Translations under genes and position numbers: made by a program
From: Escherichia coli O127:H6 str. E2348/69
Lineage (GTDB): Bacteria > Pseudomonadota > Gammaproteobacteria > Enterobacterales > Enterobacteriaceae
Assembly (NCBI RefSeq): GCF_000026545.1
Contig: NC_011601.1
DNA: 64,000 bases
Direction: 5' to 3' (one strand)
In this document: positions 1-64,000 of the stretch, piece by piece
How positions within the stretch are numbered: the first letter of the stretch is position 1
Layout: each line of letters opens with the position of its first letter
The notes under the pieces: generated by a model
The model's database searches: none
The model's input: only the letters and a program-made list of their open reading frames with translations
What the model was told of the DNA's origin: nothing

Positions 1-342
1 TCTGTTGGGCTATTGACCTTACGTTTCTGGCTACGTTATCAGAAGCATCCACAGGCATTTGCTCGCTGGACGCGCATCGTGCCGCCGGTTGTCGATACGC
101 TGTTATTGTTAAGCGGCATTGCGTTGATGGCTAAAGCGCACATCCTGCCATTTTCCGGGCAGGCACAGTGGCTGACTGAAAAGCTGTTTGGAGTTATCAT
201 TTATATCGTTTTGGGTTTTATTGCACTCGATTATCGTCGTATGCACAGTCAGCAGGCGCGCATTATTGCCTTCCCGCTGGCGTTGGTGGTTCTGTACATC
301 ATCATTAAACTCGCCACCACAAAAGTACCGTTACTGGGGTAA
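1..342 (+). CDS. sirB2: SirB2/YchQ-family inner membrane protein, 5' end truncated by window edge
   Basis: ORF is open to position 1 in frame; hydrophobic membrane protein; sits upstream of sirB1-kdsA as in E. coli. Confidence 0.6.
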   Translation, partial: SVGLLTLRFWLRYQKHPQAFARWTRIVPPVVDTLLLLSGIALMAKAHILPFSGQAQWLTEKLFGVIIYIVLGFIALDYRRMHSQQARIIAFPLALVVLYIIIKLATTKVPLLG

Positions 343-345
343 GTC

Positions 346-1155
346 ATGAGATCGTTAGCTGATTTCGAATTTAATAAAGCGCCATTGTGCGAAGGCATGA
401 TCCTGGCTTGCGAAGCAATCCGCCGCGATTTTCCCTCGCAAGATGTTTACGACGAACTGGAGCGTCTCGTTAGTCTGGCGAAGGAAGAAATTAGCCAGCT
501 TCTGCCATTAGAAGAGCAGCTAGAAAAATTAATCGCGCTGTTTTACGGCGAATGGGGGTTTAAAGCCTCACGCGGCGTTTATCGTCTTTCCGATGCATTA
601 TGGCTGGACCAGGTGTTAAAGAATCGACAGGGCAGTGCGGTATCATTAGGTGCGGTTTTATTATGGGTCGCGAATCGTCTCGATTTGCCGCTGCTGCCGG
701 TGATTTTCCCTACGCAGCTGATATTGCGCATTGAGTGTCCGGATGGCGAAATTTGGCTGATTAATCCTTTTAACGGTGAATCGTTAAGCGAACATATGCT
801 GGATGTGTGGTTAAAGGGAAATATCAGCCCGTCGGCGGAACTGTTTTATGAAGACCTTGATGAAGCTGATAACATTGAGGTAATCCGCAAATTGCTGGAT
901 ACACTCAAAGCTTCGTTGATGGAAGAAAATCAGATGGAGCTGGCGTTACGCACCAGCGAAGCTTTATTACAATTCAACCCGGAAGATCCCTATGAAATTC
1001 GCGATCGCGGGTTGATTTATGCGCAACTGGATTGCGAACACGTTGCGTTGAACGATTTAAGTTATTTCGTTGAACAGTGTCCGGAAGACCCGATCAGCGA
1101 AATGATCCGTGCGCAAATAAATAACATCGCGCATAAACATATTGTGCTGCATTAA
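346..1155 (+). CDS. sirB1: SirB1/YchA-family protein (transglutaminase-like/TPR)
   Basis: 269 aa ORF, conserved position immediately upstream of kdsA. Confidence 0.75.
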   Translation: MRSLADFEFNKAPLCEGMILACEAIRRDFPSQDVYDELERLVSLAKEEISQLLPLEEQLEKLIALFYGEWGFKASRGVYRLSDALWLDQVLKNRQGSAVSLGAVLLWVANRLDLPLLPVIFPTQLILRIECPDGEIWLINPFNGESLSEHMLDVWLKGNISPSAELFYEDLDEADNIEVIRKLLDTLKASLMEENQMELALRTSEALLQFNPEDPYEIRDRGLIYAQLDCEHVALNDLSYFVEQCPEDPISEMIRAQINNIAHKHIVLH

Positions 1156-1181
1156 TTAATCGACATTTTACTCAAGATTAA

Positions 1182-2045
<864 letters not shown>

Positions 2046-2065
2046 TCTTTTTTGCCTGAAAAATA

Positions 2066-2096
2066 AAGTCTTAGCGTTCTGCGTTAAGACTTTTTT
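2066..2096 (+). terminator. Rho-independent terminator of kdsA
   Basis: Inverted repeat AAGTCTTA...TAAGACTT followed by TTTTTT. Confidence 0.65.
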
Positions 2097-2193
2097 CATG
2101 GGTGCCGGATACAAAAAAGGCCGCAGGCTGTTACCCCTGCGGCCGGTTTCGGGCGCATATTGCCATCACGGCAGCCTGACGCCCGTTTTCACC

Positions 2194-2301
2194 TTACTTC
2201 CGGTTACGCCACCAGCCGACAATCGCTGCGGTAATAATTCCCGCAAGGATCGGTGCTGCCAGGTCGTGCCAGAAAGTCATGGCAAACTGCGCGAGCGTCA
2301 T
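2194..2301 (-). CDS. ldrA: Ldr-family type I toxin peptide (35 aa)
   Basis: Minus-strand translation gives MTLAQFAMTFWHDLAAPILAGIITAAIVGWWRNRK, matching the Ldr toxin family; a cognate Rdl antisense RNA is expected nearby but not mapped. Confidence 0.8.
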   Translation of the reverse strand: MTLAQFAMTFWHDLAAPILAGIITAAIVGWWRNRK

Positions 2302-2705
2302 ATAGCCGCCTTGTTGTAATGACAACATTTTGCGGCTATTCTTGAATTGTTCTGGTTCAAGATTAGCCCCCGTTCTGTTGTCAGGTTATACCTCTCAACG
2401 TGCGGGGGTTTTCTCTTTCCAGCAACCAATGCCACCAGGGATAAAGCCCCCGCAACATTGCGCCTCACCGGATAACGCCGGCTTGGTGTGGATACTACGT
2501 CGCAATTCATCTTCACTTCATCCCTGAAATGTTTGCAACAAAGGGTACATTCCGGCTTTTCAACAGCTGTTACAGTCGTTTCGTGCAGGTTGTGGTACAG
2601 GCTTGCAATTCTGATTAACAACCTGTCCAGCTAGTATGAAGAAATATAATAAGCAGGAATTTATATTATCTCCCCCGATTTCCGTCATCGGAGGAGATAT
2701 AACTG

Positions 2706-3806
2706 TCAGGCAAATATCGTCATCAAATAGGCGGCAAACAGTGCCAGATGCGCTGCGCCATTGAGCACGTTAGTTCGTCCGGTGGAGAAGGAGATATGGC
2801 ACAGTACTAAAGAGGCCACCATCACCACCATTTCTGGCGCACCAAGTGCAAACTGCAATTCGTTACCCGTCATAAAGGCAATTAGCGTGACGACAGGTAC
2901 GGTAAGCGAAATGGTTGCCAACACTGAACCAAAGAACAGATTCATCGCGCGCTGGACCTGGTTATTCAACACTGCTTTTAACGCACCTAAACCTTCCGGC
3001 GACAGAATCAACAGAGCCACCAGGAAGCCAGTAAAGGCGACAGGCGCATTCATGCTGTCGAGCAATGTCTCCAGCGGGCTGGCGTTCATTTTGGTGACTG
3101 CAATAACGGCAATCAGATGGACAATCAACCAGATGGCATGCCACAGGCTGCTATGGGCAGACGGTTTACCGTGGTGCGGGTCGTCATCATCACTGTCATC
3201 TTCGTGCTCGTAGACAAACAAACTTTGATGTGTTTTGGTCTGGATCAGCAAAAATACGCCATACATTGCCGCAGAAATTAATGCTACCAGTAACGCCTGA
3301 CCTGTTGAAAAATTCGCTGCAGGCAGAGCCATTGGAAATACCAGTACGATTATCGCCAGGGGGAACAGCGCAATTAAATACTGCTTGATACCAAACAGAT
3401 TCATATATTGGGTGGCAAACTTACGTCCGCCCAACAATAATGAAAAGCCAACCAGCCCACCTGTAACAATCATAATGATTGAATAGAGCGTATCACGCAT
3501 TAGCGTTGGCGCGGCGTCGCCGGTTGCCATTAAAGCTGAAATCAAACTGACTTCAAGAATAACCACTGAAAGGCTAAGAATAAGCGAACCGTAAGGTTCT
3601 CCCAGGCGATGGGCTAATACGTCCGCATGACGGACAACACTAAAGGCGCTACTTAAAATACCAATAAGCGCAAGAAGATTGATGGCAATGACCACTGGTA
3701 GTGTCTGGCTGCTTCCCCACAGGAACAGCACTACCAGCGCCAGAACCGGGAAAATAAGCGAAGTCTCCTTGTGGCGGGTTTTTACCGCCTCTTGAGCATT
3801 TGACAT
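2706..3806 (-). CDS. chaA: Ca2+/H+ (Na+/H+) antiporter
   Basis: 366 aa polytopic membrane protein with acidic loop, conserved context with chaBC. Confidence 0.95.
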   Translation of the reverse strand: MSNAQEAVKTRHKETSLIFPVLALVVLFLWGSSQTLPVVIAINLLALIGILSSAFSVVRHADVLAHRLGEPYGSLILSLSVVILEVSLISALMATGDAAPTLMRDTLYSIIMIVTGGLVGFSLLLGGRKFATQYMNLFGIKQYLIALFPLAIIVLVFPMALPAANFSTGQALLVALISAAMYGVFLLIQTKTHQSLFVYEHEDDSDDDDPHHGKPSAHSSLWHAIWLIVHLIAVIAVTKMNASPLETLLDSMNAPVAFTGFLVALLILSPEGLGALKAVLNNQVQRAMNLFFGSVLATISLTVPVVTLIAFMTGNELQFALGAPEMVVMVASLVLCHISFSTGRTNVLNGAAHLALFAAYLMTIFA

Positions 3807-4075
3807 TATGGTTATCCCTTTGCAGATGAATTTATCGAAAATGTAAAAAATAGGTAGGAAAAATAACAGAAAGTGTCTGGATATCGGTAATATTTTACGA
3901 ATTTTTACCCCGCTGTCGATTTTTTACTCATTTTGGCATAAAAATAAGTAATACGTTTAGACAATGTTTGTTTTAGCACTTCTTAAGAAGAGTCTGACAT
4001 GAAAATTCTTATGTTTTGGCAAGAGTAAATATTGTTGACCACACTTAATGTTCAACTTTGTAAAAGGAGTCAACG

Positions 4076-4306
4076 ATGTCGTATAAAACGAAAAGCGATC
4101 TGCCGGAAAGCGTAAAGCACGTGCTTCCGTCTCATGCCCAGGATATCTATAAAGAAGCGTTCAACAGCGCATGGGATCAATATAAAGATAAAGAAGATCG
4201 GCGTGATGACGCCAGTCGCGAAGAAACAGCGCATAAAGTGGCCTGGGCTGCGGTGAAGCATGAATATGCCAAAGGGGATGATGATAAATGGCATAAAAAA
4301 TCGTAA
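4076..4306 (+). CDS. chaB: Cation transport regulator ChaB
   Basis: 76 aa, MSYKTKSDLPESVKHVLPSHAQDIYKEAFNSAWDQYK. Confidence 0.9.
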   Translation: MSYKTKSDLPESVKHVLPSHAQDIYKEAFNSAWDQYKDKEDRRDDASREETAHKVAWAAVKHEYAKGDDDKWHKKS

Positions 4307-4463
4307 AACCGGTAGCTTAGTTAAAGCTATTCGTGCGGTGTTGCCTTGCAAGTGGTCCGTGGATTGCATCTTGTCCCGTTAGTGGTTTCAAAATGAGCAG
4401 TAAAAATGTCCGGAAGACACCAAAAAGTTGTCGCAGGGAAGTATGCAGTGGCGGAGGTGTAAG

Positions 4464-5159
4464 GTGATAACGCGTGATTTCTTGATGAATGCCGATTGTA
4501 AAACGGCATTTGGTGCCATTGAAGAATCACTCTTATGGTCAGCAGAACAACGGGCGGCTTCGCTGGCGGCGACGCTGGCTTGCCGACCTGATGAGGGACC
4601 GGTGTGGATCTTCGGTTATGGATCGTTGATGTGGAATCCGGCACTGGAGTTTACCGAGTCGTGCACCGGTACACTGGTTGGATGGCATCGCGCGTTTTGC
4701 CTGCGTCTGACCGCCGGGCGCGGGACTGCGCACCAGCCGGGACGAATGCTTGCACTGAAAGAGGGCGGACGCACCACAGGCGTCGCCTATCGACTGCCAG
4801 AAGAGACGCTGGAGCAGGAACTAACCCTGCTGTGGAAGCGTGAGATGATTACCGGCTGTTATCTGCCAACCTGGTGTCAGCTTGATCTTGATGATGGACG
4901 CACAGTAAACGCCATTGTGTTTATTATGGACCCGCGACATCCAGAATATGAATCTGACACTCGCGCTCAGGTCATAGCGCCGTTGATTGCGGCGGCGAGC
5001 GGTCCGCTGGGAACCAACGCACAATACCTGTTTTCACTGGAACAGGAGCTTATCAAACTGGGAATGCAGGACGATGGGCTGAATGATTTGCTGGTATCGG
5101 TAAAAAAACTGCTGGCGGAGAATTATCCGGATGGTGTGTTACGGCCGGGATTCGCCTGA
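4464..5159 (+). CDS. chaC: Glutathione-specific gamma-glutamylcyclotransferase ChaC
   Basis: ChaC family (GYGSLMWNP motif); start placed at in-frame GTG 4464 (ORF opens at 4428), start uncertain. Confidence 0.85.
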   Translation: MITRDFLMNADCKTAFGAIEESLLWSAEQRAASLAATLACRPDEGPVWIFGYGSLMWNPALEFTESCTGTLVGWHRAFCLRLTAGRGTAHQPGRMLALKEGGRTTGVAYRLPEETLEQELTLLWKREMITGCYLPTWCQLDLDDGRTVNAIVFIMDPRHPEYESDTRAQVIAPLIAAASGPLGTNAQYLFSLEQELIKLGMQDDGLNDLLVSVKKLLAENYPDGVLRPGFA

Positions 5160-5176
5160 GTAAACTTCCCTCATAG

Positions 5177-5194
5177 TGGGGCGTCAGACGCCCC
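5177..5194. terminator. Bidirectional hairpin between convergent chaC and ychN
   Basis: GGGGCGTC-aga-GACGCCCC perfect inverted repeat. Confidence 0.55.
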
Positions 5195-5202
5195 CTCAAA
5201 CA

Positions 5203-5556
5203 TTAAAATGTGAGCACTTTATCGGCTGACAGCGTCCATTGCGCCAGTTCCACAAGAGTACCGATTTCCACCCCATCAATCAGAGGAAGTGTACTAATCC
5301 CGCGCCCGTCAGTACAGGTTTTGCACAATTTCACCGGTACATTCTGAGCGGTAAGGATCTCCAGCATTTGCTGAATGTTGTAGCCTTCCCCTGGTTTTTG
5401 CCCGCGCAACCCGGCTGTGACCGCATCAGACATCAGGAACAGACGCAGATCCAGATTGCTCTCCTGCTCTCGTAACGCAATGGCCAGCCGCAAGCTGTTA
5501 AACAAGGATTCGCTCCCGTAAGGTGCGCCATTGGCAACGATCACGATTTTTTGCAT
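5203..5556 (-). CDS. ychN: DsrE/DsrF-like family protein YchN
   Basis: 117 aa, MQKIVIVANGAPYGSES... Confidence 0.9.
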   Translation of the reverse strand: MQKIVIVANGAPYGSESLFNSLRLAIALREQESNLDLRLFLMSDAVTAGLRGQKPGEGYNIQQMLEILTAQNVPVKLCKTCTDGRGISTLPLIDGVEIGTLVELAQWTLSADKVLTF

Positions 5557-5573
5557 TATTTACTCCTGTATTC

Positions 5574-5677
<104 letters not shown>

Positions 5678-5678
5678 T

Positions 5679-5731
<53 letters not shown>

Positions 5732-5740
5732 ACCGACGTT

Positions 5741-7135
5741 TTGAGCCGTTTCGTTCCTCGCATTATTCCGCTTTATTTACTCTTGCTGGCGGCAGGCGGT
5801 ACAGCTAACGCACAATCTACCTTCGAGCAAAAAGCGGCGAATCCCTTTGATAATAACAATGATGGTCTGCCAGATTTAGGCATGGCACCCGAAAATCATG
5901 ATGGGGAAAAACACTTTGCTGAAATTGTGAAAGATTTCGGCGAAACCAGTATGAATGATAACGGGCTGGATACTGGCGAGCAGGCAAAAGCTTTCGCATT
6001 GGGAAAAGTCCGCGACGCGCTTAGTCAACAGGTTAATCAGCACGTAGAGTCCTGGCTATCACCGTGGGGAAATGCCAGTGTTGACGTCAAAGTGGATAAC
6101 GAAGGACATTTCACCGGCAGTCGTGGAAGCTGGTTTGTGCCGTTACAAGATAATGATCGTTATCTCACCTGGAGCCAGCTTGGTCTTACTCAGCAGGATG
6201 ATGGGCTGGTGAGCAATGTGGGCGTTGGGCAACGCTGGGCGCGCGGCAGCTGGCTGGTGGGTTATAACACTTTTTATGACAACTTGCTGGACGAAAATCT
6301 TCAGCGAGCGGGCTTCGGTGCCGAAGCGTGGGGCGAATATTTGCGACTATCGGCAAACTTTTATCAGCCGTTTGCTGCATGGCATGAACAGACAGCCACG
6401 CAGGAACAACGGATGGCGCGCGGGTACGACCTGACAGCCCGAATGCGCATGCCGTTCTATCAACACCTCAATACCAGTGTCAGCGTAGAACAGTATTTTG
6501 GTGATCGTGTTGATTTGTTTAACTCTGGTACGGGTTATCACAATCCCGTCGCGTTGAGTCTGGGATTAAATTATACCCCAGTGCCATTAGTCACTGTGAC
6601 GGCCCAGCATAAACAGGGTGAAAGTGGCGAGAATCAAAATAACCTCGGACTGAATCTTAACTACCGCTTTGGTGTACCGCTCAAAAAACAACTTTCTGCG
6701 GGCGAGGTTGCCGAAAGTCAGTCGTTACGTGGTAGTCGCTATGACAATCCGCAGCGAAATAATCTGCCGACTCTTGAGTACCGACAGCGAAAAACCTTAA
6801 CGGTGTTTCTGGCGACACCGCCGTGGGATCTAAAACCTGGCGAAACAGTGCCGCTGAAATTACAAATCCGCAGTCGTTACGGTATTCGGCAACTGATTTG
6901 GCAGGGCGATACGCAGATATTAAGTTTGACGCCGGGCGCACAAGCCAACAGCGTGGAGGGCTGGACGCTGATCATGCCTGACTGGCAGAACGGGGAAGGG
7001 GCGAGCAATCACTGGCGATTGTCGGTGGTGGTGGAAGATAACCAGGGGCAGCGTGTCTCCTCCAATGAGATCACGCTAACGCTTGTCGAACCGTTCGATG
7101 CATTGTCAAACGACGAACTGCGCTGGGAACCGTAA
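5741..7135 (+). CDS. ychO: Invasin/intimin-like inverse autotransporter family protein YchO
   Basis: 464 aa with signal-peptide-like N-terminus, conserved position upstream of narL; start uncertain. Confidence 0.8.
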   Translation: MSRFVPRIIPLYLLLLAAGGTANAQSTFEQKAANPFDNNNDGLPDLGMAPENHDGEKHFAEIVKDFGETSMNDNGLDTGEQAKAFALGKVRDALSQQVNQHVESWLSPWGNASVDVKVDNEGHFTGSRGSWFVPLQDNDRYLTWSQLGLTQQDDGLVSNVGVGQRWARGSWLVGYNTFYDNLLDENLQRAGFGAEAWGEYLRLSANFYQPFAAWHEQTATQEQRMARGYDLTARMRMPFYQHLNTSVSVEQYFGDRVDLFNSGTGYHNPVALSLGLNYTPVPLVTVTAQHKQGESGENQNNLGLNLNYRFGVPLKKQLSAGEVAESQSLRGSRYDNPQRNNLPTLEYRQRKTLTVFLATPPWDLKPGETVPLKLQIRSRYGIRQLIWQGDTQILSLTPGAQANSVEGWTLIMPDWQNGEGASNHWRLSVVVEDNQGQRVSSNEITLTLVEPFDALSNDELRWEP

Positions 7136-7786
7136 TCAGAAAATGCGCTCCTGATGCACCCATACCGCTGCTTCCACGCGAGACTTGAGCTTCATTTTCT
7201 TCAGCATGTGCTTGACGTGCACTTTTACTGTGCTTTCGGTGATATCCAGGCGGCGGGCAATCATCTTGTTCGGCAAACCCTGGGCAATCAGCTTGAGTAT
7301 ATCGCGCTCGCGTGGGGTTAACTGGTTAACATCGCGTTCAGTAGTGGCACGGCTAGCGCGCAAGCTGGCGGCCAGAACTGGCGTTAATGCTTCGCTTAAT
7401 ACCATTTCGCCAGCAGCTGCCTGATGTAACGCTTTCAGCAGATCTTCCGGTTCCATATCTTTTAACAGATAGCCATCCGCGCCGCGTTTCAGTGCGGTGA
7501 CCACATCTTCTTCATGGTTAGAGACGCTGAATACCACAATGCGACCGGAGAGGGACTTTTCGCGCAGTTTATCCAGCGTTTCCAGACCATTCATGCCGGG
7601 CATATTGAGATCTAACAGGATCAGATCGGGATCAAGAGATTCCGCCAGTTCAATACCCTGTTCGCCATTACTCGCTTCGCCAACCACGGTGATATCTGGT
7701 GCCATACTGATAAGCTGTTTTACGCCAGTTCGCAGCATCGGGTGATCGTCGATCAGCAGGATAGTAGCCGGTTCCTGATTACTCAT
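7136..7786 (-). CDS. narL: Nitrate/nitrite response regulator NarL
   Basis: 216 aa from [25 protein letters not shown]; REC plus LuxR-type HTH. Confidence 0.95.
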
Positions 7787-9575
7787 GGGTATCTCCTTGG
7801 ACGTCTGTGAAAGTTTTTTCGGGAATAAAGGTGACAACCACTTCGGTGCCACCTGATTCACGACGGCGGACGCGGCAATCGCCTCGTAAACTTTGCGCAC
7901 GGTCGCGCATTATTATCATGCCGTAGTGATTGCTGCGGATGGCATTTTCAGGCACGCCGCAGCCGTTATCCTGGACGGTCAGTTTGACCTGATTATCGTT
8001 TTGCGCCACCGTCACCACGACCTCACTCGCTTGCGAATGTTTGAGGGCGTTACTTAATGCCTCACGGGCAATTTGCAACAAGTGGATTGCCTGATGCGAA
8101 GGCACCAGACGAGGCGGCAATTGATAATCCAGCTTCACCGGGAAGCCAAATTTGGCGCTGTACTCTTCGCAACTCGCCTCCAGCGCCGGACGTAATCCAG
8201 GCTCGGTGAGCTGCAAGCGGAATGTGGTGAGCAATTCACGCAACTGCGCCCAGGATGCATTCAGTTCGTTACGGATCTGACTTAACAGTTCGCGGCTGCT
8301 TTCTGGCAGCGCATCGCCCTGCATCTGTAAACAACTCACCTGCATCTTCATGCAAGAGAGAGATTGGGCAATAGAATCATGCAGTTCGCGCGCAATGGTG
8401 GCACGCTCTTCCATCACGATCAACTGTTGCTGACGTTCCTGATGCCGATCCAGCGCCAGCGTGGCGGTGAGTTGTTCAACCAGGGTATCCACCAGTTGTT
8501 GTTGATCATGGCTAAGATGACGCCCCTGCGGCAGGGTCGCCAGCAAAATACCGTACTGCGTATGAGAGTCAGCCAGCCGCCACTTCAGGGTTGTACCGCG
8601 ATCGCCAACGGGTAATACGCCGCGCGGGCAGAGCTGGCAGCCTTTATCATCACAAGTCATATCTGACTGGCAGGTAAACTCCTGATGATTCTCTTCATCA
8701 TCAGTGTCATACACCCGCAGTTCGATATCACGTAGCAGGGTTAAATTCTGTAATCCGTTGAGTACAGGTGACAGGCGTTCACACAGCGGGGCGCGGGAAT
8801 GCAAACGGCGGTTAGCCTGCCATAAAAAAGAGAGGATCTGATTTTTATGCTCCAGCCCGGCGGTTTTCTCCTGAACCCGCTGCTCAAGTACAGCATAACT
8901 TTCCGCCAGTTCTGCAGACATATTGTTCAACGCAGTTCCAAGCATCGCCATTTCGTTGCGCCCGCTGGTGTTTGCGCGTTGGGTAAAATCGCGATGGCTG
9001 ACGGCACTCGCCATTGCCAGCAGTTGCCGCCACGGTTGTAGCAATCTCGCCCGCAACCAGATAATAGTGAATACCAGTAAAAGTGCCATAAATACTGCCA
9101 TTACCCGATGGACCAGCACCACTGTCTCAATGCGCATTTCCGTGGTGCGATCAAAACCAGATACCAGCTGATCAAGCCCGGCAACAAACTGGCTGACATC
9201 CGCTGACACCGTTTCGCGGTTTTGTGCACGCATCAGTGCAGGGATTAATTCATTACGCCAGTAATCTTGTAAACCCTGTAATTGCGCCAGTTGCCCGTCT
9301 CGTTCTGCTGCTCGAGTCAACTCGGCGCTAAATGCCGTTTGTTCCATCTCTTTAATTAAGGGCTTGTCTTTCTCGCTTAATGGCACTGCTGCCAACAGAC
9401 GGTAACTTTGCATGCGCAGCGATCCCGCTTTGTTGATCGCATGGGCGCTACCCTGAACGCCTTGCACCAGCCAGCCAGAAACCGCCATCCCTGCCAGTCC
9501 AATAGCAGTAGAAAGCAACACAATAAGCGCAACCTGATTAACCAGGGTAAGCGGAGAGAGACAACGTTTAAGCAT
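7779..9575 (-). CDS. narX: Nitrate/nitrite sensor histidine kinase NarX
   Basis: 598 aa, overlaps narL start by 8 nt; HAMP/histidine kinase organisation. Confidence 0.95.
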
Positions 9576-9840
9576 GTAAACCTCTTCCTTCAGGCTTTAA
9601 ATGAGCAATAACCTTAATGAATGTGACGATACATTCTGGAATGGCAGTATTCTCGGCTATTGGCTGAAGTATACCCATACCCGGAAAGAGTTACTCCTTA
9701 TTTGCCGTGTGGTTAGTCGCTTTACATCGGTAAGGGTAGGGATTTTACAGCACCGTGAAAAATCTCATAATTTTTATGAAATCACTGTACTCACTATGGA
9801 TAATGATAAATATCAATGATAGATAAAGTTATCTTATCGT

Positions 9841-9854
9841 TTGATTTACATCAA
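9841..9854. promoter_or_regulatory. FNR-box-like site in narK promoter
   Basis: TTGAT-ttac-ATCAA perfect match to FNR consensus TTGAT-N4-ATCAA upstream of narK. Confidence 0.6.
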
Positions 9855-9913
9855 ATTGCCTTTAGCTACAGACACTAAGGTGGCAGACATCGAAACGAGT
9901 ATCAGAGGTGTCT

Positions 9914-11305
9914 ATGAGTCACTCATCCGCCCCCGAAAGGGCTACTGGAGCTGTCATTACAGATTGGCGACCGGAAGATCCTGCGTTCTGGCAACAACGC
10001 GGTCAACGTATTGCCAGCCGCAACCTGTGGATTTCCGTTCCCTGTCTGCTGCTGGCGTTTTGCGTATGGATGTTGTTCAGCGCTGTTGCGGTGAACTTAC
10101 CGAAAGTCGGTTTTAATTTTACGACCGATCAGCTATTTATGTTGACTGCGCTGCCTTCGGTTTCTGGCGCGTTATTACGTGTTCCATACTCCTTTATGGT
10201 TCCTATCTTCGGTGGTCGTCGCTGGACGGCGTTCAGCACCGGTATTCTGATTATTCCATGCGTCTGGCTGGGTTTTGCCGTGCAGGATACCTCCACGCCT
10301 TATAGCGTCTTCATCATCATTTCTCTGCTGTGCGGCTTTGCTGGCGCGAATTTCGCATCCAGTATGGCAAACATCAGCTTCTTCTTTCCGAAACAGAAGC
10401 AGGGTGGCGCGCTGGGTCTGAATGGTGGTCTGGGCAACATGGGCGTCAGCGTCATGCAGTTGGTTGCTCCGCTGGTGGTATCACTGTCGATTTTCGCAGT
10501 ATTTGGTAGCCAGGGCGTCAAACAGCCGGATGGGACTGAGCTGTATCTGGCGAATGCGTCCTGGATATGGGTGCCGTTCCTTGCCATCTTCACCATTGCG
10601 GCGTGGTTTGGCATGAACGATCTTGCTACCTCAAAAGCCTCCATCAAGGAGCAGTTGCCAGTACTCAAACGGGGTCATCTGTGGATTATGAGCCTGCTGT
10701 ATCTGGCAACCTTCGGCTCCTTCATCGGCTTCTCCGCGGGCTTTGCGATGCTGTCAAAAACGCAGTTCCCGGATGTTCAGATTCTGCAATACGCTTTCTT
10801 CGGGCCGTTTATTGGTGCGCTGGCGCGTTCTGCAGGTGGTGCATTATCTGACCGTCTGGGCGGAACTCGTGTCACGCTGGTGAACTTTATCCTGATGGCG
10901 ATTTTCAGCGGCCTGCTGTTCCTGACCTTACCGACTGACGGACAGGGCGGAAGCTTCATGGCGTTCTTCGCAGTCTTCCTGGCGCTGTTCCTGACCGCTG
11001 GGCTGGGTAGTGGTTCCACTTTCCAGATGATTTCCGTGATCTTCCGTAAACTGACAATGGATCGCGTGAAAGCAGAAGGGGGTTCTGACGAACGTGCGAT
11101 GCGTGAAGCGGCAACCGACACGGCGGCGGCGCTGGGTTTCATCTCTGCGATTGGCGCGATTGGTGGCTTCTTTATCCCGAAAGCGTTTGGTAGCTCGCTG
11201 GCATTAACGGGTTCGCCAGTCGGCGCAATGAAAGTATTTTTGATTTTCTATATCGCCTGCGTGGTGATTACCTGGGCGGTATATGGTCGGCATTCTAAAA
11301 AATAA
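9914..11305 (+). CDS. narK: Nitrate/nitrite transporter NarK (MFS)
   Basis: ATG at 9914 gives MSHSSAPERATGAVITDW; 463 aa MFS protein. Confidence 0.95.
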   Translation: MSHSSAPERATGAVITDWRPEDPAFWQQRGQRIASRNLWISVPCLLLAFCVWMLFSAVAVNLPKVGFNFTTDQLFMLTALPSVSGALLRVPYSFMVPIFGGRRWTAFSTGILIIPCVWLGFAVQDTSTPYSVFIIISLLCGFAGANFASSMANISFFFPKQKQGGALGLNGGLGNMGVSVMQLVAPLVVSLSIFAVFGSQGVKQPDGTELYLANASWIWVPFLAIFTIAAWFGMNDLATSKASIKEQLPVLKRGHLWIMSLLYLATFGSFIGFSAGFAMLSKTQFPDVQILQYAFFGPFIGALARSAGGALSDRLGGTRVTLVNFILMAIFSGLLFLTLPTDGQGGSFMAFFAVFLALFLTAGLGSGSTFQMISVIFRKLTMDRVKAEGGSDERAMREAATDTAAALGFISAIGAIGGFFIPKAFGSSLALTGSPVGAMKVFLIFYIACVVITWAVYGRHSKK

Positions 11306-11429
11306 ATCGTAATATTTGATTATCCTTTGCGCGGCATGATGTCGCGCTTTTTTTATGCGTCATTTAGTTACAACATACTAATGTTGTATGGCTTATTTCG
11401 CTGGATTTCATTAAGAGTCATTAATATGT

Positions 11430-11459
11430 TACCCATGGGGAATACTCCTTAATACCCAT
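11430..11459. promoter_or_regulatory. NarL heptamer cluster about 200 bp upstream of narG start site
   Basis: Three TACYYMT heptamers (TACCCAT, TACTCCT, TACCCAT) at 11430-36, 11443-49, 11453-59. Confidence 0.6.
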
Positions 11460-11592
11460 CTGCATAAAAATCTTAATGGTTTAAATAACTACAGGTGTAA
11501 AACGTCTTAATTTACAGTCTGTTATGCTGTAACTGTTAATTATCCTAAAGGGGTATTCCAGGAATTTACTTTATTTTTCATCCCCATCACTC

Positions 11593-11606
11593 TTGATCGT
11601 TATCAA
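11593..11606. promoter_or_regulatory. FNR box of narG promoter
   Basis: TTGAT-cgtt-ATCAA perfect FNR consensus about 90 bp upstream of narG ATG. Confidence 0.8.
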
Positions 11607-11697
11607 TTCCCACGCTGTTTCAGAGCGTTACCTTGCCCTTAAACATTAGCAATGTCGATTTATCAGAGGGCCGACAGGCTCCCACAGGAGAAAACCG

Positions 11698-14600
11698 ATG
11701 AGTAAATTCCTGGACCGGTTTCGCTACTTCAAACAGAAGGGTGAAACCTTTGCCGATGGGCATGGCCAGCTTCTCAATACCAACCGTGACTGGGAGGATG
11801 GATATCGCCAGCGTTGGCAGCATGACAAAATCGTCCGCTCTACCCACGGGGTAAACTGCACCGGCTCCTGCAGCTGGAAAATCTACGTCAAAAACGGTCT
11901 GGTCACCTGGGAAACCCAGCAGACTGACTATCCGCGTACTCGCCCGGACCTGCCAAACCATGAACCTCGCGGCTGCCCGCGCGGTGCCAGCTACTCCTGG
12001 TATCTATACAGCGCTAACCGCCTGAAATACCCGATGATGCGCAAACGCCTGATGAAAATGTGGCGTGAAGCGAAGGCGCTGCATAGCGATCCGGTTGAGG
12101 CATGGGCTTCTATCATTGAAGACGCCGATAAAGCGAAAAGCTTTAAGCAGGCGCGTGGACGCGGTGGTTTTGTTCGTTCTTCCTGGCAGGAAGTGAACGA
12201 ACTGATCGCCGCATCTAACGTTTACACCATCAAAAATTACGGCCCGGACCGTGTCGCTGGCTTCTCGCCAATTCCGGCAATGTCGATGGTTTCTTACGCA
12301 TCGGGTGCGCGCTATCTCTCGCTGATTGGCGGTACTTGCTTAAGCTTCTACGACTGGTACTGCGACCTGCCTCCTGCGTCTCCGCAAACCTGGGGTGAGC
12401 AAACTGACGTACCGGAATCTGCTGACTGGTACAACTCCAGCTACATCATCGCCTGGGGTTCAAACGTGCCGCAGACGCGTACCCCGGATGCTCACTTCTT
12501 TACTGAAGTGCGTTACAAAGGCACCAAAACTGTTGCCGTCACACCAGACTACGCTGAAATCGCCAAACTGTGCGATCTGTGGCTGGCACCGAAACAGGGC
12601 ACCGATGCGGCAATGGCGCTGGCGATGGGCCACGTAATGCTGCGTGAATTCCACCTCGACAACCCAAGCCAGTATTTCACCGACTATGTGCGTCGCTACA
12701 CCGACATGCCGATGCTGGTGATGCTGGAAGAGCGCGACGGTTACTACGCCGCAGGTCGTATGCTGCGCGCTGCCGATCTGGTGGATGCGCTGGGCCAGGA
12801 AAACAATCCGGAATGGAAAACTGTCGCCTTTAATACCAATGGTGAAATGGTTGCGCCGAACGGTTCTATTGGCTTCCGCTGGGGCGAGAAGGGCAAATGG
12901 AATCTTGAGCAGCGCGACGGCAAAACTGGCGAAGAAACCGAGCTGCAACTGAGCCTGCTGGGTAGCCAGGATGAGATCGCTGAGGTGGGCTTCCCGTACT
13001 TTGGTGGCGATGGCACGGAACACTTCAACAAAGTGGAACTGGAAAACGTGCTGCTGCATAAGCTGCCGGTGAAACGCCTGCAACTGGCTGATGGCAGCAC
13101 CGCCCTGGTGACCACCGTTTATGATCTGACGCTGGCAAACTACGGTCTGGAACGTGGCCTGAACGACGTTAACTGTGCAACCAGCTATGACGATGTGAAA
13201 GCTTACACCCCTGCCTGGGCAGAGCAGATTACCGGCGTTTCTCGCAGCCAGATTATTCGCATCGCCCGTGAATTTGCCGATAACGCTGATAAAACGCACG
13301 GTCGTTCGATGATTATCGTCGGCGCTGGGCTGAACCACTGGTATCACCTGGACATGAACTATCGTGGTCTGATCAACATGCTGATTTTCTGCGGCTGTGT
13401 CGGTCAGAGCGGCGGTGGCTGGGCGCACTATGTAGGTCAGGAAAAACTGCGTCCGCAAACCGGCTGGCAGCCGCTGGCGTTTGCCCTCGACTGGCAGCGT
13501 CCGGCGCGTCACATGAACAGTACCTCTTATTTCTATAACCACTCCAGCCAGTGGCGTTATGAAACCGTGACTGCGGAAGAACTGCTGTCGCCGATGGCGG
13601 ATAAATCTCGCTATACCGGACACTTGATCGACTTTAACGTCCGTGCAGAACGCATGGGCTGGCTGCCGTCTGCGCCGCAGTTAGGCACTAACCCGCTGAC
13701 TATCGCTCGCGAAGCAGAAAAAGCCGGGATGAATCCGGTGGACTATACGGTGAAATCCCTGAAAGAGGGTTCTATCCGTTTCGCTGCGGAACAGCCGGAA
13801 AACGGTAAAAACCACCCGCGTAATCTGTTCATCTGGCGTTCTAACCTGCTCGGTTCTTCCGGTAAAGGTCATGAGTTTATGCTCAAGTACCTGCTGGGGA
13901 CGGAGCACGGTATCCAGGGCAAAGACCTGGGGCAGCAGGGCGGCGTGAAGCCGGAAGAAGTGGACTGGCAGGACAACGGTCTGGAAGGCAAGCTGGATCT
14001 GGTGGTGACGCTGGACTTCCGTCTGTCGAGCACCTGTCTCTATTCCGACATCATTTTGCCGACGGCGACCTGGTACGAAAAAGACGACATGAATACTTCG
14101 GATATGCATCCGTTTATTCACCCGTTGTCTGCGGCGGTCGATCCGGCCTGGGAAGCGAAAAGCGACTGGGAAATCTACAAAGCCATCGCCAGGAAATTCT
14201 CCGAAGTGTGCGTTGGTCATCTGGGTAAAGAAACTGACATCGTCACGCTGCCTATCCAGCACGACTCTGCCGCTGAACTGGCGCAACCGCTGGATGTGAA
14301 AGACTGGAAAAAAGGCGAATGCGACCTGATCCCAGGTAAAACCGCACCGCACATTATGGTCGTAGAGCGCGATTATCCGGCAACTTACGAACGCTTTACC
14401 TCTATCGGCCCGCTGATGGAGAAAATCGGTAACGGCGGTAAAGGTATTGCTTGGAACACCCAGAGCGAGATGGATTTGCTGCGTAAGCTCAACTACACCA
14501 AAGCGGAAGGTCCGGCAAAAGGCCAGCCGATGCTCAATACCGCAATTGATGCGGCAGAGATGATCCTGACGCTGGCACCGGAAACCAACGGTCAGGTAGC

Positions 14601-15441
14601 TGTAAAAGCCTGGGCTGCTCTGAGCGAGTTTACCGGCCGTGACCATACGCATCTGGCGCTGAATAAAGAAGACGAGAAGATTCGCTTCCGCGATATTCAG
14701 GCACAGCCGCGCAAAATCATCTCCAGCCCGACGTGGTCTGGCCTTGAAGATGAACACGTTTCTTACAACGCCGGTTACACCAACGTTCACGAGCTGATCC
14801 CGTGGCGTACGCTCTCTGGCCGTCAGCAGCTGTATCAGGATCACCAATGGATGCGTGATTTCGGTGAAAGCCTGCTGGTTTATCGTCCGCCGATCGACAC
14901 CCGTTCGGTGAAAGAAGTGATGGGCCAGAAATCCAATGGCAACCCGGAAAAAGCGCTCAACTTCCTGACGCCACACCAGAAGTGGGGTATCCACTCCACC
15001 TACAGCGACAACCTGCTGATGCTGACTTTAGGTCGCGGGGGGCCGGTGGTCTGGCTGGGTGAAGCCGATGCCAAAGAGCTGGGTATCGCCGATAACGACT
15101 GGATTGAAGTCTTCAACAGCAACGGTGCACTGACTGCCCGTGCGGTTGTCAGCCAGCGTGTTCCGGCAGGGATGACCATGATGTACCACGCGCAGGAACG
15201 TATCGTTAACCTGCCTGGTTCGGAAATTACCCAACAGCGTGGTGGTATCCATAACTCGGTCACCCGTATCACGCCGAAACCGACGCATATGATCGGCGGC
15301 TATGCCCATCTGGCATATGGCTTTAACTACTACGGCACCGTAGGTTCTAACCGCGATGAGTTTGTTGTAGTGCGTAAGATGAAGAACATTGACTGGTTAG
15401 ATGGCGAAGGCAATGACCAGGTACAGGAGAGCGTAAAATGA
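11698..15441 (+). CDS. narG: Respiratory nitrate reductase 1 alpha subunit
   Basis: 1247 aa molybdopterin oxidoreductase, first gene of narGHJI. Confidence 0.97.
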   Translation: MSKFLDRFRYFKQKGETFADGHGQLLNTNRDWEDGYRQRWQHDKIVRSTHGVNCTGSCSWKIYVKNGLVTWETQQTDYPRTRPDLPNHEPRGCPRGASYSWYLYSANRLKYPMMRKRLMKMWREAKALHSDPVEAWASIIEDADKAKSFKQARGRGGFVRSSWQEVNELIAASNVYTIKNYGPDRVAGFSPIPAMSMVSYASGARYLSLIGGTCLSFYDWYCDLPPASPQTWGEQTDVPESADWYNSSYIIAWGSNVPQTRTPDAHFFTEVRYKGTKTVAVTPDYAEIAKLCDLWLAPKQGTDAAMALAMGHVMLREFHLDNPSQYFTDYVRRYTDMPMLVMLEERDGYYAAGRMLRAADLVDALGQENNPEWKTVAFNTNGEMVAPNGSIGFRWGEKGKWNLEQRDGKTGEETELQLSLLGSQDEIAEVGFPYFGGDGTEHFNKVELENVLLHKLPVKRLQLADGSTALVTTVYDLTLANYGLERGLNDVNCATSYDDVKAYTPAWAEQITGVSRSQIIRIAREFADNADKTHGRSMIIVGAGLNHWYHLDMNYRGLINMLIFCGCVGQSGGGWAHYVGQEKLRPQTGWQPLAFALDWQRPARHMNSTSYFYNHSSQWRYETVTAEELLSPMADKSRYTGHLIDFNVRAERMGWLPSAPQLGTNPLTIAREAEKAGMNPVDYTVKSLKEGSIRFAAEQPENGKNHPRNLFIWRSNLLGSSGKGHEFMLKYLLGTEHGIQGKDLGQQGGVKPEEVDWQDNGLEGKLDLVVTLDFRLSSTCLYSDIILPTATWYEKDDMNTSDMHPFIHPLSAAVDPAWEAKSDWEIYKAIARKFSEVCVGHLGKETDIVTLPIQHDSAAELAQPLDVKDWKKGECDLIPGKTAPHIMVVERDYPATYERFTSIGPLMEKIGNGGKGIAWNTQSEMDLLRKLNYTKAEGPAKGQPMLNTAIDAAEMILTLAPETNGQVAVKAWAALSEFTGRDHTHLALNKEDEKIRFRDIQAQPRKIISSPTWSGLEDEHVSYNAGYTNVHELIPWRTLSGRQQLYQDHQWMRDFGESLLVYRPPIDTRSVKEVMGQKSNGNPEKALNFLTPHQKWGIHSTYSDNLLMLTLGRGGPVVWLGEADAKELGIADNDWIEVFNSNGALTARAVVSQRVPAGMTMMYHAQERIVNLPGSEITQQRGGIHNSVTRITPKPTHMIGGYAHLAYGFNYYGTVGSNRDEFVVVRKMKNIDWLDGEGNDQVQESVK

Positions 15442-16976
15442 AAATTCGTTCACAAGTCGGCATGGTGCTGAATCTCGATAAGTGCATCGGCTGCCACACC
15501 TGTTCAGTGACCTGTAAAAACGTCTGGACCAGCCGTGAAGGCGTGGAATACGCGTGGTTCAACAACGTGGAAACCAAGCCGGGCCAGGGCTTCCCGACTG
15601 ACTGGGAAAACCAGGAAAAATACAAAGGCGGCTGGATCCGTAAAATCAACGGCAAACTGCAGCCGCGCATGGGTAACCGTGCCATGCTGCTGGGTAAAAT
15701 CTTCGCTAACCCGCATCTGCCGGGGATCGACGATTATTACGAGCCGTTCGATTTTGATTATCAGAACCTGCATACCGCGCCGGAAGGCAGCAAATCACAG
15801 CCGATTGCCCGTCCGCGTTCACTGATTACCGGCGAACGGATGGCGAAAATCGAAAAAGGGCCGAACTGGGAAGATGACCTGGGCGGTGAGTTTGACAAGC
15901 TGGCGAAAGACAAGAACTTCGACAACATCCAGAAGGCGATGTATAGCCAGTTCGAAAACACCTTCATGATGTATTTGCCGCGCCTGTGCGAACACTGTCT
16001 GAACCCGGCATGTGTGGCGACCTGCCCGAGCGGTGCGATTTACAAGCGTGAAGAAGATGGCATCGTCCTGATCGACCAGGATAAATGCCGTGGCTGGCGT
16101 ATGTGCATCACCGGATGCCCGTACAAAAAAATCTACTTCAACTGGAAGAGCGGTAAGTCTGAGAAGTGCATCTTCTGCTATCCGCGTATTGAAGCCGGCC
16201 AGCCGACAATATGTTCAGAAACCTGTGTCGGTCGTATCCGTTATCTTGGCGTGCTGCTGTACGATGCCGACGCGATTGAACGTGCGGCAAGTACCGAGAA
16301 CGAGAAAGATCTCTACCAGCGTCAGCTGGATGTGTTCCTCGATCCGAACGATCCGAAAGTCATCGAGCAGGCGATTAAAGACGGTATTCCGCTGAGCGTT
16401 ATTGAGGCTGCGCAGCAGTCGCCAGTTTATAAAATGGCGATGGAATGGAAACTGGCGCTGCCGCTGCATCCGGAATATCGCACACTGCCGATGGTCTGGT
16501 ACGTGCCGCCTCTGTCGCCGATTCAGTCTGCGGCAGACGCGGGTGAACTGGGCAGCAACGGCATTCTGCCAGACGTCGAAAGCCTGCGTATTCCGGTACA
16601 GTATCTGGCGAATCTGCTGACCGCCGGTGATACCAAACCGGTACTGCGCGCGCTGAAACGTATGCTGGCGATGCGTCATTACAAACGTGCTGAAACCGTT
16701 GACGGTAAAGTCGATACCCGTGCGCTGGAAGAGGTCGGTCTGACCGAAGCCCAGGCACAGGAGATGTATCGTTATCTGGCTATTGCCAACTACGAAGATC
16801 GCTTTGTGGTGCCGAGCAGTCATCGTGAACTGGCGCGGGAAGCCTTCCCGGAGAAAAATGGCTGCGGCTTTACCTTTGGTGATGGCTGCCACGGTTCAGA
16901 TACCAAATTCAATCTGTTCAACAGCCGCCGTATCGATGCCATCGACGTAACCAGCAAAACGGAGCCGCACCCATGA
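15438..16976 (+). CDS. narH: Respiratory nitrate reductase 1 beta subunit (Fe-S)
   Basis: 512 aa with multiple Cys clusters (CIGCHTCSVTC etc.), overlaps narG stop. Confidence 0.97.
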   Translation: MKIRSQVGMVLNLDKCIGCHTCSVTCKNVWTSREGVEYAWFNNVETKPGQGFPTDWENQEKYKGGWIRKINGKLQPRMGNRAMLLGKIFANPHLPGIDDYYEPFDFDYQNLHTAPEGSKSQPIARPRSLITGERMAKIEKGPNWEDDLGGEFDKLAKDKNFDNIQKAMYSQFENTFMMYLPRLCEHCLNPACVATCPSGAIYKREEDGIVLIDQDKCRGWRMCITGCPYKKIYFNWKSGKSEKCIFCYPRIEAGQPTICSETCVGRIRYLGVLLYDADAIERAASTENEKDLYQRQLDVFLDPNDPKVIEQAIKDGIPLSVIEAAQQSPVYKMAMEWKLALPLHPEYRTLPMVWYVPPLSPIQSAADAGELGSNGILPDVESLRIPVQYLANLLTAGDTKPVLRALKRMLAMRHYKRAETVDGKVDTRALEEVGLTEAQAQEMYRYLAIANYEDRFVVPSSHRELAREAFPEKNGCGFTFGDGCHGSDTKFNLFNSRRIDAIDVTSKTEPHP

Positions 16977-17683
16977 TCGAACTCGTGATTGTATCGCGTC
17001 TCCTTGAATATCCGGATGCTGCCTTATGGCAGCATCAACAAGAGATGTTTGAGGCGATTGCCGCGTCGAAAAATCTGCCAAAAGAGGATGCCCATGCGCT
17101 GGGCATTTTCCTGCGCGATTTAACGACGATGGATCCGCTCGATGCCCAGGCGCAGTACAGCGAACTGTTCGACCGTGGCCGCGCCACGTCACTGTTGCTA
17201 TTTGAACATGTTCACGGTGAATCCCGTGACCGCGGCCAGGCGATGGTGGATCTGCTGGCGCAGTACGAGCAGCACGGCTTGCAGTTAAACAGCCGCGAAT
17301 TGCCCGACCATCTGCCGCTGTATCTGGAGTATCTGGCGCAGCTGCCGCAAAGCGAAGCCGTGGAGGGTTTGAAAGATATTGCGCCGATTCTGGCATTGCT
17401 GAGCGCGCGTCTGCAACAGCGTGAAAGCCGTTATGCCGTGCTGTTTGATCTGCTGCTGAAACTGGCGAATACCGCAATCGACAGCGACAAAGTGGCGGAA
17501 AAAATTGCCGATGAAGCGCGCGACGATACGCCGCAGGCGCTGGATGCAGTCTGGGAAGAAGAGCAGGTTAAATTCTTTGCTGAAAAAGGCTGCGGTGATT
17601 CAGCAATCACTGCTCATCAGCGTCGCTTTGCCGGTGCCGTCGCGCCGCAATATCTGAATATCACCACCGGAGGACAGCACTAA
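16973..17683 (+). CDS. narJ: Nitrate reductase assembly chaperone NarJ
   Basis: 236 aa, operon position. Confidence 0.95.
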
Positions 17684-18360
17684 TGCAATTCCTGAATATG
17701 TTCTTCTTTGATATCTACCCGTACATAGCCGGGGCGGTCTTCCTGATTGGTAGCTGGCTGCGTTATGACTACGGGCAGTACACATGGCGTGCGGCGTCCA
17801 GCCAGATGCTGGATCGCAAAGGGATGAACCTCGCGTCGAACCTGTTCCATATCGGTATTCTGGGGATTTTTGTCGGTCACTTCTTCGGTATGCTGACGCC
17901 GCACTGGATGTATGAAGCTTGGCTGCCGATTGAAGTGAAACAGAAAATGGCGATGTTTGCTGGTGGTGCCAGCGGCGTACTGTGTCTGATTGGCGGCGTG
18001 CTGTTGTTGAAACGTCGTCTGTTCAGCCCACGCGTGCGTGCAACGACTACCGGAGCGGATATCCTGATCCTGTCGCTACTCGTTATCCAGTGCGCGCTGG
18101 GCCTGCTGACCATTCCGTTCTCTGCTCAGCATATGGACGGTAGCGAGATGATGAAACTGGTTGGCTGGGCGCAGTCGGTAGTGACCTTCCACGGTGGCGC
18201 TTCTCAACATCTTGATGGCGTGGCGTTTATCTTCCGTCTGCACCTGGTGTTGGGGATGACGTTATTCCTGCTGTTCCCTTTCTCGCGTCTGGTACACATC
18301 TGGAGCGTCCCGGTGGAGTATCTGACGCGTAAGTATCAGCTGGTGCGCGCTCGTCACTAA
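17683..18360 (+). CDS. narI: Respiratory nitrate reductase 1 gamma subunit (cytochrome b)
   Basis: 225 aa membrane haem protein, operon position. Confidence 0.95.
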
Positions 18361-18471
18361 TTATCTAAACCAAACATCGGCGGTTACACACTGCCGATTT
18401 TTCGGATTGTAGGGAAACGTACTTCATCTATATGATTGGTCCACCTATGGAGCAGTGAAGGAGCACTGACC

Positions 18472-19479
18472 GTGGCTCGACCTAATCAACCGACGATCTC
18501 CGCGGCGTTAAAAATAATCGCCACGGGGATCGCCTTACCCCCTGATCAAATCACTTCTCAACAACTGGATGTTCAGTTAAGTAAGCCAGTTGGCTATGTT
18601 GAGCGACGTTCCGGTATTTGCTGGCGCTATTTTGCCCGCAATGACGCCAGCCAGGCCGAACTGGCGGCAGAGGCTTTACATAATGCGTTAGTAGCGGCAG
18701 CCTTAAATCCTTCTGATATTAATCTGCTAATTTGTGCATCGGCCATTGCCGTACAGGCATTACCCTGTAGCGCAATTCATATTCTTAAAGCCGCAGGCAT
18801 GCCCGCAGGCGTTGCCGGGTTTGATATCAACAGTAGCTGTGTGAGCTTTATTTCCGCTCTTGAAGTCGCTGCCGGATTATTAAACTGTGGAGCATATCGG
18901 CGCATTGCCATCGTTTCGGCAGATATTGCTTCACGCGGTATCGACTGGGATCATGAAGAGTCTTCATTAATTTTTGGTGATGGCGCGGCGTGCGCGATTG
19001 TTGAGCGGGGCGATGGGCGCAGCGGGATTATCGCTAGCCTGATCGAAATGTATCCCGAAGGCAGCGAACTGTGTGAAATACGCGCCGGCGGTACGCGGCG
19101 TAATCCTCGTTCTGGTGTGAGTGACAGCGACTTTCTTTTTCATATGCAGGGGAAACCGCTGTTTCGTTTTGCTTCTTCGCTTATTGAAGATTATTTTTCT
19201 CGGTTGCTGCAAAAAAGCAGTCTGCAACTGGATGATATCGGCACGGTCGTTCCACATCAGGCCAGTCATCTTTCCCTTGAACATATGCGTAAACGGCTGC
19301 GAGTGCCGGAATCTGCGCTCATCGATGTGTATCGTTTTTACGGCAATCAGGTCGCGGCCTCTATCCCCACGGCGCTGCATGAAGCGGTGATTAGCGGTCG
19401 TTTCACAGCGGATAAACCTGTAATGTTGATTGGCACGGCAGCGGGACTAACGCTGGCTGGCATGGTGCTTTTACCGTGA
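18472..19479 (+). CDS. FabH-like beta-ketoacyl-ACP synthase III family condensing enzyme
   Basis: Cys-His-Asn triad motifs in context (INSSCVSF, VVPHQAS, YGNQVAASIP); start placed at GTG 18472 after AAGGAG (ORF opens at 18436). Confidence 0.75.
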   Translation: MARPNQPTISAALKIIATGIALPPDQITSQQLDVQLSKPVGYVERRSGICWRYFARNDASQAELAAEALHNALVAAALNPSDINLLICASAIAVQALPCSAIHILKAAGMPAGVAGFDINSSCVSFISALEVAAGLLNCGAYRRIAIVSADIASRGIDWDHEESSLIFGDGAACAIVERGDGRSGIIASLIEMYPEGSELCEIRAGGTRRNPRSGVSDSDFLFHMQGKPLFRFASSLIEDYFSRLLQKSSLQLDDIGTVVPHQASHLSLEHMRKRLRVPESALIDVYRFYGNQVAASIPTALHEAVISGRFTADKPVMLIGTAAGLTLAGMVLLP

Positions 19480-20492
19480 AGATCCTCGTAACAGGGGCGA
19501 CCAGCGGCCTTGGGCGAAATGCCGTGCAATATTTGTTGCAATCGGGTGAGTCGGTTGTGGCAACAGGGCGAAATTGTGAGGTTGGCAGAAGCCTGACAAA
19601 CGCAGGCGCACAGTTTGTGGCTCTCGATTTAACCGAGGCAACCGAGGATGACTGCGCCCGCCTGATGGACGGCTGCGATGCCGTCTGGCACTGTGCGGCA
19701 AAGTCCTCGCCCTGGGGCGACAAAACGGCGTTCTGGCTTGCCAATGTCAAAGTGACCCACACTCTGGCACAGGCGGCAGGCAGGCTGAATATTCCCCGGT
19801 TTATCCATATCTCCACGCCTGCGGTTTACTTTGATTTTCAACATCACAATGACCTGCCAGAAACGTATCTTGCGCGAGCATTCTCCAGCCATTATGCCAG
19901 CAGTAAATATGCCGCTGAGCAGGTTATTGCTGGCGCTGTTTCTCGATATTCTGCCACGAGATTTATTCTTTTGCGTCCCCGTGGTTTGTTTGGCCCCCAT
20001 GACCAGGTAATTGTTCCTCGTCTGATGCAGCAATTGCAACAGGGCGGTGGTTGCTTACGTTTGCCGCGCGGGGGCGACGCGTTATTGGATCTCACGTTCG
20101 TGCAAAACGTGGTGTATGCCATGCGGCTGGCAACGAACGTTGAAGGCTTACGCTCGGGCAGTATTTACAACATCAGCAATCACCAGCCGCAGCAGCTATC
20201 GGTGATGCTTGACGCCTTGCTGCACCAGCAACTGGGCTTGAGTTACCGCATTGCTGCTGTTCCCTGGTCGCTGCTTTCTCTGGTCGCGCGTGGCCTGGAA
20301 CTGTACGGGAAGTGCGTTAATCAGGAACCTGTTATCACACGATACAGCGCCGGAACACTCTGTTTCGATATGACGCTGAGTGCGCAAAAGGCCATTACAG
20401 AGCTGGGATATCGCCCGCGCTTTTCGATGGAACAAGGTATTGCAATCACGGGACAATGGCTGAGGGAACATGGCAAAAATAACCGCATTTGA
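19476..20492 (+). CDS. NAD(P)-dependent epimerase/dehydratase (extended SDR) family protein
   Basis: N-terminal Rossmann motif ILVTGATSGLG and YASSK catalytic motif; GTG start overlaps upstream stop. Confidence 0.75.
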   Translation: MKILVTGATSGLGRNAVQYLLQSGESVVATGRNCEVGRSLTNAGAQFVALDLTEATEDDCARLMDGCDAVWHCAAKSSPWGDKTAFWLANVKVTHTLAQAAGRLNIPRFIHISTPAVYFDFQHHNDLPETYLARAFSSHYASSKYAAEQVIAGAVSRYSATRFILLRPRGLFGPHDQVIVPRLMQQLQQGGGCLRLPRGGDALLDLTFVQNVVYAMRLATNVEGLRSGSIYNISNHQPQQLSVMLDALLHQQLGLSYRIAAVPWSLLSLVARGLELYGKCVNQEPVITRYSAGTLCFDMTLSAQKAITELGYRPRFSMEQGIAITGQWLREHGKNNRI

Positions 20493-21276
20493 AACGGGCT
20501 GGTGTACCCATATTAGCTGTATTGCGCTGAAAGGGGCAGGGCTGAAAGTGTGCAAATTCCCCGCCCGCGCCTGGCTGCTGGAGGTGGGCGACAAACGGTG
20601 GCTGTGGGACACAGGCTATTCATCGTGGTTCGAACACTACACGCAATCTGGTGTGTTTCGTCTTTATCGTCAGGTCACGCCGGTTTATTTCGATCCGCAA
20701 CAGGCGCTGGTGCGGCAACTTTCTGCCACCGGCCTCGCAGCGAAAGATGTTGATGCGATTATTCTGTCGCATTTTCACGCTGATCATATTGCTGGTCTGC
20801 GTGATTTTCCTGATGTTTCCTGCATCTGTTCTGGTGAAGGCTGGCGGCAAGTAAGAACTCTGCGTGGTGTCACTGCGCTGCGCCAGGCCTTTGTGCCAGG
20901 GCTAATCCCGGAGAATTTTGACTCCTCACCGCGCTTTATTGAAAGTTTCGCATCGGTGAATTTGCCCGCGCAACTGGCACCGTTTGAGTGCGGCTATTTG
21001 CTGCCAGAAAGCAATGGCGAAATTATTCTCGTGCCGCTTCCCGGACATGCTGCCGGACATATTGGCGCGTTTGTGTTAACCGACAACGGCTGGACTTTAC
21101 TGGCTGGCGATGCGGCATGGGCGCCAGCTAACTACCGGGAGCTGCGAGGGCCTTCACCACTGGCGCATCTGGTTATGTCCGACAGCCACGCCTACTACCA
21201 CACGCTTGGGCAACTCCATCAGCTTTGGCAAAACGGTGTAGTGGAGATTCGTTTGTGCCATGAGGGGGATTTATGA
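20470..21276 (+). CDS. MBL-fold metallo-hydrolase
   Basis: HxHxDH motif (ILSHFHADHIAGL). Confidence 0.75.
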   Translation: MAKITAFETGWCTHISCIALKGAGLKVCKFPARAWLLEVGDKRWLWDTGYSSWFEHYTQSGVFRLYRQVTPVYFDPQQALVRQLSATGLAAKDVDAIILSHFHADHIAGLRDFPDVSCICSGEGWRQVRTLRGVTALRQAFVPGLIPENFDSSPRFIESFASVNLPAQLAPFECGYLLPESNGEIILVPLPGHAAGHIGAFVLTDNGWTLLAGDAAWAPANYRELRGPSPLAHLVMSDSHAYYHTLGQLHQLWQNGVVEIRLCHEGDL

Positions 21277-22559
21277 TCCCGTTGGCTTTACTCTGGCGCT
21301 ACTTTCGTACCCGCAAGCTGCATTTCACCGATCGCGAGGCACTGGAAAACTGGCAGGCAAAAAGGCTGCATCAGTTCCGGCAAAATGTCTTATCTCATAG
21401 CCCGTGGTTTCAGCGTTATCTGACGTTGCCCTTTAATCAGTGGCCAATGATGGATAAAGCGTTAATGATGACGCACTTCGATGAGATGAATACCGCAGGT
21501 TTAAAGCGCGACGAACTTCTCGATTGTGCAATGCGCAGTGAGCAGAGTCGTGATTTCAAACCCTGCGTTGGCAGGTTCAGTGTTGGGCTTTCATCAGGTA
21601 CATCGGGTCGTCGTGGGCTTTTTGTTGTTAGCCCGCACGAGCAACAGATGTGGGCCGCCGGTGTGCTGGCAAAAGTGTTGCCCGACGGTTTATTTGCCAA
21701 AGAGCGGGTGGCGCTGTTTCTGCGCGCGGACAACAACCTGTATCAAAGCGTGAATAATCGCTGGTTAAGTCTCGATTTTTACGATCTGCTAGCGCCATTT
21801 CAGGCGCAACTCAAACTTCTCCAACAGCGAGCGCCCACGATTATTGTCGCGCCAGCTCAGGTATTACGCGCACTGGCGCTGGAGGTGATGGCCGGCGAAT
21901 TGACGCTAAAGGTCAAAAAAGTGATTTCGGTGGCGGAAGTTCTGGAGCCGCAGGATCGGGAATTACTGCGCAACGTGTTCCACAATGTGGGGGAAATTTA
22001 TCAGGCGACAGAAGGCTTTCTCGCTTCCACCTGCCGGTGTGGAACGTTACATCTCAACGAAGAGTTTGTTCACATTGAACCGCAATGGCTGGATGAGCAC
22101 CGTTTCGTGCCGATCGTCACAGACTTTACCCGCACCACACAGCCGATAGTGCGTTATCGACTGGATGATGTGCTGGTGGCAAGCGAACAACCATGCTCCT
22201 GTGGCAGTGCAACAATGGCGATTGCGCGTATCGAAGGGCGGCAGGATGACCAACTGCAACTACCAACAAGATCCGGCGATATTCAGACCGTTTTTGCCGA
22301 TGCCTGTAGTCGTGTGCTGGCAATGACACTGCCGCTAACAGTCGATTATCGCCTGCTACAAACCGGGTCAGCACAATTGACGTTAATCGCCGATTGCGAG
22401 CTGTGGATGCTGGAGCATTGCCGGGAGGCGTTGAATGCCTTGTTTATACGCCAGGATATCGCTGTCGGGCAATTAATTTGGTCGCTGGAACCGCAAACTG
22501 TGCCAGTCTCTTTTACAGCCAAGCGGCGGCGCATTGTGCGTCAGTGGGGGCGGGAATGA
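21273..22559 (+). CDS. Adenylate-forming enzyme, F390-synthetase/PaaK-like acyl-CoA ligase family
   Basis: SSGTSGRRG phosphate-binding loop typical of PaaK-type adenylating enzymes; overlaps upstream stop. Confidence 0.65.
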   Translation: MIPLALLWRYFRTRKLHFTDREALENWQAKRLHQFRQNVLSHSPWFQRYLTLPFNQWPMMDKALMMTHFDEMNTAGLKRDELLDCAMRSEQSRDFKPCVGRFSVGLSSGTSGRRGLFVVSPHEQQMWAAGVLAKVLPDGLFAKERVALFLRADNNLYQSVNNRWLSLDFYDLLAPFQAQLKLLQQRAPTIIVAPAQVLRALALEVMAGELTLKVKKVISVAEVLEPQDRELLRNVFHNVGEIYQATEGFLASTCRCGTLHLNEEFVHIEPQWLDEHRFVPIVTDFTRTTQPIVRYRLDDVLVASEQPCSCGSATMAIARIEGRQDDQLQLPTRSGDIQTVFADACSRVLAMTLPLTVDYRLLQTGSAQLTLIADCELWMLEHCREALNALFIRQDIAVGQLIWSLEPQTVPVSFTAKRRRIVRQWGRE

Positions 22560-23158
22560 GCAATTCACTGCTACGCCTGAAACAGATGCTGCTGGGCTGG
22601 GGAACTGTTGGGGTTATCTACAACTTTAGCGACTACCTGCAAGGTGAGGGATATCAATTAACACCGTCAATAATTGATAATTGGATTTCGTTTTCCCCCT
22701 CCGCTGTGTGGCTGTATCTCTCGTTTTTTTTCATTGTGCCGTTAGGTTATTTATCCACGCCACTTTGCCACCTGCGCTGGCTGGCCCGTTCAATGCAAAT
22801 TTCCGCACTGGTGGCAGGCGTATTTTATCTTCTCTGGCCCACAACCATGCATTATCCCTCGTTTGATCAGATGGGGATATCCGCGGGCGCACTCAACAGG
22901 CTGATCGCCATTGACTCAAGCCAGAACTGTTTCCCCTCCTTACACGCCGCGCTAACGCTGTTGGCGGTATGGGCGATTGCCAAAAAGGGGAACCGTTGGC
23001 TGACGCTAATGAGCGTGGTCTGGGCGATAGCAATCGCCTTTTCGATTCTGCAATTACGCAGACATTTATTTATCGATTTAGTAGGCGGCGCGTTGCTGGC
23101 GTCGATTTGCGGTTGGATATGCGCAACATGCGAGAAAAGGAAGACACAATATGAGTGA
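22556..23158 (+). CDS. PAP2-family membrane phosphatase-like protein
   Basis: ATG 22556 overlaps upstream stop (ATGA); PSLH and R..H..D motifs in hydrophobic context (ORF opens at 22394). Confidence 0.6.
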   Translation: MSNSLLRLKQMLLGWGTVGVIYNFSDYLQGEGYQLTPSIIDNWISFSPSAVWLYLSFFFIVPLGYLSTPLCHLRWLARSMQISALVAGVFYLLWPTTMHYPSFDQMGISAGALNRLIAIDSSQNCFPSLHAALTLLAVWAIAKKGNRWLTLMSVVWAIAIAFSILQLRRHLFIDLVGGALLASICGWICATCEKRKTQYE

Positions 23159-24275
23159 TTTATTATTCCCCATCATATCGATGGTACTGTTGGTGTTAGC
23201 CGAAGCAGGCGTGTTGCAATTCACCGGGCGGCAAAAAGTGGACTGGCTGGACGTTATTTTTAATATCAACTCCGGTCATATGATGCTGTGGTTATTTCGC
23301 TGCCTGGAAGTGCTCTGCTATGGACTGGTGATCAATCACTTCAGCCTTGGACTGTTTGATAATGCACCGGTGATCCTGCTGTGGTTGTTTACTATCCTGG
23401 CGTGGGATTTCGGCTTTTACTGGCTACATCGCTGGCATCACGAAATGCGCCCGCTGTGGGCGGTACATGTGGTGCATCATCAGGGGGAACACTACAACCT
23501 GTCATTAGGCGTGCGGAATTCGTGGTACTCCTCGTTAACCTCAATCCCGTTTTTTATGCTGCTGGCGATGCTTGGTGTGCCGTTGCAGATCTTTTTGGCG
23601 GTTTCTATTATTCACTATAGTTGGCAATTTTTTAACCATAACGCACTAACGCCGAAACTGGGCTGGCTGGAAAAAGTGCTGATCACGCCTTCGCATCATC
23701 GCGTCCATCATCTGAATCAAAAGCAATATGCCGATACCAATTACGGTGGCACCTTTTTGTTGTGGGATAAACTTTTCGGTTCGTATAGTGCCGGGCCGGA
23801 ATACGACGTAGGCTACGGCGTAAAAAATAGTCGCTTGTCCTGTAACCCGATGCGCGAGAGTAATCTGCCATTTTTACGCTTAATGGGCTTTCGCTCATTT
23901 GGCAAAGCGATTGAAGGTCGCTACCAGAGTTCTCCATGGGCGGTAGGGGCAGGGGTGATCCTGCTGTTTATGCTGGTGCTTGGCTACATTCAACAATATG
24001 GCTATGGCATTGAGTTTATTACCAGCGAGCAAGCCGTATTATTTGTTCTGCTGGCGGCAGGCTCCGTTGCGCTGGGGGGCATGAGCGACGGGCAGCATTG
24101 GGGTATGATTTTGTGGTGCTCTGTGACGTTGTCACTGCTCTATTTTATTGTCTATATGTGTTCATGGAGTACTCTGCTCTGGAAGGGATTAGTGGGTATT
24201 CTGCTGGCCCATTGCCTGTTATTTGTAATCGGCGTAGGACGTAAATCGCTAAGGAAACAGTATGAACCTGTTTAA
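23151..24275 (+). CDS. Fatty acid hydroxylase/sterol desaturase superfamily membrane protein
   Basis: Histidine boxes HRWHH, HVVHH, HHRVHH in polytopic membrane protein. Confidence 0.7.
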   Translation: MSDLLFPIISMVLLVLAEAGVLQFTGRQKVDWLDVIFNINSGHMMLWLFRCLEVLCYGLVINHFSLGLFDNAPVILLWLFTILAWDFGFYWLHRWHHEMRPLWAVHVVHHQGEHYNLSLGVRNSWYSSLTSIPFFMLLAMLGVPLQIFLAVSIIHYSWQFFNHNALTPKLGWLEKVLITPSHHRVHHLNQKQYADTNYGGTFLLWDKLFGSYSAGPEYDVGYGVKNSRLSCNPMRESNLPFLRLMGFRSFGKAIEGRYQSSPWAVGAGVILLFMLVLGYIQQYGYGIEFITSEQAVLFVLLAAGSVALGGMSDGQHWGMILWCSVTLSLLYFIVYMCSWSTLLWKGLVGILLAHCLLFVIGVGRKSLRKQYEPV

Positions 24276-25353
24276 TCCCGACAGGTTAATCACTTTTCCT
24301 GCCGATGATCCGCAACTGGTGAAGCAGCTGCAAAGCGGTACGAAAGTTTATCTGGCGAAATCAGGCGATCATCGGTATGCCGACGGCTGGGCATTCGCCA
24401 AAATGGCGGCGTTGATTATTGCTTGTTTCTCCTGTTACTTACTGGCGTTGTTTCAACGTCAATGGGGACTGTATCTGTTGTGGTATCTCGCGATGATGTT
24501 TTGCGCCATGTTGTTAGCGGTCAATGTGGTGCATGACGCTTCGCATGATGCGTTTTTGCGTGGTAAAAAGACCAATGCCCGACTTAACCGGTGGGTTGCT
24601 TTTCCTATGGGGCTAGATCCGGACTGCTGGCGGGTGCGCCACGTTCGCTTTCATCACGGCTTTACCAATATTGAATTTTACGATCCGGACACCGCAGAAA
24701 ATGGCATTCTTCGCCAGACGCCGTGGCAACGGTGGCGACCTTTTATGCGCCAGCAACATCGCTATTGGCCACTGGTCGCCGCGCTCACCTTTCCCTGGTA
24801 TATCTGGGTAGTGGACTGGCTCGATCGCGCAGGGTTTACGCCGGTCACGCGACATCTGGCCCTGCGAGGCTTTGCTGGCTGGGGATATTTCTTAGCCGGG
24901 AAACTGGCGCATTGTGCGCTGTGTCTGATACTTCCCTGGCTTTTGTCTGATTTTAGTTTTATGACCATCCTGCTGACTTATCTGCTCAGCCAGCTGCTGG
25001 CGTCATTGATTTTTGTGACGTTGATTATTGGAACGCACTGGGCGAAGGGACATACGCAGTTACCACCAGAAGAGGGCAAAATGCCCGTGGGCAGACTGGC
25101 GCATACCTTTGTTACCACCTTTGACTGGACGCCGCAACCTGCATGGCTTGGCTACTGGCTGGGCGGGATTAATCTGCACCTTACCCATCATCTGTTTCCT
25201 CACTGGCATCATCGCCATTATCCGGCGCTAAGCCGCATTATTGCACAAATTGCCAGCCAGCAAGGTCTGGATTATCAGTTGTTGACGTTAGCGGATTTGT
25301 TGAGGCTACAGCAGCAGTTTTTACGGCAAATGGGGGAGAAGCCGAAGGCTTGA
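24262..25353 (+). CDS. Membrane fatty-acid desaturase family protein
   Basis: Histidine boxes HDASHD, HVRFHH, HHLFPHWHH. Confidence 0.7.
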   Translation: MNLFNPDRLITFPADDPQLVKQLQSGTKVYLAKSGDHRYADGWAFAKMAALIIACFSCYLLALFQRQWGLYLLWYLAMMFCAMLLAVNVVHDASHDAFLRGKKTNARLNRWVAFPMGLDPDCWRVRHVRFHHGFTNIEFYDPDTAENGILRQTPWQRWRPFMRQQHRYWPLVAALTFPWYIWVVDWLDRAGFTPVTRHLALRGFAGWGYFLAGKLAHCALCLILPWLLSDFSFMTILLTYLLSQLLASLIFVTLIIGTHWAKGHTQLPPEEGKMPVGRLAHTFVTTFDWTPQPAWLGYWLGGINLHLTHHLFPHWHHRHYPALSRIIAQIASQQGLDYQLLTLADLLRLQQQFLRQMGEKPKA

Positions 25354-25369
25354 TAATGGAATCAAGTGA

Positions 25370-25454
<85 letters not shown>

Positions 25455-25613
25455 ACGGGGTAATGCTTTTTACTGGCCTGCTCCCTTATCGGGAAGCGGG
25501 GCGCATCATATCAAATGACGCGCCGCTGTAAAGTGTTACGTTGAGAAAAATGAACTGGTTGCGTAATTTTCATCCGTAACGGATTAAAGGTAACCAGTTA
25601 TTTTTGCTGGCGA

Positions 25614-26456
25614 TTAAAGAATAATCGTCCGATTACCGTAAACAAAGACGCGCTGCGCCAGTACTTTGTATAGCGCACGACTTAAGACGTTTTTCTCGAC
25701 GTCACGACCTGCGCGCATCATATCTTCAGCTGTGTAGGTATGATCGACATGAATAACGTCCTGCATGATGATTGGGCCTTCGTCCAGATTGTCATTCACA
25801 TAGTGAGCGGTTGCGCCAATAATCTTCACGCCACGCTCATAGGCCTGGTGATAAGGACGTGCGCCGATAAACGCTGGCAGGAATGAATGGTGAATATTGA
25901 TGATCTTATTCGGGAAGCGTGCCACAAATTCCGGCGTTAATACCCGCATATACTTCGCCAGCACCACATAGTCAGGTTGATAAGCATCAATGGCATCCGC
26001 CATCTTTTGATCGTGCTCGTTGCGGCTTAACCCTTCATGGCTTACCAGCTCAAACGGAATATCAAAACGCTCAACCAGAGAACGTAAAGTATCGTGGTTA
26101 CCAATAACTGCCGCGATTTCGACATCCAGGCCGCCGTAATTGGCTTTCATCAACAAATCGCCAAGGCAATGCGCTTCTTTAGTGACCAGAATCACTATCC
26201 GGCGACGACCGGCAGGATTCAGCTCACGCACGGAGCCTTCTGGCAATGCGCTATCGAGATCCGCCAGCAGGGTGGAATCATTAAAAATCCCTTCCAGTTC
26301 CGTGCGCATAAAAAAGCGCCCGGTACGATGATCTACAAATTCATTGTTCTGCACGATATTTAACTCGTGCTTGTAGCAAATATTGGTAATACGTGCGATC
26401 AGACCTTTTTGGTCCGGACAAATAGTACGCAGAACTTTACGTTGGAGTGAATGCAT
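25614..26456 (-). CDS. purU: Formyltetrahydrofolate deformylase
   Basis: 280 aa, N-terminal ACT domain plus formyltransferase domain. Confidence 0.95.
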   Translation of the reverse strand: MHSLQRKVLRTICPDQKGLIARITNICYKHELNIVQNNEFVDHRTGRFFMRTELEGIFNDSTLLADLDSALPEGSVRELNPAGRRRIVILVTKEAHCLGDLLMKANYGGLDVEIAAVIGNHDTLRSLVERFDIPFELVSHEGLSRNEHDQKMADAIDAYQPDYVVLAKYMRVLTPEFVARFPNKIINIHHSFLPAFIGARPYHQAYERGVKIIGATAHYVNDNLDEGPIIMQDVIHVDHTYTAEDMMRAGRDVEKNVLSRALYKVLAQRVFVYGNRTIIL

Positions 26457-26505
26457 TGCTGGAAAAACCTTGTTGAGAGTGTTTGCTAAACCGTACCGTC
26501 AACCA

Positions 26506-26964
26506 TTATTGGCCGCAGCACTTTTTAAATTTTTTACCTGAACCACAAGGGCAGGGATCGTTGCGGCCAAACTGCGGACGTGTACCGTCAATATAGTACC
26601 ATTGACCGTTTTCTTTCAAAAATCGCGAACGTTCAATTATTGCACCTGTTTTGCCACCCTCGGTAAATCGAGCAACAAAACTGACAAATCCGATATTGCC
26701 GCCGTCCTGCCAGCAATGTTCAAATACGGTCAAGCCCAACCATTCAGTATGCGCAAATCCGGCAATCAATTCGGCACGTAACGCCGCTGCTCCACAAGAT
26801 GGATGCCAGGTCTTTATTAAATAATCTGCGTCTTGCATCACAAAAGCGCAGTAACGCGAACGCATGAGATGTTCTGGATCAGGTGCAACCTTTTCACCAG
26901 ACACATAAGGGTGGCAACATAGGCTATACTCGACAGCACTACCACAGGGACAAAGCTGAGACAC
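26506..26964 (-). CDS. ychJ: UPF0225/SEC-C motif protein YchJ
   Basis: SQLCPCGS and C-terminal [13 protein letters not shown] motifs; start placed at GTG 26964. Confidence 0.85.
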
Positions 26965-27076
26965 AAATAATCTCCCTGGAAACAATAACGGCGTATTAAC
27001 CGCCTGAGTAGCACTATGTTAACCGAGCAGTAGCGATGTGGCTACGATTGCATTCCAGGGGAATCTTGCGGGAATA

Positions 27077-27982
27077 ATGAGAAAGATAAAAATAGGGCTG
27101 GCGCTGGGATCTGGCGCGGCAAGAGGTTGGTCGCATATTGGCGTAATTAATGCGCTAAAAAAAGTGGGTATTGAAATTGATATCGTTGCAGGATGTTCAA
27201 TTGGTTCGCTGGTGGGCGCTGCCTATGCATGCGATCGATTATCTGCGCTGGAAGATTGGGTGACCTCTTTCAGTTATTGGGATGTTTTACGCCTGATGGA
27301 TCTCTCCTGGCAGCGCGGTGGGTTACTGCGCGGCGAGCGTGTCTTCAATCAATATCGCGAAATAATGCCGGAAACAGAGATCGAAAATTGTTCCCGTCGC
27401 TTCGCGGCTGTTGCCACCAATTTAAGTACTGGGCGTGAATTATGGTTTACTGAAGGCGATCTCCATCTTGCTATTCGTGCATCATGCAGTATTCCAGGAC
27501 TAATGGCACCCGTTGCGCATAACGGCTACTGGCTGGTTGATGGCGCTGTAGTTAACCCAATTCCTATTTCCCTCACGCGTGCATTGGGGGCTGATATTGT
27601 GATAGCGGTCGACCTGCAGCACGATGCTCATTTGATGCAACAAGATTTGCTCTCCTTTAATGTCAGTGAAGAAAATAGCGAGAATGGTGATTCTCTGCCG
27701 TGGCATGCGCGTCTGAAAGAAAGGTTGGGCAGCATAACGACACGTCGGGCGGTGACAGCGCCAACGGCAACAGAGATTATGACCACTTCTATCCAGGTGC
27801 TGGAGAACCGCCTTAAAAGGAACCGCATGGCAGGTGATCCGCCCGATATTCTGATTCAACCTGTTTGCCCGCAAATATCTACGCTTGATTTCCATCGCGC
27901 GCACGCTGCCATTGCGGCCGGGCAGCTGGCAGTGGAAAAGAAAATGGACGAACTTTTGCCGTTGGTACGCACCAACATTTGA
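27077..27982 (+). CDS. rssA: Patatin-like phospholipase RssA
   Basis: GxSxG lipase motif (GCSIGS), MRKIKIGLALGSGAARGW N-terminus. Confidence 0.9.
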   Translation: MRKIKIGLALGSGAARGWSHIGVINALKKVGIEIDIVAGCSIGSLVGAAYACDRLSALEDWVTSFSYWDVLRLMDLSWQRGGLLRGERVFNQYREIMPETEIENCSRRFAAVATNLSTGRELWFTEGDLHLAIRASCSIPGLMAPVAHNGYWLVDGAVVNPIPISLTRALGADIVIAVDLQHDAHLMQQDLLSFNVSEENSENGDSLPWHARLKERLGSITTRRAVTAPTATEIMTTSIQVLENRLKRNRMAGDPPDILIQPVCPQISTLDFHRAHAAIAAGQLAVEKKMDELLPLVRTNI

Positions 27983-28073
27983 CCAGAATTTTTATCTACA
28001 CTTAAGTTAATTCTGACAGGCGTAGGTGGCAATAGCGTGCCACTATTGAGTAAAGCCAGTCAGGGGAGAGAAC

Positions 28074-29087
28074 ATGACGCAGCCATTGGTCGGAAAACAG
28101 ATTCTCATTGTTGAAGATGAGCAGGTATTTCGCTCGCTTCTGGATTCGTGGTTTTCCTCATTGGGAGCGACAACGGTACTGGCGGCTGATGGGGTGGATG
28201 CCCTTGAGTTGCTGGGAGGTTTCACTCCAGACCTGATGATATGTGATATCGCGATGCCACGAATGAACGGGCTTAAACTGCTGGAACATATACGCAACAG
28301 AGGTGACCAGACACCAGTTCTGGTGATATCTGCCACTGAAAATATGGCAGATATTGCCAAAGCGTTACGTCTGGGCGTTGAAGATGTTTTGCTGAAACCG
28401 GTTAAAGATCTGAATCGCTTGCGCGAGATGGTTTTTGCCTGTCTCTATCCCAGCATGTTTAATTCCCGCGTTGAGGAAGAGGAAAGGCTTTTTCGCGACT
28501 GGGATGCAATGGTTGATAACCCTGCTGCAGCGGCGAAATTATTACAGGAACTACAACCGCCAGTTCAGCAGGTGATTTCCCAATGTCGGGTTAATTATCG
28601 TCAATTAGTTGCCGCGGACAAACCCGGCCTGGTGCTTGATATTGCCGCACTTTCGGAAAACGATCTGGCATTTTATTGCCTTGATGTCACCCGAGCTGGA
28701 CATAATGGCGTACTTGCTGCCTTGTTATTACGCGCATTGTTTAACGGATTATTACAGGAACAGCTTGCACACCAAAATCAACGGTTGCCAGAGTTGGGCG
28801 CGTTATTGAAGCAGGTAAACCATTTACTCCGTCAGGCCAATCTGCCGGGGCAGTTTCCGCTATTAGTTGGCTATTATCATCGCGAACTGAAAAATCTCAT
28901 TCTGGTTTCTGCGGGTCTGAATGCGACGTTAAATACCGGCGAACATCAGGTGCAAATCAGTAATGGTGTTCCGTTAGGCACTTTAGGTAACGCTTATTTG
29001 AATCAATTGAGCCAGCGATGCGATGCCTGGCAATGCCAAATATGGGGAACCGGTGGTCGGCTGCGCTTGATGTTGTCTGCAGAATGA
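28074..29087 (+). CDS. rssB: RpoS proteolysis adaptor response regulator RssB
   Basis: 337 aa, N-terminal REC domain (ILIVEDE...D), conserved context. Confidence 0.95.
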   Translation: MTQPLVGKQILIVEDEQVFRSLLDSWFSSLGATTVLAADGVDALELLGGFTPDLMICDIAMPRMNGLKLLEHIRNRGDQTPVLVISATENMADIAKALRLGVEDVLLKPVKDLNRLREMVFACLYPSMFNSRVEEEERLFRDWDAMVDNPAAAAKLLQELQPPVQQVISQCRVNYRQLVAADKPGLVLDIAALSENDLAFYCLDVTRAGHNGVLAALLLRALFNGLLQEQLAHQNQRLPELGALLKQVNHLLRQANLPGQFPLLVGYYHRELKNLILVSAGLNATLNTGEHQVQISNGVPLGTLGNAYLNQLSQRCDAWQCQIWGTGGRLRLMLSAE

Positions 29088-29288
29088 GCAAACGATAACA
29101 CGGGCTAAATTTGCATTACCTGCTAATGTCAGCTGGTGGTACTATCGTCGCCATTCGTATAAGTAATTGTCTTAATTATGCTAACTCGCCTCCTTTTCAG
29201 AACTTAGCCCCTTCGGGGTGCTGATATACTGGGATGCGATACAGAAATATGAACACGTTCAAAACACGAACAGTCCAGGAGAATTTAA

Positions 29289-30197
29289 ATGGCTGCCATT
29301 AATACGAAAGTCAAAAAAGCCGTTATCCCCGTAGCGGGATTAGGAACCAGGATGTTGCCGGCGACGAAAGCCATCCCGAAAGAGATGCTGCCACTTGTCG
29401 ATAAGCCATTAATTCAATACGTCGTGAATGAATGTATTGCGGCTGGCATTACTGAAATTGTGCTGGTTACTCACTCATCTAAAAACTCTATTGAAAACCA
29501 CTTTGATACCAGTTTTGAACTGGAAGCAATGCTGGAAAAACGTGTAAAACGTCAACTGCTTGATGAAGTGCAGTCTATTTGTCCGCCGCACGTGACTATT
29601 ATGCAAGTTCGTCAGGGGCTGGCGAAAGGCCTGGGACACGCGGTATTGTGTGCTCACCCGGTAGTGGGTGATGAACCTGTGGCTGTTATTTTGCCTGACG
29701 TTATTCTGGATGAATATGAATCCGATTTATCACAGGATAACCTGGCAGAGATGATCCGCCGCTTTGATGAAACGGGTCATAGCCAGATCATGGTTGAACC
29801 GGTTGCTGATGTGACCGCATATGGCGTTGTGGATTGCAAAGGCGTTGAATTAGCGCCGGGTGAAAGCGTACCGATGGTTGGCGTGGTTGAAAAACCAAAA
29901 GCGGATGTTGCGCCGTCTAATCTCGCTATTGTGGGTCGTTACGTACTTAGCGCGGATATTTGGCCGTTGCTGGCAAAAACCCCTCCTGGAGCTGGTGATG
30001 AAATTCAGCTCACTGACGCAATTGATATGCTGATCGAAAAAGAAACGGTTGAAGCCTATCATATGAAAGGGAAGAGCCATGACTGCGGTAATAAATTAGG
30101 TTACATGCAGGCCTTCGTTGAATACGGTATTCGTCATAACACCCTTGGCACGGAATTTAAAGCCTGGCTTGAAGAAGAGATGGGCATTAAGAAGTAA
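29289..30197 (+). CDS. galU: UTP-glucose-1-phosphate uridylyltransferase
   Basis: 302 aa, [26 protein letters not shown] motif. Confidence 0.95.
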
Positions 30198-30291
30198 CAT
30201 CCGTATCGGTGTTTTCCACGAAACGGTGTTGAGCAATCGACGCCGTTTTTTTATAGCTTATTCTTATTATATTGTCTTAAACCGGACAATA

Positions 30292-30318
30292 AAAAATCCC
30301 GCCGATGGCGGGATTTTT
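30292..30318. terminator. Bidirectional terminator between galU and hns
   Basis: AAATCCCGCC-gatg-GCGGGATTT hairpin flanked by A/T runs. Confidence 0.7.
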
Positions 30319-30340
30319 AGCATGTGCAATCTACAAAAGA

Positions 30341-30754
30341 TTATTGCTTGATCAGGAAATCGTCGAGGGATTTACCTTGCTCATCCATTGCTTTTTTGAT
30401 TACAGCTGGAGTACGGCCCTGGCCAGTCCAGGTTTTAGTTTCGCCGTTTTCGTCAACGTAGCTATATTTTGCCGGACGCTGAGCACGCTTAGCTTTGGTG
30501 CCAGATTTAACGGCAGCAAGGCTATTCAGCAGTTCGTTCGGGTCAATACCGTCAGCGATCAGCATTTCGCGATATTGCTGCAGTTTACGAGTGCGCTCTT
30601 CAACTTCAGCAGCAGCCGCGCTTTCTTCTTCGCGACGTTCGTTAACAACAACTTCTAATTTTTCCAGCATTTCTTCCAGCGTTTCAAGTGTACATTCTCT
30701 TGCCTGCGCACGAAGAGTACGGATGTTGTTCAGAATTTTAAGTGCTTCGCTCAT
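30341..30754 (-). CDS. hns: Nucleoid-associated protein H-NS
   Basis: 137 aa, [36 protein letters not shown]. Confidence 0.97.
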
Positions 30755-31357
30755 TGTAGTAATCTCAAACTTATATTGGGGTGGTTTGTTGAGGTAATAA
30801 TAGAGCCTTAAATTCAGTTGTGCAATAGCCAGGAATGTAAGGAATTCAAAATTGTTCTTTATTTTGTGCCGCCAATAATTATCTTTTCATAAAATTAGCC
30901 AGAAAAGACGCGGCATATAGCCCTATTTGCACCGATGATTTCGCAGCACGTGAGGTTAAAACTTCCTGATTCATGTCACATTTTATGGGGAGATAATCGT
31001 AGGCTGACGACCTTTCAGTCTTCTGTATTAGTCGTGTTTACGAGAATTCCCTATTAAGCGAATGATGAAAAGTAGAACAGTCGCAATAAGAGCAGGGACT
31101 TAGTATTGCACTATCTCCTGGAGGTCAACAGAGGGCTATTACATGCGCAACAGGTTAAAGATTGTGAATAGTTACCGGCAGTCATTTACCCGCTTATAAC
31201 AAGCGAGGCAGTTGTAATGATAGCTCAGAAGGATTATGCAAGGCTTCGTAAGGGAGAACGCATATACCACTTCTGTGCATACTATTGAGCTGAAAAACTG
31301 ACGAATTATGATAAACTCCAGCCAACTTTATTTCATATCATTGAGGGCCTGTGGTTG

Positions 31358-31975
31358 ATGGCACAGCTATATTTCTACTATTCCGCAATGAATGCGGGTA
31401 AGTCTACAGCATTGTTGCAATCTTCATACAATTACCAGGAACGCGGCATGCGCACTGTCGTATATACGGCAGAAATTGATGATCGCTTTGGTGCCGGGAA
31501 AGTCAGTTCGCGTATAGGCTTGTCATCGCCTGCAAAATTATTTAACCAAAATTCATCATTATTTGATGAGATTCGTGCGGAACATGAACAGCAGGCAATT
31601 CATTGCGTACTGGTTGATGAATGCCAGTTTTTAACCAGACAACAAGTATATGAATTATCGGAGGTTGTCGATCAACTCGATATACCCGTACTTTGTTATG
31701 GTTTACGTACCGATTTTCGAGGTGAATTATTTATTGGCAGTCAATACTTACTGGCATGGTCCGACAAACTGGTTGAATTAAAAACCATCTGTTTTTGTGG
31801 CCGTAAAGCAAGCATGGTGCTGCGTCTTGATCAAGCAGGCAGACCTTATAACGAAGGTGAGCAGGTGGTTATTGGTGGTAATGAACGCTACGTTTCTGTA
31901 TGCCGTAAACACTATAAAGAGGCGTTAGAAGTCGGCTCATTAACGGCTATTCAGGAAAGGCATCGCCACGATTAA
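31358..31975 (+). CDS. tdk: Thymidine kinase
   Basis: [21 protein letters not shown]-loop N-terminus and C-terminal zinc ribbon. Confidence 0.95.
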
Positions 31976-31986
31976 TAAGAATTTCT

Positions 31987-33287
31987 TTACTGACAGGTTG
32001 AGCAGGGCGCTTTTATCCTGTCAGTTCGTTTTACGCACTTCTTCCGGGCTATACACCCTTCTCGGCAGTTTTTTAACGCCGCTATACGCCTCACAGAGCG
32101 CTGTAACCTGTAAAGTACAATATCGCTGTGTGTAGGCGTTATACATCGTCGCAAATATGATGAAGGACAATGCTGCCGGTTTATGGAAAAGTTCTTTTGG
32201 GAAAACAAAAAACGGCCCCAGAAGGGGTAATGCCAGTCAGTTAAGCAACTGACTGGCTCTTTTTCGGGGCTGTGGGGTATTTCCAGGGCCTCTCCTTTAC
32301 CACTCTCGGGAAGGCCCTTTCCCTTCTTGTCGGTAATTTCACTAGTTGTCCCATACTTGCAAGATCGCGCATCAGCTCCGGTATACGTCCCGGTGAAGCG
32401 CATGGCGTCCGTCATCGATGTCAGCAGATGGCAGACTTTTCCTTTGCGCGTCACGGTCAGCAGGCGGGCTGTCACCTCATTTCCCAGTCCCGGCCACTTT
32501 TTTCGTGCCTGCGGGCTGGTTTTCAGCTTCACCAGATGATCGCCTTTACCCAGTTTTCTGATCTCTTCATATTGCGCTCCCTTTCTGAGAGGGAACATCC
32601 AGTGGCGGTGTTCTCCCGCCAGGCTCCAGGTATTTAACAGTCCTGGTGAGTAATAACCTTTATTCATTAACGTCAGGGTGTTATCGCCGGTTTGTTCTAT
32701 AAGTTGCTCAGCAAGCTCATTTCCGCTGTTCTTCATCGTGCCGAAGGCTGCAGTCGTCAGCAGATGGCTGGTCAGTTCCATCTGGCAGACCATTTTGACC
32801 TGCGGGTAGAGCGCCGGGTTCCCGGCATGTGTCTGGCGGGGGAAGGCTGCATCGTTCTCTGGTGTATCCGGTGTGCGCCAGAACACACCATCGATGGCCA
32901 GCAGGGTCAGGCCGCACCAGTGCGGATGCGGCGTGGCGTTATGCCAGAGCTGCGCTGTTTTCGTGAACACGCGGCGGACAGCCTCAATTCCCAGACGCTA
33001 GCGGGTCTGAATAACGGCACTGGGGCAACGAAGGGGCGATTGCCCGGCAGCATGATGTCCAGGCGATTCACAATCTGGTGAAGAGGTTCTTTACGCTCAA
33101 GCGCCATGCCAACAATACACCAGACCATCATTTCGAGGGGAAGACGGCGCTTGCGTAGCGTTACAGTACCTGATTCGGCAAGGCAACGAGAGATGAGTTC
33201 GGGGTCGAGGTAATCCCCCAGAGAAGTCAGTGGGTTACGCAGAGAATCGTAACGGGATACCAAACCAAGGGCCTGTCCAATGAGCAT
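31987..33287 (-). pseudogene. insZ: IS4-family transposase, disrupted (two ORF fragments; the distal fragment reads through the left inverted repeat into flanking DNA)
   Basis: ORFs 32907-33287 (N-terminal part) and 31987-32970 (DDE-domain part) are in different frames; resembles the insZ pseudogene between tdk and adhE. Confidence 0.6.
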
Positions 33288-33388
33288 AAAAAAATCCGGA
33301 AACGAGTGAGCGTTTCCGGATTCTTACACAGCCACTGGAGCGGTCAACTGATCCTTAACTGACTGGCATTACCCCAGAAGGGGCCGTT
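32211..33388. mobile_element. Degenerate IS4-family insertion sequence remnant with imperfect terminal inverted repeats
   Basis: 35-bp ends AACGGCCCCAGAAGGGGTAATGCCAGTCAGTTAAG (32211-32245) and its near reverse complement (33354-33388), 31/35 match; internal transposase is split. Confidence 0.7.
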
Positions 33389-33412
33389 TATGTTGCCAGA
33401 CAGCGCTACTGA

Positions 33413-36088
33413 TTAAGCGGATTTTTTCGCTTTTTTCTCAGCTTTAGCCGGAGCAGCTTCTTTCTTCGCTGCAGTTTCGCCTTCTACATAATCACGACCG
33501 TAGTAGGTATCCAGCAGAATCTGTTTCAGCTCGGAGATCAGCGGGTAACGCGGGTTAGCGCCGGTGCACTGGTCATCGAATGCATCTTCAGACAGTTTAT
33601 CCACGTTCGCCAGGAAGTCTGCTTCCTGAACGCCAGCTTCACGGATAGATTTCGGAATACCCAGTTCAGCTTTCAGCGTTTCCAGCCATGCCAGCAGTTT
33701 CTCGATCTTAGCTGCAGTACGGTCGCCCGGTGCGCTCAGACCCAGGTGGTCAGCAATTTCAGCATAACGACGGCGAGCCTGCGGACGGTCATACTGGCTG
33801 AATGCAGTCTGCTTGGTCGGGTTGTCATTCGCGTTGTAGCGAATAACGTTACAAATCAGCAGGGCGTTTGCCAGACCGTGCGGAATATGGAACTGGGAAC
33901 CCAGTTTGTGCGCCATTGAGTGACATACACCCAGGAAGGCGTTCGCAAACGCGATACCCGCGATAGTCGCTGCACTGTGAACACGTTCACGCGCTACCGG
34001 ATTTTTAGACCCTTCGTGGTAGGACACTGGCAGATATTCTTTCAGTAGTTTCAGTGCCTGCAGAGCCTGACCATCAGAGAACTCAGATGCCAGTACAGAA
34101 ACATAAGCTTCCATGGCGTGAGTTACTGCGTCCAGACCACCGAAAGCACACAGGGACTTCGGCATGTCCATAACAAGGTTGGCGTCGACAATCGCCATAT
34201 CCGGGGTCAGTGCATAGTCTGCCAGCGGATATTTCTGACCAGTAGTGTCGTCAGTTACAACCGCAAACGGAGTGACTTCAGAACCTGTACCGGAAGTGGT
34301 GGTGACAGCGATCATTTTCGCTTTCACACCCATTTTCGGGAACTTGTAGATACGTTTACGGATATCCATAAAGCGCAGCGCCAGTTCTTCGAAGTGAGTT
34401 TCCGGATGTTCGTACATAACCCACATGATCTTCGCAGCGTCCATCGGGGAACCACCACCCAGCGCGATAATCACGTCTGGTTTGAAGGAGTTTGCCAGTT
34501 CTGCACCTTTACGAACGATGCTCAGGGTCGGGTCAGCTTCTACTTCGAAGAAGACTTCAGTTTCAACGCCTGCTGCTTTCAATACGGAAGTGATCTGATC
34601 AGCATAACCATTGTTGAACAGGAAGCGGTCAGTCACGATGAGCGCACGTTTGTGGCCATCAGTAATCACTTCATCCAGCGCGATTGGCAGGGAGCCACGG
34701 CGGAAGTAGATAGATTTCGGAAGTTTGTGCCACAACATGTTTTCAGCTCGCTTAGCAACGGTTTTCTTGTTGATCAGGTGTTTCGGACCAACGTTTTCAG
34801 AGATGGAGTTACCACCCCAGGAACCACAACCCAGAGTCAGGGAAGGTGCGAGTTTGAAGTTATACAGGTCACCGATACCACCCTGAGAAGCCGGGGTGTT
34901 AATCAGGATACGAGCCGTTTTCATTTTCTGACCGAAGTAAGAAACGCGAGCCGGTTGGTTATCCTGGTCAGTGTACAGGCAAGAGGTATGACCGATACCG
35001 CCCATAGCAACCAGTTTCTCTGCTTTTTCTACCGCGTCTTCGAAATCTTTAGCACGGTACATTGCCAGAGTCGGGGACAGTTTTTCATGTGCGAACGGTT
35101 CGCTTTCATCAACAACGGTCACTTCGCCGATCAGAATCTTGGTGTTTTCTGGTACAGAGAAGCCTGCCAGTTCAGCAATTTTATAGGCTGGCTGACCAAC
35201 GATAGCCGCGTTCAGCGCACCGTTTTTCAGGATAACGTCCTGAACAGCTTTCAGCTCTTTACCCTGCAACAGATAGCCGCCGTGGGTTGCGAAACGTTCA
35301 CGTACTGCGTCATAAACAGAGTCAACAACAACAACAGACTGTTCAGAAGCACAGATTACACCGTTGTCGAAGGTTTTGGACATCAGTACAGATGCAACTG
35401 CACGTTTGATATCAGCAGTTTCATCGATAACAACCGGAGTGTTGCCCGCGCCTACGCCGATAGCTGGTTTACCGGAGCTGTATGCGGCTTTAACCATGCC
35501 CGGACCACCAGTCGCGAGGATCAGGTTGATGTCTGGGTGGTGCATCAGTGCGTTAGACAGTTCAACAGAAGGTTGATCGATCCAGCCGATCAGATCTTTC
35601 GGAGCACCGGCAGCGATAGCAGCCTGTAGAACGATATCAGCCGCTTTGTTGGTTGCATCTTTTGCACGCGGGTGCGGGGAGAAGATAATGGCGTTACGGG
35701 TCTTCAGGCTGATCAGCGATTTGAAGATAGCAGTTGAAGTCGGGTTAGTGGTCGGAACGATACCGCAAATAATACCGATGGGTTCAGCGATAGTGATGGT
35801 ACCAAAAGTGTCGTCTTCAGACAGAACACCACAGGTTTTTTCATCTTTATAGGCGTTGTAGATATATTCAGAAGCAAAGTGGTTTTTGATCACTTTATCT
35901 TCGACGATACCCATGCCGGATTCGGCAACGGCCATTTTCGCGAGTGGGATTCGAGCATCTGCAGCAGCCAGAGCGGCGGCGCGGAAGATTTTGTCTACTT
36001 GCTCTTGAGTGAAACTGGCATATTCACGCTGGGCTTTTTTTACACGCTCTACGAGTGCGTTAAGTTCAGCGACATTAGTAACAGCCAT
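33413..36088 (-). CDS. adhE: Bifunctional acetaldehyde-CoA/alcohol dehydrogenase
   Basis: 891 aa, [35 protein letters not shown]. Confidence 0.97.
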
Positions 36089-36564
36089 AATGCTCTCCTG
36101 ATAATGTTAAACTTTTTTAGTAAATCATCTGCTCGAATACGAGAGTATAGTCAGTGCGGTGATGATTTGCTTAACCGATGGAAATCAAAAGCTTACTCGC
36201 GCTCACACTCACTGTGATTTACTAAAAGAGTTTAAACATTAGAGTTATTATCTCTAATGCGTCACTTCCAGGTGGCGTAAGCAAGATTACTCACTTCTGG
36301 GTACTGATTACGTGATCCAAATCAAATTTTTGCAAAGCTGACACCTTTCAGCATCGCTTTTCGCCATTATAGCTAACAGTTAATAAATTGTAGTATGATT
36401 TGTTGGATACATTATCATGTTTTGCACAACCAGATAACAATAACGAATGATAGCAATTTTAAGTAGTTAGGAGGTGAAAAATGCTGTCAAAAGGCGTATT
36501 GTCAGCGCGTCTTTTCAACCTTATTTATGGCTAACATTATCCGGCTTTTGCTTCGGAGCTAACC

Positions 36565-37212
36565 GTGATTCAGACCCTTTTTGATTTTCCCGTTTACTTC
36601 AAATTTTTCATCGGGTTATTTGCGCTGGTCAACCCGGTAGGGATTATTCCCGTCTTTATCAGCATGACCAGTTATCAGACAGCGGCAGCGCGAAACAAAA
36701 CTAACCTTACAGCCAACCTGTCTGTGGCCATTATCTTGTGGATCTCGCTTTTTCTCGGCGACACGATTCTACAACTTTTTGGTATATCAATTGATTCATT
36801 CCGTATCGCCGGTGGCATCCTGGTGGTGACAATAGCGATGTCGATGATCAGCGGCAAGCTTGGTGAGGATAAACAGAACAAGCAAGAAAAATCAGAAACC
36901 GCGGTACGTGAAAGCATTGGTGTGGTGCCATTGGCGTTGCCGTTGATGGCGGGGCCAGGGGCGATCAGTTCTACCATCGTCTGGGGTACGCGTTATCACA
37001 GCATTAGCTATCTGTTTGGTTTCTTTGTGGCTATTGCATTGTTCGCTTTATGTTGCTGGGGATTGTTCCGCATGGCACCGTGGCTGGTACGAGTTTTACG
37101 CCAGACCGGCATCAACGTGATTACGCGTATTATGGGGCTATTGCTGATGGCGTTGGGGATTGAATTTATCGTTACTGGTATTAAGGGGATTTTCCCCGGC
37201 CTGCTTAATTAA
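36565..37212 (+). CDS. ychE: MarC-family inner membrane protein YchE
   Basis: 215 aa polytopic membrane protein, conserved position. Confidence 0.85.
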   Translation: MIQTLFDFPVYFKFFIGLFALVNPVGIIPVFISMTSYQTAAARNKTNLTANLSVAIILWISLFLGDTILQLFGISIDSFRIAGGILVVTIAMSMISGKLGEDKQNKQEKSETAVRESIGVVPLALPLMAGPGAISSTIVWGTRYHSISYLFGFFVAIALFALCCWGLFRMAPWLVRVLRQTGINVITRIMGLLLMALGIEFIVTGIKGIFPGLLN

Positions 37213-37949
37213 TTCCTTTCAAATGAAACGGAGCTGCCATGCTCCGTTTACTTCGTCATTATTTTTACTTTGTTCCTGCGCAGTTATCAAAAGCAAAAGG
37301 AATAGGTAAAAATATTCTTCTCAAATTACAGTTAGTTATAGGGATTTCCTTAACTGCTTCTCCTCACCATCATGTTATTTTCGCCACATCATAATCCTGG
37401 GCTTGCTGAAGAATAATTGAAATGATATTAGTAATTCCACTGCCTTTGGTAGAGGAAAGTGCTAAATAATAATCAATTGTTAAATTATTGTGCATTTCAC
37501 TACTGGAACTGTAATCAGAAAAGAGAGACATGCTTAACCAACCTCTATTTGATTGAATTGAAAGATGTTTGTTAAGGCATGGATGCAAGCTATAGATTCT
37601 GATACGGTCAATAAAAGAGAATTGCTTAACAATTTTGCAAAATGTATTGGCGAGTAAGAACCGCATTTGGTACTTTCCGGGCAACCGCCAGGCGATTCTT
37701 TATTGGTAATGAGAATAATTAACAATTAAAGATCGTCGCGAAAGAATAATGTGTCTCGACAGGGGAGACACAGTACGAATCGACATAAGGTGATCGTCTG
37801 AATCACCAGAATAAATAAAGTCGGTGATAGTAATACGTAACGATAAAGTAACCTGACAGCAGAAAGTCTCCTAGCCTGTGCAGGGTCCCAATCCGGGATT
37901 ACACATGCTGGTTAATACCAGTAATTATAATGAGGGAGTCCAAAAAACA

Positions 37950-39581
37950 ATGACCAACATCACCAAGAGAAGTTTAGTAGCAGCTGGCGTTTTGGCTGCG
38001 CTTATGGCAGGGAATGTCGCGCTGGCAGCTGATGTACCCGCAGGTGTCACACTGGCGGAAAAACAAACGCTGGTACGTAACAATGGTTCAGAAGTTCAGT
38101 CATTAGATCCGCACAAAATTGAAGGTGTTCCGGAGTCTAATATCAGCCGAGACCTGTTTGAAGGCTTACTGGTCAGCGATCTTGACGGTCATCCGGCACC
38201 TGGCGTCGCTGAATCATGGGATAATAAAGACGCGAAAGTCTGGACCTTCCATTTGCGTAAAGATGCGAAATGGTCTGATGGCACGCCAGTTACAGCACAA
38301 GACTTTGTGTATAGCTGGCAACGTTCTGTTGATCCAAACACTGCTTCTCCGTATGCCAGTTATCTGCAATATGGGCATATCGCCGGTATTGATGAAATTC
38401 TTGAAGGGAAAAAACCGATTACCGATCTCGGCGTGAAAGCTATTGATGATCACACATTAGAAGTCACCTTAAGTGAACCTGTTCCGTACTTCTATAAATT
38501 ACTTGTTCACCCATCAACTTCACCGGTGCCAAAAGCCGCTATCGAGAAATTCGGCGAAAAATGGACCCAGCCTGGTAATATCGTCACCAACGGTGCCTAT
38601 ACCTTAAAAGATTGGGTCGTAAACGAACGAATCGTTCTTGAACGCAGCCCGACCTACTGGAACAACGCGAAAACCGTTATTAACCAGGTAACCTATTTGC
38701 CTATTGCTTCTGAAGTTACCGATGTCAACCGCTACCGTAGTGGTGAAATCGACATGACTTATAACAACATGCCGATCGAATTGTTCCAGAAGCTGAAAAA
38801 AGAGATCCCGGACGAAGTTCACGTTGATCCATACCTGTGCACTTACTATTACGAAATTAACAACCAGAAACCGCCATTTAATGACGTGCGTGTGCGTACC
38901 GCACTGAAATTGGGTATGGACCGCGATATCATTGTTAATAAAGTGAAAGCGCAGGGCGACATGCCCGCCTATGGTTACACTCCACCATATACTGATGGCG
39001 CAAAATTGACTCAGCCGGAATGGTTTGGCTGGAGCCAGGAAAAACGTAACGAAGAAGCGAAAAAACTGCTGGCTGAAGCGGGTTATACCGCAGACAAACC
39101 GTTGACCATCAACCTGTTGTATAACACCTCCGATCTGCATAAAAAGCTGGCGATTGCTGCCTCTTCATTGTGGAAGAAAAACATTGGTGTAAACGTCAAA
39201 CTGGTTAACCAGGAGTGGAAAACGTTCCTCGACACCCGTCACCAGGGCACTTTTGATGTGGCCCGTGCAGGCTGGTGTGCAGACTACAACGAACCAACTT
39301 CCTTCCTGAACACCATGCTGTCGAACAGCTCAATGAATACCGCGCATTATAAGAGCCCGGCCTTTGACAGCATTATGGCGGAAACGCTGAAAGTGACTGA
39401 CGAGGCGCAGCGTACAGCTCTGTACACTAAAGCAGAACAACAGCTGGATAAGGATTCGGCCATTGTTCCTGTTTATTACTACGTGAATGCGCGTTTGGTG
39501 AAACCGTGGGTTGGTGGCTATACCGGCAAAGATCCGCTGGATAATACCTACACCCGGAATATGTACATTGTGAAGCACTAA
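37950..39581 (+). CDS. oppA: Oligopeptide ABC transporter periplasmic binding protein
   Basis: ATG 37950 after GAGGGAG; MTNITKRSLVAAGVLAALMAGNVALA signal peptide. Confidence 0.95.
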   Translation: MTNITKRSLVAAGVLAALMAGNVALAADVPAGVTLAEKQTLVRNNGSEVQSLDPHKIEGVPESNISRDLFEGLLVSDLDGHPAPGVAESWDNKDAKVWTFHLRKDAKWSDGTPVTAQDFVYSWQRSVDPNTASPYASYLQYGHIAGIDEILEGKKPITDLGVKAIDDHTLEVTLSEPVPYFYKLLVHPSTSPVPKAAIEKFGEKWTQPGNIVTNGAYTLKDWVVNERIVLERSPTYWNNAKTVINQVTYLPIASEVTDVNRYRSGEIDMTYNNMPIELFQKLKKEIPDEVHVDPYLCTYYYEINNQKPPFNDVRVRTALKLGMDRDIIVNKVKAQGDMPAYGYTPPYTDGAKLTQPEWFGWSQEKRNEEAKKLLAEAGYTADKPLTINLLYNTSDLHKKLAIAASSLWKKNIGVNVKLVNQEWKTFLDTRHQGTFDVARAGWCADYNEPTSFLNTMLSNSSMNTAHYKSPAFDSIMAETLKVTDEAQRTALYTKAEQQLDKDSAIVPVYYYVNARLVKPWVGGYTGKDPLDNTYTRNMYIVKH

Positions 39582-39666
39582 TGGCAATACGTGGGGCAGG
39601 AGTGTCCTGCTCCACGGTGTCTGATTTTTATCGCATTACAGAAGGCACAGGCCAGAAGGTAGGGCA

Positions 39667-40587
39667 ATGTTAAAATTTATTCTACGTCGCTGTCTGGAAG
39701 CGATTCCGACGCTATTTATTCTTATTACTATTTCGTTCTTTATGATGCGCCTCGCTCCGGGCAGTCCTTTTACCGGCGAACGTACTTTACCACCGGAAGT
39801 GATGGCCAATATCGAAGCGAAATATCATCTTAATGATCCGATCATGACTCAGTATTTCAGCTACCTGAAACAACTGGCGCATGGCGATTTCGGTCCATCG
39901 TTTAAATATAAAGATTATTCGGTCAATGACCTGGTTGCATCCAGTTTTCCCGTTTCTGCCAAACTGGGAGCCGCAGCATTTTTTCTTGCGGTAATACTGG
40001 GTGTTAGTGCTGGCGTTATTGCCGCATTAAAGCAAAACACCAAATGGGACTATACCGTGATGGGGCTGGCAATGACCGGGGTTGTTATCCCCAGTTTTGT
40101 GGTTGCGCCATTATTAGTCATGATATTTGCGATCATTTTGCATTGGCTGCCGGGCGGTGGCTGGAATGGTGGAGCGCTTAAATTCATGATATTGCCAATG
40201 GTGGCGTTATCACTCGCCTATATCGCCAGTATTGCGCGTATTACCCGTGGCTCTATGATTGAGGTTTTACACTCCAACTTTATTCGTACTGCCCGGGCGA
40301 AAGGGTTACCTATGCGGCGGATCATTTTACGCCACGCATTAAAACCTGCTCTGTTACCCGTGCTCTCCTATATGGGGCCCGCATTTGTCGGCATTATTAC
40401 CGGTTCGATGGTCATCGAAACCATTTATGGTTTACCGGGGATTGGGCAATTGTTCGTTAATGGCGCATTGAACCGTGACTATTCCTTAGTGTTAAGTCTG
40501 ACCATTCTGGTTGGCGCGTTAACCATTTTGTTTAATGCCATTGTCGATGTGCTATATGCGGTTATCGACCCGAAAATCCGTTACTGA
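39667..40587 (+). CDS. oppB: Oligopeptide ABC transporter permease
   Basis: 306 aa membrane permease, operon position. Confidence 0.95.
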   Translation: MLKFILRRCLEAIPTLFILITISFFMMRLAPGSPFTGERTLPPEVMANIEAKYHLNDPIMTQYFSYLKQLAHGDFGPSFKYKDYSVNDLVASSFPVSAKLGAAAFFLAVILGVSAGVIAALKQNTKWDYTVMGLAMTGVVIPSFVVAPLLVMIFAIILHWLPGGGWNGGALKFMILPMVALSLAYIASIARITRGSMIEVLHSNFIRTARAKGLPMRRIILRHALKPALLPVLSYMGPAFVGIITGSMVIETIYGLPGIGQLFVNGALNRDYSLVLSLTILVGALTILFNAIVDVLYAVIDPKIRY

Positions 40588-40601
40588 TACTGGAGCTCGC
40601 G

Positions 40602-41510
40602 ATGATGTTAAGTAAGAAAAACAGCGAGACGCTGGAAAATTTCAGTGAAAAGCTGGAGGTCGAAGGGCGCAGCTTGTGGCAGGACGCACGTCGACGTTTT
40701 ATGCATAACCGTGCGGCGGTTGCCAGTCTGATAGTGCTGGTGCTGATCGCGTTATTTGTAATCCTGGCACCGATGCTTTCGCAGTTTGCCTATGATGATA
40801 CTGACTGGGCGATGATGTCCAGCGCCCCGGATATGGAGTCCGGTCACTACTTTGGTACTGACTCATCCGGTCGCGACCTGCTTGTGCGCGTTGCGATTGG
40901 CGGGCGTATCTCACTCATGGTCGGTGTTGCTGCGGCACTGGTGGCAGTGGTCGTGGGGACACTTTATGGTTCGCTTTCCGGTTATCTGGGCGGTAAAGTG
41001 GATTCGGTAATGATGCGTCTGCTGGAAATCCTCAACTCCTTCCCATTCATGTTCTTCGTCATTTTGCTGGTGACCTTTTTCGGTCAAAACATCCTGCTGA
41101 TTTTCGTGGCGATTGGCATGGTTTCCTGGCTGGATATGGCTCGTATTGTGCGTGGGCAAACCCTGAGTCTGAAGCGCAAAGAGTTTATTGAGGCGGCACA
41201 AGTTGGCGGTGTATCGACGCCGGGCATTGTTATTCGCCACATTGTGCCGAACGTACTCGGTGTGGTGGTGGTCTATGCGTCGCTTCTGGTGCCCAGCATG
41301 ATCCTCTTTGAATCTTTCCTTAGCTTCCTGGGATTAGGTACGCAAGAGCCGTTAAGCAGCTGGGGTGCATTGCTGAGTGATGGCGCGAACTCGATGGAAG
41401 TCTCTCCATGGTTACTGTTGTTCCCTGCGGGATTCCTCGTGGTAACGCTGTTTTGTTTCAACTTTATCGGCGATGGCTTGCGTGATGCCCTCGACCCGAA
41501 AGATCGTTAA
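40602..41510 (+). CDS. oppC: Oligopeptide ABC transporter permease
   Basis: 302 aa membrane permease, operon position. Confidence 0.95.
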   Translation: MMLSKKNSETLENFSEKLEVEGRSLWQDARRRFMHNRAAVASLIVLVLIALFVILAPMLSQFAYDDTDWAMMSSAPDMESGHYFGTDSSGRDLLVRVAIGGRISLMVGVAAALVAVVVGTLYGSLSGYLGGKVDSVMMRLLEILNSFPFMFFVILLVTFFGQNILLIFVAIGMVSWLDMARIVRGQTLSLKRKEFIEAAQVGGVSTPGIVIRHIVPNVLGVVVVYASLLVPSMILFESFLSFLGLGTQEPLSSWGALLSDGANSMEVSPWLLLFPAGFLVVTLFCFNFIGDGLRDALDPKDR

Positions 41511-41521
41511 GGAGTGCAGCC

Positions 41522-42535
41522 ATGAGCGTAATTGAAACTGCAACTGTGCCGCTCGCACAACAACAGGCTGACGCACTGCTGAACGTGAAAGATTTGCGTG
41601 TCACCTTTAGTACCCCGGATGGCGACGTCACGGCGGTCAATGATTTGAATTTTTCGCTACGTGCCGGAGAAACGCTGGGCATCGTAGGTGAGTCTGGTTC
41701 GGGCAAATCGCAAACCGCATTTGCGTTGATGGGCCTGTTGGCTGCCAACGGACGTATTGGCGGATCGGCAACCTTCAATGGGCGTGAAATCCTCAATTTG
41801 CCAGAGCGTGAACTCAATAAACTGCGAGCTGAACAAATCTCAATGATTTTTCAGGACCCAATGACTTCGTTGAATCCCTATATGCGCGTCGGTGAGCAGT
41901 TGATGGAAGTGCTGATGCTGCATAAGAACATGAGCAAAGCTGAGGCGTTTGAAGAATCGGTGCGGATGCTCGATGCGGTAAAAATGCCGGAAGCGCGTAA
42001 ACGCATGAAAATGTACCCGCACGAATTTTCTGGCGGCATGCGTCAGCGAGTCATGATTGCGATGGCATTGCTATGTCGACCTAAGCTGCTGATTGCGGAT
42101 GAACCCACTACTGCGCTGGACGTCACCGTACAGGCGCAGATCATGACGCTATTGAATGAACTGAAGCGGGAATTTAATACCGCCATCATTATGATTACCC
42201 ACGATCTTGGCGTGGTGGCGGGGATCTGCGACAAAGTGCTGGTAATGTACGCCGGGCGCACGATGGAATATGGCAACGCGCGCGATGTCTTTTATCAACC
42301 CGTACATCCTTATTCTATCGGTTTGCTCAACGCGGTGCCGCGTCTCGATGCGGAAGGTGAAACAATGTTGACTATTCCGGGTAATCCGCCAAACCTGCTG
42401 CGATTACCGAAAGGTTGCCCGTTCCAGCCACGTTGTCCGCATGCGATGGACATTTGTAGTAGCGCACCGCCGCTGGAAGAGTTTACGCCTGGCCGTCTGC
42501 GTGCTTGCTTTAAACCGGTGGAGGAACTGTTATGA
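41522..42535 (+). CDS. oppD: Oligopeptide ABC transporter ATP-binding protein
   Basis: Walker A GESGSGKS, ABC signature LSGGMRQR. Confidence 0.95.
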   Translation: MSVIETATVPLAQQQADALLNVKDLRVTFSTPDGDVTAVNDLNFSLRAGETLGIVGESGSGKSQTAFALMGLLAANGRIGGSATFNGREILNLPERELNKLRAEQISMIFQDPMTSLNPYMRVGEQLMEVLMLHKNMSKAEAFEESVRMLDAVKMPEARKRMKMYPHEFSGGMRQRVMIAMALLCRPKLLIADEPTTALDVTVQAQIMTLLNELKREFNTAIIMITHDLGVVAGICDKVLVMYAGRTMEYGNARDVFYQPVHPYSIGLLNAVPRLDAEGETMLTIPGNPPNLLRLPKGCPFQPRCPHAMDICSSAPPLEEFTPGRLRACFKPVEELL

Positions 42536-43536
42536 ATGCTGTAACCGAAGGAAGAAAAGTCCTCCTCGAAATCGCCGATCTGAAAGTGCACTTTGAAATC
42601 AAAGATGGCAAACAGTGGTTCTGGCAACCGCCGAAAACGCTCAAAGCCGTCGATGGTGTAACTCTTCGCCTGTATGAAGGGGAAACATTAGGTGTGGTAG
42701 GGGAATCGGGATGCGGTAAGTCCACCTTTGCTCGCGCCATCATTGGCCTGGTTAAAGCGACCGACGGTCATGTTGCCTGGTTAGGTAAAGAGTTGCTGGG
42801 CATGAAGCCCGATGAATGGCGTGCCGTACGCAGTGATATTCAGATGATTTTCCAGGATCCGTTGGCATCGCTGAACCCGCGTATGACCATCGGCGAGATC
42901 ATCGCTGAACCACTGCGTACTTATCATCCGAAAATGTCACGCCAGGAAGTTCGCGAGCGCGTGAAGGCGATGATGCTGAAAGTCGGTTTGTTGCCTAATC
43001 TGATTAACCGCTATCCGCATGAGTTCTCCGGTGGGCAGTGCCAGCGTATCGGGATTGCTCGTGCTCTTATTCTTGAACCGAAGCTGATTATCTGTGATGA
43101 GCCGGTGTCGGCGCTGGACGTGTCAATTCAGGCGCAGGTGGTCAACCTGCTCCAGCAGCTGCAACGCGAGATGGGATTGTCATTAATTTTTATCGCTCAC
43201 GACCTGGCCGTGGTAAAACACATTTCCGATCGTGTGCTGGTGATGTATCTCGGCCATGCGGTAGAACTGGGGACCTATGATGAGGTCTACCACAATCCGC
43301 TACATCCTTACACCAGGGCATTGATGTCGGCAGTCCCCATACCTGATCCGGATCTGGAGAAGAACAAAACCATCCAGTTACTGGAAGGGGAATTACCATC
43401 GCCGATCAACCCGCCTTCCGGTTGTGTTTTCCGTACCCGTTGTCCGATTGCCGGTCCTGAGTGCGCCAAAACACGTCCTGTGCTGGAAGGGAGTTTCAGA
43501 CACGCCGTTTCTTGCCTGAAAGTCGATCCGCTTTAA
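42532..43536 (+). CDS. oppF: Oligopeptide ABC transporter ATP-binding protein
   Basis: Walker A GESGCGKS, signature FSGGQCQR. Confidence 0.95.
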   Translation: MNAVTEGRKVLLEIADLKVHFEIKDGKQWFWQPPKTLKAVDGVTLRLYEGETLGVVGESGCGKSTFARAIIGLVKATDGHVAWLGKELLGMKPDEWRAVRSDIQMIFQDPLASLNPRMTIGEIIAEPLRTYHPKMSRQEVRERVKAMMLKVGLLPNLINRYPHEFSGGQCQRIGIARALILEPKLIICDEPVSALDVSIQAQVVNLLQQLQREMGLSLIFIAHDLAVVKHISDRVLVMYLGHAVELGTYDEVYHNPLHPYTRALMSAVPIPDPDLEKNKTIQLLEGELPSPINPPSGCVFRTRCPIAGPECAKTRPVLEGSFRHAVSCLKVDPL

Positions 43537-43544
43537 AAGCAATA

Positions 43545-43570
43545 AGGGCTGACAGTTGTCAGCCCTTATT
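43545..43570. terminator. Bidirectional terminator between oppF and yciU
   Basis: AAGGGCTGACA-gt-TGTCAGCCCTT inverted repeat. Confidence 0.7.
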
Positions 43571-43588
43571 CACGCCAAAAGCGATTAT

Positions 43589-45413
<1,825 letters not shown>

Positions 45414-45555
45414 AGATTAGAAATCCTTTTGAAAGCGCATTGTTATGAGTTTACGCATATGGATTCATCTGGCAAATAAAAACGCGGGAAAAGCACTGGT
45501 CAGCGTCAGGGGCGGGGGTATAATGACCATTCTGTTGTTGCATAGAGTAGTTAAC

Positions 45556-45729
45556 ATGAAGCGGAGTAGAACGGAAGTGGGGCGCTGGCGCATGCAGCGT
45601 CAGGCTAGCCGACGTAAATCGCGTTGGCTTGAGGGGCAGTCGCGCCGAAATATGCGTATCCACAGCATCAGGAAGTGCATTCTAAACAAACAGCGTAACT
45701 CGTTATTGTTTGCGATCTACAATATCTAA
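45556..45729 (+). CDS. yciY: Small basic protein YciY
   Basis: 57 aa MKRSRTEVGRWRMQRQASRRKSRW...; recalled as yciY, moderate certainty. Confidence 0.55.
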   Translation: MKRSRTEVGRWRMQRQASRRKSRWLEGQSRRNMRIHSIRKCILNKQRNSLLFAIYNI

Positions 45730-45783
45730 ATGTACTGGGCACCATTGCGGTGCCCAATAAGTTTACTCTTCCGTCTTTAAACT

Positions 45784-47055
45784 CTATTTTTGCGCCGATT
45801 CTTTACTGTCAGCTTTCGTTTCTTGTTCATCGTTATCGCTGAAAATGCCATGACCGGAGTTCAACAACATTGAAACGAGCATATCATTATTAATCTCTTC
45901 ACCATTTAAAACTCGCGCCAGAATTTCGCTGCCAAACAGTTGTGGTGAGAGGATGATATCCGGATGTACCATCTTAATCTTATTCAGGTTTTTGCTATCA
46001 CTGACGGCGAGAACTGTTTTGACATCACTGCTCATATCTTTTGCCGAGAGTACAACAAACGCGTTATCTGCATCGTTATCACTCAGCGCCAGAATGGCCC
46101 GGCAACGATCGATTCCCGCTTTCTTTAACACTGAACTGTCATTACTGTCACCGGGGATAACATCGGCGTTATCGCCTAAGCGTTGCTCAAGTTGCTTGAT
46201 ATCATCTTCAGGCAAGTTGCTGATAACCGTTACGTTTTGTCCGCGTTGATTCAGTTGCAGAATCGTATTGATGGCGAGAATCGAATGTCCGCAAACAATA
46301 AAATGATCTTTACGATGCATTGTATGATTGTTTCCTTTTACAAGTTTGTTGAATCCCCCGCGGATAAGCGGACCAAAAATTGAGGTCATAGATGTGGCAA
46401 AAACGGTAATGCCGGAAATAATGACCGAAATAGTGAACAATCGTGCTGATTCAGAAACAGGGACAATATCGCCATAGCCGACGGTTGACATGGTTTCTAT
46501 CGAAAAATAGAACGCGGTCATCAAACTTTCTATTCGCGGATTAAAACCTTCGCTTAAATAAAGCGCACCGTAAGTGGAGTAAAACAGTAACGTCGTGAAA
46601 CTAATAAATGCGAAAATTGTCCCGGCTGCTGCGCTACTGTGGGAGAAGTCTTTGCGCAGTATCAGCAAAAACACCAGCGTAAAAATGCAAAATCCAATAC
46701 TAAATTTCAGCCAGGGATAAAAATGCAGAGTGTAAATTAGCGCTATCAACAACAAAATGATACTGATTGCCCATGCGAGCTTTGCCCGGAACAGTAAGCC
46801 AATGGAGTTCAGGACAAGAAATACGCCGAGCATAAATAGTGGGGCGTTTGCCAGCAAGGAGAGATCCAGCTCTGAAAATGCTTTGATATGGAAAATATCA
46901 AGCAAATTGACCGACATACCATAGATTGTTTTAAAAATAAGCAATCCATTTAAAAAGACGGCCAGCGCGAGAATGTCGTGCCGTAGGGTCACCCATAACT
47001 TTGTTGCTGTTTGTTTGAATGTAGTCCAGTGACTCACTGATACCTCTGTAACCAC
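45784..47055 (-). CDS. kch: Voltage-gated potassium channel Kch
   Basis: TVGYGD selectivity filter and RCK/TrkA-N domain; exact start uncertain. Confidence 0.92.
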   Translation of the reverse strand: MVTEVSVSHWTTFKQTATKLWVTLRHDILALAVFLNGLLIFKTIYGMSVNLLDIFHIKAFSELDLSLLANAPLFMLGVFLVLNSIGLLFRAKLAWAISIILLLIALIYTLHFYPWLKFSIGFCIFTLVFLLILRKDFSHSSAAAGTIFAFISFTTLLFYSTYGALYLSEGFNPRIESLMTAFYFSIETMSTVGYGDIVPVSESARLFTISVIISGITVFATSMTSIFGPLIRGGFNKLVKGNNHTMHRKDHFIVCGHSILAINTILQLNQRGQNVTVISNLPEDDIKQLEQRLGDNADVIPGDSNDSSVLKKAGIDRCRAILALSDNDADNAFVVLSAKDMSSDVKTVLAVSDSKNLNKIKMVHPDIILSPQLFGSEILARVLNGEEINNDMLVSMLLNSGHGIFSDNDEQETKADSKESAQK

Positions 47056-47336
47056 AATTTTGTTTAATTATCTCAACGTGCACATTTTCTGAACATACAT
47101 GCAGCGCGTGAATGTGTTAAACAATAGTAGATGACTTTATCCGCAGTAATCAAAGGTTTTGAGTGAGCAACTCTGCGTCAGGAAAGGGCATTTTCCTGAA
47201 TATGTTCACATCATATAAAGAAATACAGATAAAGTTATTATCTGCTTGTGGTGGTGAATGCACTGACCGACCTATAAGGAAAGGCCAAACAAGAACACGG
47301 TTGCAAAAACCGTGCCCTTAAATATTGAATTTCTAT

Positions 47337-47633
47337 TCAGAACACTTTCTTAAATGGTTTCACTGAAACGTGTTCATAGACTCCTGCCGCTACGTACGGG
47401 TCAGCATCGGCCCAGGCCTGAGCTGCTTCCAGCGACTCAAATTCAGCAATAACGGTTGAGCCAGTAAATCCTGCAGCCCCTGGATCGTTACTGTCTACCG
47501 CTGGCATTGGACCGGCGGTCAACAAACGACCTTCATCATGCAGTAACTGTAAACGTGCTAAATGTGCCGGACGAACGGAAAGGCGTTTTTCGAGGCTATC
47601 AGCTTTGTCTTGAGCGTAAATAACATACAACAC
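47337..47633 (-). CDS. yciI: YciI-like (Dabb-fold) protein
   Basis: GTG start at 47633 preceded by AAGGAG gives [25 protein letters not shown], 98 aa. Confidence 0.85.
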
Positions 47634-47856
47634 AGGCACAACTCCTTGTTCGGGAAAGTTGTAAAGTACGTTATTTGAAAGGGCGAAGATCTGCAACGGA
47701 AAGATGATGTCTTTGTTAAGACCATGCATAAAGTAAGGTCAATTACGCCAAAAATGACATTTTCACTGATCCTGATCGTCTTGCCTTATTGAATATGATT
47801 GCTATTTGCATTTAAAATCGGAGCCTGGTTTTTCTACTGAAATGATTATGACTTCA

Positions 47857-48579
47857 ATGACCCTTGATTTACCTCGCCGCTTCCCCTGGCCGACGTTACT
47901 TTCGGTCTGCATTCATGGTGCTGTTGTGGCGGGTCTGCTCTATACCTCGGTACATCAGGTTATTGAACTACCTGCGCCCGCGCAGCCCATTTCTGTCACG
48001 ATGGTTGCGCCAGCGGATCTCGAACCGCCACAAGCCGTTCAACCCCCACCGGAGCCGGTGGTAGAGCCAGAACCGGAACCTGAGCCGATCCCTGAACCGC
48101 CAAAAGAAGCTCCGGTGGTCATTGAAAAGCCGAAGCCGAAGCCGAAACCTAAGCCAAAACCGAAGCCGGTGAAAAAGGTGGAGCAGCCAAAACGCGATGT
48201 CAAACCCGTAGAGTCGCGACCGGCATCACCGTTTGAAAATACGGCACCGGCACGCCCGTCATCAAGTACGGCAACGGCTGCAACCAGCAAGCCGGTTACC
48301 AGTGTGGCTTCAGGACCACGCGCATTAAGCCGTAATCAGCCGCAGTATCCGGCACGAGCACAGGCATTGCGCATTGAAGGGCAGGTTAAAGTTAAATTTG
48401 ATGTCACGCCAGATGGTCGCGTGGATAACGTACAAATCCTCTCAGCCAAGCCTGCGAACATGTTTGAGCGTGAAGTGAAAAATGCGATGCGCAGATGGCG
48501 TTATGAGCCGGGTAAGCCAGGCAGTGGGATTGTGGTGAATATCCTGTTTAAAATTAACGGCACTACCGAAATTCAGTAA
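47857..48579 (+). CDS. tonB: TonB energy transducer
   Basis: [27 protein letters not shown]-terminus and (EP)n/(KP)n proline-rich spacer. Confidence 0.95.
48043..48171 (+). repeat. Coding short tandem repeats inside tonB (Glu-Pro and Lys-Pro runs)
   Basis: Runs of gaaccg and aagccg hexamers seen directly. Confidence 0.8.
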
Positions 48580-48590
48580 GCATAAAGTCA

Positions 48591-48614
48591 AAAGCCTCCG
48601 ACCGGAGGCTTTTG
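48591..48614. terminator. Bidirectional terminator between tonB and yciA
   Basis: AAAGCCTCCG-acc-GGAGGCTTTT hairpin. Confidence 0.75.
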
Positions 48615-48618
48615 ATTA

Positions 48619-49017
48619 TTACTCAACGGGTAAGGCGCGAGGTTTTCCTTCGGGATCAACCGCGACATACTTAAATAATGCTTCTGTTGCTTTATAGCGT
48701 TGCCCGATTGGTTCAGACGCCACTTTTTTCACCCACACTTCAATATTAATGCTGACTGATGTCGTCCCTTTCTGGACACAGCGTGCATAGCAGCACACCA
48801 CATCGCCGACCGCAACCGGCCGTAAGAAAGTCATTCCTTCAACCCGCACGGTCACTACACGACCGTGGGCAATTTCTTTCGCCAGAATAGCGCCGCCAAT
48901 ATCCATTTGTGACATTAACCAACCACCAAAGATGTCACCATTAGCGTTGGTATCGGCGGGCATGGCTAAAGTACGTAAAACAAGATCGCCCTGAGGGACG
49001 TTATGTGTTGTAGACAT
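48619..49017 (-). CDS. yciA: Acyl-CoA thioesterase YciA (hotdog fold)
   Basis: 132 aa, MSTTHNVPQGDLVLRTLAMPADTNANGDIFGG. Confidence 0.92.
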   Translation of the reverse strand: MSTTHNVPQGDLVLRTLAMPADTNANGDIFGGWLMSQMDIGGAILAKEIAHGRVVTVRVEGMTFLRPVAVGDVVCCYARCVQKGTTSVSINIEVWVKKVASEPIGQRYKATEALFKYVAVDPEGKPRALPVE

Positions 49018-49121
49018 GGTAAAACCGACTTAAAAGGAAAATCACAGGCGCGATGCTACTATGATTTTCCTGAGGAGAACAGAGGAGATACAGCGCCAGC
49101 CCCGAAGGACTGGCAGTCTGG

Positions 49122-49661
49122 TTAGGATTTATCTTCCTGCGGCATGTGGCGGTAGATATAGATACCGCTTAACAATGTGAAGATTAAGGTAAGGGCGGTC
49201 AGGCCAAAGACTTTAAAGTTGACCCAAATATTTTGCGGCAGCCAGAATGCGATGTAGATGTTTGCCAGACCGCAAAGGATAAAGAAAACAGCCCAGGCCA
49301 GATTCAGCTTCGACCATACCGATTGCGGCAGGGTGAGTTCTTTACCCAGCATCCGCTGAATTAGCGGCTTTTTCATCACCCATTGGCTGACTAACAGGGC
49401 ACCCGCAAACAGGGCATAAATGACAGTAACCTTCCATTTAATAAACTCATCATTGTGGAAGAACAGCGTCAAGCCACCGAAGACGACCACCAGAACAAAA
49501 GTGATCAGGGCCATCTTCTCGACCTTACGAAAGCGAACCCAGCTATATATAAGCACAATCGCCGTGGCGACGATGAGCGCCGCAGTAGCCGCATAGATGT
49601 CATAAATCTTGTAAAACGCGAAAAAGACAACCAGCGGTAAAAAATCAAGAAACTGCTTCAT
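49122..49661 (-). CDS. yciB: Intracellular septation/inner membrane protein YciB
   Basis: 179 aa membrane protein, conserved context. Confidence 0.9.
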
Positions 49662-49690
49662 TTTACGATTCCGTAATCAAATGCTTAAGG

Positions 49691-50434
49691 TTATTGGCGA
49701 ATCAACATATACAGGCGGAACAGATAGATGAGCAATACGGCTGAAATCAGGTTGCTCAAGGTGTTCGCCAGTACGGCACCAATTGCCGGGGTTAATGCGG
49801 CAAAAGAAGAGGCAAAAAGCAGCAACAGTGTTTTTGCCAGCAACCAGCTCAGTACTGCGGGTGCCACCAGACGTATATTCGCCCATGTCAGCCGCATACT
49901 GCTACGCATCGAGGCAAAAACGCCCATTTTGTCCTGTACCAGCATCACCGGTGCCAGAGCCAGTAAAATGGCCATGATAATTCCCGGAACGACCACCAGC
50001 ATGATGCCAATCTGTACTAAAAGGGTAGTCAGAAAAATCAGAATAAATAACTTTGGCAATATCGGCGCACTGGCACCAATAGCTCGCAGTGCACTGACTC
50101 TCTGACCCGCAGACACCAGCTGGATAATTAATATTACGCCCCCGGCGAGAATGGCGTTACCGATTAATCCTGAAAAAGTGGACGCCGCTGAAGCCTGCAG
50201 CAAAATTTGTTGCTGTTCCGGTGACATATTCTGAACCAGGTCGAACAACCCACTACTGCCGCTAACGGGTACGCCGTCATTGAGCTGCGCAAGCTGTGCA
50301 TCACTGGGTGAGAAAACATGCCCTAACACCACTGTGATAAACGCACATAGCAACGATACCAACAGAATGGTCACAAATTGATTACGGAAGAAATTTCCGG
50401 TGTCACGGTATACGGACTGCGCCGTGATAGACAT
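49691..50434 (-). CDS. yciC: UPF0259 membrane protein YciC
   Basis: 247 aa membrane protein, conserved context. Confidence 0.9.
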
Positions 50435-50790
50435 GCACTCTCCTTGAGTTTTATGCAGGTGTTAATTAGCGGGCAATTGTACCCTGGTTAAGCCTCGGGT
50501 GGCAGCATCAGGTCTTGTATGGAAAAGCATATCTTTGTAAAGCGGAGGTAATTGCTGGCCTTCAGGCGTGGGCAAATCGCGGCAAGTGGCGAACGAGTTA
50601 ATATTTGCGTAGCGAAAATATTTAAAAATTGATTTAAATCACATTAACCAGGATTTTCAATGCAACTTCTAAATTAATCCAGATCAATAAAGGGTGAATT
50701 ATCATATGTAATGTGATCTATGTAGGATCATTTGTTACTCCAATGTAGGTATATTCGTCACGTTTTTATAACCATAACGACGGAGCGGAT

Positions 50791-51429
50791 ATGAAAAAGT
50801 TAACAGTGGCGGCTTTGGCAGTAACAACTCTTCTCTCTGGCAGTGCCTTTGCGCATGAAGCAGGCGAATTTTTTATGCGTGCAGGTTCTGCAACCGTACG
50901 TCCAACAGAAGGTGCTGGTGGTACGTTAGGAAGTCTGGGTGGATTCAGCGTGACCAATAACACGCAACTGGGCCTGACGTTTACTTATATGGCGACCGAT
51001 AACATTGGTGTGGAATTGCTGGCAGCGACGCCGTTCCGCCATAAAGTTGGCACAGCCACTACCGGGGATATTGCGACTGTCCACCATTTACCGCCAACAC
51101 TGATGGCACAATGGTATTTTGGCGATTCAGGCAGTAAATTCCGTCCTTACATTGGTGCGGGTATTAACTACACCACCTTTTTTAATAATGACTTCAATGA
51201 CACCGGTGAAGGTCTTGGTTTATCTGACCTTAGTCTGAAGGATTCATGGGGCGTGGCGGGGCAAGTAGGTCTGGATTATCTCATCAACCGTGACTGGTTG
51301 CTGAATATGTCGGTCTGGTACATGGATATCGATACCACGGCTAAGTACAAATCTGGTGTTACTACCGTAAAAGACTCGGTACGACTGGATCCGTGGGTGT
51401 TTATGTTCTCCGCAGGATATCGTTTTTAA
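50791..51429 (+). CDS. ompW: Outer membrane protein W
   Basis: 212 aa, MKKLTVAALAVTTLLSGSAFA signal peptide, beta-barrel ending in GYRF. Confidence 0.95.
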   Translation: MKKLTVAALAVTTLLSGSAFAHEAGEFFMRAGSATVRPTEGAGGTLGSLGGFSVTNNTQLGLTFTYMATDNIGVELLAATPFRHKVGTATTGDIATVHHLPPTLMAQWYFGDSGSKFRPYIGAGINYTTFFNNDFNDTGEGLGLSDLSLKDSWGVAGQVGLDYLINRDWLLNMSVWYMDIDTTAKYKSGVTTVKDSVRLDPWVFMFSAGYRF

Positions 51430-51434
51430 TTTTC

Positions 51435-51468
51435 TCTGCAAAACCTCTGCAAAACCCCTCTGCAAAAC
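51435..51468. repeat. Three tandem direct repeats TCTGCAAAAC between ompW stop and integrase 3' end
   Basis: Copies at 51435-44, 51446-55, 51459-68; possible integrase arm-type sites (inference). Confidence 0.5.
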
Positions 51469-51474
51469 TGGTCA

Positions 51475-52605
51475 TCAAATGACCAGTTTTTTCCATTCCT
51501 TACCGCGTGCGTCGTTGTAAATATCGGTCATTTTTTGATTCGAATGGCCTAGCAAAATTTTGGTATCAACCCCCTGCTCTCTGAACAATCGCTCTGATAA
51601 AGATCTCTGCTCATGGAAAGAGGGAGGGGTGCCATTAGCACGCCAGTTGTAATCCACAGAATCCCGGGCTTTTTTAAATGCAACGGTTAATGTTGCTGGC
51701 TTAACCATCCCGCCGCGCTTAGCTGTCCCTTTCGCGTGATGGTGGTGCAATAGCCACGGACTAAGAACGCAATCGCGGCAGGATGACACCACATCATCCA
51801 GGGTGAGATTTAATTTATCGCAACGCAGAGCCAGAGGGATGGCAATCCGGGTTCCTGTTTTTTGCTGTTCGACATGAAGATAACCATCCCGGATATCCGA
51901 AAATTGCATTTTGCAAATATCTGAAAGGCGCTGGCCTGTCATCAGTGCCAGCAGCATACCTCGCTGTAAAAAGTAACCATCCTTTTCCGCTGCGTTATAA
52001 ATCATCATCCACTCATCAAAAGTCAGTCGCTGTCTTGATATCCGCACCTGCGGTTTTTTTGCCGATTCTGCAGGGTTAAAGCCTGGCGGGACATCGCCCG
52101 TTTGCTGAGCTTCCCGGAAAACATCGATCAGTACTTTCCTGAAAATTTGTCCCATTCTGTTATGTCCTCTGGCCTTGTACTCTTCCAGTACTGATACCAC
52201 ATCTTTTACGGTTATGGCATCTAACGGTCTGGTGCCAAAACGTTCATCAAATACCCTGAGAGGGGCCGCTTTCTGTTTCAGCGTGTTGAGTTTGATCTCG
52301 CCGTTTTTATATCTTTCCTGTTGAATTTTTCTGTAATTATTCAGAAAAATGGTAACGGTTGATGAACCGCCGGTATCACTAATAATTTTCTCCTGCAGAC
52401 TGAGCATTTGTTCCATTTGCTGCCGGGCAAGACGGCTGTTCGCTTCTGCTGCAATAGTTTCTGCCAGTTTCTGGTCAATACTGCCGAGACCGTGATTTTT
52501 GCCTGTTATGGGATGCCTGTAACGCCAGTAAACTTTGTTATTTCTTTTGTCAAAATACGGAGATAATCCCGGAACATCGGTTTTATATTTTCGCGGGCGC
52601 GCCAT
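51475..52605 (-). CDS. int: Prophage tyrosine integrase
   Basis: 376 aa; HxxR (FHEQRSL) and catalytic Tyr (MTDIYND) near C-terminus; 3' end overlaps hairpin CTGGTCAT-caa-ATGACCAG. Confidence 0.9.
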   Translation of the reverse strand: MARPRKYKTDVPGLSPYFDKRNNKVYWRYRHPITGKNHGLGSIDQKLAETIAAEANSRLARQQMEQMLSLQEKIISDTGGSSTVTIFLNNYRKIQQERYKNGEIKLNTLKQKAAPLRVFDERFGTRPLDAITVKDVVSVLEEYKARGHNRMGQIFRKVLIDVFREAQQTGDVPPGFNPAESAKKPQVRISRQRLTFDEWMMIYNAAEKDGYFLQRGMLLALMTGQRLSDICKMQFSDIRDGYLHVEQQKTGTRIAIPLALRCDKLNLTLDDVVSSCRDCVLSPWLLHHHHAKGTAKRGGMVKPATLTVAFKKARDSVDYNWRANGTPPSFHEQRSLSERLFREQGVDTKILLGHSNQKMTDIYNDARGKEWKKLVI

Positions 52606-52831
52606 CTTCCAGTATCCTCTTCAAAGCAGGGTGATCTGTGGCGATCACCTCCGGCTTGTTTACCATTCCGACAAAGCGAGCTTGCGGATCCACTCGCCAG
52701 CGTCTTCCAACTTTTTTGGGGAGAGGAAATATCATTCCGGCTTTAGCGTATTTACTTAACGTACTCGGAGTTGGGACCGGTTCACTGAATTCCTCTTTTG
52801 CCCACTCAGTGAGCAGAATAAGTCTTGCCAT
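52583..52831 (-). CDS. xis: Excisionase/AlpA-like DNA-binding protein
   Basis: 82 aa, overlaps int start, GRRWRVDP motif. Confidence 0.7.
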   Translation of the reverse strand: MARLILLTEWAKEEFSEPVPTPSTLSKYAKAGMIFPLPKKVGRRWRVDPQARFVGMVNKPEVIATDHPALKRILEDGAPAKI

Positions 52832-52895
52832 GAGCGTCGTTCGCTAATCATGGTCGCCGCCACTATAGCTGGTGGGCAACGACCGGGGTTGAACA

Positions 52896-55367
52896 TTAAA
52901 AATCAGCCTGATTCGGGATCAGTTTTTGCCAGATAACTGAAACGTATTTTGCCTGGTAACGGGCGTCATCAAGTGCATTATGGCGCTCACCTTCGAATGG
53001 AATAGCCGTTCTGGCATCGAAGTCTATGGCTTTCCCCAGCTCAACGATTGTGCGTACATCGCGATCGTTGTAGTAACGCCACGGGCAGGGGATCCCCTGC
53101 CGTTCGTATGAACGGCGCAAAATCGTGTTGTCGAAGTTGGCTCCATTTCCCCAGACCTGAACAAAAAATTCACCGGAGTTTTCGTCGATAAATTCCCGCA
53201 ATTGTAACAGTGCATCATCTAACGGGATTTCATCGGTCATAATGGCAGATTGCGCTTCGCGTGATTGCTTAAGCCACCATTTAATGGTGTCCCGATCAAT
53301 GACCCCGCCAGCAGTTTCCAGATCGATAGTCTTACTAAATTCCGGTCCCATATCTCCGGTTTGCGGATCGAAAAATATTGCACCTATTGAGATGATCGGG
53401 GCATCAGGATTTTTTCCCATGGTTTCAAGGTCGATCATTAGATGGTCACACGTCCTGCTGGTGGATGTGATTTCTTGATGACCGTTCACCTTAATTGAGT
53501 GATCTGCCGTCTCGCCAGTTTCATTATCGCTATCGTGATGCTGATTGCCGTCAGTGTTCTCCTTGTGTGGATGTTCAGCGCCTTCCATTTCCTCCGGATC
53601 ATCTTCCTGAACTTCAACCTGATACTCTTCATCGAATGTTTCCTGGTATGTTGCGTCGCCCATCACCGCGCCACAATCAGGGCAGTTGCCGCCGCCGGTC
53701 TGACCGCAGGCGGTGCAGACTTTTTCCACTTCCTGTTGCGCCACTGGTTCAGGCTGTTTCGTTTCTGGCTCGTTTTGTAACGCATTTGGGCTGTTTTGTT
53801 CCGCTTTCTGGCCGTTCTGTTCCGTTTCTTGCTGGTTCTGATTCACTGAATCGCGGGTTTCAATCCCCTTCACCCATTTCGGATCATTCTGGTCGCTAAT
53901 CCCTGCAACAAATTCTCCGCGAGAGGCAGCAAGCAACTTATCGGCGTCAGGCTGGCTGATATTGGCTGCCTGCATAATTTTGTTTACTTCGTCAGCGGTA
54001 ACTTTTACCGGCTCTGGTTGTGCGGTCGTGTCAGATGCACCAGTATTTTGTTGTGAACCTGAGTATGTACTGTTTTTGCGGGCGAAATATTCTTCTTTCG
54101 TGATTTCAGTAGCCCCGGCAGCCAGCGCCTTATCCAGACCAGAAAGTTTGTTTGCGCGACCGTATTTTTCGCCATCCTTGTCGGTGAAGAGGAAGTAGAA
54201 CGGCCCTTCACGCTCTACAGATGGTTCGACTTCCACTTTGCATTCGGTTTTTTCGTTGTCCGGAATTGCCGTTTCCACTGCATCAGTTTCTGGTACTGGC
54301 GACGAGAGAGTATCAGTTGCGCTCTGATTTCTTCCTTCATCTTCAAACACGCCCTTTGTAGTCAGGTATTCAGTAATGTATTTGTTCAGTGCCACAGGGT
54401 CTTTGTGAATGTCGATCGGACGTTCACGGACAAGGCCAAAAATAGTCTGGCGGTCGTAGCGAAGGGCATCAGGCTGTTTGCGCATTGATGCCGAGATACG
54501 CTTCCAGTCTTCGCGGTCGTTGTCGATAACTTCATTTTTTGCCCAGCGATGGATGCTGCCGTCAATGTTTCCGGCATCCACATCACCAGGCCAGAGAGCG
54601 TAGGCCAGTTCGTCATCCAGTGTTTTCCATGTCTGCTTGTATTCGCGATGAATGGCAGCAATGACCGGGCTGATTTTTCCTGTTGAATTTTCAGTGTTCT
54701 GTTGATTGGTTCTGGCGCGGGCGAGATCAACAACAGACGTGTATTTTCCGGTTTCCTTGCGTTCACCTTCGCGACGTTTTTTCCAGATGCGCATCTCTGC
54801 CTGAATTTCGGGCCATTTGGCACCAGGCTTACATTTATGCTTAACCCACCCGATGGCATGCAGCTTAAGCTCCGGATACATGGCGTTAACTTCTGGCATT
54901 TTCATCAACGCTTCAACGATATGTCCGTCGAATGTTGCCATGTCTTCCTGCAACAATTCCTGTGCGCTAATAACCATATCAACGGTGATGTTTTCACATG
55001 TGTCGAACTTAACCATGACAGCGTTCGGTACTTCAGGGGCCAGCTTGTCAAAAGTGACGTTCATCGGATCTGATTCAGTCTCAACCGGGACAAAGGAAGC
55101 AGACTCCTCATCCCAGCGGTTTTCCTGCATATATTCAGCATCCCAGGAATCGAGGGCAGGGCGGGGTATGCCGGGTTTATCCTCACAGACAATAAATTTA
55201 TAAGCGCAGTCCTGAGCTGCAGGGAATTGCTCCAGAAATTGCCAATGAAATTTTGCGCGTGCGCGACGCTCATCACCAGCTTCAATGGCAGTGGCCACCG
55301 CAACAGCGCTATCTTCTTTTATGGCCTGTTCATCAGGAATAGCAGCGCAAATAAAGACTTTACTCAT
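52896..55367 (-). CDS. Prophage exonuclease with C-terminal DnaQ-like DEDDh 3'-5' exonuclease domain
   Basis: 823 aa; C-terminal motifs MIDLETMG (Exo I), NGANFDNTIL (Exo II), HNALDDARYQA (Exo III); CTACGQTGGGNCPDCG zinc-ribbon-like; acidic low-complexity linker. Confidence 0.8.
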   Translation of the reverse strand: MSKVFICAAIPDEQAIKEDSAVAVATAIEAGDERRARAKFHWQFLEQFPAAQDCAYKFIVCEDKPGIPRPALDSWDAEYMQENRWDEESASFVPVETESDPMNVTFDKLAPEVPNAVMVKFDTCENITVDMVISAQELLQEDMATFDGHIVEALMKMPEVNAMYPELKLHAIGWVKHKCKPGAKWPEIQAEMRIWKKRREGERKETGKYTSVVDLARARTNQQNTENSTGKISPVIAAIHREYKQTWKTLDDELAYALWPGDVDAGNIDGSIHRWAKNEVIDNDREDWKRISASMRKQPDALRYDRQTIFGLVRERPIDIHKDPVALNKYITEYLTTKGVFEDEGRNQSATDTLSSPVPETDAVETAIPDNEKTECKVEVEPSVEREGPFYFLFTDKDGEKYGRANKLSGLDKALAAGATEITKEEYFARKNSTYSGSQQNTGASDTTAQPEPVKVTADEVNKIMQAANISQPDADKLLAASRGEFVAGISDQNDPKWVKGIETRDSVNQNQQETEQNGQKAEQNSPNALQNEPETKQPEPVAQQEVEKVCTACGQTGGGNCPDCGAVMGDATYQETFDEEYQVEVQEDDPEEMEGAEHPHKENTDGNQHHDSDNETGETADHSIKVNGHQEITSTSRTCDHLMIDLETMGKNPDAPIISIGAIFFDPQTGDMGPEFSKTIDLETAGGVIDRDTIKWWLKQSREAQSAIMTDEIPLDDALLQLREFIDENSGEFFVQVWGNGANFDNTILRRSYERQGIPCPWRYYNDRDVRTIVELGKAIDFDARTAIPFEGERHNALDDARYQAKYVSVIWQKLIPNQADF

Positions 55368-55459
55368 TTTGTTTTACCTCATTACAGATTTAAGGGTGAA
55401 CAAATCCCTGCCATTGCTGGCATATAAGAATGAAACCGGATGTTTATTACGGAACTGTT

Positions 55460-55651
55460 TTAAAGACCTGCCGGGATTTCGTTATTATCCTGGTGAATAA
55501 CTTTATCGACCGGGTAACAGTTACCGGGAATTTTCTGTTCGGTTGCTGCAGTCACACACTCCTGCATTGTCCTGTGAACACTGACTGCAATATCAACTGG
55601 CTCTCCGGAAACAAGAAAAACTGTCAGAACAAGTGCAAATGCTGTATTCAT
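55460..55651 (-). CDS. ydfD: YdfD-like small membrane (lysis) protein
   Basis: 63 aa from MNTAFALVLTVFLVSGEPVDIAVSVHRTMQEC; recalled as Qin-prophage ydfD; alternative start 55660. Confidence 0.6.
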   Translation of the reverse strand: MNTAFALVLTVFLVSGEPVDIAVSVHRTMQECVTAATEQKIPGNCYPVDKVIHQDNNEIPAGL

Positions 55652-55836
55652 TGCCAGCATCCTTTTTGTATCGGACGTAAACGGGCCAGCATTGAAAGAA
55701 TGCATATTTTATTTAATAGCTCCCGTTCGTGTTTTCTCTTGTTAATGGCATCTTCAGTAAATACAGGGTTACTGATAGTGACACCAATTTCAAAACAACC
55801 TTCAGACGTATTAACGTTTGGTAATAACGTTTCCAT
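55648..55836 (-). CDS. dicB: Cell division inhibitor DicB (MinC activator)
   Basis: 62 aa METLLPNVNTSEGCFEIGVTISNPVFTEDAINKRKHERELLNKICILSMLARL, near-identical to DicB as recalled. Confidence 0.9.
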   Translation of the reverse strand: METLLPNVNTSEGCFEIGVTISNPVFTEDAINKRKHERELLNKICILSMLARLRPIQKGCWQ

Positions 55837-56010
55837 TATCGCGTCCTCAACAATGAATTTTGTGATGTGGTGCCTGGTGCCTCCAGGTGACGTTAACCAG
55901 TTAACAATTAACGCCGGATACAGAGAATCCACCCATAACACTGTTTTTGGTTTTAACTGTTCCGCGTGCGCTCAGCCGCATTCACCGCATCACAAAATTC
56001 ACTTTAAAAA

Positions 56011-56063
56011 CGGCGGCAGAGCAGTCACGGAGTAAAACTGATACCGCCAAACGTCACCAGAAA
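56011..56063 (-). ncRNA. dicF: DicF small RNA (ftsZ translation inhibitor)
   Basis: Minus strand reads TTTCTGGTGACGTTTGGCGGTATCAGTTTTACTCCGTGACTGCTCTGCCGCCG then a T-run, matching recalled DicF. Confidence 0.85.
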
Positions 56064-56394
56064 ATTGATAACAGAGGGCGTTGCAGCGGGGTTGTCGCTT
56101 AAGCGTATGGTCAACCTGACAACCCGGTGTCCTCAACGGGGAAGGAATAACCCCGCCATACTTACCGCCGCGCCATTTCGCGGAGTGCCACAACCGGAAG
56201 CGCACGGTCGAACTAAATTTAACGACACCGTACAGAGAGACCAATTTTGCCGTGCGCTTTCGCGTTATGCCCTGACTTTTCAGGGACATATCCTTTCAGT
56301 AAACTGTCAGTGCCGGATGTTCACCCGTGTCCGGCGCACGCACTCCACCTGACCCGTGGAGAACTCCTTAATTACCAACCCTCAGGAGGGTGAA

Positions 56395-56673
56395 ATGGAT
56401 AAAAAGCAAATTGAGGCCCTGCAATCTATTATTGAAAAACAAGATGAAGCTATCAGGATTCTTTCATATCGCACTGATATGATACTAAATATGCTTTCTG
56501 CATTAACGGCTGCGCTTGGTGGTACAAAAACAAACGTATACCGCGAAGTTGTTATTCAACAGATAGATAAATTTGAAAAAACCATACCAGGTATTAATGC
56601 TCATCTTGCAGAACAAGAGAAAGACCATGCTCTTATGGCAATTTCTTCAGTAGCTCTCCCGAAAGTTGAGTAG
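56395..56673 (+). CDS. Hypothetical coiled-coil-like protein, opposite strand within leftward early region
   Basis: ATG 56395 preceded by AGGAGG; 92 aa; 3' end overlaps convergent gene 56633-57046 by about 41 nt. Confidence 0.5.
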   Translation: MDKKQIEALQSIIEKQDEAIRILSYRTDMILNMLSALTAALGGTKTNVYREVVIQQIDKFEKTIPGINAHLAEQEKDHALMAISSVALPKVE

Positions 56674-57046
56674 TTTTAATTGTTGTTTTGAAATAATCAC
56701 TGCTTTCACATTTGAGTGATTTCATGGCAATCCAAATGCGGGCCTCTGTGCCTGCATTTGGTTCCAGTTGCTGTAGACGTTTTGCGTCTTCCAAAAGTAA
56801 GGCGATAATGTGTTTCAGCTTCTCATCATTTGCTTGATTCTTGTTTTCAGGCGAATTCTGTCCGCCGAATAGGCGCTTCTCTTCATACAGACCTATAAAG
56901 GCACGACGCACGTTACCGGATATAGTATCGATGGTTTCTTTTTCTACGGTACTCAGGTCAAGAGTCGCCAGTTGAGAGCGAACCACATTCGATGCCATTT
57001 CCTGGAATGGTACTGGTAAATCTTTAAATTCCATCGTCAACCTCAT
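56633..57046 (-). CDS. Hypothetical prophage early-left protein (137 aa)
   Basis: ATG overlaps stop of upstream gene (TGATG); no motif recognised. Confidence 0.55.
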   Translation of the reverse strand: MRLTMEFKDLPVPFQEMASNVVRSQLATLDLSTVEKETIDTISGNVRRAFIGLYEEKRLFGGQNSPENKNQANDEKLKHIIALLLEDAKRLQQLEPNAGTEARIWIAMKSLKCESSDYFKTTIKTTQLSGELLKKLP

Positions 57047-57279
57047 CAGTCAGTGTTTCTGGTTAACCAGCGACGCGCGCCAGCTTCAGTTTTAAACGTT
57101 TTGCTTCTGGTATACGTCATCGCGGTAAACGTGCCGTCCTGGTTGGGGAACACGCCACATACCAGAGATTCGTTGTTGCCAAGATTGAGCATATCCATGT
57201 TGACCTCATTTCCCCTTAACGCCGGGGTAGCGGAACAAAAACCTGCTGCATAGTTATTAAAGTTGAACCCTGCCGTCAT
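57046..57279 (-). CDS. Hypothetical prophage protein, first gene of leftward early transcript (77 aa)
   Basis: Position equals N/first pL gene; C-terminal basic patch RSKTFKTEAGARRWLTRN. Confidence 0.5.
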   Translation of the reverse strand: MTAGFNFNNYAAGFCSATPALRGNEVNMDMLNLGNNESLVCGVFPNQDGTFTAMTYTRSKTFKTEAGARRWLTRNTD

Positions 57280-57381
57280 GTTCTTACGCCTCGGGCTGGC
57301 TACTTAACCCCTGACCACTGCCTGGTAACTCGAAGTATTGCCCTGCATTCTGTGGGGCGGGGTGGGTTGGTATGAAAAGAA

Positions 57382-57424
57382 GGATACCCATAGGTATTTA
57401 AAAAGTAAATACCTATGGGTAAAT
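57382..57424. promoter_or_regulatory. Pair of TACC-N4-GGTA dyads (candidate OL-type operator and/or repressor-gene terminator)
   Basis: TACCCATAGGTA (57385-96) and its reverse complement TACCTATGGGTA (57410-21), separated by AAAAAGT. Confidence 0.5.
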
Positions 57425-57463
57425 TTTTGCGGTGTCTTAACTGGTGACTAGTTGTTTGGTGAG

Positions 57464-57883
57464 CTATGATGCGTTTTGTGCTTTCTTTTTACGGATTTCT
57501 TCGTAGATCATATTGTAATACTGTTTTTTCTCTTCAAGAGTTTTTAATAATTTATCCGCTTCACTTTCTGGCAGTTCGTCTAAGAGATCTAAAAAAATAC
57601 GTTGTCGTGGCGTTAGAACCCTTGTTTCATAACTGGAGGCTGTGTTCGTTGATGATGAAACGATACCATCCATCCATCCCCGGGGTAACCCAAAGGACTC
57701 TTCGATAATCTCCACCATATCATCAGCGATCCGTTTTTTTCCCTTTTTCCCCTCTGGGTACAACATTCTTGATACATAAGAAGGCTCGCGCCCGATCTTT
57801 CTGGCCACGTTAACCGCTTTACCATCGCATTTCTCATCACGAATTTTGATGAGTTGCTGTCGTCTAAATTCATATTTGTCCAT
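57464..57883 (-). CDS. Putative prophage repressor (short HTH protein in cI position)
   Basis: 139 aa, HTH-like segment AVNVARKIGREPSYVSRM, divergent from Cro-like gene. Confidence 0.55.
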   Translation of the reverse strand: MDKYEFRRQQLIKIRDEKCDGKAVNVARKIGREPSYVSRMLYPEGKKGKKRIADDMVEIIEESFGLPRGWMDGIVSSSTNTASSYETRVLTPRQRIFLDLLDELPESEADKLLKTLEEKKQYYNMIYEEIRKKKAQNAS

Positions 57884-57902
57884 AGGTAAATAATAGATGC
57901 GA

Positions 57903-57955
57903 TTACCGCAAGGTAAACAACCTGTGGGTATTGGTTTTTGTTTACCTGCGGGTAT
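57903..57955. promoter_or_regulatory. Divergent promoter/operator region with two TACC-N4-GGTA dyads
   Basis: TTACCGCAAGGTAA (57903-16) and TTACCTGCGGGTAT (57942-55) between repressor and Cro-like gene. Confidence 0.55.
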
Positions 57956-57983
57956 TCTTTGCTGTGTTTACTAAGGAGTAGCT

Positions 57984-58265
57984 ATGGAAGAATTAAGAAT
58001 ATTTCTCAATTCTCTTTCGTCAGATGAACAGCGTATGTTTGCATGCGAGTGTGGTACCAGCATCGGTTATCTAAGAAAGGCATTGAGTAAAGGTCAAGTG
58101 TTAGGGGCATCGTTATGTGTCCTTATTGAGCGAGCCAGTAATGGTGAAGTTACACGTCAGCAACTAAGGCCTTTTGATTGGATGAATATTTGGCCCGAGC
58201 TGGAAGATACCAAAACGTTAACACAACCACTTTCTAGGAGCTTGATTCATGAAAATCAAGCATGA
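57984..58265 (+). CDS. Cro/YdaS-like HTH regulator
   Basis: 93 aa; motif ...GEVTRQQLRPFDW resembles YdaS-family Cro-like proteins. Confidence 0.6.
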   Translation: MEELRIFLNSLSSDEQRMFACECGTSIGYLRKALSKGQVLGASLCVLIERASNGEVTRQQLRPFDWMNIWPELEDTKTLTQPLSRSLIHENQA

Positions 58266-58674
58266 ACACATCCGCATGGCGATGAATGTCTGGGCGCATC
58301 CGGACGGCGAAAAAGTGCCGGCTGCGAAAATTACCAAAGCGTATTTCGAGCTGGGAATGACGTTCCCGGAACTGTATGACGACAGCCATCCGGAAGCCCT
58401 GGCCCGTAATACCCAGAAAATTTTCCGTTGGCTGGATAAAGACACCCCTGATGCTGTTGAAAAAATGCAGGCTCTGTTACCGGCGATCGAAAAGGCGATG
58501 CCGCCTTTGCTGGTGGCCCGTATGCGCAGCCACAGTTCTGAATATTACCGTGAGATCGTCGAACGGAGGGATCGGCTGGTGAAGGATGTCGATGATTTTG
58601 TTGCGTCAGCGGTTGTTTTGTATGACCAGATGAATCGCGGCGGCCCGGCAGGGAATGCTGTGGTGATGCACTAA
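58249..58674 (+). CDS. YdaT-like (CII-position) prophage regulator
   Basis: 141 aa beginning MKIKHEHI as in YdaT family; overlaps Cro-like gene 3' end. Confidence 0.6.
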   Translation: MKIKHEHIRMAMNVWAHPDGEKVPAAKITKAYFELGMTFPELYDDSHPEALARNTQKIFRWLDKDTPDAVEKMQALLPAIEKAMPPLLVARMRSHSSEYYREIVERRDRLVKDVDDFVASAVVLYDQMNRGGPAGNAVVMH

Positions 58675-58681
58675 AAGCACG

Positions 58682-59659
58682 GTGTTCGGGGGTTTTATGA
58701 GCAGCAAGCTTCATGGTCTTGTCTGGGAAGGGTGCGCCTTCACCGGCATGATCTTATCCAGGGGGGCGGTTATGGCCCGTCTTGCAGACTACAGCAATGA
58801 CGAGGGCGTGTCATGGCCTGCCATTGAAACTATCCGGCGTCAGATCGGTGCAAGAAGTGAATCCACAGTGAAATCGGCTATTGCAGAACTGGCGAAAGAG
58901 GGCTGGCTGACGAAGGAAGAGCGTAAGGTCGGTGGGCGTAATGTAAGCAATATCTATCGGCTTAATGTGGAAAAACTCGAAGCAGCTGCGGCGGCGGCGC
59001 GTGAGTCATATAAACCGAAAAGAAAAATTAGCCCGGCAAAAAATGACCCGTTAACAGTTGACCCGTCAAATATTGACCCCTCAACGGTTGACCCGTCAAA
59101 TTTTGATGGATCAACTGTTGATAAAAAACTGCCGATTAGGGGGGCGATGATTGACCCCGATCCGTCAGTATTAAAACCTGATCCGTCAGATAAAAGATCT
59201 TCTTGTCCGGACGCTTCGCAACCGGACCCGCAGACGGCTGAACAGGATTTTTTAACCCGACACCCTGACGCGGTTGTGTTCAGTGCGAAAAAACGCCAGT
59301 GGGGAAGTCAGGAAGATTTGGTGTGCGCACAGTGGATCTGGGGACGAATCGTGAGTCTTTACGAGCAGGCGGCCAGCTATGATGGCGAGATCACTAGACC
59401 GAAAGAACCCAACTGGACAGCATGGGCCAATGACGTTCGCACAATGCGGATGCTGGATGGCAGAACTCACAGACAAATTTGTGAAATGTTTGGGCGTCTC
59501 CAGCGGGATTCGTTCTGGGTAAAAAACATCATGAGTCCGGCAAAACTCCGGGAAAAATGGGATGAACTGGTTATCCGCCTGGGGCGTTCGCCTGCGCAGC
59601 GTTGCGTGAATCACATTTCTGAACCGGACACTGAAATTCCGCCGGGCTTCAGGGGGTAA
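58682..59659 (+). CDS. Phage replication initiation protein (O-like, N-terminal HTH)
   Basis: Position after cro/cII; N-terminal winged-helix-like region; Pro/Asp-rich repeats VDPSNIDPSTVDPSNFD; start 58682 (GTG) or 58697 (ATG). Confidence 0.6.
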   Translation: MFGGFMSSKLHGLVWEGCAFTGMILSRGAVMARLADYSNDEGVSWPAIETIRRQIGARSESTVKSAIAELAKEGWLTKEERKVGGRNVSNIYRLNVEKLEAAAAAARESYKPKRKISPAKNDPLTVDPSNIDPSTVDPSNFDGSTVDKKLPIRGAMIDPDPSVLKPDPSDKRSSCPDASQPDPQTAEQDFLTRHPDAVVFSAKKRQWGSQEDLVCAQWIWGRIVSLYEQAASYDGEITRPKEPNWTAWANDVRTMRMLDGRTHRQICEMFGRLQRDSFWVKNIMSPAKLREKWDELVIRLGRSPAQRCVNHISEPDTEIPPGFRG

Positions 59660-59699
59660 GTGTTAATTTCTGGTCATGAGGTAATTTTCAGGAGGGCTT

Positions 59700-60122
59700 G
59701 TGGCAAAAGTTTTTACACAAGAAGAGCGGGAAAAAATTAAAGGGCAGGTTGTTGAACTCGTACGCCAGAGTGGGCGCGAGACGTTACGACAACTGGAAAC
59801 TAAAACTGGGGCAACAAGATATCTGATGAGCGTTCTGGCCAGAGAGCTGGTTGCCAGTGGCGATGTATACAACTCTGGTTACGGGTTATTCCCGTCTGAA
59901 CAGGCGCGTAAGGACTGGCAAAATGCCCGTAAAAAGCTCTCAAGGGCAAAGCTGAAGAAACCATCTGCGGTTGATCCGGACCTTATCTGGTCATTACCTG
60001 ACGGAGAAATACGTCGCTACGACAGGCGTCAGAACATAATCTGTCGCGAGTGCCGGAAGAGCGAAGCTATGCAGCGCGTACTGGCGTTTTATCAGGGGAA
60101 TTTTGAGGAGGTGGTGCGGTGA
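59700..60122 (+). CDS. Hypothetical protein in the P/helicase-loader position
   Basis: 140 aa, GTG start, basic, CRECRK motif; no ATPase motif seen. Confidence 0.45.
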   Translation: MAKVFTQEEREKIKGQVVELVRQSGRETLRQLETKTGATRYLMSVLARELVASGDVYNSGYGLFPSEQARKDWQNARKKLSRAKLKKPSAVDPDLIWSLPDGEIRRYDRRQNIICRECRKSEAMQRVLAFYQGNFEEVVR

Positions 60123-60365
60123 GTGAATCAAAATGCCAGGTTAATGGCAACAAGATAGAACCATGTGCAGCACTGGCAAAGTCCCTTGAGCGTGATGCTG
60201 AATACACGATGCGAAAAGGTCTGCTGATATACAAAATCTGAAATGAGAGTTTAACTCGCGGTCCTGATTTTGTGATGTTGCGTTCCGGTGAATTTTCTAA
60301 ATTACCAGTTCGGGTTTCATTTTGTCCGTTCTGTGGTGAAAGTCTGAAAACGTGGGAGAACAGAA

Positions 60366-60677
60366 ATGAATGAAATTAAAGAAATACCAGTAGTACGTGA
60401 TGAATATGGCTGCTGGACGCATCCTGAATATGAAAAATTCTGTGACGGTCGGGAATATATTTCAACGGAAGAGTTTAACGCCTGGATGGAGGAAAATAAT
60501 CTTCAATACGTCCTCTGCTTCAGAGATGAAGGATGTGCTGACCTTGATGCGTGTGATGCTGATATTTCTGCATGGGAACCGGAACGACCAGAGGGCAATG
60601 GATGGTTTATTGGTTCAATACATGACACCGAAGATGGCCCGGTTTGTGTATGGCTGAGAAATAAGGTCGAAGCATAA
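60366..60677 (+). CDS. Hypothetical acidic Cys-containing prophage protein (nin-region type)
   Basis: 103 aa, strong ORF with good start context. Confidence 0.5.
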   Translation: MNEIKEIPVVRDEYGCWTHPEYEKFCDGREYISTEEFNAWMEENNLQYVLCFRDEGCADLDACDADISAWEPERPEGNGWFIGSIHDTEDGPVCVWLRNKVEA

Positions 60678-60809
60678 AGGCTATAAACCGACTAACAACT
60701 AAATACTGAAGATTTAAATCAGAAACGATTTTTATTAAATCCTTAACCGGAGGGATTCCTGCACCCTCAAATCATCAGGAGGCCGCCCGAAAGGGCGGTG
60801 GAGATAATA

Positions 60810-61331
60810 ATGGGAATAACTAAAGAACGATTGTTGGAAATAGCAAACCTTAGTGATTGGGCATTAAGTGATGAGAGAATTGTTTCTCCTCATGCTTATG
60901 AGTCAGTTACAAGTATAGAAATAACAACAATGGCTAGAATGCTGCTTGGTTATTTCAAAATAGAAAATAAAAAACAGATGGATAGTAATGTTGATATATG
61001 TGAGATTTTAGACGATTGGGGGGCTTGGGTTGTGGCTGGTAATAGTTCTATTGATTGGCAGGAAATAGCTGATAAATATAAAAATGTTGTTCCTCATGGT
61101 AAAAAATCACGTCGTCAGTGCAGCAATGATGAAGGGCGAATTATTGACATTAGTATCCTTAGGTTAGAAAGATATAAGCAACAAGAATATGAGTTAATTG
61201 TTGCTCATTTCGTGATTGGTTTATCTCTTCGTGCTATTGCAAAGCAACAAGGATGTTCAGATGGAACAATTCGTAAAAGATTGCAAAAAGCCTTAGGTTT
61301 TTTGACTGGATATATAGCAATTACCAGTTAA
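60810..61331 (+). CDS. Q: Late-gene antitermination protein Q (933W/H-19B-type Q family)
   Basis: Matches recalled 933W-type Q: WGAW, SRRQCSNDEG, and C-terminal HTH GLSLRAIAKQQGCSDGTIRKRLQKALGFL. Confidence 0.75.
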   Translation: MGITKERLLEIANLSDWALSDERIVSPHAYESVTSIEITTMARMLLGYFKIENKKQMDSNVDICEILDDWGAWVVAGNSSIDWQEIADKYKNVVPHGKKSRRQCSNDEGRIIDISILRLERYKQQEYELIVAHFVIGLSLRAIAKQQGCSDGTIRKRLQKALGFLTGYIAITS

Positions 61332-61969
61332 GAGTCAGCGGTTTTTTTACCAGTGTAATGGTATAAGGATACTCCCATGTGTCTTACATGATATGGAAGC
61401 GCTGTTGCTGGATGCTTTGTGATACTCTTAAAGCGGAGGGGAGAGCCTTCCGCTTCAATTTCTGCGTCCGAAACGGTCGTAGAGAAAAATTCTTTCCATT
61501 CATTGAATTTTACTGCTGATTTGTCAGACTTTATATAAATTAGAATTCCTCCATGATCGTCACGTGACGTACCCGTGCCGTAACGTTCGGTTAGCTGAAT
61601 CCAGCCATTATGAATAGATTTGGGGCCTCTCCATAATTTTGCTTCACCGATCCATTCGAATTTTCCGAATTGATGTTTAACTAATAAATCAACGTGACCG
61701 CCATGTTGAGTATCATGTTCAACATCATAAAACCTACCTTTCAGGAAATTTTTGATCGACGCTGTTAGCTCGTCCTCTCCCCACTTAGCATCTTGATAGA
61801 AGTGTTTGTCATTTTCTAAATTCTGAATAGCGTCGTCTAAATCTTCATAGAGTTGCTTTACAAAAATATTTTTGTCTGCAGCTAATTTTCTTTGAACCAT
61901 TCCCCTAAATTCAGGATCCATTCTAATTAATGATTGAAGGTCTGCAGTACAGATGTTTACATCACTCAT
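61328..61969 (-). CDS. Cassette gene C: predicted PD-(D/E)xK-like nuclease (213 aa)
   Basis: ATG 61969 overlaps stop of gene B; motif GEDE...HVDLLV...EWIGEAK (E, D, ExK spacing typical of restriction-endonuclease fold); AT-rich. Confidence 0.6.
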   Translation of the reverse strand: MSDVNICTADLQSLIRMDPEFRGMVQRKLAADKNIFVKQLYEDLDDAIQNLENDKHFYQDAKWGEDELTASIKNFLKGRFYDVEHDTQHGGHVDLLVKHQFGKFEWIGEAKLWRGPKSIHNGWIQLTERYGTGTSRDDHGGILIYIKSDKSAVKFNEWKEFFSTTVSDAEIEAEGSPLRFKSITKHPATALPYHVRHMGVSLYHYTGKKTADS

Positions 61970-62390
61970 GCAGACTCTCCAAAAGACTCGAAGGAGTAAA
62001 GTATGGATAAAGATACTGGCTAAAATTATCAACCAATTCGCCAGTTTCTGGATGGTAAAAACTTCCTGTGTCTAAAGCATAGGAAATAAGATCATCTTCA
62101 ACTGGTATTGGTTCTTCCGTTAAATTATCAATGTATTGAAAATGCATATCCAATAGATGTGCTTTATAGCTAGATAAATAATCAGTTGCTTTTATTAGCA
62201 GGATATAGCCATCTTTCGTATCAGTTAGATAGGTTAAACCATTGATAAGGGTTTTGTATGTAAAGTGATTGATATTTTTAGCATCTTTACTAACCAGAAA
62301 AAGAAAAAGATCACGACACACACTGCGAACAGGATCATTAAAATCCTGCTCTATTTGCGTGATAATGTCGTGATATATACTCTTTTTCAT
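61962..62390 (-). CDS. Cassette gene B: hypothetical protein (142 aa)
   Basis: ATG overlaps stop of gene A (ATGA); no recognised motif; AT-rich. Confidence 0.6.
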   Translation of the reverse strand: MKKSIYHDIITQIEQDFNDPVRSVCRDLFLFLVSKDAKNINHFTYKTLINGLTYLTDTKDGYILLIKATDYLSSYKAHLLDMHFQYIDNLTEEPIPVEDDLISYALDTGSFYHPETGELVDNFSQYLYPYFTPSSLLESLHE

Positions 62391-63478
62391 TTATGGCCTG
62401 ATGATCTCGCTCTTCTTTTCTCTTCACAGGACTTAACAGAATCCAATATTTTTTCAACAATAAATATAATCGAATCAATGTTGTTACAGTTCTTCGCAAT
62501 TGCTTCATGCAACCTAATTCTAGGATTATCAAGCATTGTCCTTTTTCCTGGTAATATTAACTCTACTGATAAAATATGTGAAGAACTTTGTGGTAAATCC
62601 CAAATTTTTCCCAACTTAAACTTTGTCAATATTGGGCTTGCGGACTCTCCACTATGATGGTAAACATCTTGACGCAAACACTTTTGACTTGGTTTGAGTT
62701 TTAAAGAACTTGTATTGCCATCTGAGGTGATAAAAGATACATGAGAAATTCTGCCATCTACTTTTTCGTAAAGATCTTGTATTGAACCAAATAATTCAAG
62801 AGGATTGTTTAAAATAACGCCAGCTTCTTTTTTTATAAATTTAGCCACAAGGTATTGTTGAGGCTGTGATTCACTTCTTGGAAGGATAGATAAATCAATC
62901 GTAAGAATTAATATTTTTTCTGCAGGCATTAGCATGATGGTATTAAAGCATTGCGTGACTTGGCGTGTTTTGCATTTTATTTCTCCACCATTAGCACGTA
63001 ATTCCATACCCGCATCGCTAAGATGTGTTGGGTCAAGCTCTATCACTTCAGTGTAATACGCTTTGGATAAAAAAACAGCAGTGTCAATTTGTTTATCACG
63101 AATGATATCTTGACGTAGTTCAGCAAAATGCAGCTCAGTATCAGCAACTAACAGCTCCTCTCTGGATAAAGGAATTGGGTATTTTTCTGAGAAGGGGCTA
63201 TTGTCCTTTTTCTGATTTGTGAAAATTGTTTGTAATTTTGCTACGTCTTCATCGGTGATTCTATAAATAGAAAGTAATCGATTCCCGCTAAAAATTAAAC
63301 CTTTCCAGAAATCGTCGATTCTGTCTTTTAGGTCGGGATTATGCTGAACTACACTATTTACACGTTCAATAAAAAGGGGTAATCCTTGGGCCGTTACACC
63401 CAGTGATGAACCAAGAAGCTTACGGGTGTTGCGCCAGCCAAAGCGTGAATTGATGTTTTTTACTGTTTGCTCAAGCAT
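62387..63478 (-). CDS. Cassette gene A: hypothetical protein (363 aa)
   Basis: ATG 63478 preceded by AAGGAAG; no Walker A or other motif recognised; AT-rich. Confidence 0.6.
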   Translation of the reverse strand: MLEQTVKNINSRFGWRNTRKLLGSSLGVTAQGLPLFIERVNSVVQHNPDLKDRIDDFWKGLIFSGNRLLSIYRITDEDVAKLQTIFTNQKKDNSPFSEKYPIPLSREELLVADTELHFAELRQDIIRDKQIDTAVFLSKAYYTEVIELDPTHLSDAGMELRANGGEIKCKTRQVTQCFNTIMLMPAEKILILTIDLSILPRSESQPQQYLVAKFIKKEAGVILNNPLELFGSIQDLYEKVDGRISHVSFITSDGNTSSLKLKPSQKCLRQDVYHHSGESASPILTKFKLGKIWDLPQSSSHILSVELILPGKRTMLDNPRIRLHEAIAKNCNNIDSIIFIVEKILDSVKSCEEKRRARSSGHK

Positions 63479-63824
63479 TAACACTTCCTTAATTTTCCCT
63501 TAACAATTTAGGGTGCTAAACTTTTTTGCGCAGTTTACATAAAAAAATAGTGCGTACGCAAAAACTATCTAACATGATGAGCTTTAACCGGGAAATTTGT
63601 ATATGTTGTGAGCATAAAGTTGGCTGAGAAATCTAAAACGGGTAGAATGACTGCGGGTGCTTGAGGCTATCTGTCTCAGGCATGAACACCAAAAGGCAGA
63701 TAGAGAAAAGCCCCAGTTAACATTACGCGTCCGGCAAGACGCTTAACATTAATCTGAGGCCATATCTATGCTCTACACACGTAGGTTAGCCTCTTACGTG
63801 CCGAAAGGCAAGGAGAAGCAGGCT

Positions 63825-63980
63825 ATGAAGCAGCAAAAGGCGATGTTAATCGCCCTGATCGTCATCTGTTTAACCGTCATAATGACGGCACTGGTAACGA
63901 GGAAAGACCTCTGCGAGGTACGAATCCGAACCGGCCAGACGGAGGTCGCTGTCTTCACAGCTTACGAACCTGAGGAGTAA
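63825..63980 (+). CDS. hokD: Hok/Gef-family type I toxin (HokD/RelF-like)
   Basis: 51 aa MKQQKAMLIALIVICLTVIMTALVTRKDLCEVRIRTGQTEVAVFTAYEPEE; in-frame upstream extension from 63768 (mok-like). Confidence 0.9.
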   Translation: MKQQKAMLIALIVICLTVIMTALVTRKDLCEVRIRTGQTEVAVFTAYEPEE

Positions 63981-64000
63981 GAGACCAGGCGGGGGAGAAT

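Follow-up and report, generated by a model that had tools for sequence, protein, structure and literature searches.

The dicF-dicB-ydfD block and its products

At 55460-56063 on the minus strand of the window (the whole 64,000-nucleotide stretch of E. coli E2348/69 DNA analysed here) the small RNA gene dicF and the protein-coding genes dicB and ydfD form a block within the early-left (PL-type) operon of PP6, a lambdoid prophage of this EPEC strain. The original prediction had placed an intact module between these limits, and all three elements were found there on the same strand, with boundaries exact to the base: the ydfD stop codon ends at 55460, and 56063 is the 5' end of dicF as defined in K-12. 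Alignment with the K-12 Qin prophage, which had been proposed as a check, gave 96.5% DNA identity over 55460-56063 with no gaps, far beyond chance.

The dicF gene (53 nt, 56011-56063, minus strand; Rfam RF00039) includes the stem-loop of its intrinsic terminator (56048-56012). It matches the full RF00039 model (positions 1-52 of 52) at 56062-56011 with 72.5 bits against a gathering score of 48 (E-value of 4.8e-14 over the 64-kb window), and its ends (56063 and 56011) were set with the K-12 annotation as ruler. The stem-loop is followed by the terminator U-run, UUUUU at 56010-56006 (minus strand; GCCGCCG-TTTTT-AAAG), with a folding energy of -16.6 kcal/mol, bearing out the expectation of a DicF RNA that precedes dicB on the same strand and ends in a T-run terminator. 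Relative to K-12 dicF, 52 of the 53 nucleotides are identical, the sole change being a C to G replacement of the last base before the U-run. Nucleotides 1-52, with the 5' region as well as the loop that is complementary to the ftsZ ribosome-binding site, equal those of K-12 DicF, whose target pairing was validated by compensatory mutations (PMC5069750). The duplex predicted by RNAduplex between DicF and the ftsZ leader is the same for the window as for K-12; it is over-extended, so that the core pairing at the ribosome-binding site is its sole meaningful part. Of 5424 matching E. coli records, 5388 have an ftsZ leader with an identity of at least 99%. The RefSeq record of E2348/69 carries the canonical sequence at NZ_CP059840.2 2730655-2730707 (equal to window 56063-56011) without a dicF annotation, and dicF is likewise left unannotated in the other PGAP-annotated genomes examined. 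Among the papers searched, none dealt with DicF in EPEC.

The division inhibitor gene dicB (55648-55836, minus strand; Pfam PF05358; RefSeq WP_000449192.1, annotated dicB) starts 174 nt after dicF. It is not truncated: the 62-residue product matches positions 1-62 of 62 of PF05358 with 127.4 bits against a gathering score of 27 (E-value of 1.7e-37). The length of 62 residues had been correctly anticipated, but the protein is close rather than near-identical to K-12 DicB (55 of 62 residues, 89%). The seven differences include K2E, Q36H and V47L; one is at K2 and four lie within the last 8 residues, a segment that can be deleted with retention of toxicity (PMC4967827). The N-terminus reads METLLPNV, with no residue deleted and L5 retained. 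An intact N-terminus including L5 is essential for DicB, and K2 tolerates A, G and R (PMC4967827); judged by position, K2E would fall at a substitution-tolerant site, though the tolerance was shown for A, G and R rather than E. The same DicB accession is also present in an O157:H7 strain.

The third element, ydfD (DUF1482, 63 aa; 55460-55651, minus strand), has a full-length match to Pfam PF07358 (88 bits against a gathering score of 25) and shares 59 of 63 residues (94%) with K-12 YdfD, as expected of a YdfD-like peptide following dicB. The reading frame opens with an ATG that shares a 4-nt overlap (ATGA) with the dicB stop codon. Both dicB and the DUF1482 gene are annotated by RefSeq in E2348/69. 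Three further open reading frames overlap the block, one of 201 aa on the plus strand and two of 96 and 97 aa on the minus strand, and were rejected as coding: the ATG of the 96-aa frame reads ATT in K-12, and the 97-aa frame is a mere upstream GTG extension of dicB past the 62-aa Pfam model.

Processing signals and the dicF-dicB spacer

Upstream of dicF a conserved structured leader (56064-56385, minus strand) contains an RNase III hairpin, the putative 5' end of the DicF precursor (~56200) and an AU-rich RNase E region just 5' of dicF. It is 90.4% identical to K-12, and the homology begins abruptly at ~56385, identity being 34% upstream of that position. In K-12, DicF is cut from a polycistronic transcript, with RNase III responsible for the 5' terminus of a 190-nt species and RNase E for that of the 53-nt form (PMC10448788), while the 3' end comes from the terminator or, for a 72-nt form, from RNase III (PMC5069750). 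The equivalent of the 190-nt precursor, from the RNase III end to the terminator (56200-56011), is identical to K-12 at 186 of 190 nucleotides, and the sequence surrounding the RNase E-generated 5' end is identical. The RNase III hairpin (~56269-56189, 18 pairs) keeps its stem, with the predicted end of the 190-nt species within the 3' arm, and its apical loop is the only patch that varies strongly between K-12 and the window. Disruption of the dicF processing sites, named beforehand as an argument against an intact module, is therefore not found; on sequence, the processing signals are kept in the window copy, since the precursor matches K-12 at 186 of its 190 positions.

The leader fold is also conserved among 11 aligned loci, as gauged with a structure derived from the window sequence and with the small sample that 11 loci represent. 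Within this alignment the RNase III hairpin reaches 99.5% pairing and has 5 pairs in which both sides have changed; in the whole leader model 93% of cells are standard pairs. Twelve leader pairs are changed on both sides, compared with 2.3 in shuffles and 2-4 in slid controls.

Between dicF and dicB lies a 174-nt spacer, the dicB leader (55837-56010, minus strand), which is predicted to fold into a long-range helix enclosing three hairpins. In the predicted fold the helix is ~27 bp long and pairs 56010-55983 with 55872-55844, the 5' arm consisting of the DicF terminator U-run and the bases that follow it, while the 3' arm holds the dicB Shine-Dalgarno sequence GAGGA. The minimum free energy is -66.9 kcal/mol (z = -5.19), and none of 200 shuffles folds as well. 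The spacer is identical to K-12 at 171 of 174 nucleotides and nearly invariant among the 11 loci; the window helix contains a C.A mismatch absent from the other 10. The same spacer lies in front of kilR in Rac-SA53 and of kil in phage Evi, and the element maps to 2496-2685 in related locus L004 and to 2889-3074 in related locus L005. According to the model, the dicB ribosome-binding site would be buried by this very stable and conserved fold. The long helix is a probable RNase III site, because the reported 3' end of the 72-nt DicF falls inside it. A consensus scan of the minus strand found no second promoter between dicF and dicB, and experiments in K-12 likewise found none there (PMC10448788).

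The spacer additionally gives sub-threshold matches to the Rfam family STnc100, with 35.3 bits in the window (gathering score 47) and 33-44 bits in all 10 loci tested (the window and nine related ones). STnc100 belongs with PasD to a family of RNAs from prophage intergenic regions, and a connection between STnc100 and the PasD sRNAs of E2348/69 has been drawn in a 2026 preprint. We considered whether the spacer is itself a PasD sRNA of this strain and rejected the idea, as PasD maps beside Q and an esterase gene in late regions. The identity is further ruled out by scores of 33-44 bits, below the gathering score of 47, and by the position of true STnc100 downstream of stxB, the bona fide copy of phage 933W sitting between stxB2 and an esterase gene. 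A broader combination of these observations, in which the spacer would be an autonomous structured RNA module, distantly related to STnc100/PasD, that gates inhibitor translation by way of RNase III, is a speculative model that we consider rather unlikely. Were it correct, translation of dicB, kil or kilR would depend on RNase III cutting the read-through transcripts, and the excised core of the spacer might persist as an Hfq-binding RNA.

The early-left operon of PP6 and its relatives

The prophage takes up 51475 to 64000 of the window, ~12.6 kb at the left end of an element of ~53 kb, which in the full record reaches an ompW fragment. It was identified as PP6 because it carries nleA, nleH and nleF (PMC5685641). 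The annotation of the full record lists terminase, portal, capsid, tail and lysis genes, and nleA, nleH2 and nleF are carried; int, xis and the head, tail and lysis genes are given there as intact, mostly outside the window. The element also has ISEc13 beside the Q/late region, an internal stop in one early gene, and decayed fragments at its far end. The description of the prophage as complete-looking is broadly upheld by the genes of the full record, on evidence that lies mostly outside the window and is no proof of inducibility.

Transcription of the operon would begin at a putative PL-type promoter around 57400 (57381-57423, minus strand; -35 TTTACT at 57408-57403, -10 TATCCT at 57386-57381) with two operators over it, TACCCATAGGTA and TACCTATGGGTA, which overlap it at 57385-57396 and 57410-57421. 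We infer this promoter rather than assign it outright, since its hexamers match at 8 of 12 positions and were not picked out in the consensus scan; its position corresponds to K-12 dicBp and to PL of phage Tritos. The operator motif TACC-N4-GGTA occurs four times in the 64-kb window against 0.39 expected, and all four copies are within the immunity region, two between the repressor and Cro genes (57904-57954) and two at 57385-57421 downstream of the repressor gene. The palindrome at 57385-57421 was called a plain terminator by the scan, a call that was set aside: since the motif is confined to the immunity region, the palindrome was re-read as a pair of operators over the promoter. A perfect palindrome of 16 bp with a T-run to either side, it could serve both as operator pair and as bidirectional terminator, including for the repressor transcript. 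The repressor gene (57464-57883, minus strand, the same as the operon) encodes a 139-aa analogue of CI/DicA (phrog_5736, transcriptional regulator, E-value of 6.4e-70), whose C-terminal domain resembles those of Tritos CI and DicA while the N-terminal domain differs. The immunity region further holds a YdaS-like Cro and YdaT.

The first gene of the operon is ydfA-like (57046-57198, minus strand; DUF1391, 50 aa; RefSeq; phrog_751, E-value of 1.6e-34), with a ribosome-binding region that matches that of K-12 ydfA. In the place of ydfB/ydfC it is followed by a 133-aa gene (56633-57034, minus strand; phrog_1363, E-value of 9.5e-45) with no Pfam match. A 92-aa gene on the opposite strand (56395-56673, plus strand; phrog_18692, E-value of 5.9e-63; annotated hypothetical), for which no promoter was found, lies inside the operon and abuts the leader without belonging to the module, and operon transcription must read through it. 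The spot looks like a variable cargo slot, because related loci carry different opposite-strand genes there (of 77 or 145 aa). Beyond ydfD the operon continues into an 823-aa 3'-5' exonuclease gene, the full-length counterpart of ydfE (52896-55367, minus strand; RefSeq; Pfam Rv2179c-like domain, E-value of 2.2e-67), followed downstream by xis (52583-52831, minus strand; RefSeq) and int (51475-52605, minus strand; RefSeq), after which comes chromosomal ompW.

In the early-right region a Phage_antitermQ-family gene (60798-61331, plus strand) was observed, a second Q lying beside the late genes outside the window. Between this gene and hok/sok three consecutive open reading frames (363, 142 and 197 aa; 61328-63478, minus strand) face against the early-right genes; Pfam gave no match for them and PADLOC none that was significant, and they may be prophage cargo. 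PADLOC likewise returned nothing significant for defence systems among the neighbouring uncharacterised genes. Other RNA genes detected in the window are sok of the prophage hokD/sok locus (63655-63830, plus strand; Rfam), a chromosomal rdlD-type antitoxin RNA (2349-2414, plus strand; Rfam) and a tRNA-Tyr gene (25370-25454, minus strand) on which Rfam and ARAGORN agree.

The closest known system is the dicBF operon of K-12 Qin (ydfABC-dicF-dicB-ydfDE, under DicA/DicC), with which the window shares the order leader, dicF, terminator, spacer, dicB, ydfD and exonuclease gene as well as the RNase III, RNase E and terminator signals. The two differ in their control and upstream regions. The window has the 139-aa repressor, the TACC-N4-GGTA operators, the YdaS-like Cro and YdaT where Qin has DicA/DicC, and ydfB and ydfC are absent from it, the 133-aa gene and the opposite-strand 92-aa gene occupying their place. 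K-12 ydfE is a pseudogene cut by IS2, whereas the counterpart in the window is full-length and is accompanied by intact xis and int; Qin is a defective, cryptic prophage, whereas PP6 retains structural genes. The prophage in the window is not Qin: judged by gene content, it has neither DicA/DicC control nor the full ydfA, ydfB and ydfC set upstream. This comparison also bears on the argument, made in the original prediction, that a complete-looking prophage suggests a functional module rather than a remnant. The module is indeed intact and not a remnant, but completeness of the prophage is no ground for function, since the K-12 module resides in the defective prophage Qin and is nonetheless active when derepressed (PMC10448788, PMC5069750).

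Escherichia phage Tritos has CI, ydfABC-like genes, dicF, dicB, ydfD, exonuclease, xis and int in the same order and is 95.5% identical to the window over a 1-kb query, differing in the DNA-binding domain of its repressor, in its operators and in the retention of ydfB- and ydfC-like genes. With an O157:H7 locus the window shares a gene of similar size in the same arrangement (135 aa in O157:H7), a small opposite-strand gene, the leader and then dicB, the DUF1482 gene and the exonuclease gene, including an identical DicB accession; the sRNA of the O157:H7 copy examined is a variant whose 3' half has changed (43.5 bits), whereas the window has the canonical K-12-type DicF. In Rac-type phages kilR, and in phage Evi kil, occupy the same operon position with the same ~160-nt structured spacer upstream, and neither Kil nor KilR has homology to DicB.

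The sRNA slot itself, the equivalent of 56011-56063, is polymorphic (L004, L007, L008, L010 and L011) between conserved leader and spacer flanks. Three related loci have an unrelated hairpin RNA in the slot with no DicF match in Rfam, and two fall below the Rfam DicF threshold: the O157:H7 copy, which retains the 5' part of DicF, and Rac-SA53, which has a DicF-like hairpin scoring 41.1 bits. A canonical DicF is therefore not a given at this site, yet it is present in the window. In strain 98222 an antirepressor-type cassette, comprising isrK RNA, a C4 antisense RNA and a Rha-family gene, is inserted between dicF and dicB (L009 1725-2579 and 1776-1964).

Of 5426 complete E. coli genomes, 4737 match a 1-kb query covering the block, at a median of 2 places per genome (maximum 10; two places in the E2348/69 record), as do 59 phage records, including Tritos with a complete block. 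O157:H7 EHEC prophages hold up to four dicF copies, and the biology of DicF in EHEC has been reviewed (PMC7873438); earlier publications describe multiple copies in EHEC as well as broad retention across E. coli (PMC5069750, PMC7873438). Given this published record and the commonness of the block in genomes and phages, the dicF-dicB-ydfD block is already known and ordinary in E. coli. The result is mostly of annotation value, and the sequence holds nothing unexpected.

Proposed function and alternative readings

Taken together, the sequence comparisons make it very probable that the window carries a genuine, intact dicF-dicB-ydfD block with K-12-type dicBF parts and mechanism in the PP6 early-left operon. 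Its activity in E2348/69 would follow by analogy with experiments in K-12 (mechanism: PMC10448788, PMC5069750, PMC8835842). In the lysogen the 139-aa repressor, bound to the TACC-N4-GGTA operators at the ~57400 promoter, would keep the operon off. Upon derepression, leftward transcription would cross the ydfA-like gene, the 133-aa gene and the structured leader, whose conserved hairpin would be cut by RNase III to yield the ~190-nt precursor, and RNase E would then generate the 5' end at 56063. The 3' end of DicF would come from the terminator or, for the 72-nt form, from an RNase III cut in the long spacer helix. Together with Hfq, DicF would pair with the ftsZ ribosome-binding site and lower FtsZ synthesis.

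One point against the scheme is that the DicF terminator separates dicB and ydfD from the promoter, so that both proteins rely on read-through, which has been seen past this terminator in K-12 (PMC10448788). From the read-through transcript DicB would be made, recruiting MinC to the division ring and blocking phages that enter through ManYZ. The same transcript would give YdfD, which would inhibit IspG and lyse dividing cells unless division is blocked, so that DicB would prevent the lysis; IspG binding and division-dependent lysis by YdfD come from experiments in K-12 (PMC8835842). The net outcome would be filamentation on prophage induction or on stochastic derepression.

A division-independent role is the alternative that survives best. 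The block may be active but retained for exclusion of ManYZ-dependent phages by DicB and for retuning of host mRNAs by DicF (xylR, pykA and manX, with pchA in EHEC), rather than for division arrest. The K-12 and EHEC literature favours such a role (PMC10448788, PMC5069750, PMC7873438), and so does the frequency of the block (4737 of 5426 complete genomes, often at more than one place), which hints at an advantage for the host. These activities are, however, compatible with division inhibition and not exclusive of it, and the same spacer in front of the unrelated kil and kilR points to division control as the conserved theme. We regard this role as a possibility of some substance, if clearly the less probable account of why the block is kept.

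Several features count against the division-inhibition mechanism set out above: the opposite-strand gene between the promoter and dicF could hinder read-through, the match of the promoter hexamers is weak, the C.A mismatch in the spacer helix is unique to the window, and DicB carries K2E, Q36H and V47L among its seven differences from K-12. The same features favour a block that is intact in sequence but silent or inactive in E2348/69 and passively carried, owing to permanent repression, to interference from the convergent 92-aa gene or to a weaker DicB variant. Set against such silence, every open reading frame and RNA signal is intact, and the block shares 96.5% identity with the K-12 copy, which is active. 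Other E. coli, O157:H7 among them, commonly have an opposite-strand gene upstream of the leader; the exact DicB protein also recurs in O157:H7, and the DicB substitutions are mostly at positions shown to be tolerant; a silent block is accordingly improbable. That the DicF match is a chance hit or a decayed look-alike, a thought suggested by the polymorphic slot with its three DicF-less loci and two sub-threshold ones (43.5 and 41.1 bits), can be dismissed as next to impossible, being already refuted by a score of 72.5 bits and identity at 52 of 53 nucleotides to the experimentally defined K-12 RNA.

With the division-inhibition reading preferred, the block amounts to a cassette for division arrest and phage exclusion that would stand under PP6 control, alongside the effector genes nleA, nleH2 and nleF, so that filamentation could result when PP6 is derepressed. 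In EHEC, DicF is one of the inputs to LEE virulence control.

Follow-up and report, generated by a model that had tools for sequence, protein, structure and literature searches.

The window analysed here is a 64,000-nucleotide stretch of the chromosome of the enteropathogenic Escherichia coli (EPEC) strain E2348/69, and the locus of interest lies in a Rac/Qin-type lambdoid prophage integrated at ompW. Three small open reading frames (ORFs) are present near the prophage repressor gene, at 57046-57279 (minus strand, 77 aa), 56633-57046 (minus strand, 137 aa) and 56395-56673 (plus strand, 92 aa). A preliminary description of this DNA had grouped the three as one module. They are instead two separate things that meet tail to tail. 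Judged by sequence and gene order, the two minus-strand genes are the opening genes of a repressor-controlled early-left operon of the dicBF type, and the plus-strand gene appears to be an independent accessory cassette, separate from that operon. The local order is repressor, ydfA (DUF1391), a gene for a 133-aa protein, the converging gene for the 92-aa protein, DicF, and dicB; RefSeq names the DUF1391 gene, dicB and flanking genes at this locus. This layout parallels those of Qin, Rac and e14 of K-12.

The repressor gene (57464-57883, minus strand; RefSeq WP_000362153.1) encodes a helix-turn-helix protein of 139 aa with a weakly DicA-like C-terminus. The protein belongs to PHROG 5736, a 'transcriptional regulator' family (E 6e-70), and its match to the NCBIfam DicA model (E 1.9e-5) is under the cut-off. 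A motif scan placed two TACC-N4-GGTA operators, with a perfect 16-bp inverted repeat, at OL (57385-57421). The motif occurs four times in 64 kb, against 0.39 expected, and all four sites flank the repressor gene, two at OL (57385, 57410) and two at OR (57904, 57943). This confinement supports the OL-type operator proposed in the preliminary description. The OL sites overlap a leftward promoter-like site, read by eye as a -35 TTTACC, a 17-nt spacer and a -10 TAAATA. A repressor with putative operators over a leftward promoter is what is expected of a dicBF-type operon, and DicA-type repressor-operator control is common to Qin and this locus. The OL inverted repeat is terminator-like on both strands.

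The first early-left gene is ydfA, annotated in RefSeq as a 'DUF1391 family protein', and its product aligns with K-12 YdfA and YdaF. The sole conserved start among its homologues is MD(T/M)(I/L)xLGNNE, many variants have no upstream in-frame ATG, and the Rac homologue ydaF begins 10 nt after ydaG. Because of this start-codon conservation, the missing upstream ATGs and the ydaG-ydaF spacing, the product is assigned 50 aa (57046-57198, minus strand), in agreement with RefSeq, and the 77-aa form reaching to 57279 is an unsupported extension. This ORF is an ordinary early gene, the conserved first gene of dicBF-type operons.

For the second early gene the most probable start is the ATG at 57034, which would give a protein of 133 aa (56633-57034, minus strand) rather than 137 aa. 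A GAGG lies 6 nt ahead of this ATG, and MEFKDLP opens almost all of the homologues. The TGATG at 57044-57048, earlier read as coupling ydfA to the second gene, is present in the DNA, but as a start (57046) it has no Shine-Dalgarno (SD) sequence and the ATG at 57034 is favored; the gap between ydfA and the gene is then 11 nt. The protein is a mosaic, as its modular PHROG matches indicate. Residues 1-60 (56855-57034) form a widespread N-module of the 'MEFKDLP' type, residues 69-108 (56711-56830) form a YmfJ-like core with 75% identity to residues 2-41 of e14 YmfJ, and 56633-56710 encodes a variable tail. Membership of the YmfJ family does not extend over the full length, since only residues 69-108 align, and the YmfJ-family PHROGs (12693, 30817 and 32391) match residues 73-121 only. 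Parts of the protein also exist as separate proteins, namely e14 YmfJ and a Salmonella protein of 71 aa, and about 800 of 5426 E. coli genomes have the N-module joined to a different C-terminus. Homology between the two C-terminal types of N-module proteins was rejected, as BLASTP gave no alignment, and the 133-aa protein is neither YdfB nor YdfC, whose sequences are unrelated to it. The dN/dS ratio between E. coli and Salmonella copies is 0.18-0.23, and the gene is a real coding sequence under purifying selection. AlphaFold2 predicts an all-helical protein (pLDDT 69), with no sequence or fold match among solved structures (PDB profiles; Foldseek).

Directly downstream of the three genes lie DicF and dicB, which the preliminary description had overlooked. 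The DicF small RNA (56011-56062, minus strand) matches Rfam RF00039 over its full length (72.5 bits, E 1e-14). It is followed by dicB (55648-55836, minus strand), which encodes a cell-division inhibitor near-identical to K-12 DicB, and then by a DUF1482/ydfD-like gene (55460-55651, minus strand); RefSeq lists the two products under WP_000449192.1 and WP_001090200.1. By RefSeq, Rfam and K-12 alignment, the operon thus has ydfA first and DicF and dicB downstream on the same strand, as in a dicBF-type operon. The Qin dicBF operon has the order ydfA-ydfB-ydfC-dicF-dicB-ydfD. Its ydfA, leader-bearing spacer, DicF, dicB and ydfD have homologues here in the same order, whereas the 133-aa gene and the plus-strand 92-aa gene stand where Qin has ydfB and ydfC, and the sequences part just before the SD of the latter. 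PL, covered by the two OL operators, would drive ydfA, the 133-aa gene, the spacer and DicF, the last probably processed from the same early-left transcript. That transcript would continue through dicB, the ydfD-like gene, an exonuclease gene, xis and int. The early-left genes would be off in the lysogen and on once the repressor is removed. In K-12, RNase III influences how stable the ydfA portion of the dicBF transcript is (PMC10448788). No functional study of YmfI, YmfJ, YdfA, YdaF or the cassette leader described below came up in literature searches. No homologue of an N-type antiterminator was found, and that reading was dropped. A boxB-like hairpin is present on the minus strand: CCCUGAAAAGUCAGGG.

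The plus-strand gene (56395-56673; PHROG 18692, function unknown) has the strong ribosome site noted earlier, AGGAGGGTGAAATG. Its product is soluble and mildly acidic (pI 5.7), with a predicted three-helix fold (AlphaFold2 pLDDT 71) and no predicted transmembrane segment. The gene occurs in 126 of 5426 E. coli genomes. The family is tiny, with 21 matches among 1.84 billion representative proteins in an exhaustive profile search that also gave two long repeat proteins, which were taken as spurious. An ORF with so few homologues and no domain could be a chance reading frame antisense to early-operon sequence. The pattern of substitution already contradicts that explanation, which is very improbable. 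Between E. coli and Salmonella copies the dN/dS ratio is 0.15-0.25, the annotated frame is the lowest of the six (0.15 against 0.31-2.75 for the other five), and differences gather at third codon positions (11, 5 and 22 at positions one to three). Salmonella and other prophages have homologues of about 90 aa that share a conserved motif, and the SD and start codon are conserved. The 92-aa gene is a real coding sequence under purifying selection.

Remote homology searches and structure prediction, proposed in the preliminary description, linked neither the 92-aa nor the 133-aa protein to a characterized protein, toxin, antitoxin or defence system. Searches with the two proteins against Pfam gave nothing significant (best E 0.1). 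NCBIfam gave sub-threshold matches only, with a RelB-like model at 15.9 bits against a cut-off of 50. PADLOC 2.0 gave nothing significant either, its best match being HerA (E 0.022, 11 bits), and the 92-aa protein had none there. PHROGs returned only function-unknown families, PDB sequence profiles nothing better than E 0.13, and Foldseek searches of PDB with both AlphaFold2 models only generic helical matches with E about 1 or worse. Among the PADLOC, Pfam and NCBIfam families searched, no match to N, Kil, SieB or Rex appeared, as had been stated from the sequence.

A structured 5' leader (56312-56394, plus strand) precedes the 92-aa gene. Conserved versions of it stand in front of unrelated ORFs in E. 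coli, in Salmonella and in a P2-like prophage. It comprises hairpin 1 (56312-56335), hairpin 2 (56343-56361), an anti-SD sequence CTCCTT (56364-56369) and the SD sequence AGGAGG (56384-56389), and its predicted minimum-energy fold hides the SD and the AUG. The pairing of hairpin 2 is preserved through differing sequences and through U.G intermediates that can pair on the plus strand only, and the anti-SD:SD pair alternates between U-A and A-U. Hairpin 2 has stems of two types with unequal lengths. RNAalifold put it in the wrong place for that reason when leader types were mixed, and the pairs were therefore counted on a length-matched subset. Paired cells amount to 94.7%, against 33-49% in slid controls, and compensatory changes occur at three leader pairs. 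The covariation score is 0.119 against 0.056 and was reached by 0 of 500 shuffles, in a test on ten hand-picked sequences with a structure derived from those same sequences. No Rfam family matches the leader, which could be a new translational control element.

A search of IMG/VR with a 16-mer from the leader retrieved 121 instances. In 59 of them the leader precedes a plus-strand ORF of at least 40 aa. These 59 ORFs have 16 different N-termini, encode 57-100 aa and include the YmfI family, and the ORF types diverge at or just before the ATG. None of the cargo proteins matched a functionally annotated PHROG or NCBIfam family. The K-12 ydfC arrangement, in which the leader has no plus-strand ORF, accounts for 39 instances, and a further 10 also have no such ORF. 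The leader may have a role of its own, because the K-12 ydfC-type loci keep it without the ORF.

A candidate sigma-70 promoter of the cassette (56277-56305, plus strand), read by eye, consists of a -35 TTTTCA, a 17-nt spacer and a -10 TAAACT. With 8 of 12 it falls short of the scan threshold, which no plus-strand promoter exceeds. We infer that the cassette RNA would begin near 56311, at the base of hairpin 1. At most loci, including several whose upstream DNA is unrelated, an A/T-rich, -10-like hexamer is present about 5-10 bases upstream of hairpin 1. A further conserved hairpin (56270-56285), with covariation and a U.G variant, overlaps the proposed -35, and the cassette RNA could start further upstream.

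Two readings of the cassette differ from the one preferred below. One is a counter-defence or host-takeover locus, whose small proteins would be made early after infection or induction and would inhibit host defences or functions. It would resemble loci of the anti-CRISPR type, in which diverse small ORFs follow a conserved regulatory region. Many unrelated, very small (57-100 aa), soluble and unannotated cargo proteins stand behind one conserved regulatory region, and the neighbouring early genes (DicB, DicF and KilR) are host-directed inhibitors. We nevertheless regard this reading as improbable. The orientation of the cassette opposes the early operon, so that early transcription would collide with it, Rac holds in the same slot sieB, an exclusion gene expressed from the prophage, and a tblastn search with the 92-aa protein found no match in 50,697 deposited phage genome records. 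The other reading places the function in the RNA. The leader-driven transcript would act as an antisense lock on the operon from ydfA through DicF and dicB, and the ORF would be a secondary passenger. The retention of the leader without an ORF in K-12-type loci, the influence of RNase III on the ydfA part of the K-12 transcript, and the scoring of the K-12 analogues as excludons (PMC12288877) all fit an RNA-level role, as does the lack of a terminator between the ORF and OL. Against it, the ORF is clearly selected at the protein level, a recognizable family of roughly 90 aa is conserved across genera, and a conserved SD and anti-SD helix make sense only if translation matters. A cassette that acts mainly at the RNA level is accordingly unlikely, if somewhat less so than a counter-defence locus.

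The overlap between the two convergent genes, given earlier as about 41 nt, is exactly 41 nt (56633-56673) by the ORF coordinates. Overlaps of similar length occur elsewhere, 41 nt in a Salmonella locus (L004) and 44 nt in a P2-like prophage (L137). This arrangement had suggested a toxin-antitoxin-like pair. On such a reading, the variable C-terminus of the 133-aa protein would be toxic or an effector and the 92-aa protein its constitutive neutralizer, as in toxin-immunity or toxin-antitoxin pairs. Among loci that have a plus-strand cargo gene, most cargo types do occur beside just one C-terminal type of the 'MEFKDLP' protein, whose gene they overlap by 11-77 nt, and a YmfI-like cargo stands beside a YmfJ-C-terminus-like tail in both e14 and another locus (L015). 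A conserved N-module, a variable C-terminus and a variable small neighbour also recall polymorphic toxin loci. However, neighbouring overlapping DNA is co-inherited whatever its function, and the partners are shuffled. In one locus (L010) the same 133-aa gene (88% amino-acid identity) lies beside an unrelated 57-aa plus-strand gene. The C-terminal part of the 133-aa protein occurs in 168 E. coli genomes, about 42 of which have no 92-aa gene. The commonest N-module protein, of 124 aa, has no plus-strand neighbour at all, and parts of the 133-aa gene are found with none in about 800 E. coli genomes. The YmfJ-like core is seen beside at least four different cargo families.

The relatives of the 92-aa gene have different partners or none. 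In other lambdoid and P2-like prophages they run convergently towards early operons or repressor genes. Two relatives (L008 and L136) have no minus-strand partner and converge on a CI-type repressor gene, and another (L134), also without such a partner, lies beside an integrase gene. In the P2-like L137, the leader and a 92-aa relative converge on cox and a 140-aa gene unrelated to the 133-aa protein. A type II toxin-antitoxin system is a co-transcribed operon with strict co-occurrence of its partners; these genes are convergent and have only 41 nt of 3' end in common. Together with the missing toxin or antitoxin homology, the shuffled partner combinations make a cognate pair unlikely, and we give it as low a probability as the counter-defence locus.

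The position of the cassette supports the comparison with rexAB- and sieB-type slots made in the preliminary description, since the 92-aa gene has the same place and orientation as sieB in K-12 Rac. The order in Rac is racR, ydaG, ydaF (DUF1391), the converging sieB, the KilS small RNA and kilR. Both loci have a repressor, a DUF1391 gene, and a converging plus-strand gene that overlaps the 3' end of the early gene facing it (ydaF in Rac, the 133-aa gene here), followed by a spacer, a small RNA and a cell-division inhibitor. In contrast, the Rac leader is of another type, ydaG stands in place of the 133-aa gene, and SieB (162 aa) and the 92-aa protein are dissimilar in sequence, with no link between them through PHROG, NCBIfam or Pfam. 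Nor is the 92-aa protein a hydrophobic membrane protein of the SieB type, as its 19-residue hydropathy peaks at 0.93, compared with 2.19 in Rac SieB. In e14, ymfI (plus strand) converges on ymfJ (minus strand), which adjoins the repressor gene ymfK (cohE). This convergent pair lies directly left of the repressor and its 3' ends overlap by 63 nt, and the YmfI family is one of the alternative cargoes behind the leader type found here. YmfI itself is unrelated to the 92-aa protein, and YmfJ lacks the MEFKDLP N-module and has another C-terminus.

The cassette also resembles HK97-type morons and the variable accessory or defence hotspots of P2/P4 (PMC9122126) in its fixed position, its variable presence among otherwise similar prophages and its orientation opposite to lytic genes. 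The 92-aa gene is variable at a fixed site, by its distribution in E. coli and by the 16 ORF types behind the leader. It differs from morons in that the point of exchange falls within the 5' UTR, at the start codon, with the structured leader retained, and in that its cargo is a single very small protein. A terminator of its own, typical of morons, is not found at the 92-aa gene. From 56673 to the OL hairpin at 57385 the scan picked up nothing terminator-like, whereas the L010 cassette has a terminator-like hairpin after its ORF, between the 133-aa and 57-aa genes. One feature of an excludon is a pair of convergent units whose 3' ends overlap with no terminator in between, and this locus has it. 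K-12 ymfI-ymfJ and sieB-ydaF were listed as convergent excludons by ExcludonFinder from RNA-seq coverage (PMC12288877). In the late SOS response ymfJ is strongly induced (log2 fold change 4.8) and ymfI much less (2.0) (PMC11002266). Displacement of RacR raises ydaF, ydaG and kilR 40-70-fold, and sieB is not listed among the genes raised (PMC11014345). Genes that lie antisense to lytic genes and have a promoter of their own are typical accessory loci of prophages (PMC7067206).

The locus is probably best explained as an early-left operon that faces an independent moron cassette, whose transcript, made in the lysogen, would oppose the operon as an excludon. The cassette consists of the structured leader, with its two 5' hairpins and putative SD-sequestering helix, and the 92-aa ORF, and it takes the place that sieB occupies in Rac and ymfI in e14, in the same orientation. 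It would be transcribed from its own promoter in the lysogen while PL is off, and the leader would gate translation of a small, soluble, helical protein. As no terminator follows the ORF, the transcript would read on antisense across the gene for the 133-aa protein and ydfA, as far as the OL hairpin. The excludon would thereby damp leaky or incoming early-left expression, including that of the toxic DicF and DicB. The 92-aa protein most likely binds a phage or host protein and would either protect the lysogen or modulate the host.

The exchange of ORFs behind the leader, at or just before the start codon, raises a wider proposal that we advance tentatively and with some doubt. It may mark a dedicated, translationally gated slot that faces the early lytic operon and is common to Rac/Qin/e14-like lambdoid and P2-like prophages. 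Prophages would use this slot for a large set of tiny, so far undescribed proteins, made in the lysogen and acting to exclude phages or to modulate the host. The 92-aa family would be one new factor of this kind, and its antisense transcript would also lock the toxic DicF/DicB operon. Rac, Qin, e14 and their relatives show one layout next to the immunity repressor, in which a small accessory gene behind a conserved leader points against an operon with host inhibitors of the DicF/DicB type. SieB is so far the sole occupant of the slot with a known role, and at least a dozen other small families, including the 92-aa family and YmfI, are uncharacterized. If they are expressed in the lysogen, the slot would be a compact and easily searched source of new prophage-encoded functions, and the antisense arrangement could explain the silence of toxic early genes in lysogens.

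By the RefSeq annotation, the prophage is lambdoid and is inserted beside ompW. Its minus strand carries a repressor gene (57464-57883), a 'DUF1391 family protein' gene (ydfA, 57046-57198), a gene for a hypothetical protein of 133 aa (56633-57034) and dicB (55648-55836), followed by a DUF1482 gene, a 3'-5' exonuclease gene, and xis and int. Right of the repressor, plus-strand genes encode a Cro-like regulator, a YdaT-family protein and replication functions. A full-length DicF small RNA, scoring 72.5 bits in Rfam, occupies minus-strand positions 56011-56062. The gene order and the full-length DicF therefore identify a Rac/Qin-type prophage and, within it, the immunity and early-left region. 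Since DicF and dicB lie just downstream of the 133-aa gene on the same strand, the three-gene locus sits inside a dicBF-type operon, which the preliminary description had not recognised. Its idea of an OL-type operator is borne out: the 64 kb contain four TACC-N4-GGTA sites (0.39 expected), which bracket the repressor gene, with two copies forming a perfect palindrome at 57385-57421 and the other two at 57904 and 57943. The annotated exonuclease is an 823-aa protein (52896-55367, minus strand) that occupies the recE position of Rac and has a long acidic, low-complexity N-terminal part without annotation. The same prophage has a hok/sok-type type I toxin-antitoxin locus, as seen from a sok antitoxin RNA match at 63655-63830 on the plus strand (Rfam, 117 bits).

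The three open reading frames first described are present, as are the TGATG junction, the strong Shine-Dalgarno (SD) sequence of the plus-strand gene (92 aa, 56395-56673) and the convergent overlap of 41 nt (56633-56673). Two gene models change. The 77-aa frame gives way to a YdfA of 50 aa, because the sole start conserved among dozens of YdfA homologues is the internal one (MD..LGNNE), many homologues have no in-frame ATG upstream, and ydaF, the YdfA homologue of Rac, starts 10 nt past ydaG. For the 137-aa frame, 57034 is almost certainly the true start, 12 nt inside the frame, giving 133 aa; GAGG lies 6 nt upstream of this start, MEFKDLP opens nearly all homologues, and RefSeq makes the same choice. 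The 92-aa and 133-aa genes are both real. Between E. coli and Salmonella copies, the dN/dS of the 92-aa gene is 0.15-0.25, the annotated frame having the lowest value of the six (0.31-2.75 in the remaining five), and substitutions at codon positions 1/2/3 number 11/5/22. The 133-aa gene has a dN/dS of 0.18-0.23.

Judged by its matches, the 133-aa protein is a mosaic. Its N-terminal and C-terminal parts have separate PHROG matches. Roughly 800 of 5426 complete E. coli genomes carry the N-module (residues 1-60, MEFKDLP...IGLYEEK), either by itself as a 52-aa protein or joined to varied C-termini 50-150 residues long. The core (residues 69-108) shares 75% identity with the N-terminus of YmfJ from the K-12 prophage e14. 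Induction of ymfJ in the SOS response is late and strong (log2 fold change 4.8), its protein has been detected, and its behaviour is that of a repressor-controlled early gene (PMC11002266). The DNA coding for the tail, the last 25-30 residues, lies opposite the 3' end of the plus-strand gene and its 3' flank. A P2-like prophage that has a 92-aa homologue encodes the tail again, in a 140-aa protein that is otherwise unrelated. Core and tail form a separate 71-aa protein in Salmonella. In two Salmonella loci (L005, 6011-7413; L006, 4968-6370), genes for a DUF6932 protein (157 aa) and a 310-aa protein lie between the repressor and this 71-aa YmfJ-like gene, and are a candidate defence-type insertion of two genes into that early-left region. 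No part of the 133-aa protein matched Pfam, NCBIfam, PADLOC or solved structures, and a fold search with its helical AlphaFold2 model (pLDDT 69) gave no match.

The 92-aa and 133-aa proteins could be a cognate pair, and cargo (the plus-strand ORF) and partner do appear matched one-to-one; however, physical linkage of overlapping DNA would yield such matching anyway. We consider the pairing unlikely because partner combinations are shuffled. At one locus (L010), the same 133-aa gene (88% identity) stands beside an unrelated 57-aa plus-strand gene, separated from it by a terminator-like hairpin. The 92-aa gene is missing from about a quarter of the E. coli genomes that have the 133-aa C-terminal part, and no plus-strand gene adjoins that of the commonest N-module protein. 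At least four cargo families occur with the YmfJ-like core, and the 92-aa family has three kinds of partner, or none. Most of the preliminary description's observation is confirmed, and its interpretation in part. Its positional argument stands, whereas its ideas of a single module and of a toxin-antitoxin pair do not. Of the three small genes, two are ordinary early-operon genes without known function, and the third is a prophage accessory gene.

The 92-aa gene is an independent cassette. In K-12 Rac the order is racR, ydaG, ydaF (DUF1391), sieB, the KilS small RNA and kilR, with ydaF and sieB convergent. The present locus matches gene for gene, with the repressor, ydfA (DUF1391), the 133-aa gene, the 92-aa gene, DicF and dicB, the 133-aa and 92-aa genes being convergent; in K-12 e14 the order is ymfK, ymfJ and ymfI, with ymfJ and ymfI convergent. 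Across these gene orders, position is the constant feature. The 92-aa protein is soluble, mildly acidic and predicted to have three helices; SieB has a hydrophobic segment, whereas the 92-aa protein has none. Family members are about 90 aa long and share the motif R-[ST]-D-I-x-L-x-L-L-S-A-L...EK-x-H...S-V-x-L-P. Their placement is the same: those of L136 and L008 (Salmonella) converge on an S24-type CI or HTH repressor and have no partner gene, that of L137, in a P2-like prophage, converges with a 44-nt overlap on the cox early operon, and that of L134 adjoins an integrase. The family is tiny: a search of 1.84 billion representative proteins gave 21 matches. The gene occurs in 126 of 5426 E. 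coli genomes, and the family was found in none of 50,697 deposited phage genomes. The 92-aa gene adds a new member to the prophage accessory genes and occupies a recurrent, hypervariable slot. At 3032-3594 and 4361-4720, L008 also has a ParE/PhD toxin-antitoxin pair in its early-left region and a second plus-strand cassette (119 aa), whose leader is of e14/Rac type and which stands in tandem upstream of the 105-aa homologue of the 92-aa gene. In L136, a perfect 16-nt direct repeat (TGTTCTTGCCGTTGTG; 219-234 and 688-703) flanks the leader and ORF, and may be a trace of cassette insertion.

A conserved, previously undescribed leader of about 85 nt (56312-56394) precedes the ATG of the 92-aa gene. 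It comprises hairpin 1 (56312-56335), hairpin 2 (56343-56361), CTCCTT (56364-56369) and the SD, all on the plus strand, and recurs in K-12 Qin, Salmonella and a P2-like prophage. Loci that have it include L004, L008, L010 and L137. Scanning IMG/VR with 16 nt of hairpin 1 gave 121 instances. A plus-strand ORF of at least 40 aa follows in 59, with 16 different N-termini and lengths of 57-100 aa, and divergence among these loci begins at or just before the start codon. Another 39 are arranged as in K-12, with ydfC ending at this place on the opposite strand; the K-12 Qin copy has no plus-strand ORF after it. In 10 a 124-aa N-module gene ends inside hairpin 2, and the remaining 13 differ from all of these. 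YmfI is among the cargo families, as is a remote homologue of the 92-aa protein (91 aa, 28% identity, E 9e-6). The YmfI family has no known function, and none of the others has an annotated one. The leader may also act in its own right, since it persists where no plus-strand ORF follows.

Pairing in hairpin 2 is kept across CTCCAC/GTGGAG, CCCAAC/GTTGGG, CTCCAT/ATGGAG and ACCACACG/CGTGTTGGT, and its U.G intermediates can pair on the plus strand only. In the CTCC(U/A)U:(A/U)GGAG helix, one pair alternates between U-A and A-U. Among ten length-matched leaders, 94.7% of cells are paired versus 33-49% in slid controls, and the covariation score is 0.119 versus 0.056 in shuffles (0 of 500 reach it). 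Since this subset was hand-picked and the tested structure derived from the same sequences, the result is supportive rather than conclusive for a structured RNA. The predicted fold hides the SD and AUG. An Rfam search with the leader gave no match. The spacer between DicF and the leader has a stem of about 19 bp (56189-56207 with 56250-56269) that encloses a 42-nt loop. At the corresponding position, L136 has a 20-bp stem that differs in sequence. The 56189-56269 stem may be an RNase III site of the dicF precursor.

In the lysogen, the repressor would shut PL, and the cassette would be transcribed from its own promoter. The candidate promoter (-35 TTTTCA, 56277-56282; -10 TAAACT, 56300-56305; plus strand) falls below the scan threshold. 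Most loci, among them several with unrelated upstream DNA, have a -10-like hexamer a few bases before hairpin 1. A conserved hairpin at 56270-56285 (CCCTGA-CTTT-TCAGGG), with compensatory variants CTCTGA/TCAGAG and ACCCTG/CAGGGT, overlaps the proposed -35, so the RNA may start further upstream than this promoter implies. On the minus strand the hairpin reads CCCUGAAAAGUCAGGG and resembles lambda boxB. The leader would gate translation of the 92-aa ORF. No terminator was found between the end of this ORF and the OL hairpin, and the RNA should therefore run on antisense across the 133-aa gene and ydfA. It would thus form an excludon with the operon encoding the toxic DicF and DicB.

K-12 cases lend this mechanism indirect support. 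On the basis of RNA-seq coverage, ymfI-ymfJ and sieB-ydaF have been listed as convergent excludons (PMC12288877). Displacement of RacR raises ydaF, ydaG and kilR 40-70-fold, and sieB is not on the list (PMC11014345); the SOS response of ymfI is far weaker than that of ymfJ (PMC11002266). Genes that lie antisense to lytic genes and have their own promoter typify accessory loci (PMC7067206). The leading guess for the 92-aa protein, from its position and not its sequence, is a role in exclusion or lysogen protection.

Follow-up and report, generated by a model that had tools for sequence, protein, structure and literature searches.

The TACC-N4-GGTA dyads that flank a 139-aa repressor gene in Escherichia coli O127:H6 str. 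E2348/69 are very probably the operators of a lambda-style lysis/lysogeny switch, located in a lambdoid prophage of this strain that carries nleA. The window, by which we mean the whole 64-kb stretch of DNA that was analysed, holds five candidate sites and three candidate promoters, which together give an operator map for the repressor, and the candidate operator consensus read from the sites is TTACC-YRYR-GGTAA. A lambda-type switch is of a kind already known, and the understanding of how such switches work is unchanged; the new elements are the consensus of the operators, the conserved arrangement of the sites, and a single domain, not described in Pfam, that keeps its operators across cleavable and non-cleavable control domains.

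The last 12.5 kb of the window are the left end of the prophage, which is integrated beside ompW and extends for 50 kb in the E2348/69 genome, where it carries nleA and nleH1-2. Its genes are arranged in the order int, xis, exonuclease, ydfD, dicB, the DicF sRNA, two small ORFs and the repressor gene (57464..57883, minus strand); beyond the repressor lie a divergent Cro-like gene (57984..58265, plus strand), then ydaT, replication genes and Q. The Cro-like protein has 93 aa and a YdaS/Cro-type helix-turn-helix (HTH); it gives a weak match to the Pfam YdaS family, falls in PHROG 35 and matches the Cro proteins 8c7k/8co2 in the PDB (E 1e-10). From residue 2 to residue 141, the product of ydaT shows no difference from the crystallised YdaT 8bt1, a protein of CP-933P. 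At 58242..58259 a sequence (TTGATTCATGAAAATCAA) that spans the ydaT start codon is an exact match to the experimentally defined recognition motif of YdaT, which is CII-like, TTGATT-N6-AATCAA (PMC9986795); this site belongs to the same switch as the dyads and to a different regulator.

Four exact TACC-N4-GGTA 12-mers had been pointed out in the initial annotation, and all of them are present in the window: two candidate left operators downstream of the repressor gene, OL1 (promoter-proximal; 57385..57396, TACCCATAGGTA) and OL2 (distal; 57410..57421, TACCTATGGGTA), and two candidate right operators between the repressor and Cro-like genes, OR3 (57904..57915, TACCGCAAGGTA), with perfect arms and a centre, TTGC, that is not YRYR, and OR1 (57943..57954, TACCTGCGGGTA), which lies in the PR spacer and overlaps the -10 hexamer. 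Between OR1 and OR3 sits a further candidate, OR2 (57919..57930, AACCTGTGGGTA), which has one mismatch and had been overlooked, so the number of sites on this side is three and not two. The 139-aa frame is the sole ORF between the two clusters, as had been claimed. OR is therefore composed of three sites and OL of two, in place of the three per cluster of the lambdoid scheme, and no third OL site with one mismatch or fewer is found in the window or in the relatives described below. A doubtful weak site with two mismatches (57877..57888, TGTCCATAGGTA) covers the repressor start codon; it was discounted as an operator, as relatives do not have it and part of it is dictated by the ATG-GAC of the gene itself.

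The comparison with related prophages used 20 genomic loci, each with a gene for a relative of the repressor's N-terminal domain; one locus (L002, the same E. coli phage) was set aside for dyad counts. The other 19 come from other genera, namely Yersinia, Edwardsiella, Klebsiella, Pantoea, Brenneria, Atlantibacter, Aeromonas, Arsenophonus, Izhakiella and Ferrovum, and from a Hydrogenophilaceae genome, and in 19 of 19 the dyad is restricted to the two flanks of the repressor gene. Their 148 kb contain 62 exact dyads against 2.3 expected: 32 are located between -80 and -20 from the repressor ATG, 30 within 2 kb past its stop codon, and none elsewhere. The upstream dyads start at -72/-73, -47/-48 and -32/-33 from the ATG, and the downstream ones form a pair spaced 24-26 bp. 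The arms are invariant, at about 2 bits per position, and the centres drift, at 0-1 bit, which is the pattern that would be expected of a dyad contacted by protein. OR2 is imperfect in most loci, reading TACC-N4-GGTT on the repressor strand in 13 of the 20.

The centres differ systematically between sites. A YRYR centre is found at 58 of 74 OR1, OR2, OL1 and OL2 sites (78%) and at only 1 of 22 OR3 sites (5%; Fisher p = 3e-10, an optimistic value, because related loci share ancestry and both the locus counts and the test overstate their independence). The non-YRYR centre probably lowers the affinity of OR3 by indirect readout. In phage 434, non-contacted central base pairs reportedly set operator affinity, in experiments of Koudelka and colleagues in 1987. 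The likeness to 434 lies in conserved outer arms and a centre that differs between the strong sites and OR3; here it is drawn from sequence statistics, and the phage 434 repressor is not a close relative of the 139-aa repressor. If this reading is true, the conserved non-YRYR centre of OR3 would be a natural, family-wide case of affinity determined by indirect readout.

Read at the level of sequence, the sites overlap divergent PR and PRM hexamers and outward-directed PL hexamers, all of them conserved, in a lambda-like geometry in which PRM would be leaderless. A PRM-like promoter (57890..57917, minus strand) has the -35 hexamer TTTACC (57917..57912), a 16-nt spacer and the -10 hexamer TATTAT (57895..57890), and was scored by the promoter scan with 9 of 12 consensus matches. 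Its predicted start (~57883) coincides with the A of the repressor ATG at 57883, so that the mRNA would be leaderless; a -10-like hexamer ends 6-7 nt before this ATG in 20 of 20 related loci, and a Shine-Dalgarno sequence before it is absent from all 20. The lambda cI and paaR2 mRNAs are leaderless too (PMC8630535). On the opposite strand, the candidate PR (57931..57958, plus strand) is composed of TTGGTT (57931-57936), a 16-nt spacer and TATTCT (57953-57958), with a predicted start at ~57965, and would drive the Cro-like gene, ydaT and the replication genes. In E2348/69 this promoter, read from the sequence, has 7 of 12 consensus positions and falls under the scan threshold; where E. coli copies encode the identical repressor, most have TTGACT as the -35 hexamer; the O157 form of this hexamer is TTGGCT, and the relatives have at this position TTGACT/G-16/17-TAAACT, a strong promoter (for example TTGACT-16-TAAACT).

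OR3 lies inside the PRM -35 and spacer, with its centre at -26.5 from the predicted PRM start. The centre of OR2 is at -41.5 from the same start and the site abuts the PR -35, and that of OR1 is at -16.5 relative to PR and -65.5 relative to PRM, counted from the predicted starts. In lambda, the centres of OR1, OR2 and OR3 are at -66, -42 and -19 from the PRM start, so OR1 and OR2 take nearly the same positions here (-65.5 and -41.5). OR2 and OR3 are separated by 15 bp centre to centre, compared with 23 bp in lambda, and OR3 may for this reason behave differently from its lambda counterpart.

On the other flank, a candidate PL (57381..57409, minus strand; -35 TTTACT at 57409..57404, 17-nt spacer, -10 TATCCT at 57386..57381) can be read from the sequence, with a predicted start at ~57374. 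It would drive DUF1391, a 137-aa ORF, DicF, dicB, ydfD, the exonuclease gene, xis and int. In E2348/69 it has 8 of 12 consensus positions, again under the scan threshold; relatives have strong promoters at the equivalent position, for example TTGACT-17-TAATCT in locus L019. The centres of OL1 and OL2 are at about -16.5 and -41.5 from the predicted PL start, and the module is a mirror image of PR, with OL2 followed by the -35 and then by OL1 overlapping the -10. OL and OR lie 558 bp apart, and the inverted similarity between them was also picked up by a repeat search of the window. The same order is kept in the relatives, where OL2 is directly followed by the PL -35 (GGTAttgac) and OL1 by a -10-like hexamer.

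The downstream pair had also been described as forming a large hairpin that could terminate the repressor transcript. The structure is real: OL1, OL2 and their inner flanks (57385..57421, minus strand, tail TCCTTCTTTT) make a perfect 16-bp stem with a 5-nt loop (57385-57400 / 57406-57421), with an RNA folding energy of dG -22.5 kcal/mol (z = -7.6 against shuffles). This invites the reading that the pair at 57385-57421 is primarily an intrinsic terminator and its likeness to OR secondary or, in a weaker version, that it is an operator pair and a terminator together. A permissive terminator scan flags the hairpin on both strands (tails TCCTTCTTTT and AATTTTTGCG), it follows the repressor stop codon by only 43 nt, without a second hairpin intervening, and a terminator here would be useful, since read-through from PRM would enter the dicF/dicB operon. 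However, only 5 of the 16 pairs of the stem are GC, and the run of T in the tail is broken. Of 13 E. coli copies with an identical repressor, E2348/69 alone has the perfect stem, owing to a substitution at 57414; the other copies have one mismatch. In the relatives the pair folds less stably (dG -6 to -18 kcal/mol), the centres are not complementary to each other, and the pair is located 43-1863 bp from the repressor stop codon, often past intervening genes, and always accompanied by promoter hexamers directed away from the repressor gene. Two neighbouring near-palindromes, moreover, automatically give some hairpin. Because the perfect hairpin is strain-specific, and that of the relatives weaker and formed by a pair often more than 1 kb away, a role as terminator is only plausible. 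We regard a pair that is primarily a terminator as unlikely, and a terminator role besides the operator role as possible but rather doubtful.

The operator reading assigns the sites to the repressor, whose 139 residues comprise an HTH N-terminal domain (1-72), a disordered linker (77-87) and a DicA-like helical tail (~86-136). The protein is currently annotated as hypothetical and gives no match in Pfam. In its AlphaFold model, residues 1-72 (pLDDT >90) form a four-helix domain in which helices 23-30 and 34-40 make up the HTH, followed by the disordered linker and the helical tail. Foldseek matches of the N-terminal domain include C.Esp1396I, HigA, the N-terminal domain of lambda cI (1lli) and that of TP901-1 CI, so that the modelled fold is a lambda-repressor/XRE-like HTH, as in the N-terminal domain of a lambda-type repressor. 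By sequence, no significant match to the repressor was found in the PDB (for example ADAR Z-alpha, E 0.08); a winged-helix fold was considered and dropped after the fold search had given an XRE-type HTH. The S24 peptidase domain (PF00717) of the lambda CI/LexA type is absent from the protein but is found in many relatives with the same N-terminal domain. Residues 86-136 align to positions 81-131 of DicA (NF007257, E 1.9e-5), and the whole protein scores 24.5 bits against this family, below its cut-off of 101 bits, so the repressor is not a member of it.

The first ~72 residues recur, with 54-82% identity, in many LexA-family (S24 peptidase) repressors of ~225 aa, and carriers of this domain occur across Enterobacterales and beyond. 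Dyads accompany the domain (54-82% identical) whether its partner is a DicA-like tail or one of several S24 domains. They also persist in diverged carriers: the repressor of Mannheimia phage 587AP2, which is 45% identical and has the helix EPSYVARMLY, is accompanied by the same three OR sites and the OL pair, and Xanthomonas phage Rb1 (helix EPSYLARLLY) has exact dyads. In Edwardsiella phage EPP-1, where the helix is changed to EPTQISRII, the dyad is absent. Judging from these carriers, the dyad tracks the N-terminal HTH of the repressor whatever the C-terminal domain, and is lost where the recognition helix differs.

This association bears on a second alternative, in which the repressor has no part in binding and the dyads are recognized solely by the Cro-like protein or by some other factor, such as YdaT or a protein of the host. 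A Cro homologue is divergent from the repressor in most of the related loci, so that its gene co-occurs with the dyads in most of them, and the HTH segment of the Cro-like protein (CGTSIGYLRKA) is as well conserved as that of the repressor. However, five loci without a Cro-family gene within 4 kb (L006, L009-L011 and L021) keep the dyads at OR1, OR3 and OL. YdaT recognizes a different, experimentally defined site, the one found separately at 58242-58259, and a host-factor site is argued against by the absence of the exact dyad from the 51 kb of host chromosome within the window. We consider this alternative very unlikely. The Cro-like protein is expected to share the operators of the repressor.

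The initial annotation had also named a similar frequency of the dyad in unrelated sequence as a ground for refutation. Such a frequency is not observed: the 64-kb window has 4 exact matches to TACC-N4-GGTA, compared with a mean of 0.39 in dinucleotide shuffles, all four span 570 bp or less (Poisson chance of at least 4, ~6e-12), and the complete 50-kb prophage contains no further exact copy. The repressor gene is thus flanked on both sides by dyads that are rare elsewhere, four of them exact and one near-exact. One-mismatch matches number 20 in the window against 12 expected by chance and, once the five switch sites are taken away, they are scattered and at roughly background frequency. A short AT-rich palindrome might fall together by chance in intergenic DNA that is itself AT-rich; the motif fixes only 8 bases, and 1 in 100 shuffled windows reached 4 matches, though scattered ones. 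As an explanation of the four matches, chance is contradicted by their clustering and by the background rate of near matches, and is already refuted by the distribution of the dyad in the related loci, with its 62 matches and none outside the repressor flanks.

On the preferred reading, that of operators bound by the repressor, we infer the occupancy of the sites by protein, their order of affinity, the activation of PRM and leaderless initiation as follows. Dimers of the 139-aa repressor would bind the dyads through the N-terminal HTH (helix 34-40, PSYVSRM). Bound at OR1 and OR2, the repressor would silence PR and keep the Cro-like gene, ydaT and replication off; bound at OL1 and OL2, it would silence PL and with it the DUF1391-DicF-dicB-exonuclease-xis-int operon. 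At OR2 (-41.5) it would stand where lambda CI is placed when it activates PRM, and occupancy of OR3 at high repressor concentration would shut off repressor synthesis. The Cro-like protein, for its part, would bind OR3 by preference.

This arrangement has a counterpart in mEp043 (Aguilavirus mEp043), an isolated lambdoid coliphage. The N-terminal domain of its cI is 76% identical to that of the repressor, with an identical recognition segment (REPSYVSRMLYPEGK), and the phage carries all five dyads at unchanged offsets (-72, -47 and -32, and the OL pair) and a Cro of the same family as that of the E2348/69 prophage. Moreover, the OL pair coincides with a putative PL that the depositors annotated upstream of gene N. 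The proposal of an OL/OR layout made in the initial annotation is in this way supported by the confinement of the dyads to the repressor flanks, their conserved promoter offsets, their link to the DNA-binding domain and the PL of mEp043. mEp043 and the E2348/69 prophage probably have the same immunity specificity. They differ in that mEp043 cI has 228 aa and an S24 peptidase domain, and is presumably RecA-inducible for that reason; in that mEp043 has a small ORF between cI and OL, which the E2348/69 prophage does not; and in that mEp043 uses N, a lambda-type CII and different replication genes. The 7.2-kb immunity regions of wild-type mEp043 and of the c-1 record are identical, so that their comparison gave no indication of the clear-plaque mutation.

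The likeness to lambda concerns the plan of the region: the repressor gene is enclosed by two clusters of operators, a tripartite OR lies between divergent PRM and PR, and OL/PL mirrors OR/PR. The components are different. The operator is a 12-14-bp TTACC-N4-GGTAA, compared with a 17-bp site in lambda; OL has two sites instead of three; the repressor ends in a DicA-like helical tail, where lambda CI has an S24 self-cleavage domain; there is no rexAB-like cargo between the repressor gene and OL, unlike in lambda; and the role of lambda CII is taken by YdaT.

The E2348/69 prophage is also collinear with the dicA/dicC/dicB region of Qin in E. coli K-12, whose order is Cro-like gene, divergent repressor, DUF1391 (ydfA-like), DicF, dicB, ydfD, exonuclease and int. 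As in Qin, the repressor presumably keeps the division inhibitors DicF and DicB silent. The operators differ from those of DicA, as the DNA-binding domain of the repressor is unrelated to that of DicA.

CP-933P of E. coli O157:H7 shares YdaT and the exact TTGATT-N6-AATCAA site, which is likewise placed where the Cro-like gene ends, and a mosaic junction lies just right of the YdaT site. The logic of its switch is alike, being composed of a CI-like repressor without cleavage domain and a Cro-like protein, and an OL/PL analogue has been shown experimentally in it (PMC8630535). Its operators are 18-bp palindromes (GTTTAGTAA), four of them at OR, bound by PaaR2 and YdaS, and its repressor operon carries the paaA2-parE2 toxin-antitoxin pair (PMC8630535). 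The sites found here, TACC-N4-GGTA, do not follow this consensus, and for this difference the CP-933P operators were rejected as a direct precedent. In the open-access papers, no literature was found on TTACC-N4-GGTAA operators, on the sites of this repressor or on the operators of mEp043.

As to the control of a repressor without peptidase domain, the best whole-chain structural match is Rep of Salmonella phage SPC32H bound to the antirepressor Ant (5d50, E 4e-4), a protein that likewise combines an HTH at its N-terminus with a helical oligomerisation domain and lacks a peptidase domain; the two proteins differ in sequence and structure, with 17-22% identity and TM-scores <0.5. Gifsy repressors and phage 186 CI/Tum are grouped with SPC32H Rep as antirepressor-controlled short repressors. 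Such short repressors are inactivated by LexA-controlled antirepressors (PMC7380047). No antirepressor gene is annotated in the 50-kb prophage and no convincing LexA box was found there, the one exact CTGT-N8-ACAG lying inside nleH1-2.

A resident and possibly defective prophage of this type may, as we tentatively suggest, give the cell SOS-proof immunity to an entire immunity group of incoming, mEp043-type phages, and could silence co-resident prophages of the group during DNA damage. The suggestion is made because the non-cleavable repressor has the recognition helix and the operator consensus in common with SOS-cleavable CIs of active phages such as mEp043. If true, it would mean cross-talk between repressors that have one DNA-binding domain and different control domains. 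In general, knowledge of the operators could be used to predict immunity groups, cross-immunity between prophages and phages, and which prophages are still inducible. Besides the genes for type III effectors, nleA and nleH1-2, the prophage under the control of this repressor carries two inhibitors of division, DicF and DicB. The repressor type, so far uncharacterised, is very common: the immunity region is found in 821 of 5,426 complete E. coli genomes (~15%, or about one in seven), including many O157:H7 strains, and the exact 139-aa protein is listed in 18,489 blocks of a public collection.

The immunity region was compared among 13 E. coli copies, all of which encode an identical repressor, and nearly all the differences fall in regulatory bases (window positions 57931-57936, 57949 and 57414), while the 420 bp repressor coding sequence carries a single change, which is synonymous. 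This distribution suggests that promoter and operator strength are under selection in the immunity region, perhaps towards a weaker lytic promoter in E2348/69. The -35 element of the candidate promoter PR (57931-57936) reads TTGACT in most of the copies, TTGGCT in O157:H7 and at locus L030, and TTGGTT in E2348/69 only. The centres of the candidate operators OR1 (57943-57954) and OL2 (57410-57421) are also variable, and in one of the 13 copies an arm of OL2 is changed.

On the opposite side of the repressor gene, the predicted PL operon contains the DicF sRNA (56011-56062, minus strand; Rfam RF00039, 72.5 bits), located upstream of dicB; as a consequence, the repressor bound at the candidate OL would silence two cell division inhibitors. 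A similar arrangement is found in the Qin prophage of K-12, where DicA likewise keeps cell division inhibitors silent. On the PL strand, OL2 is directly preceded by an A-tract (caaaaa; 57422-57432), which is conserved in most loci (same position in L003-L020). This tract may act as an UP element for PL; alternatively, its complement could provide the T-run of an opposite-facing terminator, composed of a hairpin followed by AATTTTTGCG.

Rightwards, the YdaT recognition sequence TTGATTCATGAAAATCAA (58242-58259) matches the published one exactly; it is located where the Cro-like gene ends, and spans the ydaT start codon. Residues 2-141 of the YdaT encoded in the window show no differences from the crystallised CP-933P protein (8bt1). 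Because of this identity and of the exact published site, the CII-like module is the one already characterised; the repressor/Cro/operator module that adjoins it is of another type. A mosaic junction is located at about 58266-58289 in the comparison with locus L002: to its left the two sequences are nearly identical, and directly rightward of the YdaT site they split into distinct ydaT alleles. The L002 contig is labelled as belonging to a metagenome-assembled genome of Collinsella sp., but its repressor and immunity region are identical to those of the E. coli prophage, and its presence in that bin is almost certainly due to contamination.

Among relatives of the repressor domain, a Cro-family gene is absent from four Klebsiella loci (L006, L009, L010 and L011) and from L021 of Izhakiella. 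The Klebsiella loci keep the OR1, OR3 and OL dyads and lack OR2, having TTTGCTATATTTT at its place; in Izhakiella the OR2 position holds a perfect site and OR1 is degraded. These Cro-less loci may represent a different element or switch type built on the same repressor domain.

An alternative-frame ORF is also present within the repressor gene (57613-57873, minus strand). In some E. coli genomes the encoded variants (proteins P0010 and P0019) start in the alternative frame (MNLDDSNSSKFVM...) and re-enter the repressor frame past the HTH; variants of this type look like frameshifted alleles, dead for DNA binding, in which the C-terminal domain is retained.

The prophage also contains the sok antitoxin RNA of a hok/sok (hokD) module (63655-63830, plus strand; Rfam RF01794, 117 bits).

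Follow-up and report, generated by a model that had tools for sequence, protein, structure and literature searches.

The window analysed here is a stretch of 64,000 nucleotides from Escherichia coli E2348/69 (O127:H6). The region of interest, of which 58682-60800 matches the E2348/69 chromosome at 100% identity, belongs to a lambdoid prophage of about 45 kb that is integrated beside ompW, and its features, given in window coordinates, are as follows.

57464-57883, minus strand: repressor
57984-58265, plus strand: cro/YdaS-like gene
58249-58674, plus strand: cII/YdaT-like gene
58682-59659, plus strand: O-like initiator (RefSeq CDS, PHROG 391, Pfam HTH_36)
59023..59119, no strand assigned: putative origin iterons inside the initiator gene (repeat search, family D1 and pair I1)
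59600..59656, plus strand: coding sequence of the initiator tail, 19 residues, RCVNHISEPDTEIPPGFRG
59660-59699, plus strand: junction in its short form, 40 nt, intergenic
59700-60122, plus strand: Ren-family protein (DUF977 / LygF), 140 aa (PF06163, PHROG 142)
60119-60373, plus strand: 84-codon gene p84 (PHROG 4030), a pseudogene in two ORF pieces, 60119-60241 and 60272-60373
60239-60241, plus strand: premature TGA in p84 (Trp41 to stop; G-to-A at 60241)
60366-60677, plus strand: acidic 103-aa ORF p103 (PHROG 1372, E 1.4e-55; 'rac22')
60798-61331, plus strand: Q-family antiterminator

No promoter-like or terminator-like sites were found on the plus strand between the module genes, and the genes are therefore read as one early-right operon. 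The ren-like, p84 and p103 genes form a translationally linked run with p103 last; the start of p84 overlaps the stop of the ren-like gene (GTGA), the stop of p84 overlaps the start of the next gene, and in related loci p103 co-occurs with p84 3′ of the ren-like gene. An ISEc13 insertion lies in the prophage further downstream of the module. PADLOC returned no match for the Ren-like protein, p103 or two of the three reverse-strand genes, and the third of these genes (61328-62032) gave a weak match to PDC-S54 (E 0.002). We conclude that the region is the early-right replication module of a lambdoid prophage in a short, initiator-only form. For annotation the region is ordinary, consisting of a Ren-family gene and a pseudogene that RefSeq already flags.

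Read from the GTG start at 58682, the initiator has 325 aa (the RefSeq start is 58697) and matches PHROG 391 with E 2e-114. Its N-terminal domain is of the HTH_36 origin-binding type in Pfam and is followed by a central linker that encodes the iterons. Phage_rep_O (PF04492), the family that lambda O matches, was absent from the N-terminus in the Pfam search, whereas residues 158-305 align to lambda O 145-277 with 35% identity (E 5e-26), identifying a lambda-O-type C-terminal domain. The iterons comprise four direct copies at 59023-59097 with 15-nt spacing and the core TTGACCCGTCAA, and the copies also make a 33-nt inverted repeat. From this placement, which is that of ori-lambda inside gene O, the iterons are a putative origin. 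The initiator ORF, the iterons and the tail are all intact.

The first-pass annotation had noted that no recognisable helicase loader follows the initiator, and tblastn, Pfam and RefSeq bear this out for both the window and the prophage. At E<=1, tblastn queries for loaders (lambda P, a short P-like protein and a phage DnaC-like loader) and for a DnaB-type helicase (P22 gp12) gave no match in the 64-kb window or across the whole 45-kb prophage. The RefSeq annotation of the prophage lists neither a helicase nor a loader, and Pfam detected no lambda P (PF06992), DnaC/IstB AAA+ (PF01695) or DnaB-type helicase domain. Positive-control loader and helicase proteins matched their own Pfam families, and the negative search is therefore meaningful. 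We conclude that the prophage encodes no P-type loader, no DnaC-type loader and no DnaB-type helicase. It falls under the initiator-only definition of PMC12315714, which is an O homologue without a phage-encoded helicase or loader. Such modules were already published in 2025 and the kind itself is not new: 34 of 314 Enterobacteriales lambdoid phages encode an O homologue only (PMC12315714). We likewise found no loader in HannyBb and mEp460_ev081, two complete phage genomes that share the C-terminal half of the initiator, and tblastn found no P, DnaC, DnaB or Ren homologue in the phage LLS.

The gene that follows the initiator encodes, from a GTG start, a basic protein (pI 9.8; 28 K+R versus 19 D+E) that has no Walker A motif and no loader homology, in agreement with the earlier description of a basic 140-aa protein without ATPase motifs at 59700-60122. 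It had also been called unknown, and that no longer holds. Profile searches place it in the Ren family, with matches to PF06163 (DUF977) over residues 1-135 (E 2.6e-30, 105.7 bits against a cut-off of 22.1) and to PHROG 142, 'Ren-like exclusion protein' (E 1.9e-48). BLASTP against lambda Ren aligned 12 identical residues in 20 (E 4e-7), and hhalign with a profile of the DUF977 family built without Ren aligned 76 columns in the N-terminal and C-terminal parts of lambda Ren (probability 95%, E 3e-8). A direct homologue search gave only relatives that were at least 87% identical, and a diverse alignment was obtained from a 50%-cluster search. In that alignment the C-terminal motif N-x2-C-x-ECR-x-S-x2-M-x-R, common to lambda Ren, is invariant; a wider motif drawn to include lambda Ren, N-x2-[CF]-x-ECR-x-S-x2-M-x-R-V-L-A, is also present in the 140-aa protein. 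The DUF977/Ren family is small, with 103 cluster representatives among 1.84 billion proteins. In an AF2 model (pLDDT 80) the N-terminus folds as a winged helix; a long helix at 67-83 follows, then a basic linker that is disordered, and short helices close the C-terminus. Foldseek of this model against PDB and BFVD returned only generic winged-helix matches (E>0.006) and no loader-like fold, and a sequence search of the PDB gave nothing meaningful. We conclude that the 140-aa protein is a long-form Ren, with a winged helix, a basic linker and the conserved C-terminal motif. GenBank phage records name it LygF. The literature searched on LygF, DUF977 and YdaW consists of passing mentions, among them ydaW as a blocker hit in a retron toxin/antitoxin screen; the K-12 ydaW is either the DUF977 or the DUF1627 gene.

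The ren-like gene lies directly 3′ of the replication genes in the early-right operon, which is the position of ren in lambda. Therefore the P slot is empty and the 140-aa protein does not fill it, contrary to the earlier view that this protein sits where P or a DnaC-like loader is usually encoded. The passages on ren in the supplement of 10.1101/2021.04.19.439022 state that lambda ren mutants are excluded by Rex, that ren is co-translated with O and P, that mutations suppressing the ren phenotype lie in O and P, and that RexA/RexB interact with O and Ren; there, protection from Rex exclusion is the phenotype that defines ren and is known for lambda only. A match of the 140-aa protein to a known replication accessory factor was to count against the first-pass reading, and this has half come about, in that Ren is linked to lambda replication by genetics rather than by biochemistry.

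The short ORFs that follow, read in the first-pass annotation as small nin-region-type genes or non-coding sequence, are indeed present, as a GTG ORF of 40 codons at 60119-60241 and a GTG ORF of 33 codons with the CPFCGES motif at 60272-60373. They are not separate genes. Both lie in one frame and form the N- and C-terminal parts of the 84-codon gene, and the two pieces match a single PHROG 4030 profile at positions 2-40 and 54-84 of 85; on these grounds we rejected two independent nin-type genes. Nor are they unannotated: in RefSeq, 60119-60373 is entered as a pseudogene that has an internal stop. The conservation analysis showed the gene to be conserved in related loci, being intact in 28 of 29 with a pN/pS of 0.25. 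The premature TGA is one of only two differences between p84 in the window and the commonest allele, and intact homologues in mEp460_4F5 and Rac-SA53 ('rac21') have Trp at this codon. A 57-mer with the TGA occurs in three records, all E2348/69 / O127:H6, whereas the TGG version occurs in 160, and programmed read-through or recoding was rejected on this distribution. The p84 protein has four Cys (6, 16, 69 and 72). We conclude that p84 is a real, conserved small gene that was recently inactivated by a nonsense mutation private to the E2348/69 lineage; it would have no part in replication initiation.

We surveyed 80 viral contigs that encode a close relative of the Ren-like protein. The initiator is directly adjacent to the ren-like gene in 45 of the 80 loci; in 26 an initiator, a dnaC-like gene and a DUF1627 gene lie upstream of it, and in the remaining 9 an initiator, a short P-like gene and DUF1627. 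The DnaC-like protein of the phages is homologous to E. coli DnaC over its full length (6qel_G, E 2.4e-74). In one locus (L044) the O gene is identical to that of the window at 973 of 976 nt and is followed by dnaC-like, DUF1627 and ren-like genes; homology with the window stops at the O stop codon and restarts at the ribosome-binding site of the ren-like gene, with a cassette of 1.5 kb between these break points. What is new here is that the same initiator is also found with the cassette exactly between its stop codon and the ren-like gene. When loci were collected by an O C-terminus identical to that of the window (n=80), 59 had the long form and 21 the short form. Since most loci with this initiator have the long form, a phage-borne dnaC is presumably of some benefit. 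Three different initiator types share one 40-nt short-form spacer, which has no similarity to the dnaC-like/DUF1627 cassette. Therefore the short and long forms behave as alternative alleles rather than products of decay, and an origin of the short form by repeated independent deletions was rejected on the same evidence.

The C-terminus of the initiator, ...SEPDTEIPPGFRG, corresponds to the conserved C-terminal tail of host DnaT. The E. coli DnaT, which is encoded directly upstream of dnaC, ends ...RDVNTVSEPDSQIPPGFRG. In the present analysis, which also drew a DnaT consensus from 80 species, we defined the tail motif as S-x-P-D-x-x-I-P-x-G-F-R-G; it stands at the extreme C-terminus of the initiator, which ends ...ISEPDTEIPPGFRG immediately before the stop codon. 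The last 21 positions (159-179) of the NCBIfam DnaT model (NF002770) align to initiator residues 305-325 with 16.7 bits against a cut-off of 201, and Pfam found no match to the DnaT DNA-binding domain PF17948 in the initiator. The initiator thus has the DnaT tail but is no DnaT. In 80 Enterobacteriaceae genomes, one per species, surveyed with DnaT lacking its tail as the anchor, dnaC is immediately downstream of dnaT in 80 of 80, and mean identity is 0.80 for the tail, 0.85 for the C-terminal domain and 0.74 for the N-terminal domain. Neither IPPGFRG nor PPGFRG was found in the literature searched. A preprimosome structure paper of 2026 favours the DnaT N-terminal domain as the element that recruits DnaB/DnaC and leaves the tail undiscussed (PMC13377028).

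Presence of the tail follows the type of loader. Among the Ren-anchored viral contigs, 22 of 22 readable initiators upstream of a dnaC-like gene end xPDxxIPPGFRG, on several unrelated bodies, whereas all nine upstream of a P-like gene end ...DC[TP]DW[RC]DD and none carries the tail (0/9). Loader-less initiators in this set have the IPPGFRG tail in 44 of 44 readable cases. Contigs anchored on other genes gave the same division: next to dnaC-like genes, 78 of 78 upstream ORFs, from four initiator homology groups, end IPxGF[RKT]G, and next to lambda P the tail occurs in 0 of 77, all of which end ...DLTNTDWIYGV[DE]L. YdaU-type bodies occur with both ends, TDW before P-like genes and IPPGFRG before dnaC-like genes. 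The initiator of the window and the otherwise unrelated initiator of the Shigella phage POCJ13 have only their last 19 residues in common. Synonymous differences separate the IPPGFRG codons of the window, dnaT, another phage type and LLS, which argues for selection on the peptide, and diverged tails (SLPDSAIPPGFRG, VDTKIPEGFRG and IPPGFKG) keep the motif; the second of these ends LLS O, which has a different C-terminal domain. The tail is a mark of proteins working beside a DnaC-type loader, and loader-less initiators keep it. This link between tail and DnaC, drawn from sequence comparison, is a correlation, and part of it could stem from the tail-coding DNA being linked with dnaC at the module boundary. 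An AF2 prediction of a single chain, with E. coli DnaC fused to the initiator C-terminus, was of low confidence, with the tail undocked at pLDDT <50.

The module can be set beside several known systems. The lambda O-P-ren arrangement belongs to the 'initiator-helicase loader' type that the supplement of 10.1101/2021.04.19.439022 cites from Weigel & Seitz 2006. As in lambda, the window has an initiator followed by ren, iterons inside the initiator gene, a homologous Ren and a homologous initiator C-terminal domain. Unlike lambda, it has no P gene, the O end ...DLTNTDWIYGVDL is replaced by the DnaT-type tail, and its Ren is 140 aa rather than 96 aa long, with an inserted basic linker. DnaC-type modules such as that of POCJ13 (gp16-19) share the initiator tail and the ren-like gene, and some DnaC-type loci carry the very initiator of the window at 99% identity; they have dnaC-like and DUF1627 genes between initiator and ren-like gene, whereas the window has the 40-nt spacer. 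DnaC-type loaders are also found in the O157 Sakai prophages Sp4, Sp10 and Sp12 (PMC2669165). With LLS and the 33 other initiator-only phages the window shares an O homologue in a genome without helicase or loader (PMC12315714). The N-terminal domain of LLS O is 64% identical to that of the window, and LLS O also ends ...IPEGFRG, but LLS differs in its initiator C-terminal domain and in having no Ren-like gene. That study gives no mechanism for initiator-only replication and does not mention the tail (PMC12315714).

The E. coli dnaT-dnaC operon likewise encodes a protein that ends ...VSEPDxxIPPGFRG, there with a DnaC-type loader directly downstream. The initiator of the window differs in lacking the DnaT N-terminal and DNA-binding domains and in having no dnaC after it; it would bind a specific origin, whereas DnaT acts at a fork marked by PriA/PriB. 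The iteron-binding initiators RepA of pSC101, pi of R6K and TrfA of RK2 have no loader of their own and depend on host DnaB-DnaC, and the use of the host helicase-loader complex that we propose for the prophage initiator would resemble theirs. The plasmid initiators are reported to contact DnaB or DnaA and are not known to carry a DnaT-like tail, and they are likened to the prophage initiator by mechanism only, with no sequence relationship expected.

From these sequence comparisons we propose, with a probability of roughly 0.6, that this is an initiator-only module in which the initiator tail recruits host DnaB-DnaC and in which the Ren-like protein is not the loader. The initiator would bind its own iterons, and the tail would be a docking peptide for a DnaC-type loader or for DnaB-DnaC. 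In a prophage without its own dnaC, the tail would then draw host DnaB-DnaC to the origin. Host DnaT is thought to deliver DnaB-DnaC in replication restart in a comparable way. The 140-aa protein would be a DNA-binding accessory factor. The tail could alternatively contact DnaB, PriA or PriB. A broader form of the proposal, which we hold tentatively and at slightly less than even odds, is that the tail is the element by which host DnaT and many phage initiators recruit a DnaC-type loader carrying DnaB; initiator-only phages would mimic the DnaT tail, and the ...TDW... tail would specify P-type loaders.

The Ren-like (DUF977) protein might instead be the missing adaptor that bridges the initiator and host DnaB and so replaces P or DnaC. 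Its gene directly follows the initiator in every short-form locus (45 of 45 when anchored on Ren, 21 of 21 when anchored on the O C-terminus), the protein is basic with a predicted winged helix, and in lambda the co-translation of ren with O and P and the ren suppressors in O and P, as given in the same supplement (10.1101/2021.04.19.439022), would suit such a role. A Ren-like protein more than 90% identical, however, is also found behind modules equipped with a DnaC-like or P-like loader, P and Ren occur together in lambda, and the initiator-only phage LLS has no Ren homologue; the protein also lacks an ATPase motif and resembles neither P nor DnaC nor any loader fold. It is established, too, that outside Rex+ hosts lambda can grow without ren. 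Because Ren-like proteins accompany DnaC- and P-type modules and are absent from LLS, we regard a loader role as highly improbable. A somewhat less improbable reading, though still a doubtful one, is that the module is a dead remnant whose loader was deleted in prophage decay, with loss of autonomous replication. The fresh pseudogene at neighbouring p84, the ISEc13 insertion and the threefold excess of the long form with dnaC for this initiator are in keeping with decay, which is possible for this particular prophage copy. As a general account it conflicts with the single conserved 40-nt junction across three initiator types, unrelated to the cassette, which indicates an allele rather than random deletions, and with the short form being present in 45 of 80 Ren-anchored loci and in HannyBb and mEp460_ev081, both complete phage genomes. 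The initiator ORF, iterons and tail show no damage, and the initiator-only LLS was propagated on E. coli K-12 and forms plaques (PMC12315714).

It is also conceivable, though unlikely, that the tail is a mere recombination linker at the module boundary and that the helicase arrives by another route, such as direct binding of DnaB by the lambda-O-type C-terminal domain, or PriA-dependent or recombination-dependent loading. Unrelated initiators have almost the same tail-coding DNA, as expected of a mosaic joint, the low-confidence AF2 model left the tail undocked on DnaC, and LLS-type phages need RecBCD-Chi recombination for growth (PMC12315714). A linker would not, however, be expected to be conserved as protein with synonymous codon changes, to persist in the chromosomal DnaT of 80 species, to keep its motif in the diverged variants listed above, or to track the loader type while the initiator body stays unchanged, as it does in the YdaU-type proteins (TDW versus IPPGFRG). 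We therefore favour recruitment of host DnaB-DnaC through the tail.

The original observation of an initiator without a loader is confirmed and the interpretation first placed on it is partly supported. One short conserved peptide, the presence of which follows the loader type without exception, links two questions raised in recent papers, namely how the helicase is loaded in lambdoid phages that have an O homologue only (PMC12315714, 2025) and how DnaT recruits DnaB/DnaC in replication restart (PMC13377028, 2026). We view the phage-borne dnaC and DUF1627 genes as an optional cassette exchanged at a fixed junction, and this cassette may bear on a possible phage origin of the host dnaT-dnaC pair. 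If the proposal is true, the tail would explain how roughly one in ten lambdoid phages manages without a loader, and the same tail would explain how the restart primosome hands over to DnaB-DnaC. What the analysis adds is a specific, testable mechanism for initiator-only modules, one that may extend to the handover by DnaT.

Throughout the Ren-anchored survey loci that encode a phage loader (26+9), whether DnaC-like or P-like, the loader is always accompanied by a DUF1627 protein of about 256 aa with a winged-helix N-terminus. Its gene lies after the loader and before the ren-like gene, and the short forms, in which the initiator adjoins the ren-like gene, have neither, such that the two disappear jointly. 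The DUF1627 gene was located as follows:

L007:3334-4104, DUF1627 protein gene
L044:4215-4985, DUF1627 protein gene in the viral locus with a dnaC-like loader
26+9 Ren-anchored loci, DUF1627 protein gene

We found no ren-like gene after the dnaC-like and DUF1627 genes in four long-form loci (L119, L160, L161 and L164) within the approximately 2.6 kb examined from the initiator stop codon. Because a few long-form loci therefore have no ren-like gene nearby, ren-like genes are not obligatory for DnaC-type modules either. In phage HannyBb, tblastn detects a second, lambda-Ren-like fragment (L005:37447-37615; E 9e-7, with 41% identity across 53 aa). The annotation of this region consists of a series of tiny ORFs and nothing else, which suggests sequencing frameshifts or a second ren in decay.

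The initiators that precede P-type loaders were compared at their C-termini:

L004:787-1686, lambda O
L003:1173-2243, YdaU of phage Rac-SA53
Ren-anchored and P-anchored survey loci, initiators preceding P-type loaders

Unlike the IPPGFRG tail found upstream of DnaC-type loaders, the tails of these initiators are acidic and carry TDW or PDW. Lambda O ends in ...DLTNTDWIYGVDL, and the YdaU-type initiators end in ...FEALDC[TP]DW[RC]DD. The acidic TDW/PDW tail may be an equivalent, specific to P, of the IPPGFRG tail.

Pfam labels the cro-like and cII-like genes (window 57984-58674) YdaS_toxin and YdaT_toxin, while PHROGs assigns them to the classes repressor and CII-like activator; for lambdoid regulators such as these, the word "toxin" seems to be an artefact of naming. 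The IMG/VR "viral" contig IMGVR_UViG_648276647_000010 bears the host dnaT-dnaC pair, its DnaC being 100% identical to that of E. coli, and is probably a chromosomal fragment mis-binned as viral.

The E2348/69 prophage encodes two antiterminator Q-family proteins, and mEp460_ev081 likewise has two annotated Q genes. The features around them are:

Window 60760-60800, G+C-rich hairpin GCCGCCC-GAAA-GGGCGGT, located directly where ribosomes would bind the Q-family gene
Window 60798-61331, first Q-family gene (177 aa), directly after the replication/ren block
Window 61328-63484, - strand, group of three convergent genes with the Q-family gene on one side and hokD on the other
L006:28235-29989 (in the prophage but outside the window), ISEc13 transposase together with genes for tRNA-Arg and tRNA-Ile, flanked by the second Q gene and the lysis genes
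L006:30185-30874 (outside the window), second Q-family gene, adjoining rusA further downstream

The hairpin has no T run 3′ of its stem. The three reverse-strand genes encode proteins of 365, 142 and about 197-234 aa, none of which (0/3) had a match in a Pfam search, and PADLOC returned a weak PDC-S54 match alone (E 0.002). This group looks like a moron and may be a defence cassette; at the corresponding position, phage Rac-SA53 carries a gene of 1098 nt on the reverse strand. The ISEc13 insertion may affect late-gene expression of the E2348/69 prophage.

Follow-up and report, generated by a model that had tools for sequence, protein, structure and literature searches.

A second, N-terminally extended Q-family gene and a distant 12-bp motif appear to frame an inverted candidate defence cassette in a Rac-like prophage of Escherichia coli E2348/69

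The window, by which we mean the whole 64,000-nucleotide stretch of DNA that was analysed, is 100% identical to E. coli E2348/69, and the region described here is a lambdoid/Rac-like prophage adjoining ompW. A plus-strand gene resembling the antiterminator gene Q meets, end to end, a minus-strand operon of three genes (A, B and C). Beyond the operon lie a 12-mer on the plus strand, overlapped by a promoter-like site, and a hok/sok-type locus (Table 1).

Table 1. Positions of genes and sequence elements around the Q-like gene, in window coordinates
Feature	Position	Strand	Details
Two stem-loops before the Q-like start	60750..60799	+	Prophage backbone; fold z -1.07
Q paralogue, long form, Q21/933W family	60810..61331	+	173 aa; PF06530 match, PHROGs
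Overlapping convergent stops, TTAA	61328..61331	.	Direct reading, ORF list, RefSeq
Cassette gene C	61328..61969	-	213 aa; predicted restriction-endonuclease (PD-(D/E)xK) fold nuclease
Cassette gene B	61962..62390	-	142 aa; phrog_11490; 8-nt overlap with C start
Cassette gene A	62387..63478	-	363 aa; phrog_12777; ATGA (4-nt) overlap with B
Promoter-like site into cassette	63532..63561	-	-35 TTGCGT 63561-63556, 18-nt spacer, -10 TAAACT 63537-63532
12-mer GCGTACGCAAAA with palindrome GCGTACGC	63552..63563	+	Sole match in 64-kb window
TATCTA at the place of the relatives' late-promoter -10 (TATTGT)	63566..63571	+	Without final T; decayed-looking
hok promoter-like site	63620-63648	+	
hok/sok-type locus, right backbone flank	63641..64000	+	HOK_GEF E 4e-23, homology, RefSeq hokD
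mok	63768-63980	+	Within hok/sok-type locus
hokD	63825-63980	+	RefSeq; within hok/sok-type locus

The Q-like reading frame starts with an ATG at position 60810 and ends with the TAA at 61329-61331, and RefSeq gives the same ends (60810-61331); its product carries the accession WP_000513135. A GTG at 60798 is a less likely start. The region named in the original prediction begins at 60781, the position of a hairpin rather than of the gene. The assignment in that prediction of the gene to the Q-933W type held up, as the product matches PF06530 in Pfam (E = 9e-32, 109.9 bits; cut-off 26), the Q21/Q933W family in the naming of Yin et al. (bioRxiv 10.1101/651190), and its residues 62-171 are 37% identical to the Q protein of 933W. 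These residues make up the Q core, which belongs to phrog_79 ('antitermination protein Q-like') in PHROGs and, according to sequence profiles, may carry a sigma-region-4-like helix-turn-helix (HTH); residues 119-165 gave sub-threshold matches to Sigma70_r4_2 (E = 1.6e-5) and to an ECF sigma profile (E = 3e-8). Residues 1-60 form an N-terminal extension that corresponds to a separate PHROG, phrog_3323. Using phmmer, the Q21 structures 6P18/6JNX were found to be distant, weak matches (E = 6e-4), and an AF2 model of the protein, built from an alignment of 26 sequences, reached a pLDDT of 43.6 and was unusable for a fold comparison with Q21.

Homologues of 170-181 aa, 65-96% identical to the Q-like protein, occur in E. 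coli and Salmonella. We refer to these as long forms, as distinct from a larger group of short-form Qs of about 115 aa that are approximately 60% identical to residues 62-173. The HTH segment is nearly invariant between the short forms and the core of the long form, while the 60-residue extension is found in long forms only, among which it is strongly conserved. Pairs of E. coli and Salmonella copies at 65-75% identity gave dN/dS values of 0.2-0.4, the N-terminal 60 residues and the core behaving alike. Given these values, the gene is not a remnant; it is a real, intact and selectively maintained member of the antiterminator family. One truncated copy was seen, on contig L044. No promoter-like site was found on the plus strand upstream of the gene and it is therefore probably transcribed only together with the early-right operon.

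At the junction of the two transcription units, the tetranucleotide TTAA contains both the stop codon of the Q-like gene and that of gene C (TAA at 61330-61328 on the minus strand), so that the overlap amounts to 2 nt for the stop codons and to 4 nt for the genes. This overlap had been proposed from the sequence before and was confirmed by direct reading, with identical gene ends in RefSeq. The associated claim, that the Q-like gene is followed by neither free space nor a terminator, also stands: no intrinsic-terminator-like site was detected at the junction on either strand and the junction folds no better than shuffled sequences (z = -0.8). The opposite-strand cassette, a candidate defence system as argued below, thus sits within a lytic operon with no terminator separating the two. 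Two findings that would have spoken against the original prediction were looked for: the 3' end of the Q-like gene contains no promoter-like site on the plus strand, and the gene, as noted, is not a remnant. The exact overlap is unconserved, since the Q stop and the end of the convergent gene lie anywhere from -25 to +40 nt apart in relatives; TTAA is one junction geometry among many. Of the two stem-loops reported ahead of the Q start, the second (60782-60799) reads GCCGCCC-GAAA-GGGCGGU and forms a 7-bp GC stem with a GAAA loop. Both are present as reported, and their significance was not borne out: the 81-nt region folds no better than shuffles, a U-tract is absent from both, and they belong to backbone DNA. 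Rac-type prophages that lack this Q are homologous to the window up to position 60808, stem-loops included, and we rejected the idea that these structures are part of a Q/cassette module.

Genes A, B and C form a tight operon that is translationally coupled. In C, residues D94, E109 and K111 of the predicted nuclease are invariant; RefSeq places its start at 61921, giving a shorter protein. Gene A had no match in Pfam, NCBIfam or PADLOC, and for the window cargo as a whole PADLOC returned no significant match (best E = 0.0016, to PDC-S54) and Pfam and NCBIfam returned none. In other E. coli prophages, as in Shewanella, B is found together with A and C. In Shewanella baltica, a version with a C protein 44% identical to that of the window makes up a stand-alone three-gene operon adjoining a resolvase gene. 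In many E. coli prophages, a version with a C protein about 60% identical lies between a short-form Q and the holin gene, and in this version C overlaps the short-form Q by 25 nt. Given the nuclease fold of C and the stand-alone Shewanella operon beside a resolvase, A/B/C is a reasonable candidate for an autonomous, nuclease-containing defence system. We also considered the Q-like protein as a specific partner of A/B/C and rejected this, as the same form of Q flanks at least seven unrelated cassettes.

The Q-like gene had been taken for the late regulator of the prophage, a reading that did not survive inspection of the DNA to the right. A separate, full-length Q of the Q82 family (PF06323, 229 aa, E = 3.5e-91) is encoded in the same prophage about 4.5 kb downstream and outside the window (25546-26235 of locus L001, window-equivalent 65845-66534). 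The genes follow each other rightward in the order hokD, a small gene, DUF968, RusA, PF06323 Q, tRNA-Ile, tRNA-Arg, an IS, DUF6645, holin, YdfR and lysozyme. Directly 3' of the PF06323 Q gene, we found a promoter-like TTGCAA-17-TATATT followed by a GC hairpin with T-runs. The Q-like gene is thus not the last early gene: it lies between a rac22-like gene and hok/sok, with DUF968, RusA and the second Q still to come before the tRNAs and holin. For 30 long-form loci, the sequence reaches 5.5 kb or more downstream; 28 of these carry a second Q, of the PF06323, PF03589 or DUF1133 type, and the other two show IS-mediated or other rearrangements. Since a canonical Q82-family Q/late-promoter unit is present about 4.5 kb downstream, the Q-like gene appears to be a second Q in the early-right (nin) region, hereafter the Q paralogue, and not the late antiterminator of the prophage.

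Homology of the window to the Q-less Rac-type prophages stops at 60808 and resumes at 63641-63642. The Q paralogue, the cassette and the promoter region around the 12-mer (60809-63640) thus make up one inserted module. GC content is 33-40% across the Q paralogue and cassette and about 50% in the neighbouring replication genes. Against locus L003, the homology of the window ends at 61301, and within this class of modules cassettes are exchanged in the stretch that runs from the 3' end of Q to the 12-mer.

The arrangement recurs widely. In a comparison set of 98 loci encoding a long- or short-form Q, the long forms always lie in Rac-like prophages, after genes of the DUF977/rac22 type and before hok/sok. 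The short forms are found where Q canonically lies, downstream of DUF968/RusA and upstream of holin or toxin genes, and no other Q is present there. In about 95 of the 98 loci, the gene that follows Q is on the opposite strand, with its end between -25 and +40 nt from the Q stop. The cargo between the Q stop and the 12-mer was followed in 88 loci and comprises about 20 architectures and 47 protein families. PADLOC recognized Kiwa KwaA/KwaB (up to E = 5e-144), NsnA, PD-T4-2_A and PDC candidates in it, and Pfam matches include ThsB-TIR with a caspase, GmrSD_N with HEPN, RelA/SpoT with NA37, and a C5 methyltransferase. Both the Kiwa cassette (182/309) and the A/B/C type were found after long as well as short forms. 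Constant flanks, varied cargo and known defence systems among that cargo mark the gap between Q and the 12-mer as a defence hotspot.

As a single match in the window, the 12-mer GCGTACGCAAAA would be insignificant (0.47 matches expected), but it recurs by position: 90 of 100 loci have one plus-strand copy on the far side of the cassette, and we discarded chance as its origin. The only loci without it are truncated ones and three Q-less prophages at the Rac hotspot (L018-L020). In short-form loci, it belongs to a conserved block, cTAAC-GCGTACGCAAAA-ac-TATTGT-atcgtgt-TAAGAGTGGTTAC...CTTAAAC-CCGCCG...CGGGTTTT, of which all 19 distinct sequences preserve the terminator hairpin as well as the leader stem, the latter with one compensatory change. 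We compared this block with the late promoter of phage 21, taking the Q-binding element from the annotated GenBank record. There, the element fills the spacer and is followed by the -10, a start 7 nt later, a TAAGCT pause element from +2 and a terminator. The 12-mer of the short forms occupies the position of the phage 21 Q-binding element within such a late-promoter unit. A reverse search of IMG/VR with the exact 14-mer GCGTACGCAAAAAC, in which chance matches were told by a missing extended context, supports the association with Q. All 29 context-positive matches with at least 3.2 kb of upstream sequence have a Q of this clade 1-3 kb upstream, and 18 context-less matches with the same flank, which are chance matches, have none. 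In one locus (L146), the site is empty: the Q stop is followed after 21 nt by the motif, TATTGT, TAAGAG and a terminator. This locus indicates that adjacency of Q and the late promoter is ancestral in the clade and that cargo was inserted between them. The gene downstream in L146 looks by eye like an ADP-ribosyltransferase toxin gene. In Stx1_499, the displaced promoter precedes stx1.

It had been suggested that the late promoter of the window was displaced to 63479-63760. Comparison with related Q loci, also proposed then as the way to find it, places the promoter unit beyond the cargo in the short-form relatives, where it is complete, and a homologous 12-mer does lie in the predicted interval of the window. 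The rest of the unit is missing there: the rightward -10 is reduced to TATCTA, and we detected neither a TAAGAG-type pause-like element beside the 12-mer nor a terminator ahead of the hok promoter-like site. The corresponding -10 positions of other long-form loci read TATCAA, TTTTGT, TTTGAA (TTGAA-like) and TCTTAA; only L033 among the long forms keeps TATTGT, together with a TTAGGAG pause-like element. A functional rightward late-type promoter in the window is thus not supported by its sequence. All 12 bases of the motif are invariant in long-form loci, while the sequence to its left and right varies with the cassette type.

On the minus strand, the 12-mer reads TTTTGCGTACGC and supplies the -35 hexamer of the promoter-like site that faces the cassette, about 45 nt upstream of the start codon of A, which is preceded by the ribosome-binding site AAGGAAG. 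The geometry TTGCGT-16/18-TAnnnT is present in 16 of 24 distinct cassette-side sequences, compared to 11.5% at control offsets. A -10-like hexamer at the expected spacing was not found in the NA37-type loci L010, L038 and L039 or in the short-form types L071 and L098. The invariant 12-mer therefore doubles as the -35 region of a leftward promoter used by each incoming cassette. Because all 12 bases and the full palindrome GCGTACGC are fixed, beyond what a -35 hexamer covers, it is also a candidate protein-binding site, and the Q form is the only protein that is common to all loci and constant across cassette types.

The frame of this slot derives from the ordinary pair of Q followed by its late promoter, as seen in the short-form relatives, and we suggest that the Q paralogue binds the 12-mer, given that it shares a conserved recognition-helix region with the short-form Qs and is the sole constant protein. 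In a lysogen, the cassette would be transcribed from the leftward promoter whose -35 overlaps the 12-mer, and its transcripts would run antisense into the Q paralogue. Upon induction, the early operon would fire and the Q paralogue would be made, occupy the 12-mer and turn the cassette promoter down. Early-operon transcription would also run antisense into the cassette because no terminator is present at the TTAA junction. Antisense silencing of the cassette, as the original prediction had envisaged, is plausible without any need for the Q paralogue, since early-operon transcription would already enter the cassette from that side. Repression of the cassette promoter, rather than activation, is the least secure step of this scheme. 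Taken together, paralogue status, a swap-in slot and coupling of Q to the 12-mer form our best single explanation, which we hold tentatively and rate close to, and slightly short of, even. It builds on the second canonical Q, the convergent cassettes in about 95 of 98 loci, the recurrence of the 12-mer, the empty site, the leftward geometry in 16 of 24 sequences, the dN/dS values and the low GC content. Several observations count against it. Q proteins are known as antiterminators and not as repressors; the 12-mer is a palindrome whereas the phage 21 element is a direct repeat, so that the mode of binding may differ; and Q-less prophages at the same Rac hotspot carry convergent cargo without the frame of Q and 12-mer.

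Other roles for the same elements were weighed against this. The Q paralogue could act as a relay antiterminator, loading on RNA polymerase that starts rightward at the 12-mer and restarting terminator-resistant transcription that crosses hok/sok, DUF968 and RusA and reaches the true late Q, with the cassette tolerated inside the early operon. That the 12-mer is homologous to the site at which a genuine late-promoter unit of relatives has its Q-binding element would fit such a role, as would the 60% identity of the core to short-form Qs with its conserved HTH residues, the TATTGT and pause-like element retained in L033, and a hairpin that lies 3' of hok on the path to the late Q. We nevertheless consider it unlikely, because the rightward -10 is degenerate in the window and in most long-form types, neither a pause-like element nor a terminator precedes the hok promoter, and Q-less Rac-type prophages reach their late Q via the same hok locus without a relay. 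A passive origin is also conceivable, in which recombination with short-form phages brought in the cassettes along with the adjoining Q and promoter DNA; the Q paralogue would then have no role, and the 12-mer would be kept only as the -35 region of the cassette promoter. The decayed rightward promoter, the truncated copy of the Q paralogue in L044 and the occurrence of the same cassettes, Kiwa 182/309 and the A/B/C type, behind both forms of Q agree with this. However, a gene without a role would hardly show dN/dS of 0.2-0.4 between E. coli and Salmonella copies at 65-75% identity or a strongly conserved extension specific to the long form, and a -35 hexamer accounts for six invariant bases, not 12 of 12; such an origin seems to us distinctly unlikely.

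Alternatively, the Q paralogue might act in trans, as Q proteins do, on late promoters with the same 12-mer in co-resident or superinfecting short-form phages, inducing these prematurely or blocking them. E. coli and other Enterobacteriaceae commonly harbour short-form phages that have the identical 12-mer, but the gene of the Q paralogue showed no separate promoter and its product would be limited to times at which the early operon is active, and the retention of the 12-mer beside the cassette in every long-form locus would be left unexplained; we rate such cross-talk as very unlikely. Least probable, and in our judgement close to negligible, is the original prediction that the Q-like gene is the late antiterminator and drives a promoter displaced to 63479-63760. 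Its family assignment was correct, displacement of the promoter is the rule in short-form relatives, and the motif falls in the interval named. The canonical PF06323 Q 4.5 kb downstream, with its promoter-like site, terminator-like hairpin, tRNAs and lysis genes, argues strongly against it, as do the hok/sok and nin-type genes that follow the motif in place of late genes and the missing rightward -10, pause element and terminator.

Returning to binding of the 12-mer by the Q paralogue and its effect on the cassette, a bolder generalization can be drawn that we regard as doubtful. A duplicated Q with an added N-terminal domain and its old binding site would constitute a portable 'cassette holder' with which lambdoid and Rac-like prophages could take up any inverted defence operon under a common promoter, and induction would either switch the held operon off or restart the interrupted phage operon. 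The gap between Q and the late promoter would then be a major undescribed enterobacterial defence hotspot, with binding of Q coupling late activation to defence shut-off. Several practical points follow from the analysis. The annotation 'Antiterminator Q family protein' is a trap here, since the gene is not a marker of the prophage late switch. Searching for a Q of this clade, inverted cargo and GCGTACGCAAAA turned 88 loci into about 20 cargo types, mostly unannotated and including A/B/C of E2348/69, and this rule is a cheap source of candidate anti-phage systems. Inverted cargo is evidently tolerated, and perhaps regulated, inside phage operons, and the arrangement provides a testable link between the classic Q/late-promoter switch and the control of prophage-encoded immunity. 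In Stx1 and other toxin-converting phages of the clade, the toxin gene lies just after the displaced late promoter, and for this reason the cargo and its divergent promoter may influence toxin expression.

Much of what is described here has precedents: the protein family, convergent prophage cargo, antisense shut-off and phage defence hotspots are already known. In the literature that we covered, which is incomplete and may have missed an earlier description, we found no account of a hotspot located between Q and its late promoter in which the cargo and the Q site have a divergent promoter in common, or of an N-terminally extended second Q paralogue that keeps a Q site in the nin region. The closest relative of the machinery is that of phage 21 (Q21, and pR' with its Q-binding element, sigma-dependent pause element and tR'), with which the window has the PF06530 family in common. 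The short-form relatives resemble it throughout, with a site in the spacer, a -10, a start 7 nt on, a TAAG-type -10-like element at +2, a short leader and an intrinsic terminator. The window differs in that its gene is a second copy, located in the nin region and bearing a 60-residue N-terminal extension, and in that the site lies 2.2 kb away, beyond an inverted operon, and is the palindrome GCGTACGC instead of the direct repeat ATTGAGCA/AATGAGCA of phage 21; rightward promoter, pause element and terminator are lacking. The phage 21 record also annotates paQ inside Q. As with paQ in lambda and phage 21, which runs antisense across Q in lysogeny or its establishment, the cassette has no terminator before the Q paralogue; here, however, the antisense RNA would be a 3' extension of the cargo operon and not the product of a dedicated CII-activated promoter.

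For the cassette itself, the best parallel is taiEcA of phi80, an opposite-strand defence gene in a Q-controlled operon (a 'noncontiguous operon'), where lytic transcription was proposed to switch defence off and so avoid self-targeting (PMC11364771). In both cases, a prophage defence gene, in the window a candidate one, is oriented against the surrounding lytic operon. In the window, by contrast, the cargo sits between the Q gene and the putative binding site of that same Q and has a divergent promoter shared with the site, the flanking Q is not the late regulator, and no counter-defence gene was identified. Tha of Staphylococcus aureus prophages is reportedly a related case of an opposite-strand defence gene in a phage operon. 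Lastly, P2 and P4 carry phage-encoded defence hotspots with conserved flanks (PMC9122126). The likeness lies in conserved flanking genes around highly variable cargo that includes known defence systems; the differences are that the cargo here is almost always inverted and adjoins the stop codon of the flanking gene, and that the flanks are a regulator gene and a cis site rather than structural or integration genes.

On its right side, the variable hotspot, in which varied opposite-strand cassettes lie between the stop codon of the Q paralogue and the conserved 12-mer, is flanked in the window by a hok/sok-type locus. Many Rac-like and Stx phages carry this locus at 93–97% conservation. Upstream, other strains (L018 and L019) have intact 84-aa versions of the gene that RefSeq annotates as a pseudogene in the window.

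Features in and around the hotspot (L numbers, collected related loci; L001, the E2348/69 prophage)
Feature	Position	Strand	Remarks
Promoter-like site TTTACC-17-TATATT	window 61075-61103	minus	inside Q paralogue, antisense
Hotspot in Q-less Rac-type prophages	L018 3684-5319; L020 7459-9094		phage Rac-SA53 included
Displaced late promoter with toxin genes, short-form phages	L146 13413-14598; L102 7530-9281
Pseudogene with internal stop	window 60119-60373		between DUF977 gene and rac22-like gene; RefSeq annotation
ISEc13 transposase	L001 26812-28185, past window end		between tRNA genes after canonical Q and DUF6645/holin genes
hok/sok-type type I toxin-antitoxin locus, complete	window 63620-64000		mok 63768-63980; hokD 63825-63980

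The same site is occupied in Rac-type prophages that lack both the Q frame and the 12-mer. There, a sce7726-family gene on the plus strand and a 'beta family' gene on the minus strand converge with a 41-nt overlap of their 3' ends, forming a further convergent overlapping pair. In short-form phages, whose sole Q is the short protein, toxin genes directly follow the displaced late promoter: an ADP-ribosyltransferase-like toxin gene in L146 and stx1AB in Stx1_499. No recognisable −35 hexamer was found upstream of the 12-mer in this short-form promoter.

At the canonical Q position, many related prophages encode DUF1133 proteins (L010 10802-11344 and relatives). Their match to PF06530 is weak, and they may be distant members of this Q superfamily. 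In E2348/69, the ISEc13 insertion may have uncoupled the late promoter from the lysis genes.

Decay of the module is occasional. The Q paralogue is shortened to 77 aa in a single contig (L044 6001-6234), and cassette gene A is truncated to 206 aa in two loci (L004 and L028). In one of these two, ETEC1746, truncation of gene A is due to an IS1, through which the 12-mer and hok were also lost.

Within the intact Q paralogue of the window, reading of the antisense promoter-like site revealed no CII-type TTGC repeats. Phage 21 has an annotated promoter, paQ, at roughly the same position.
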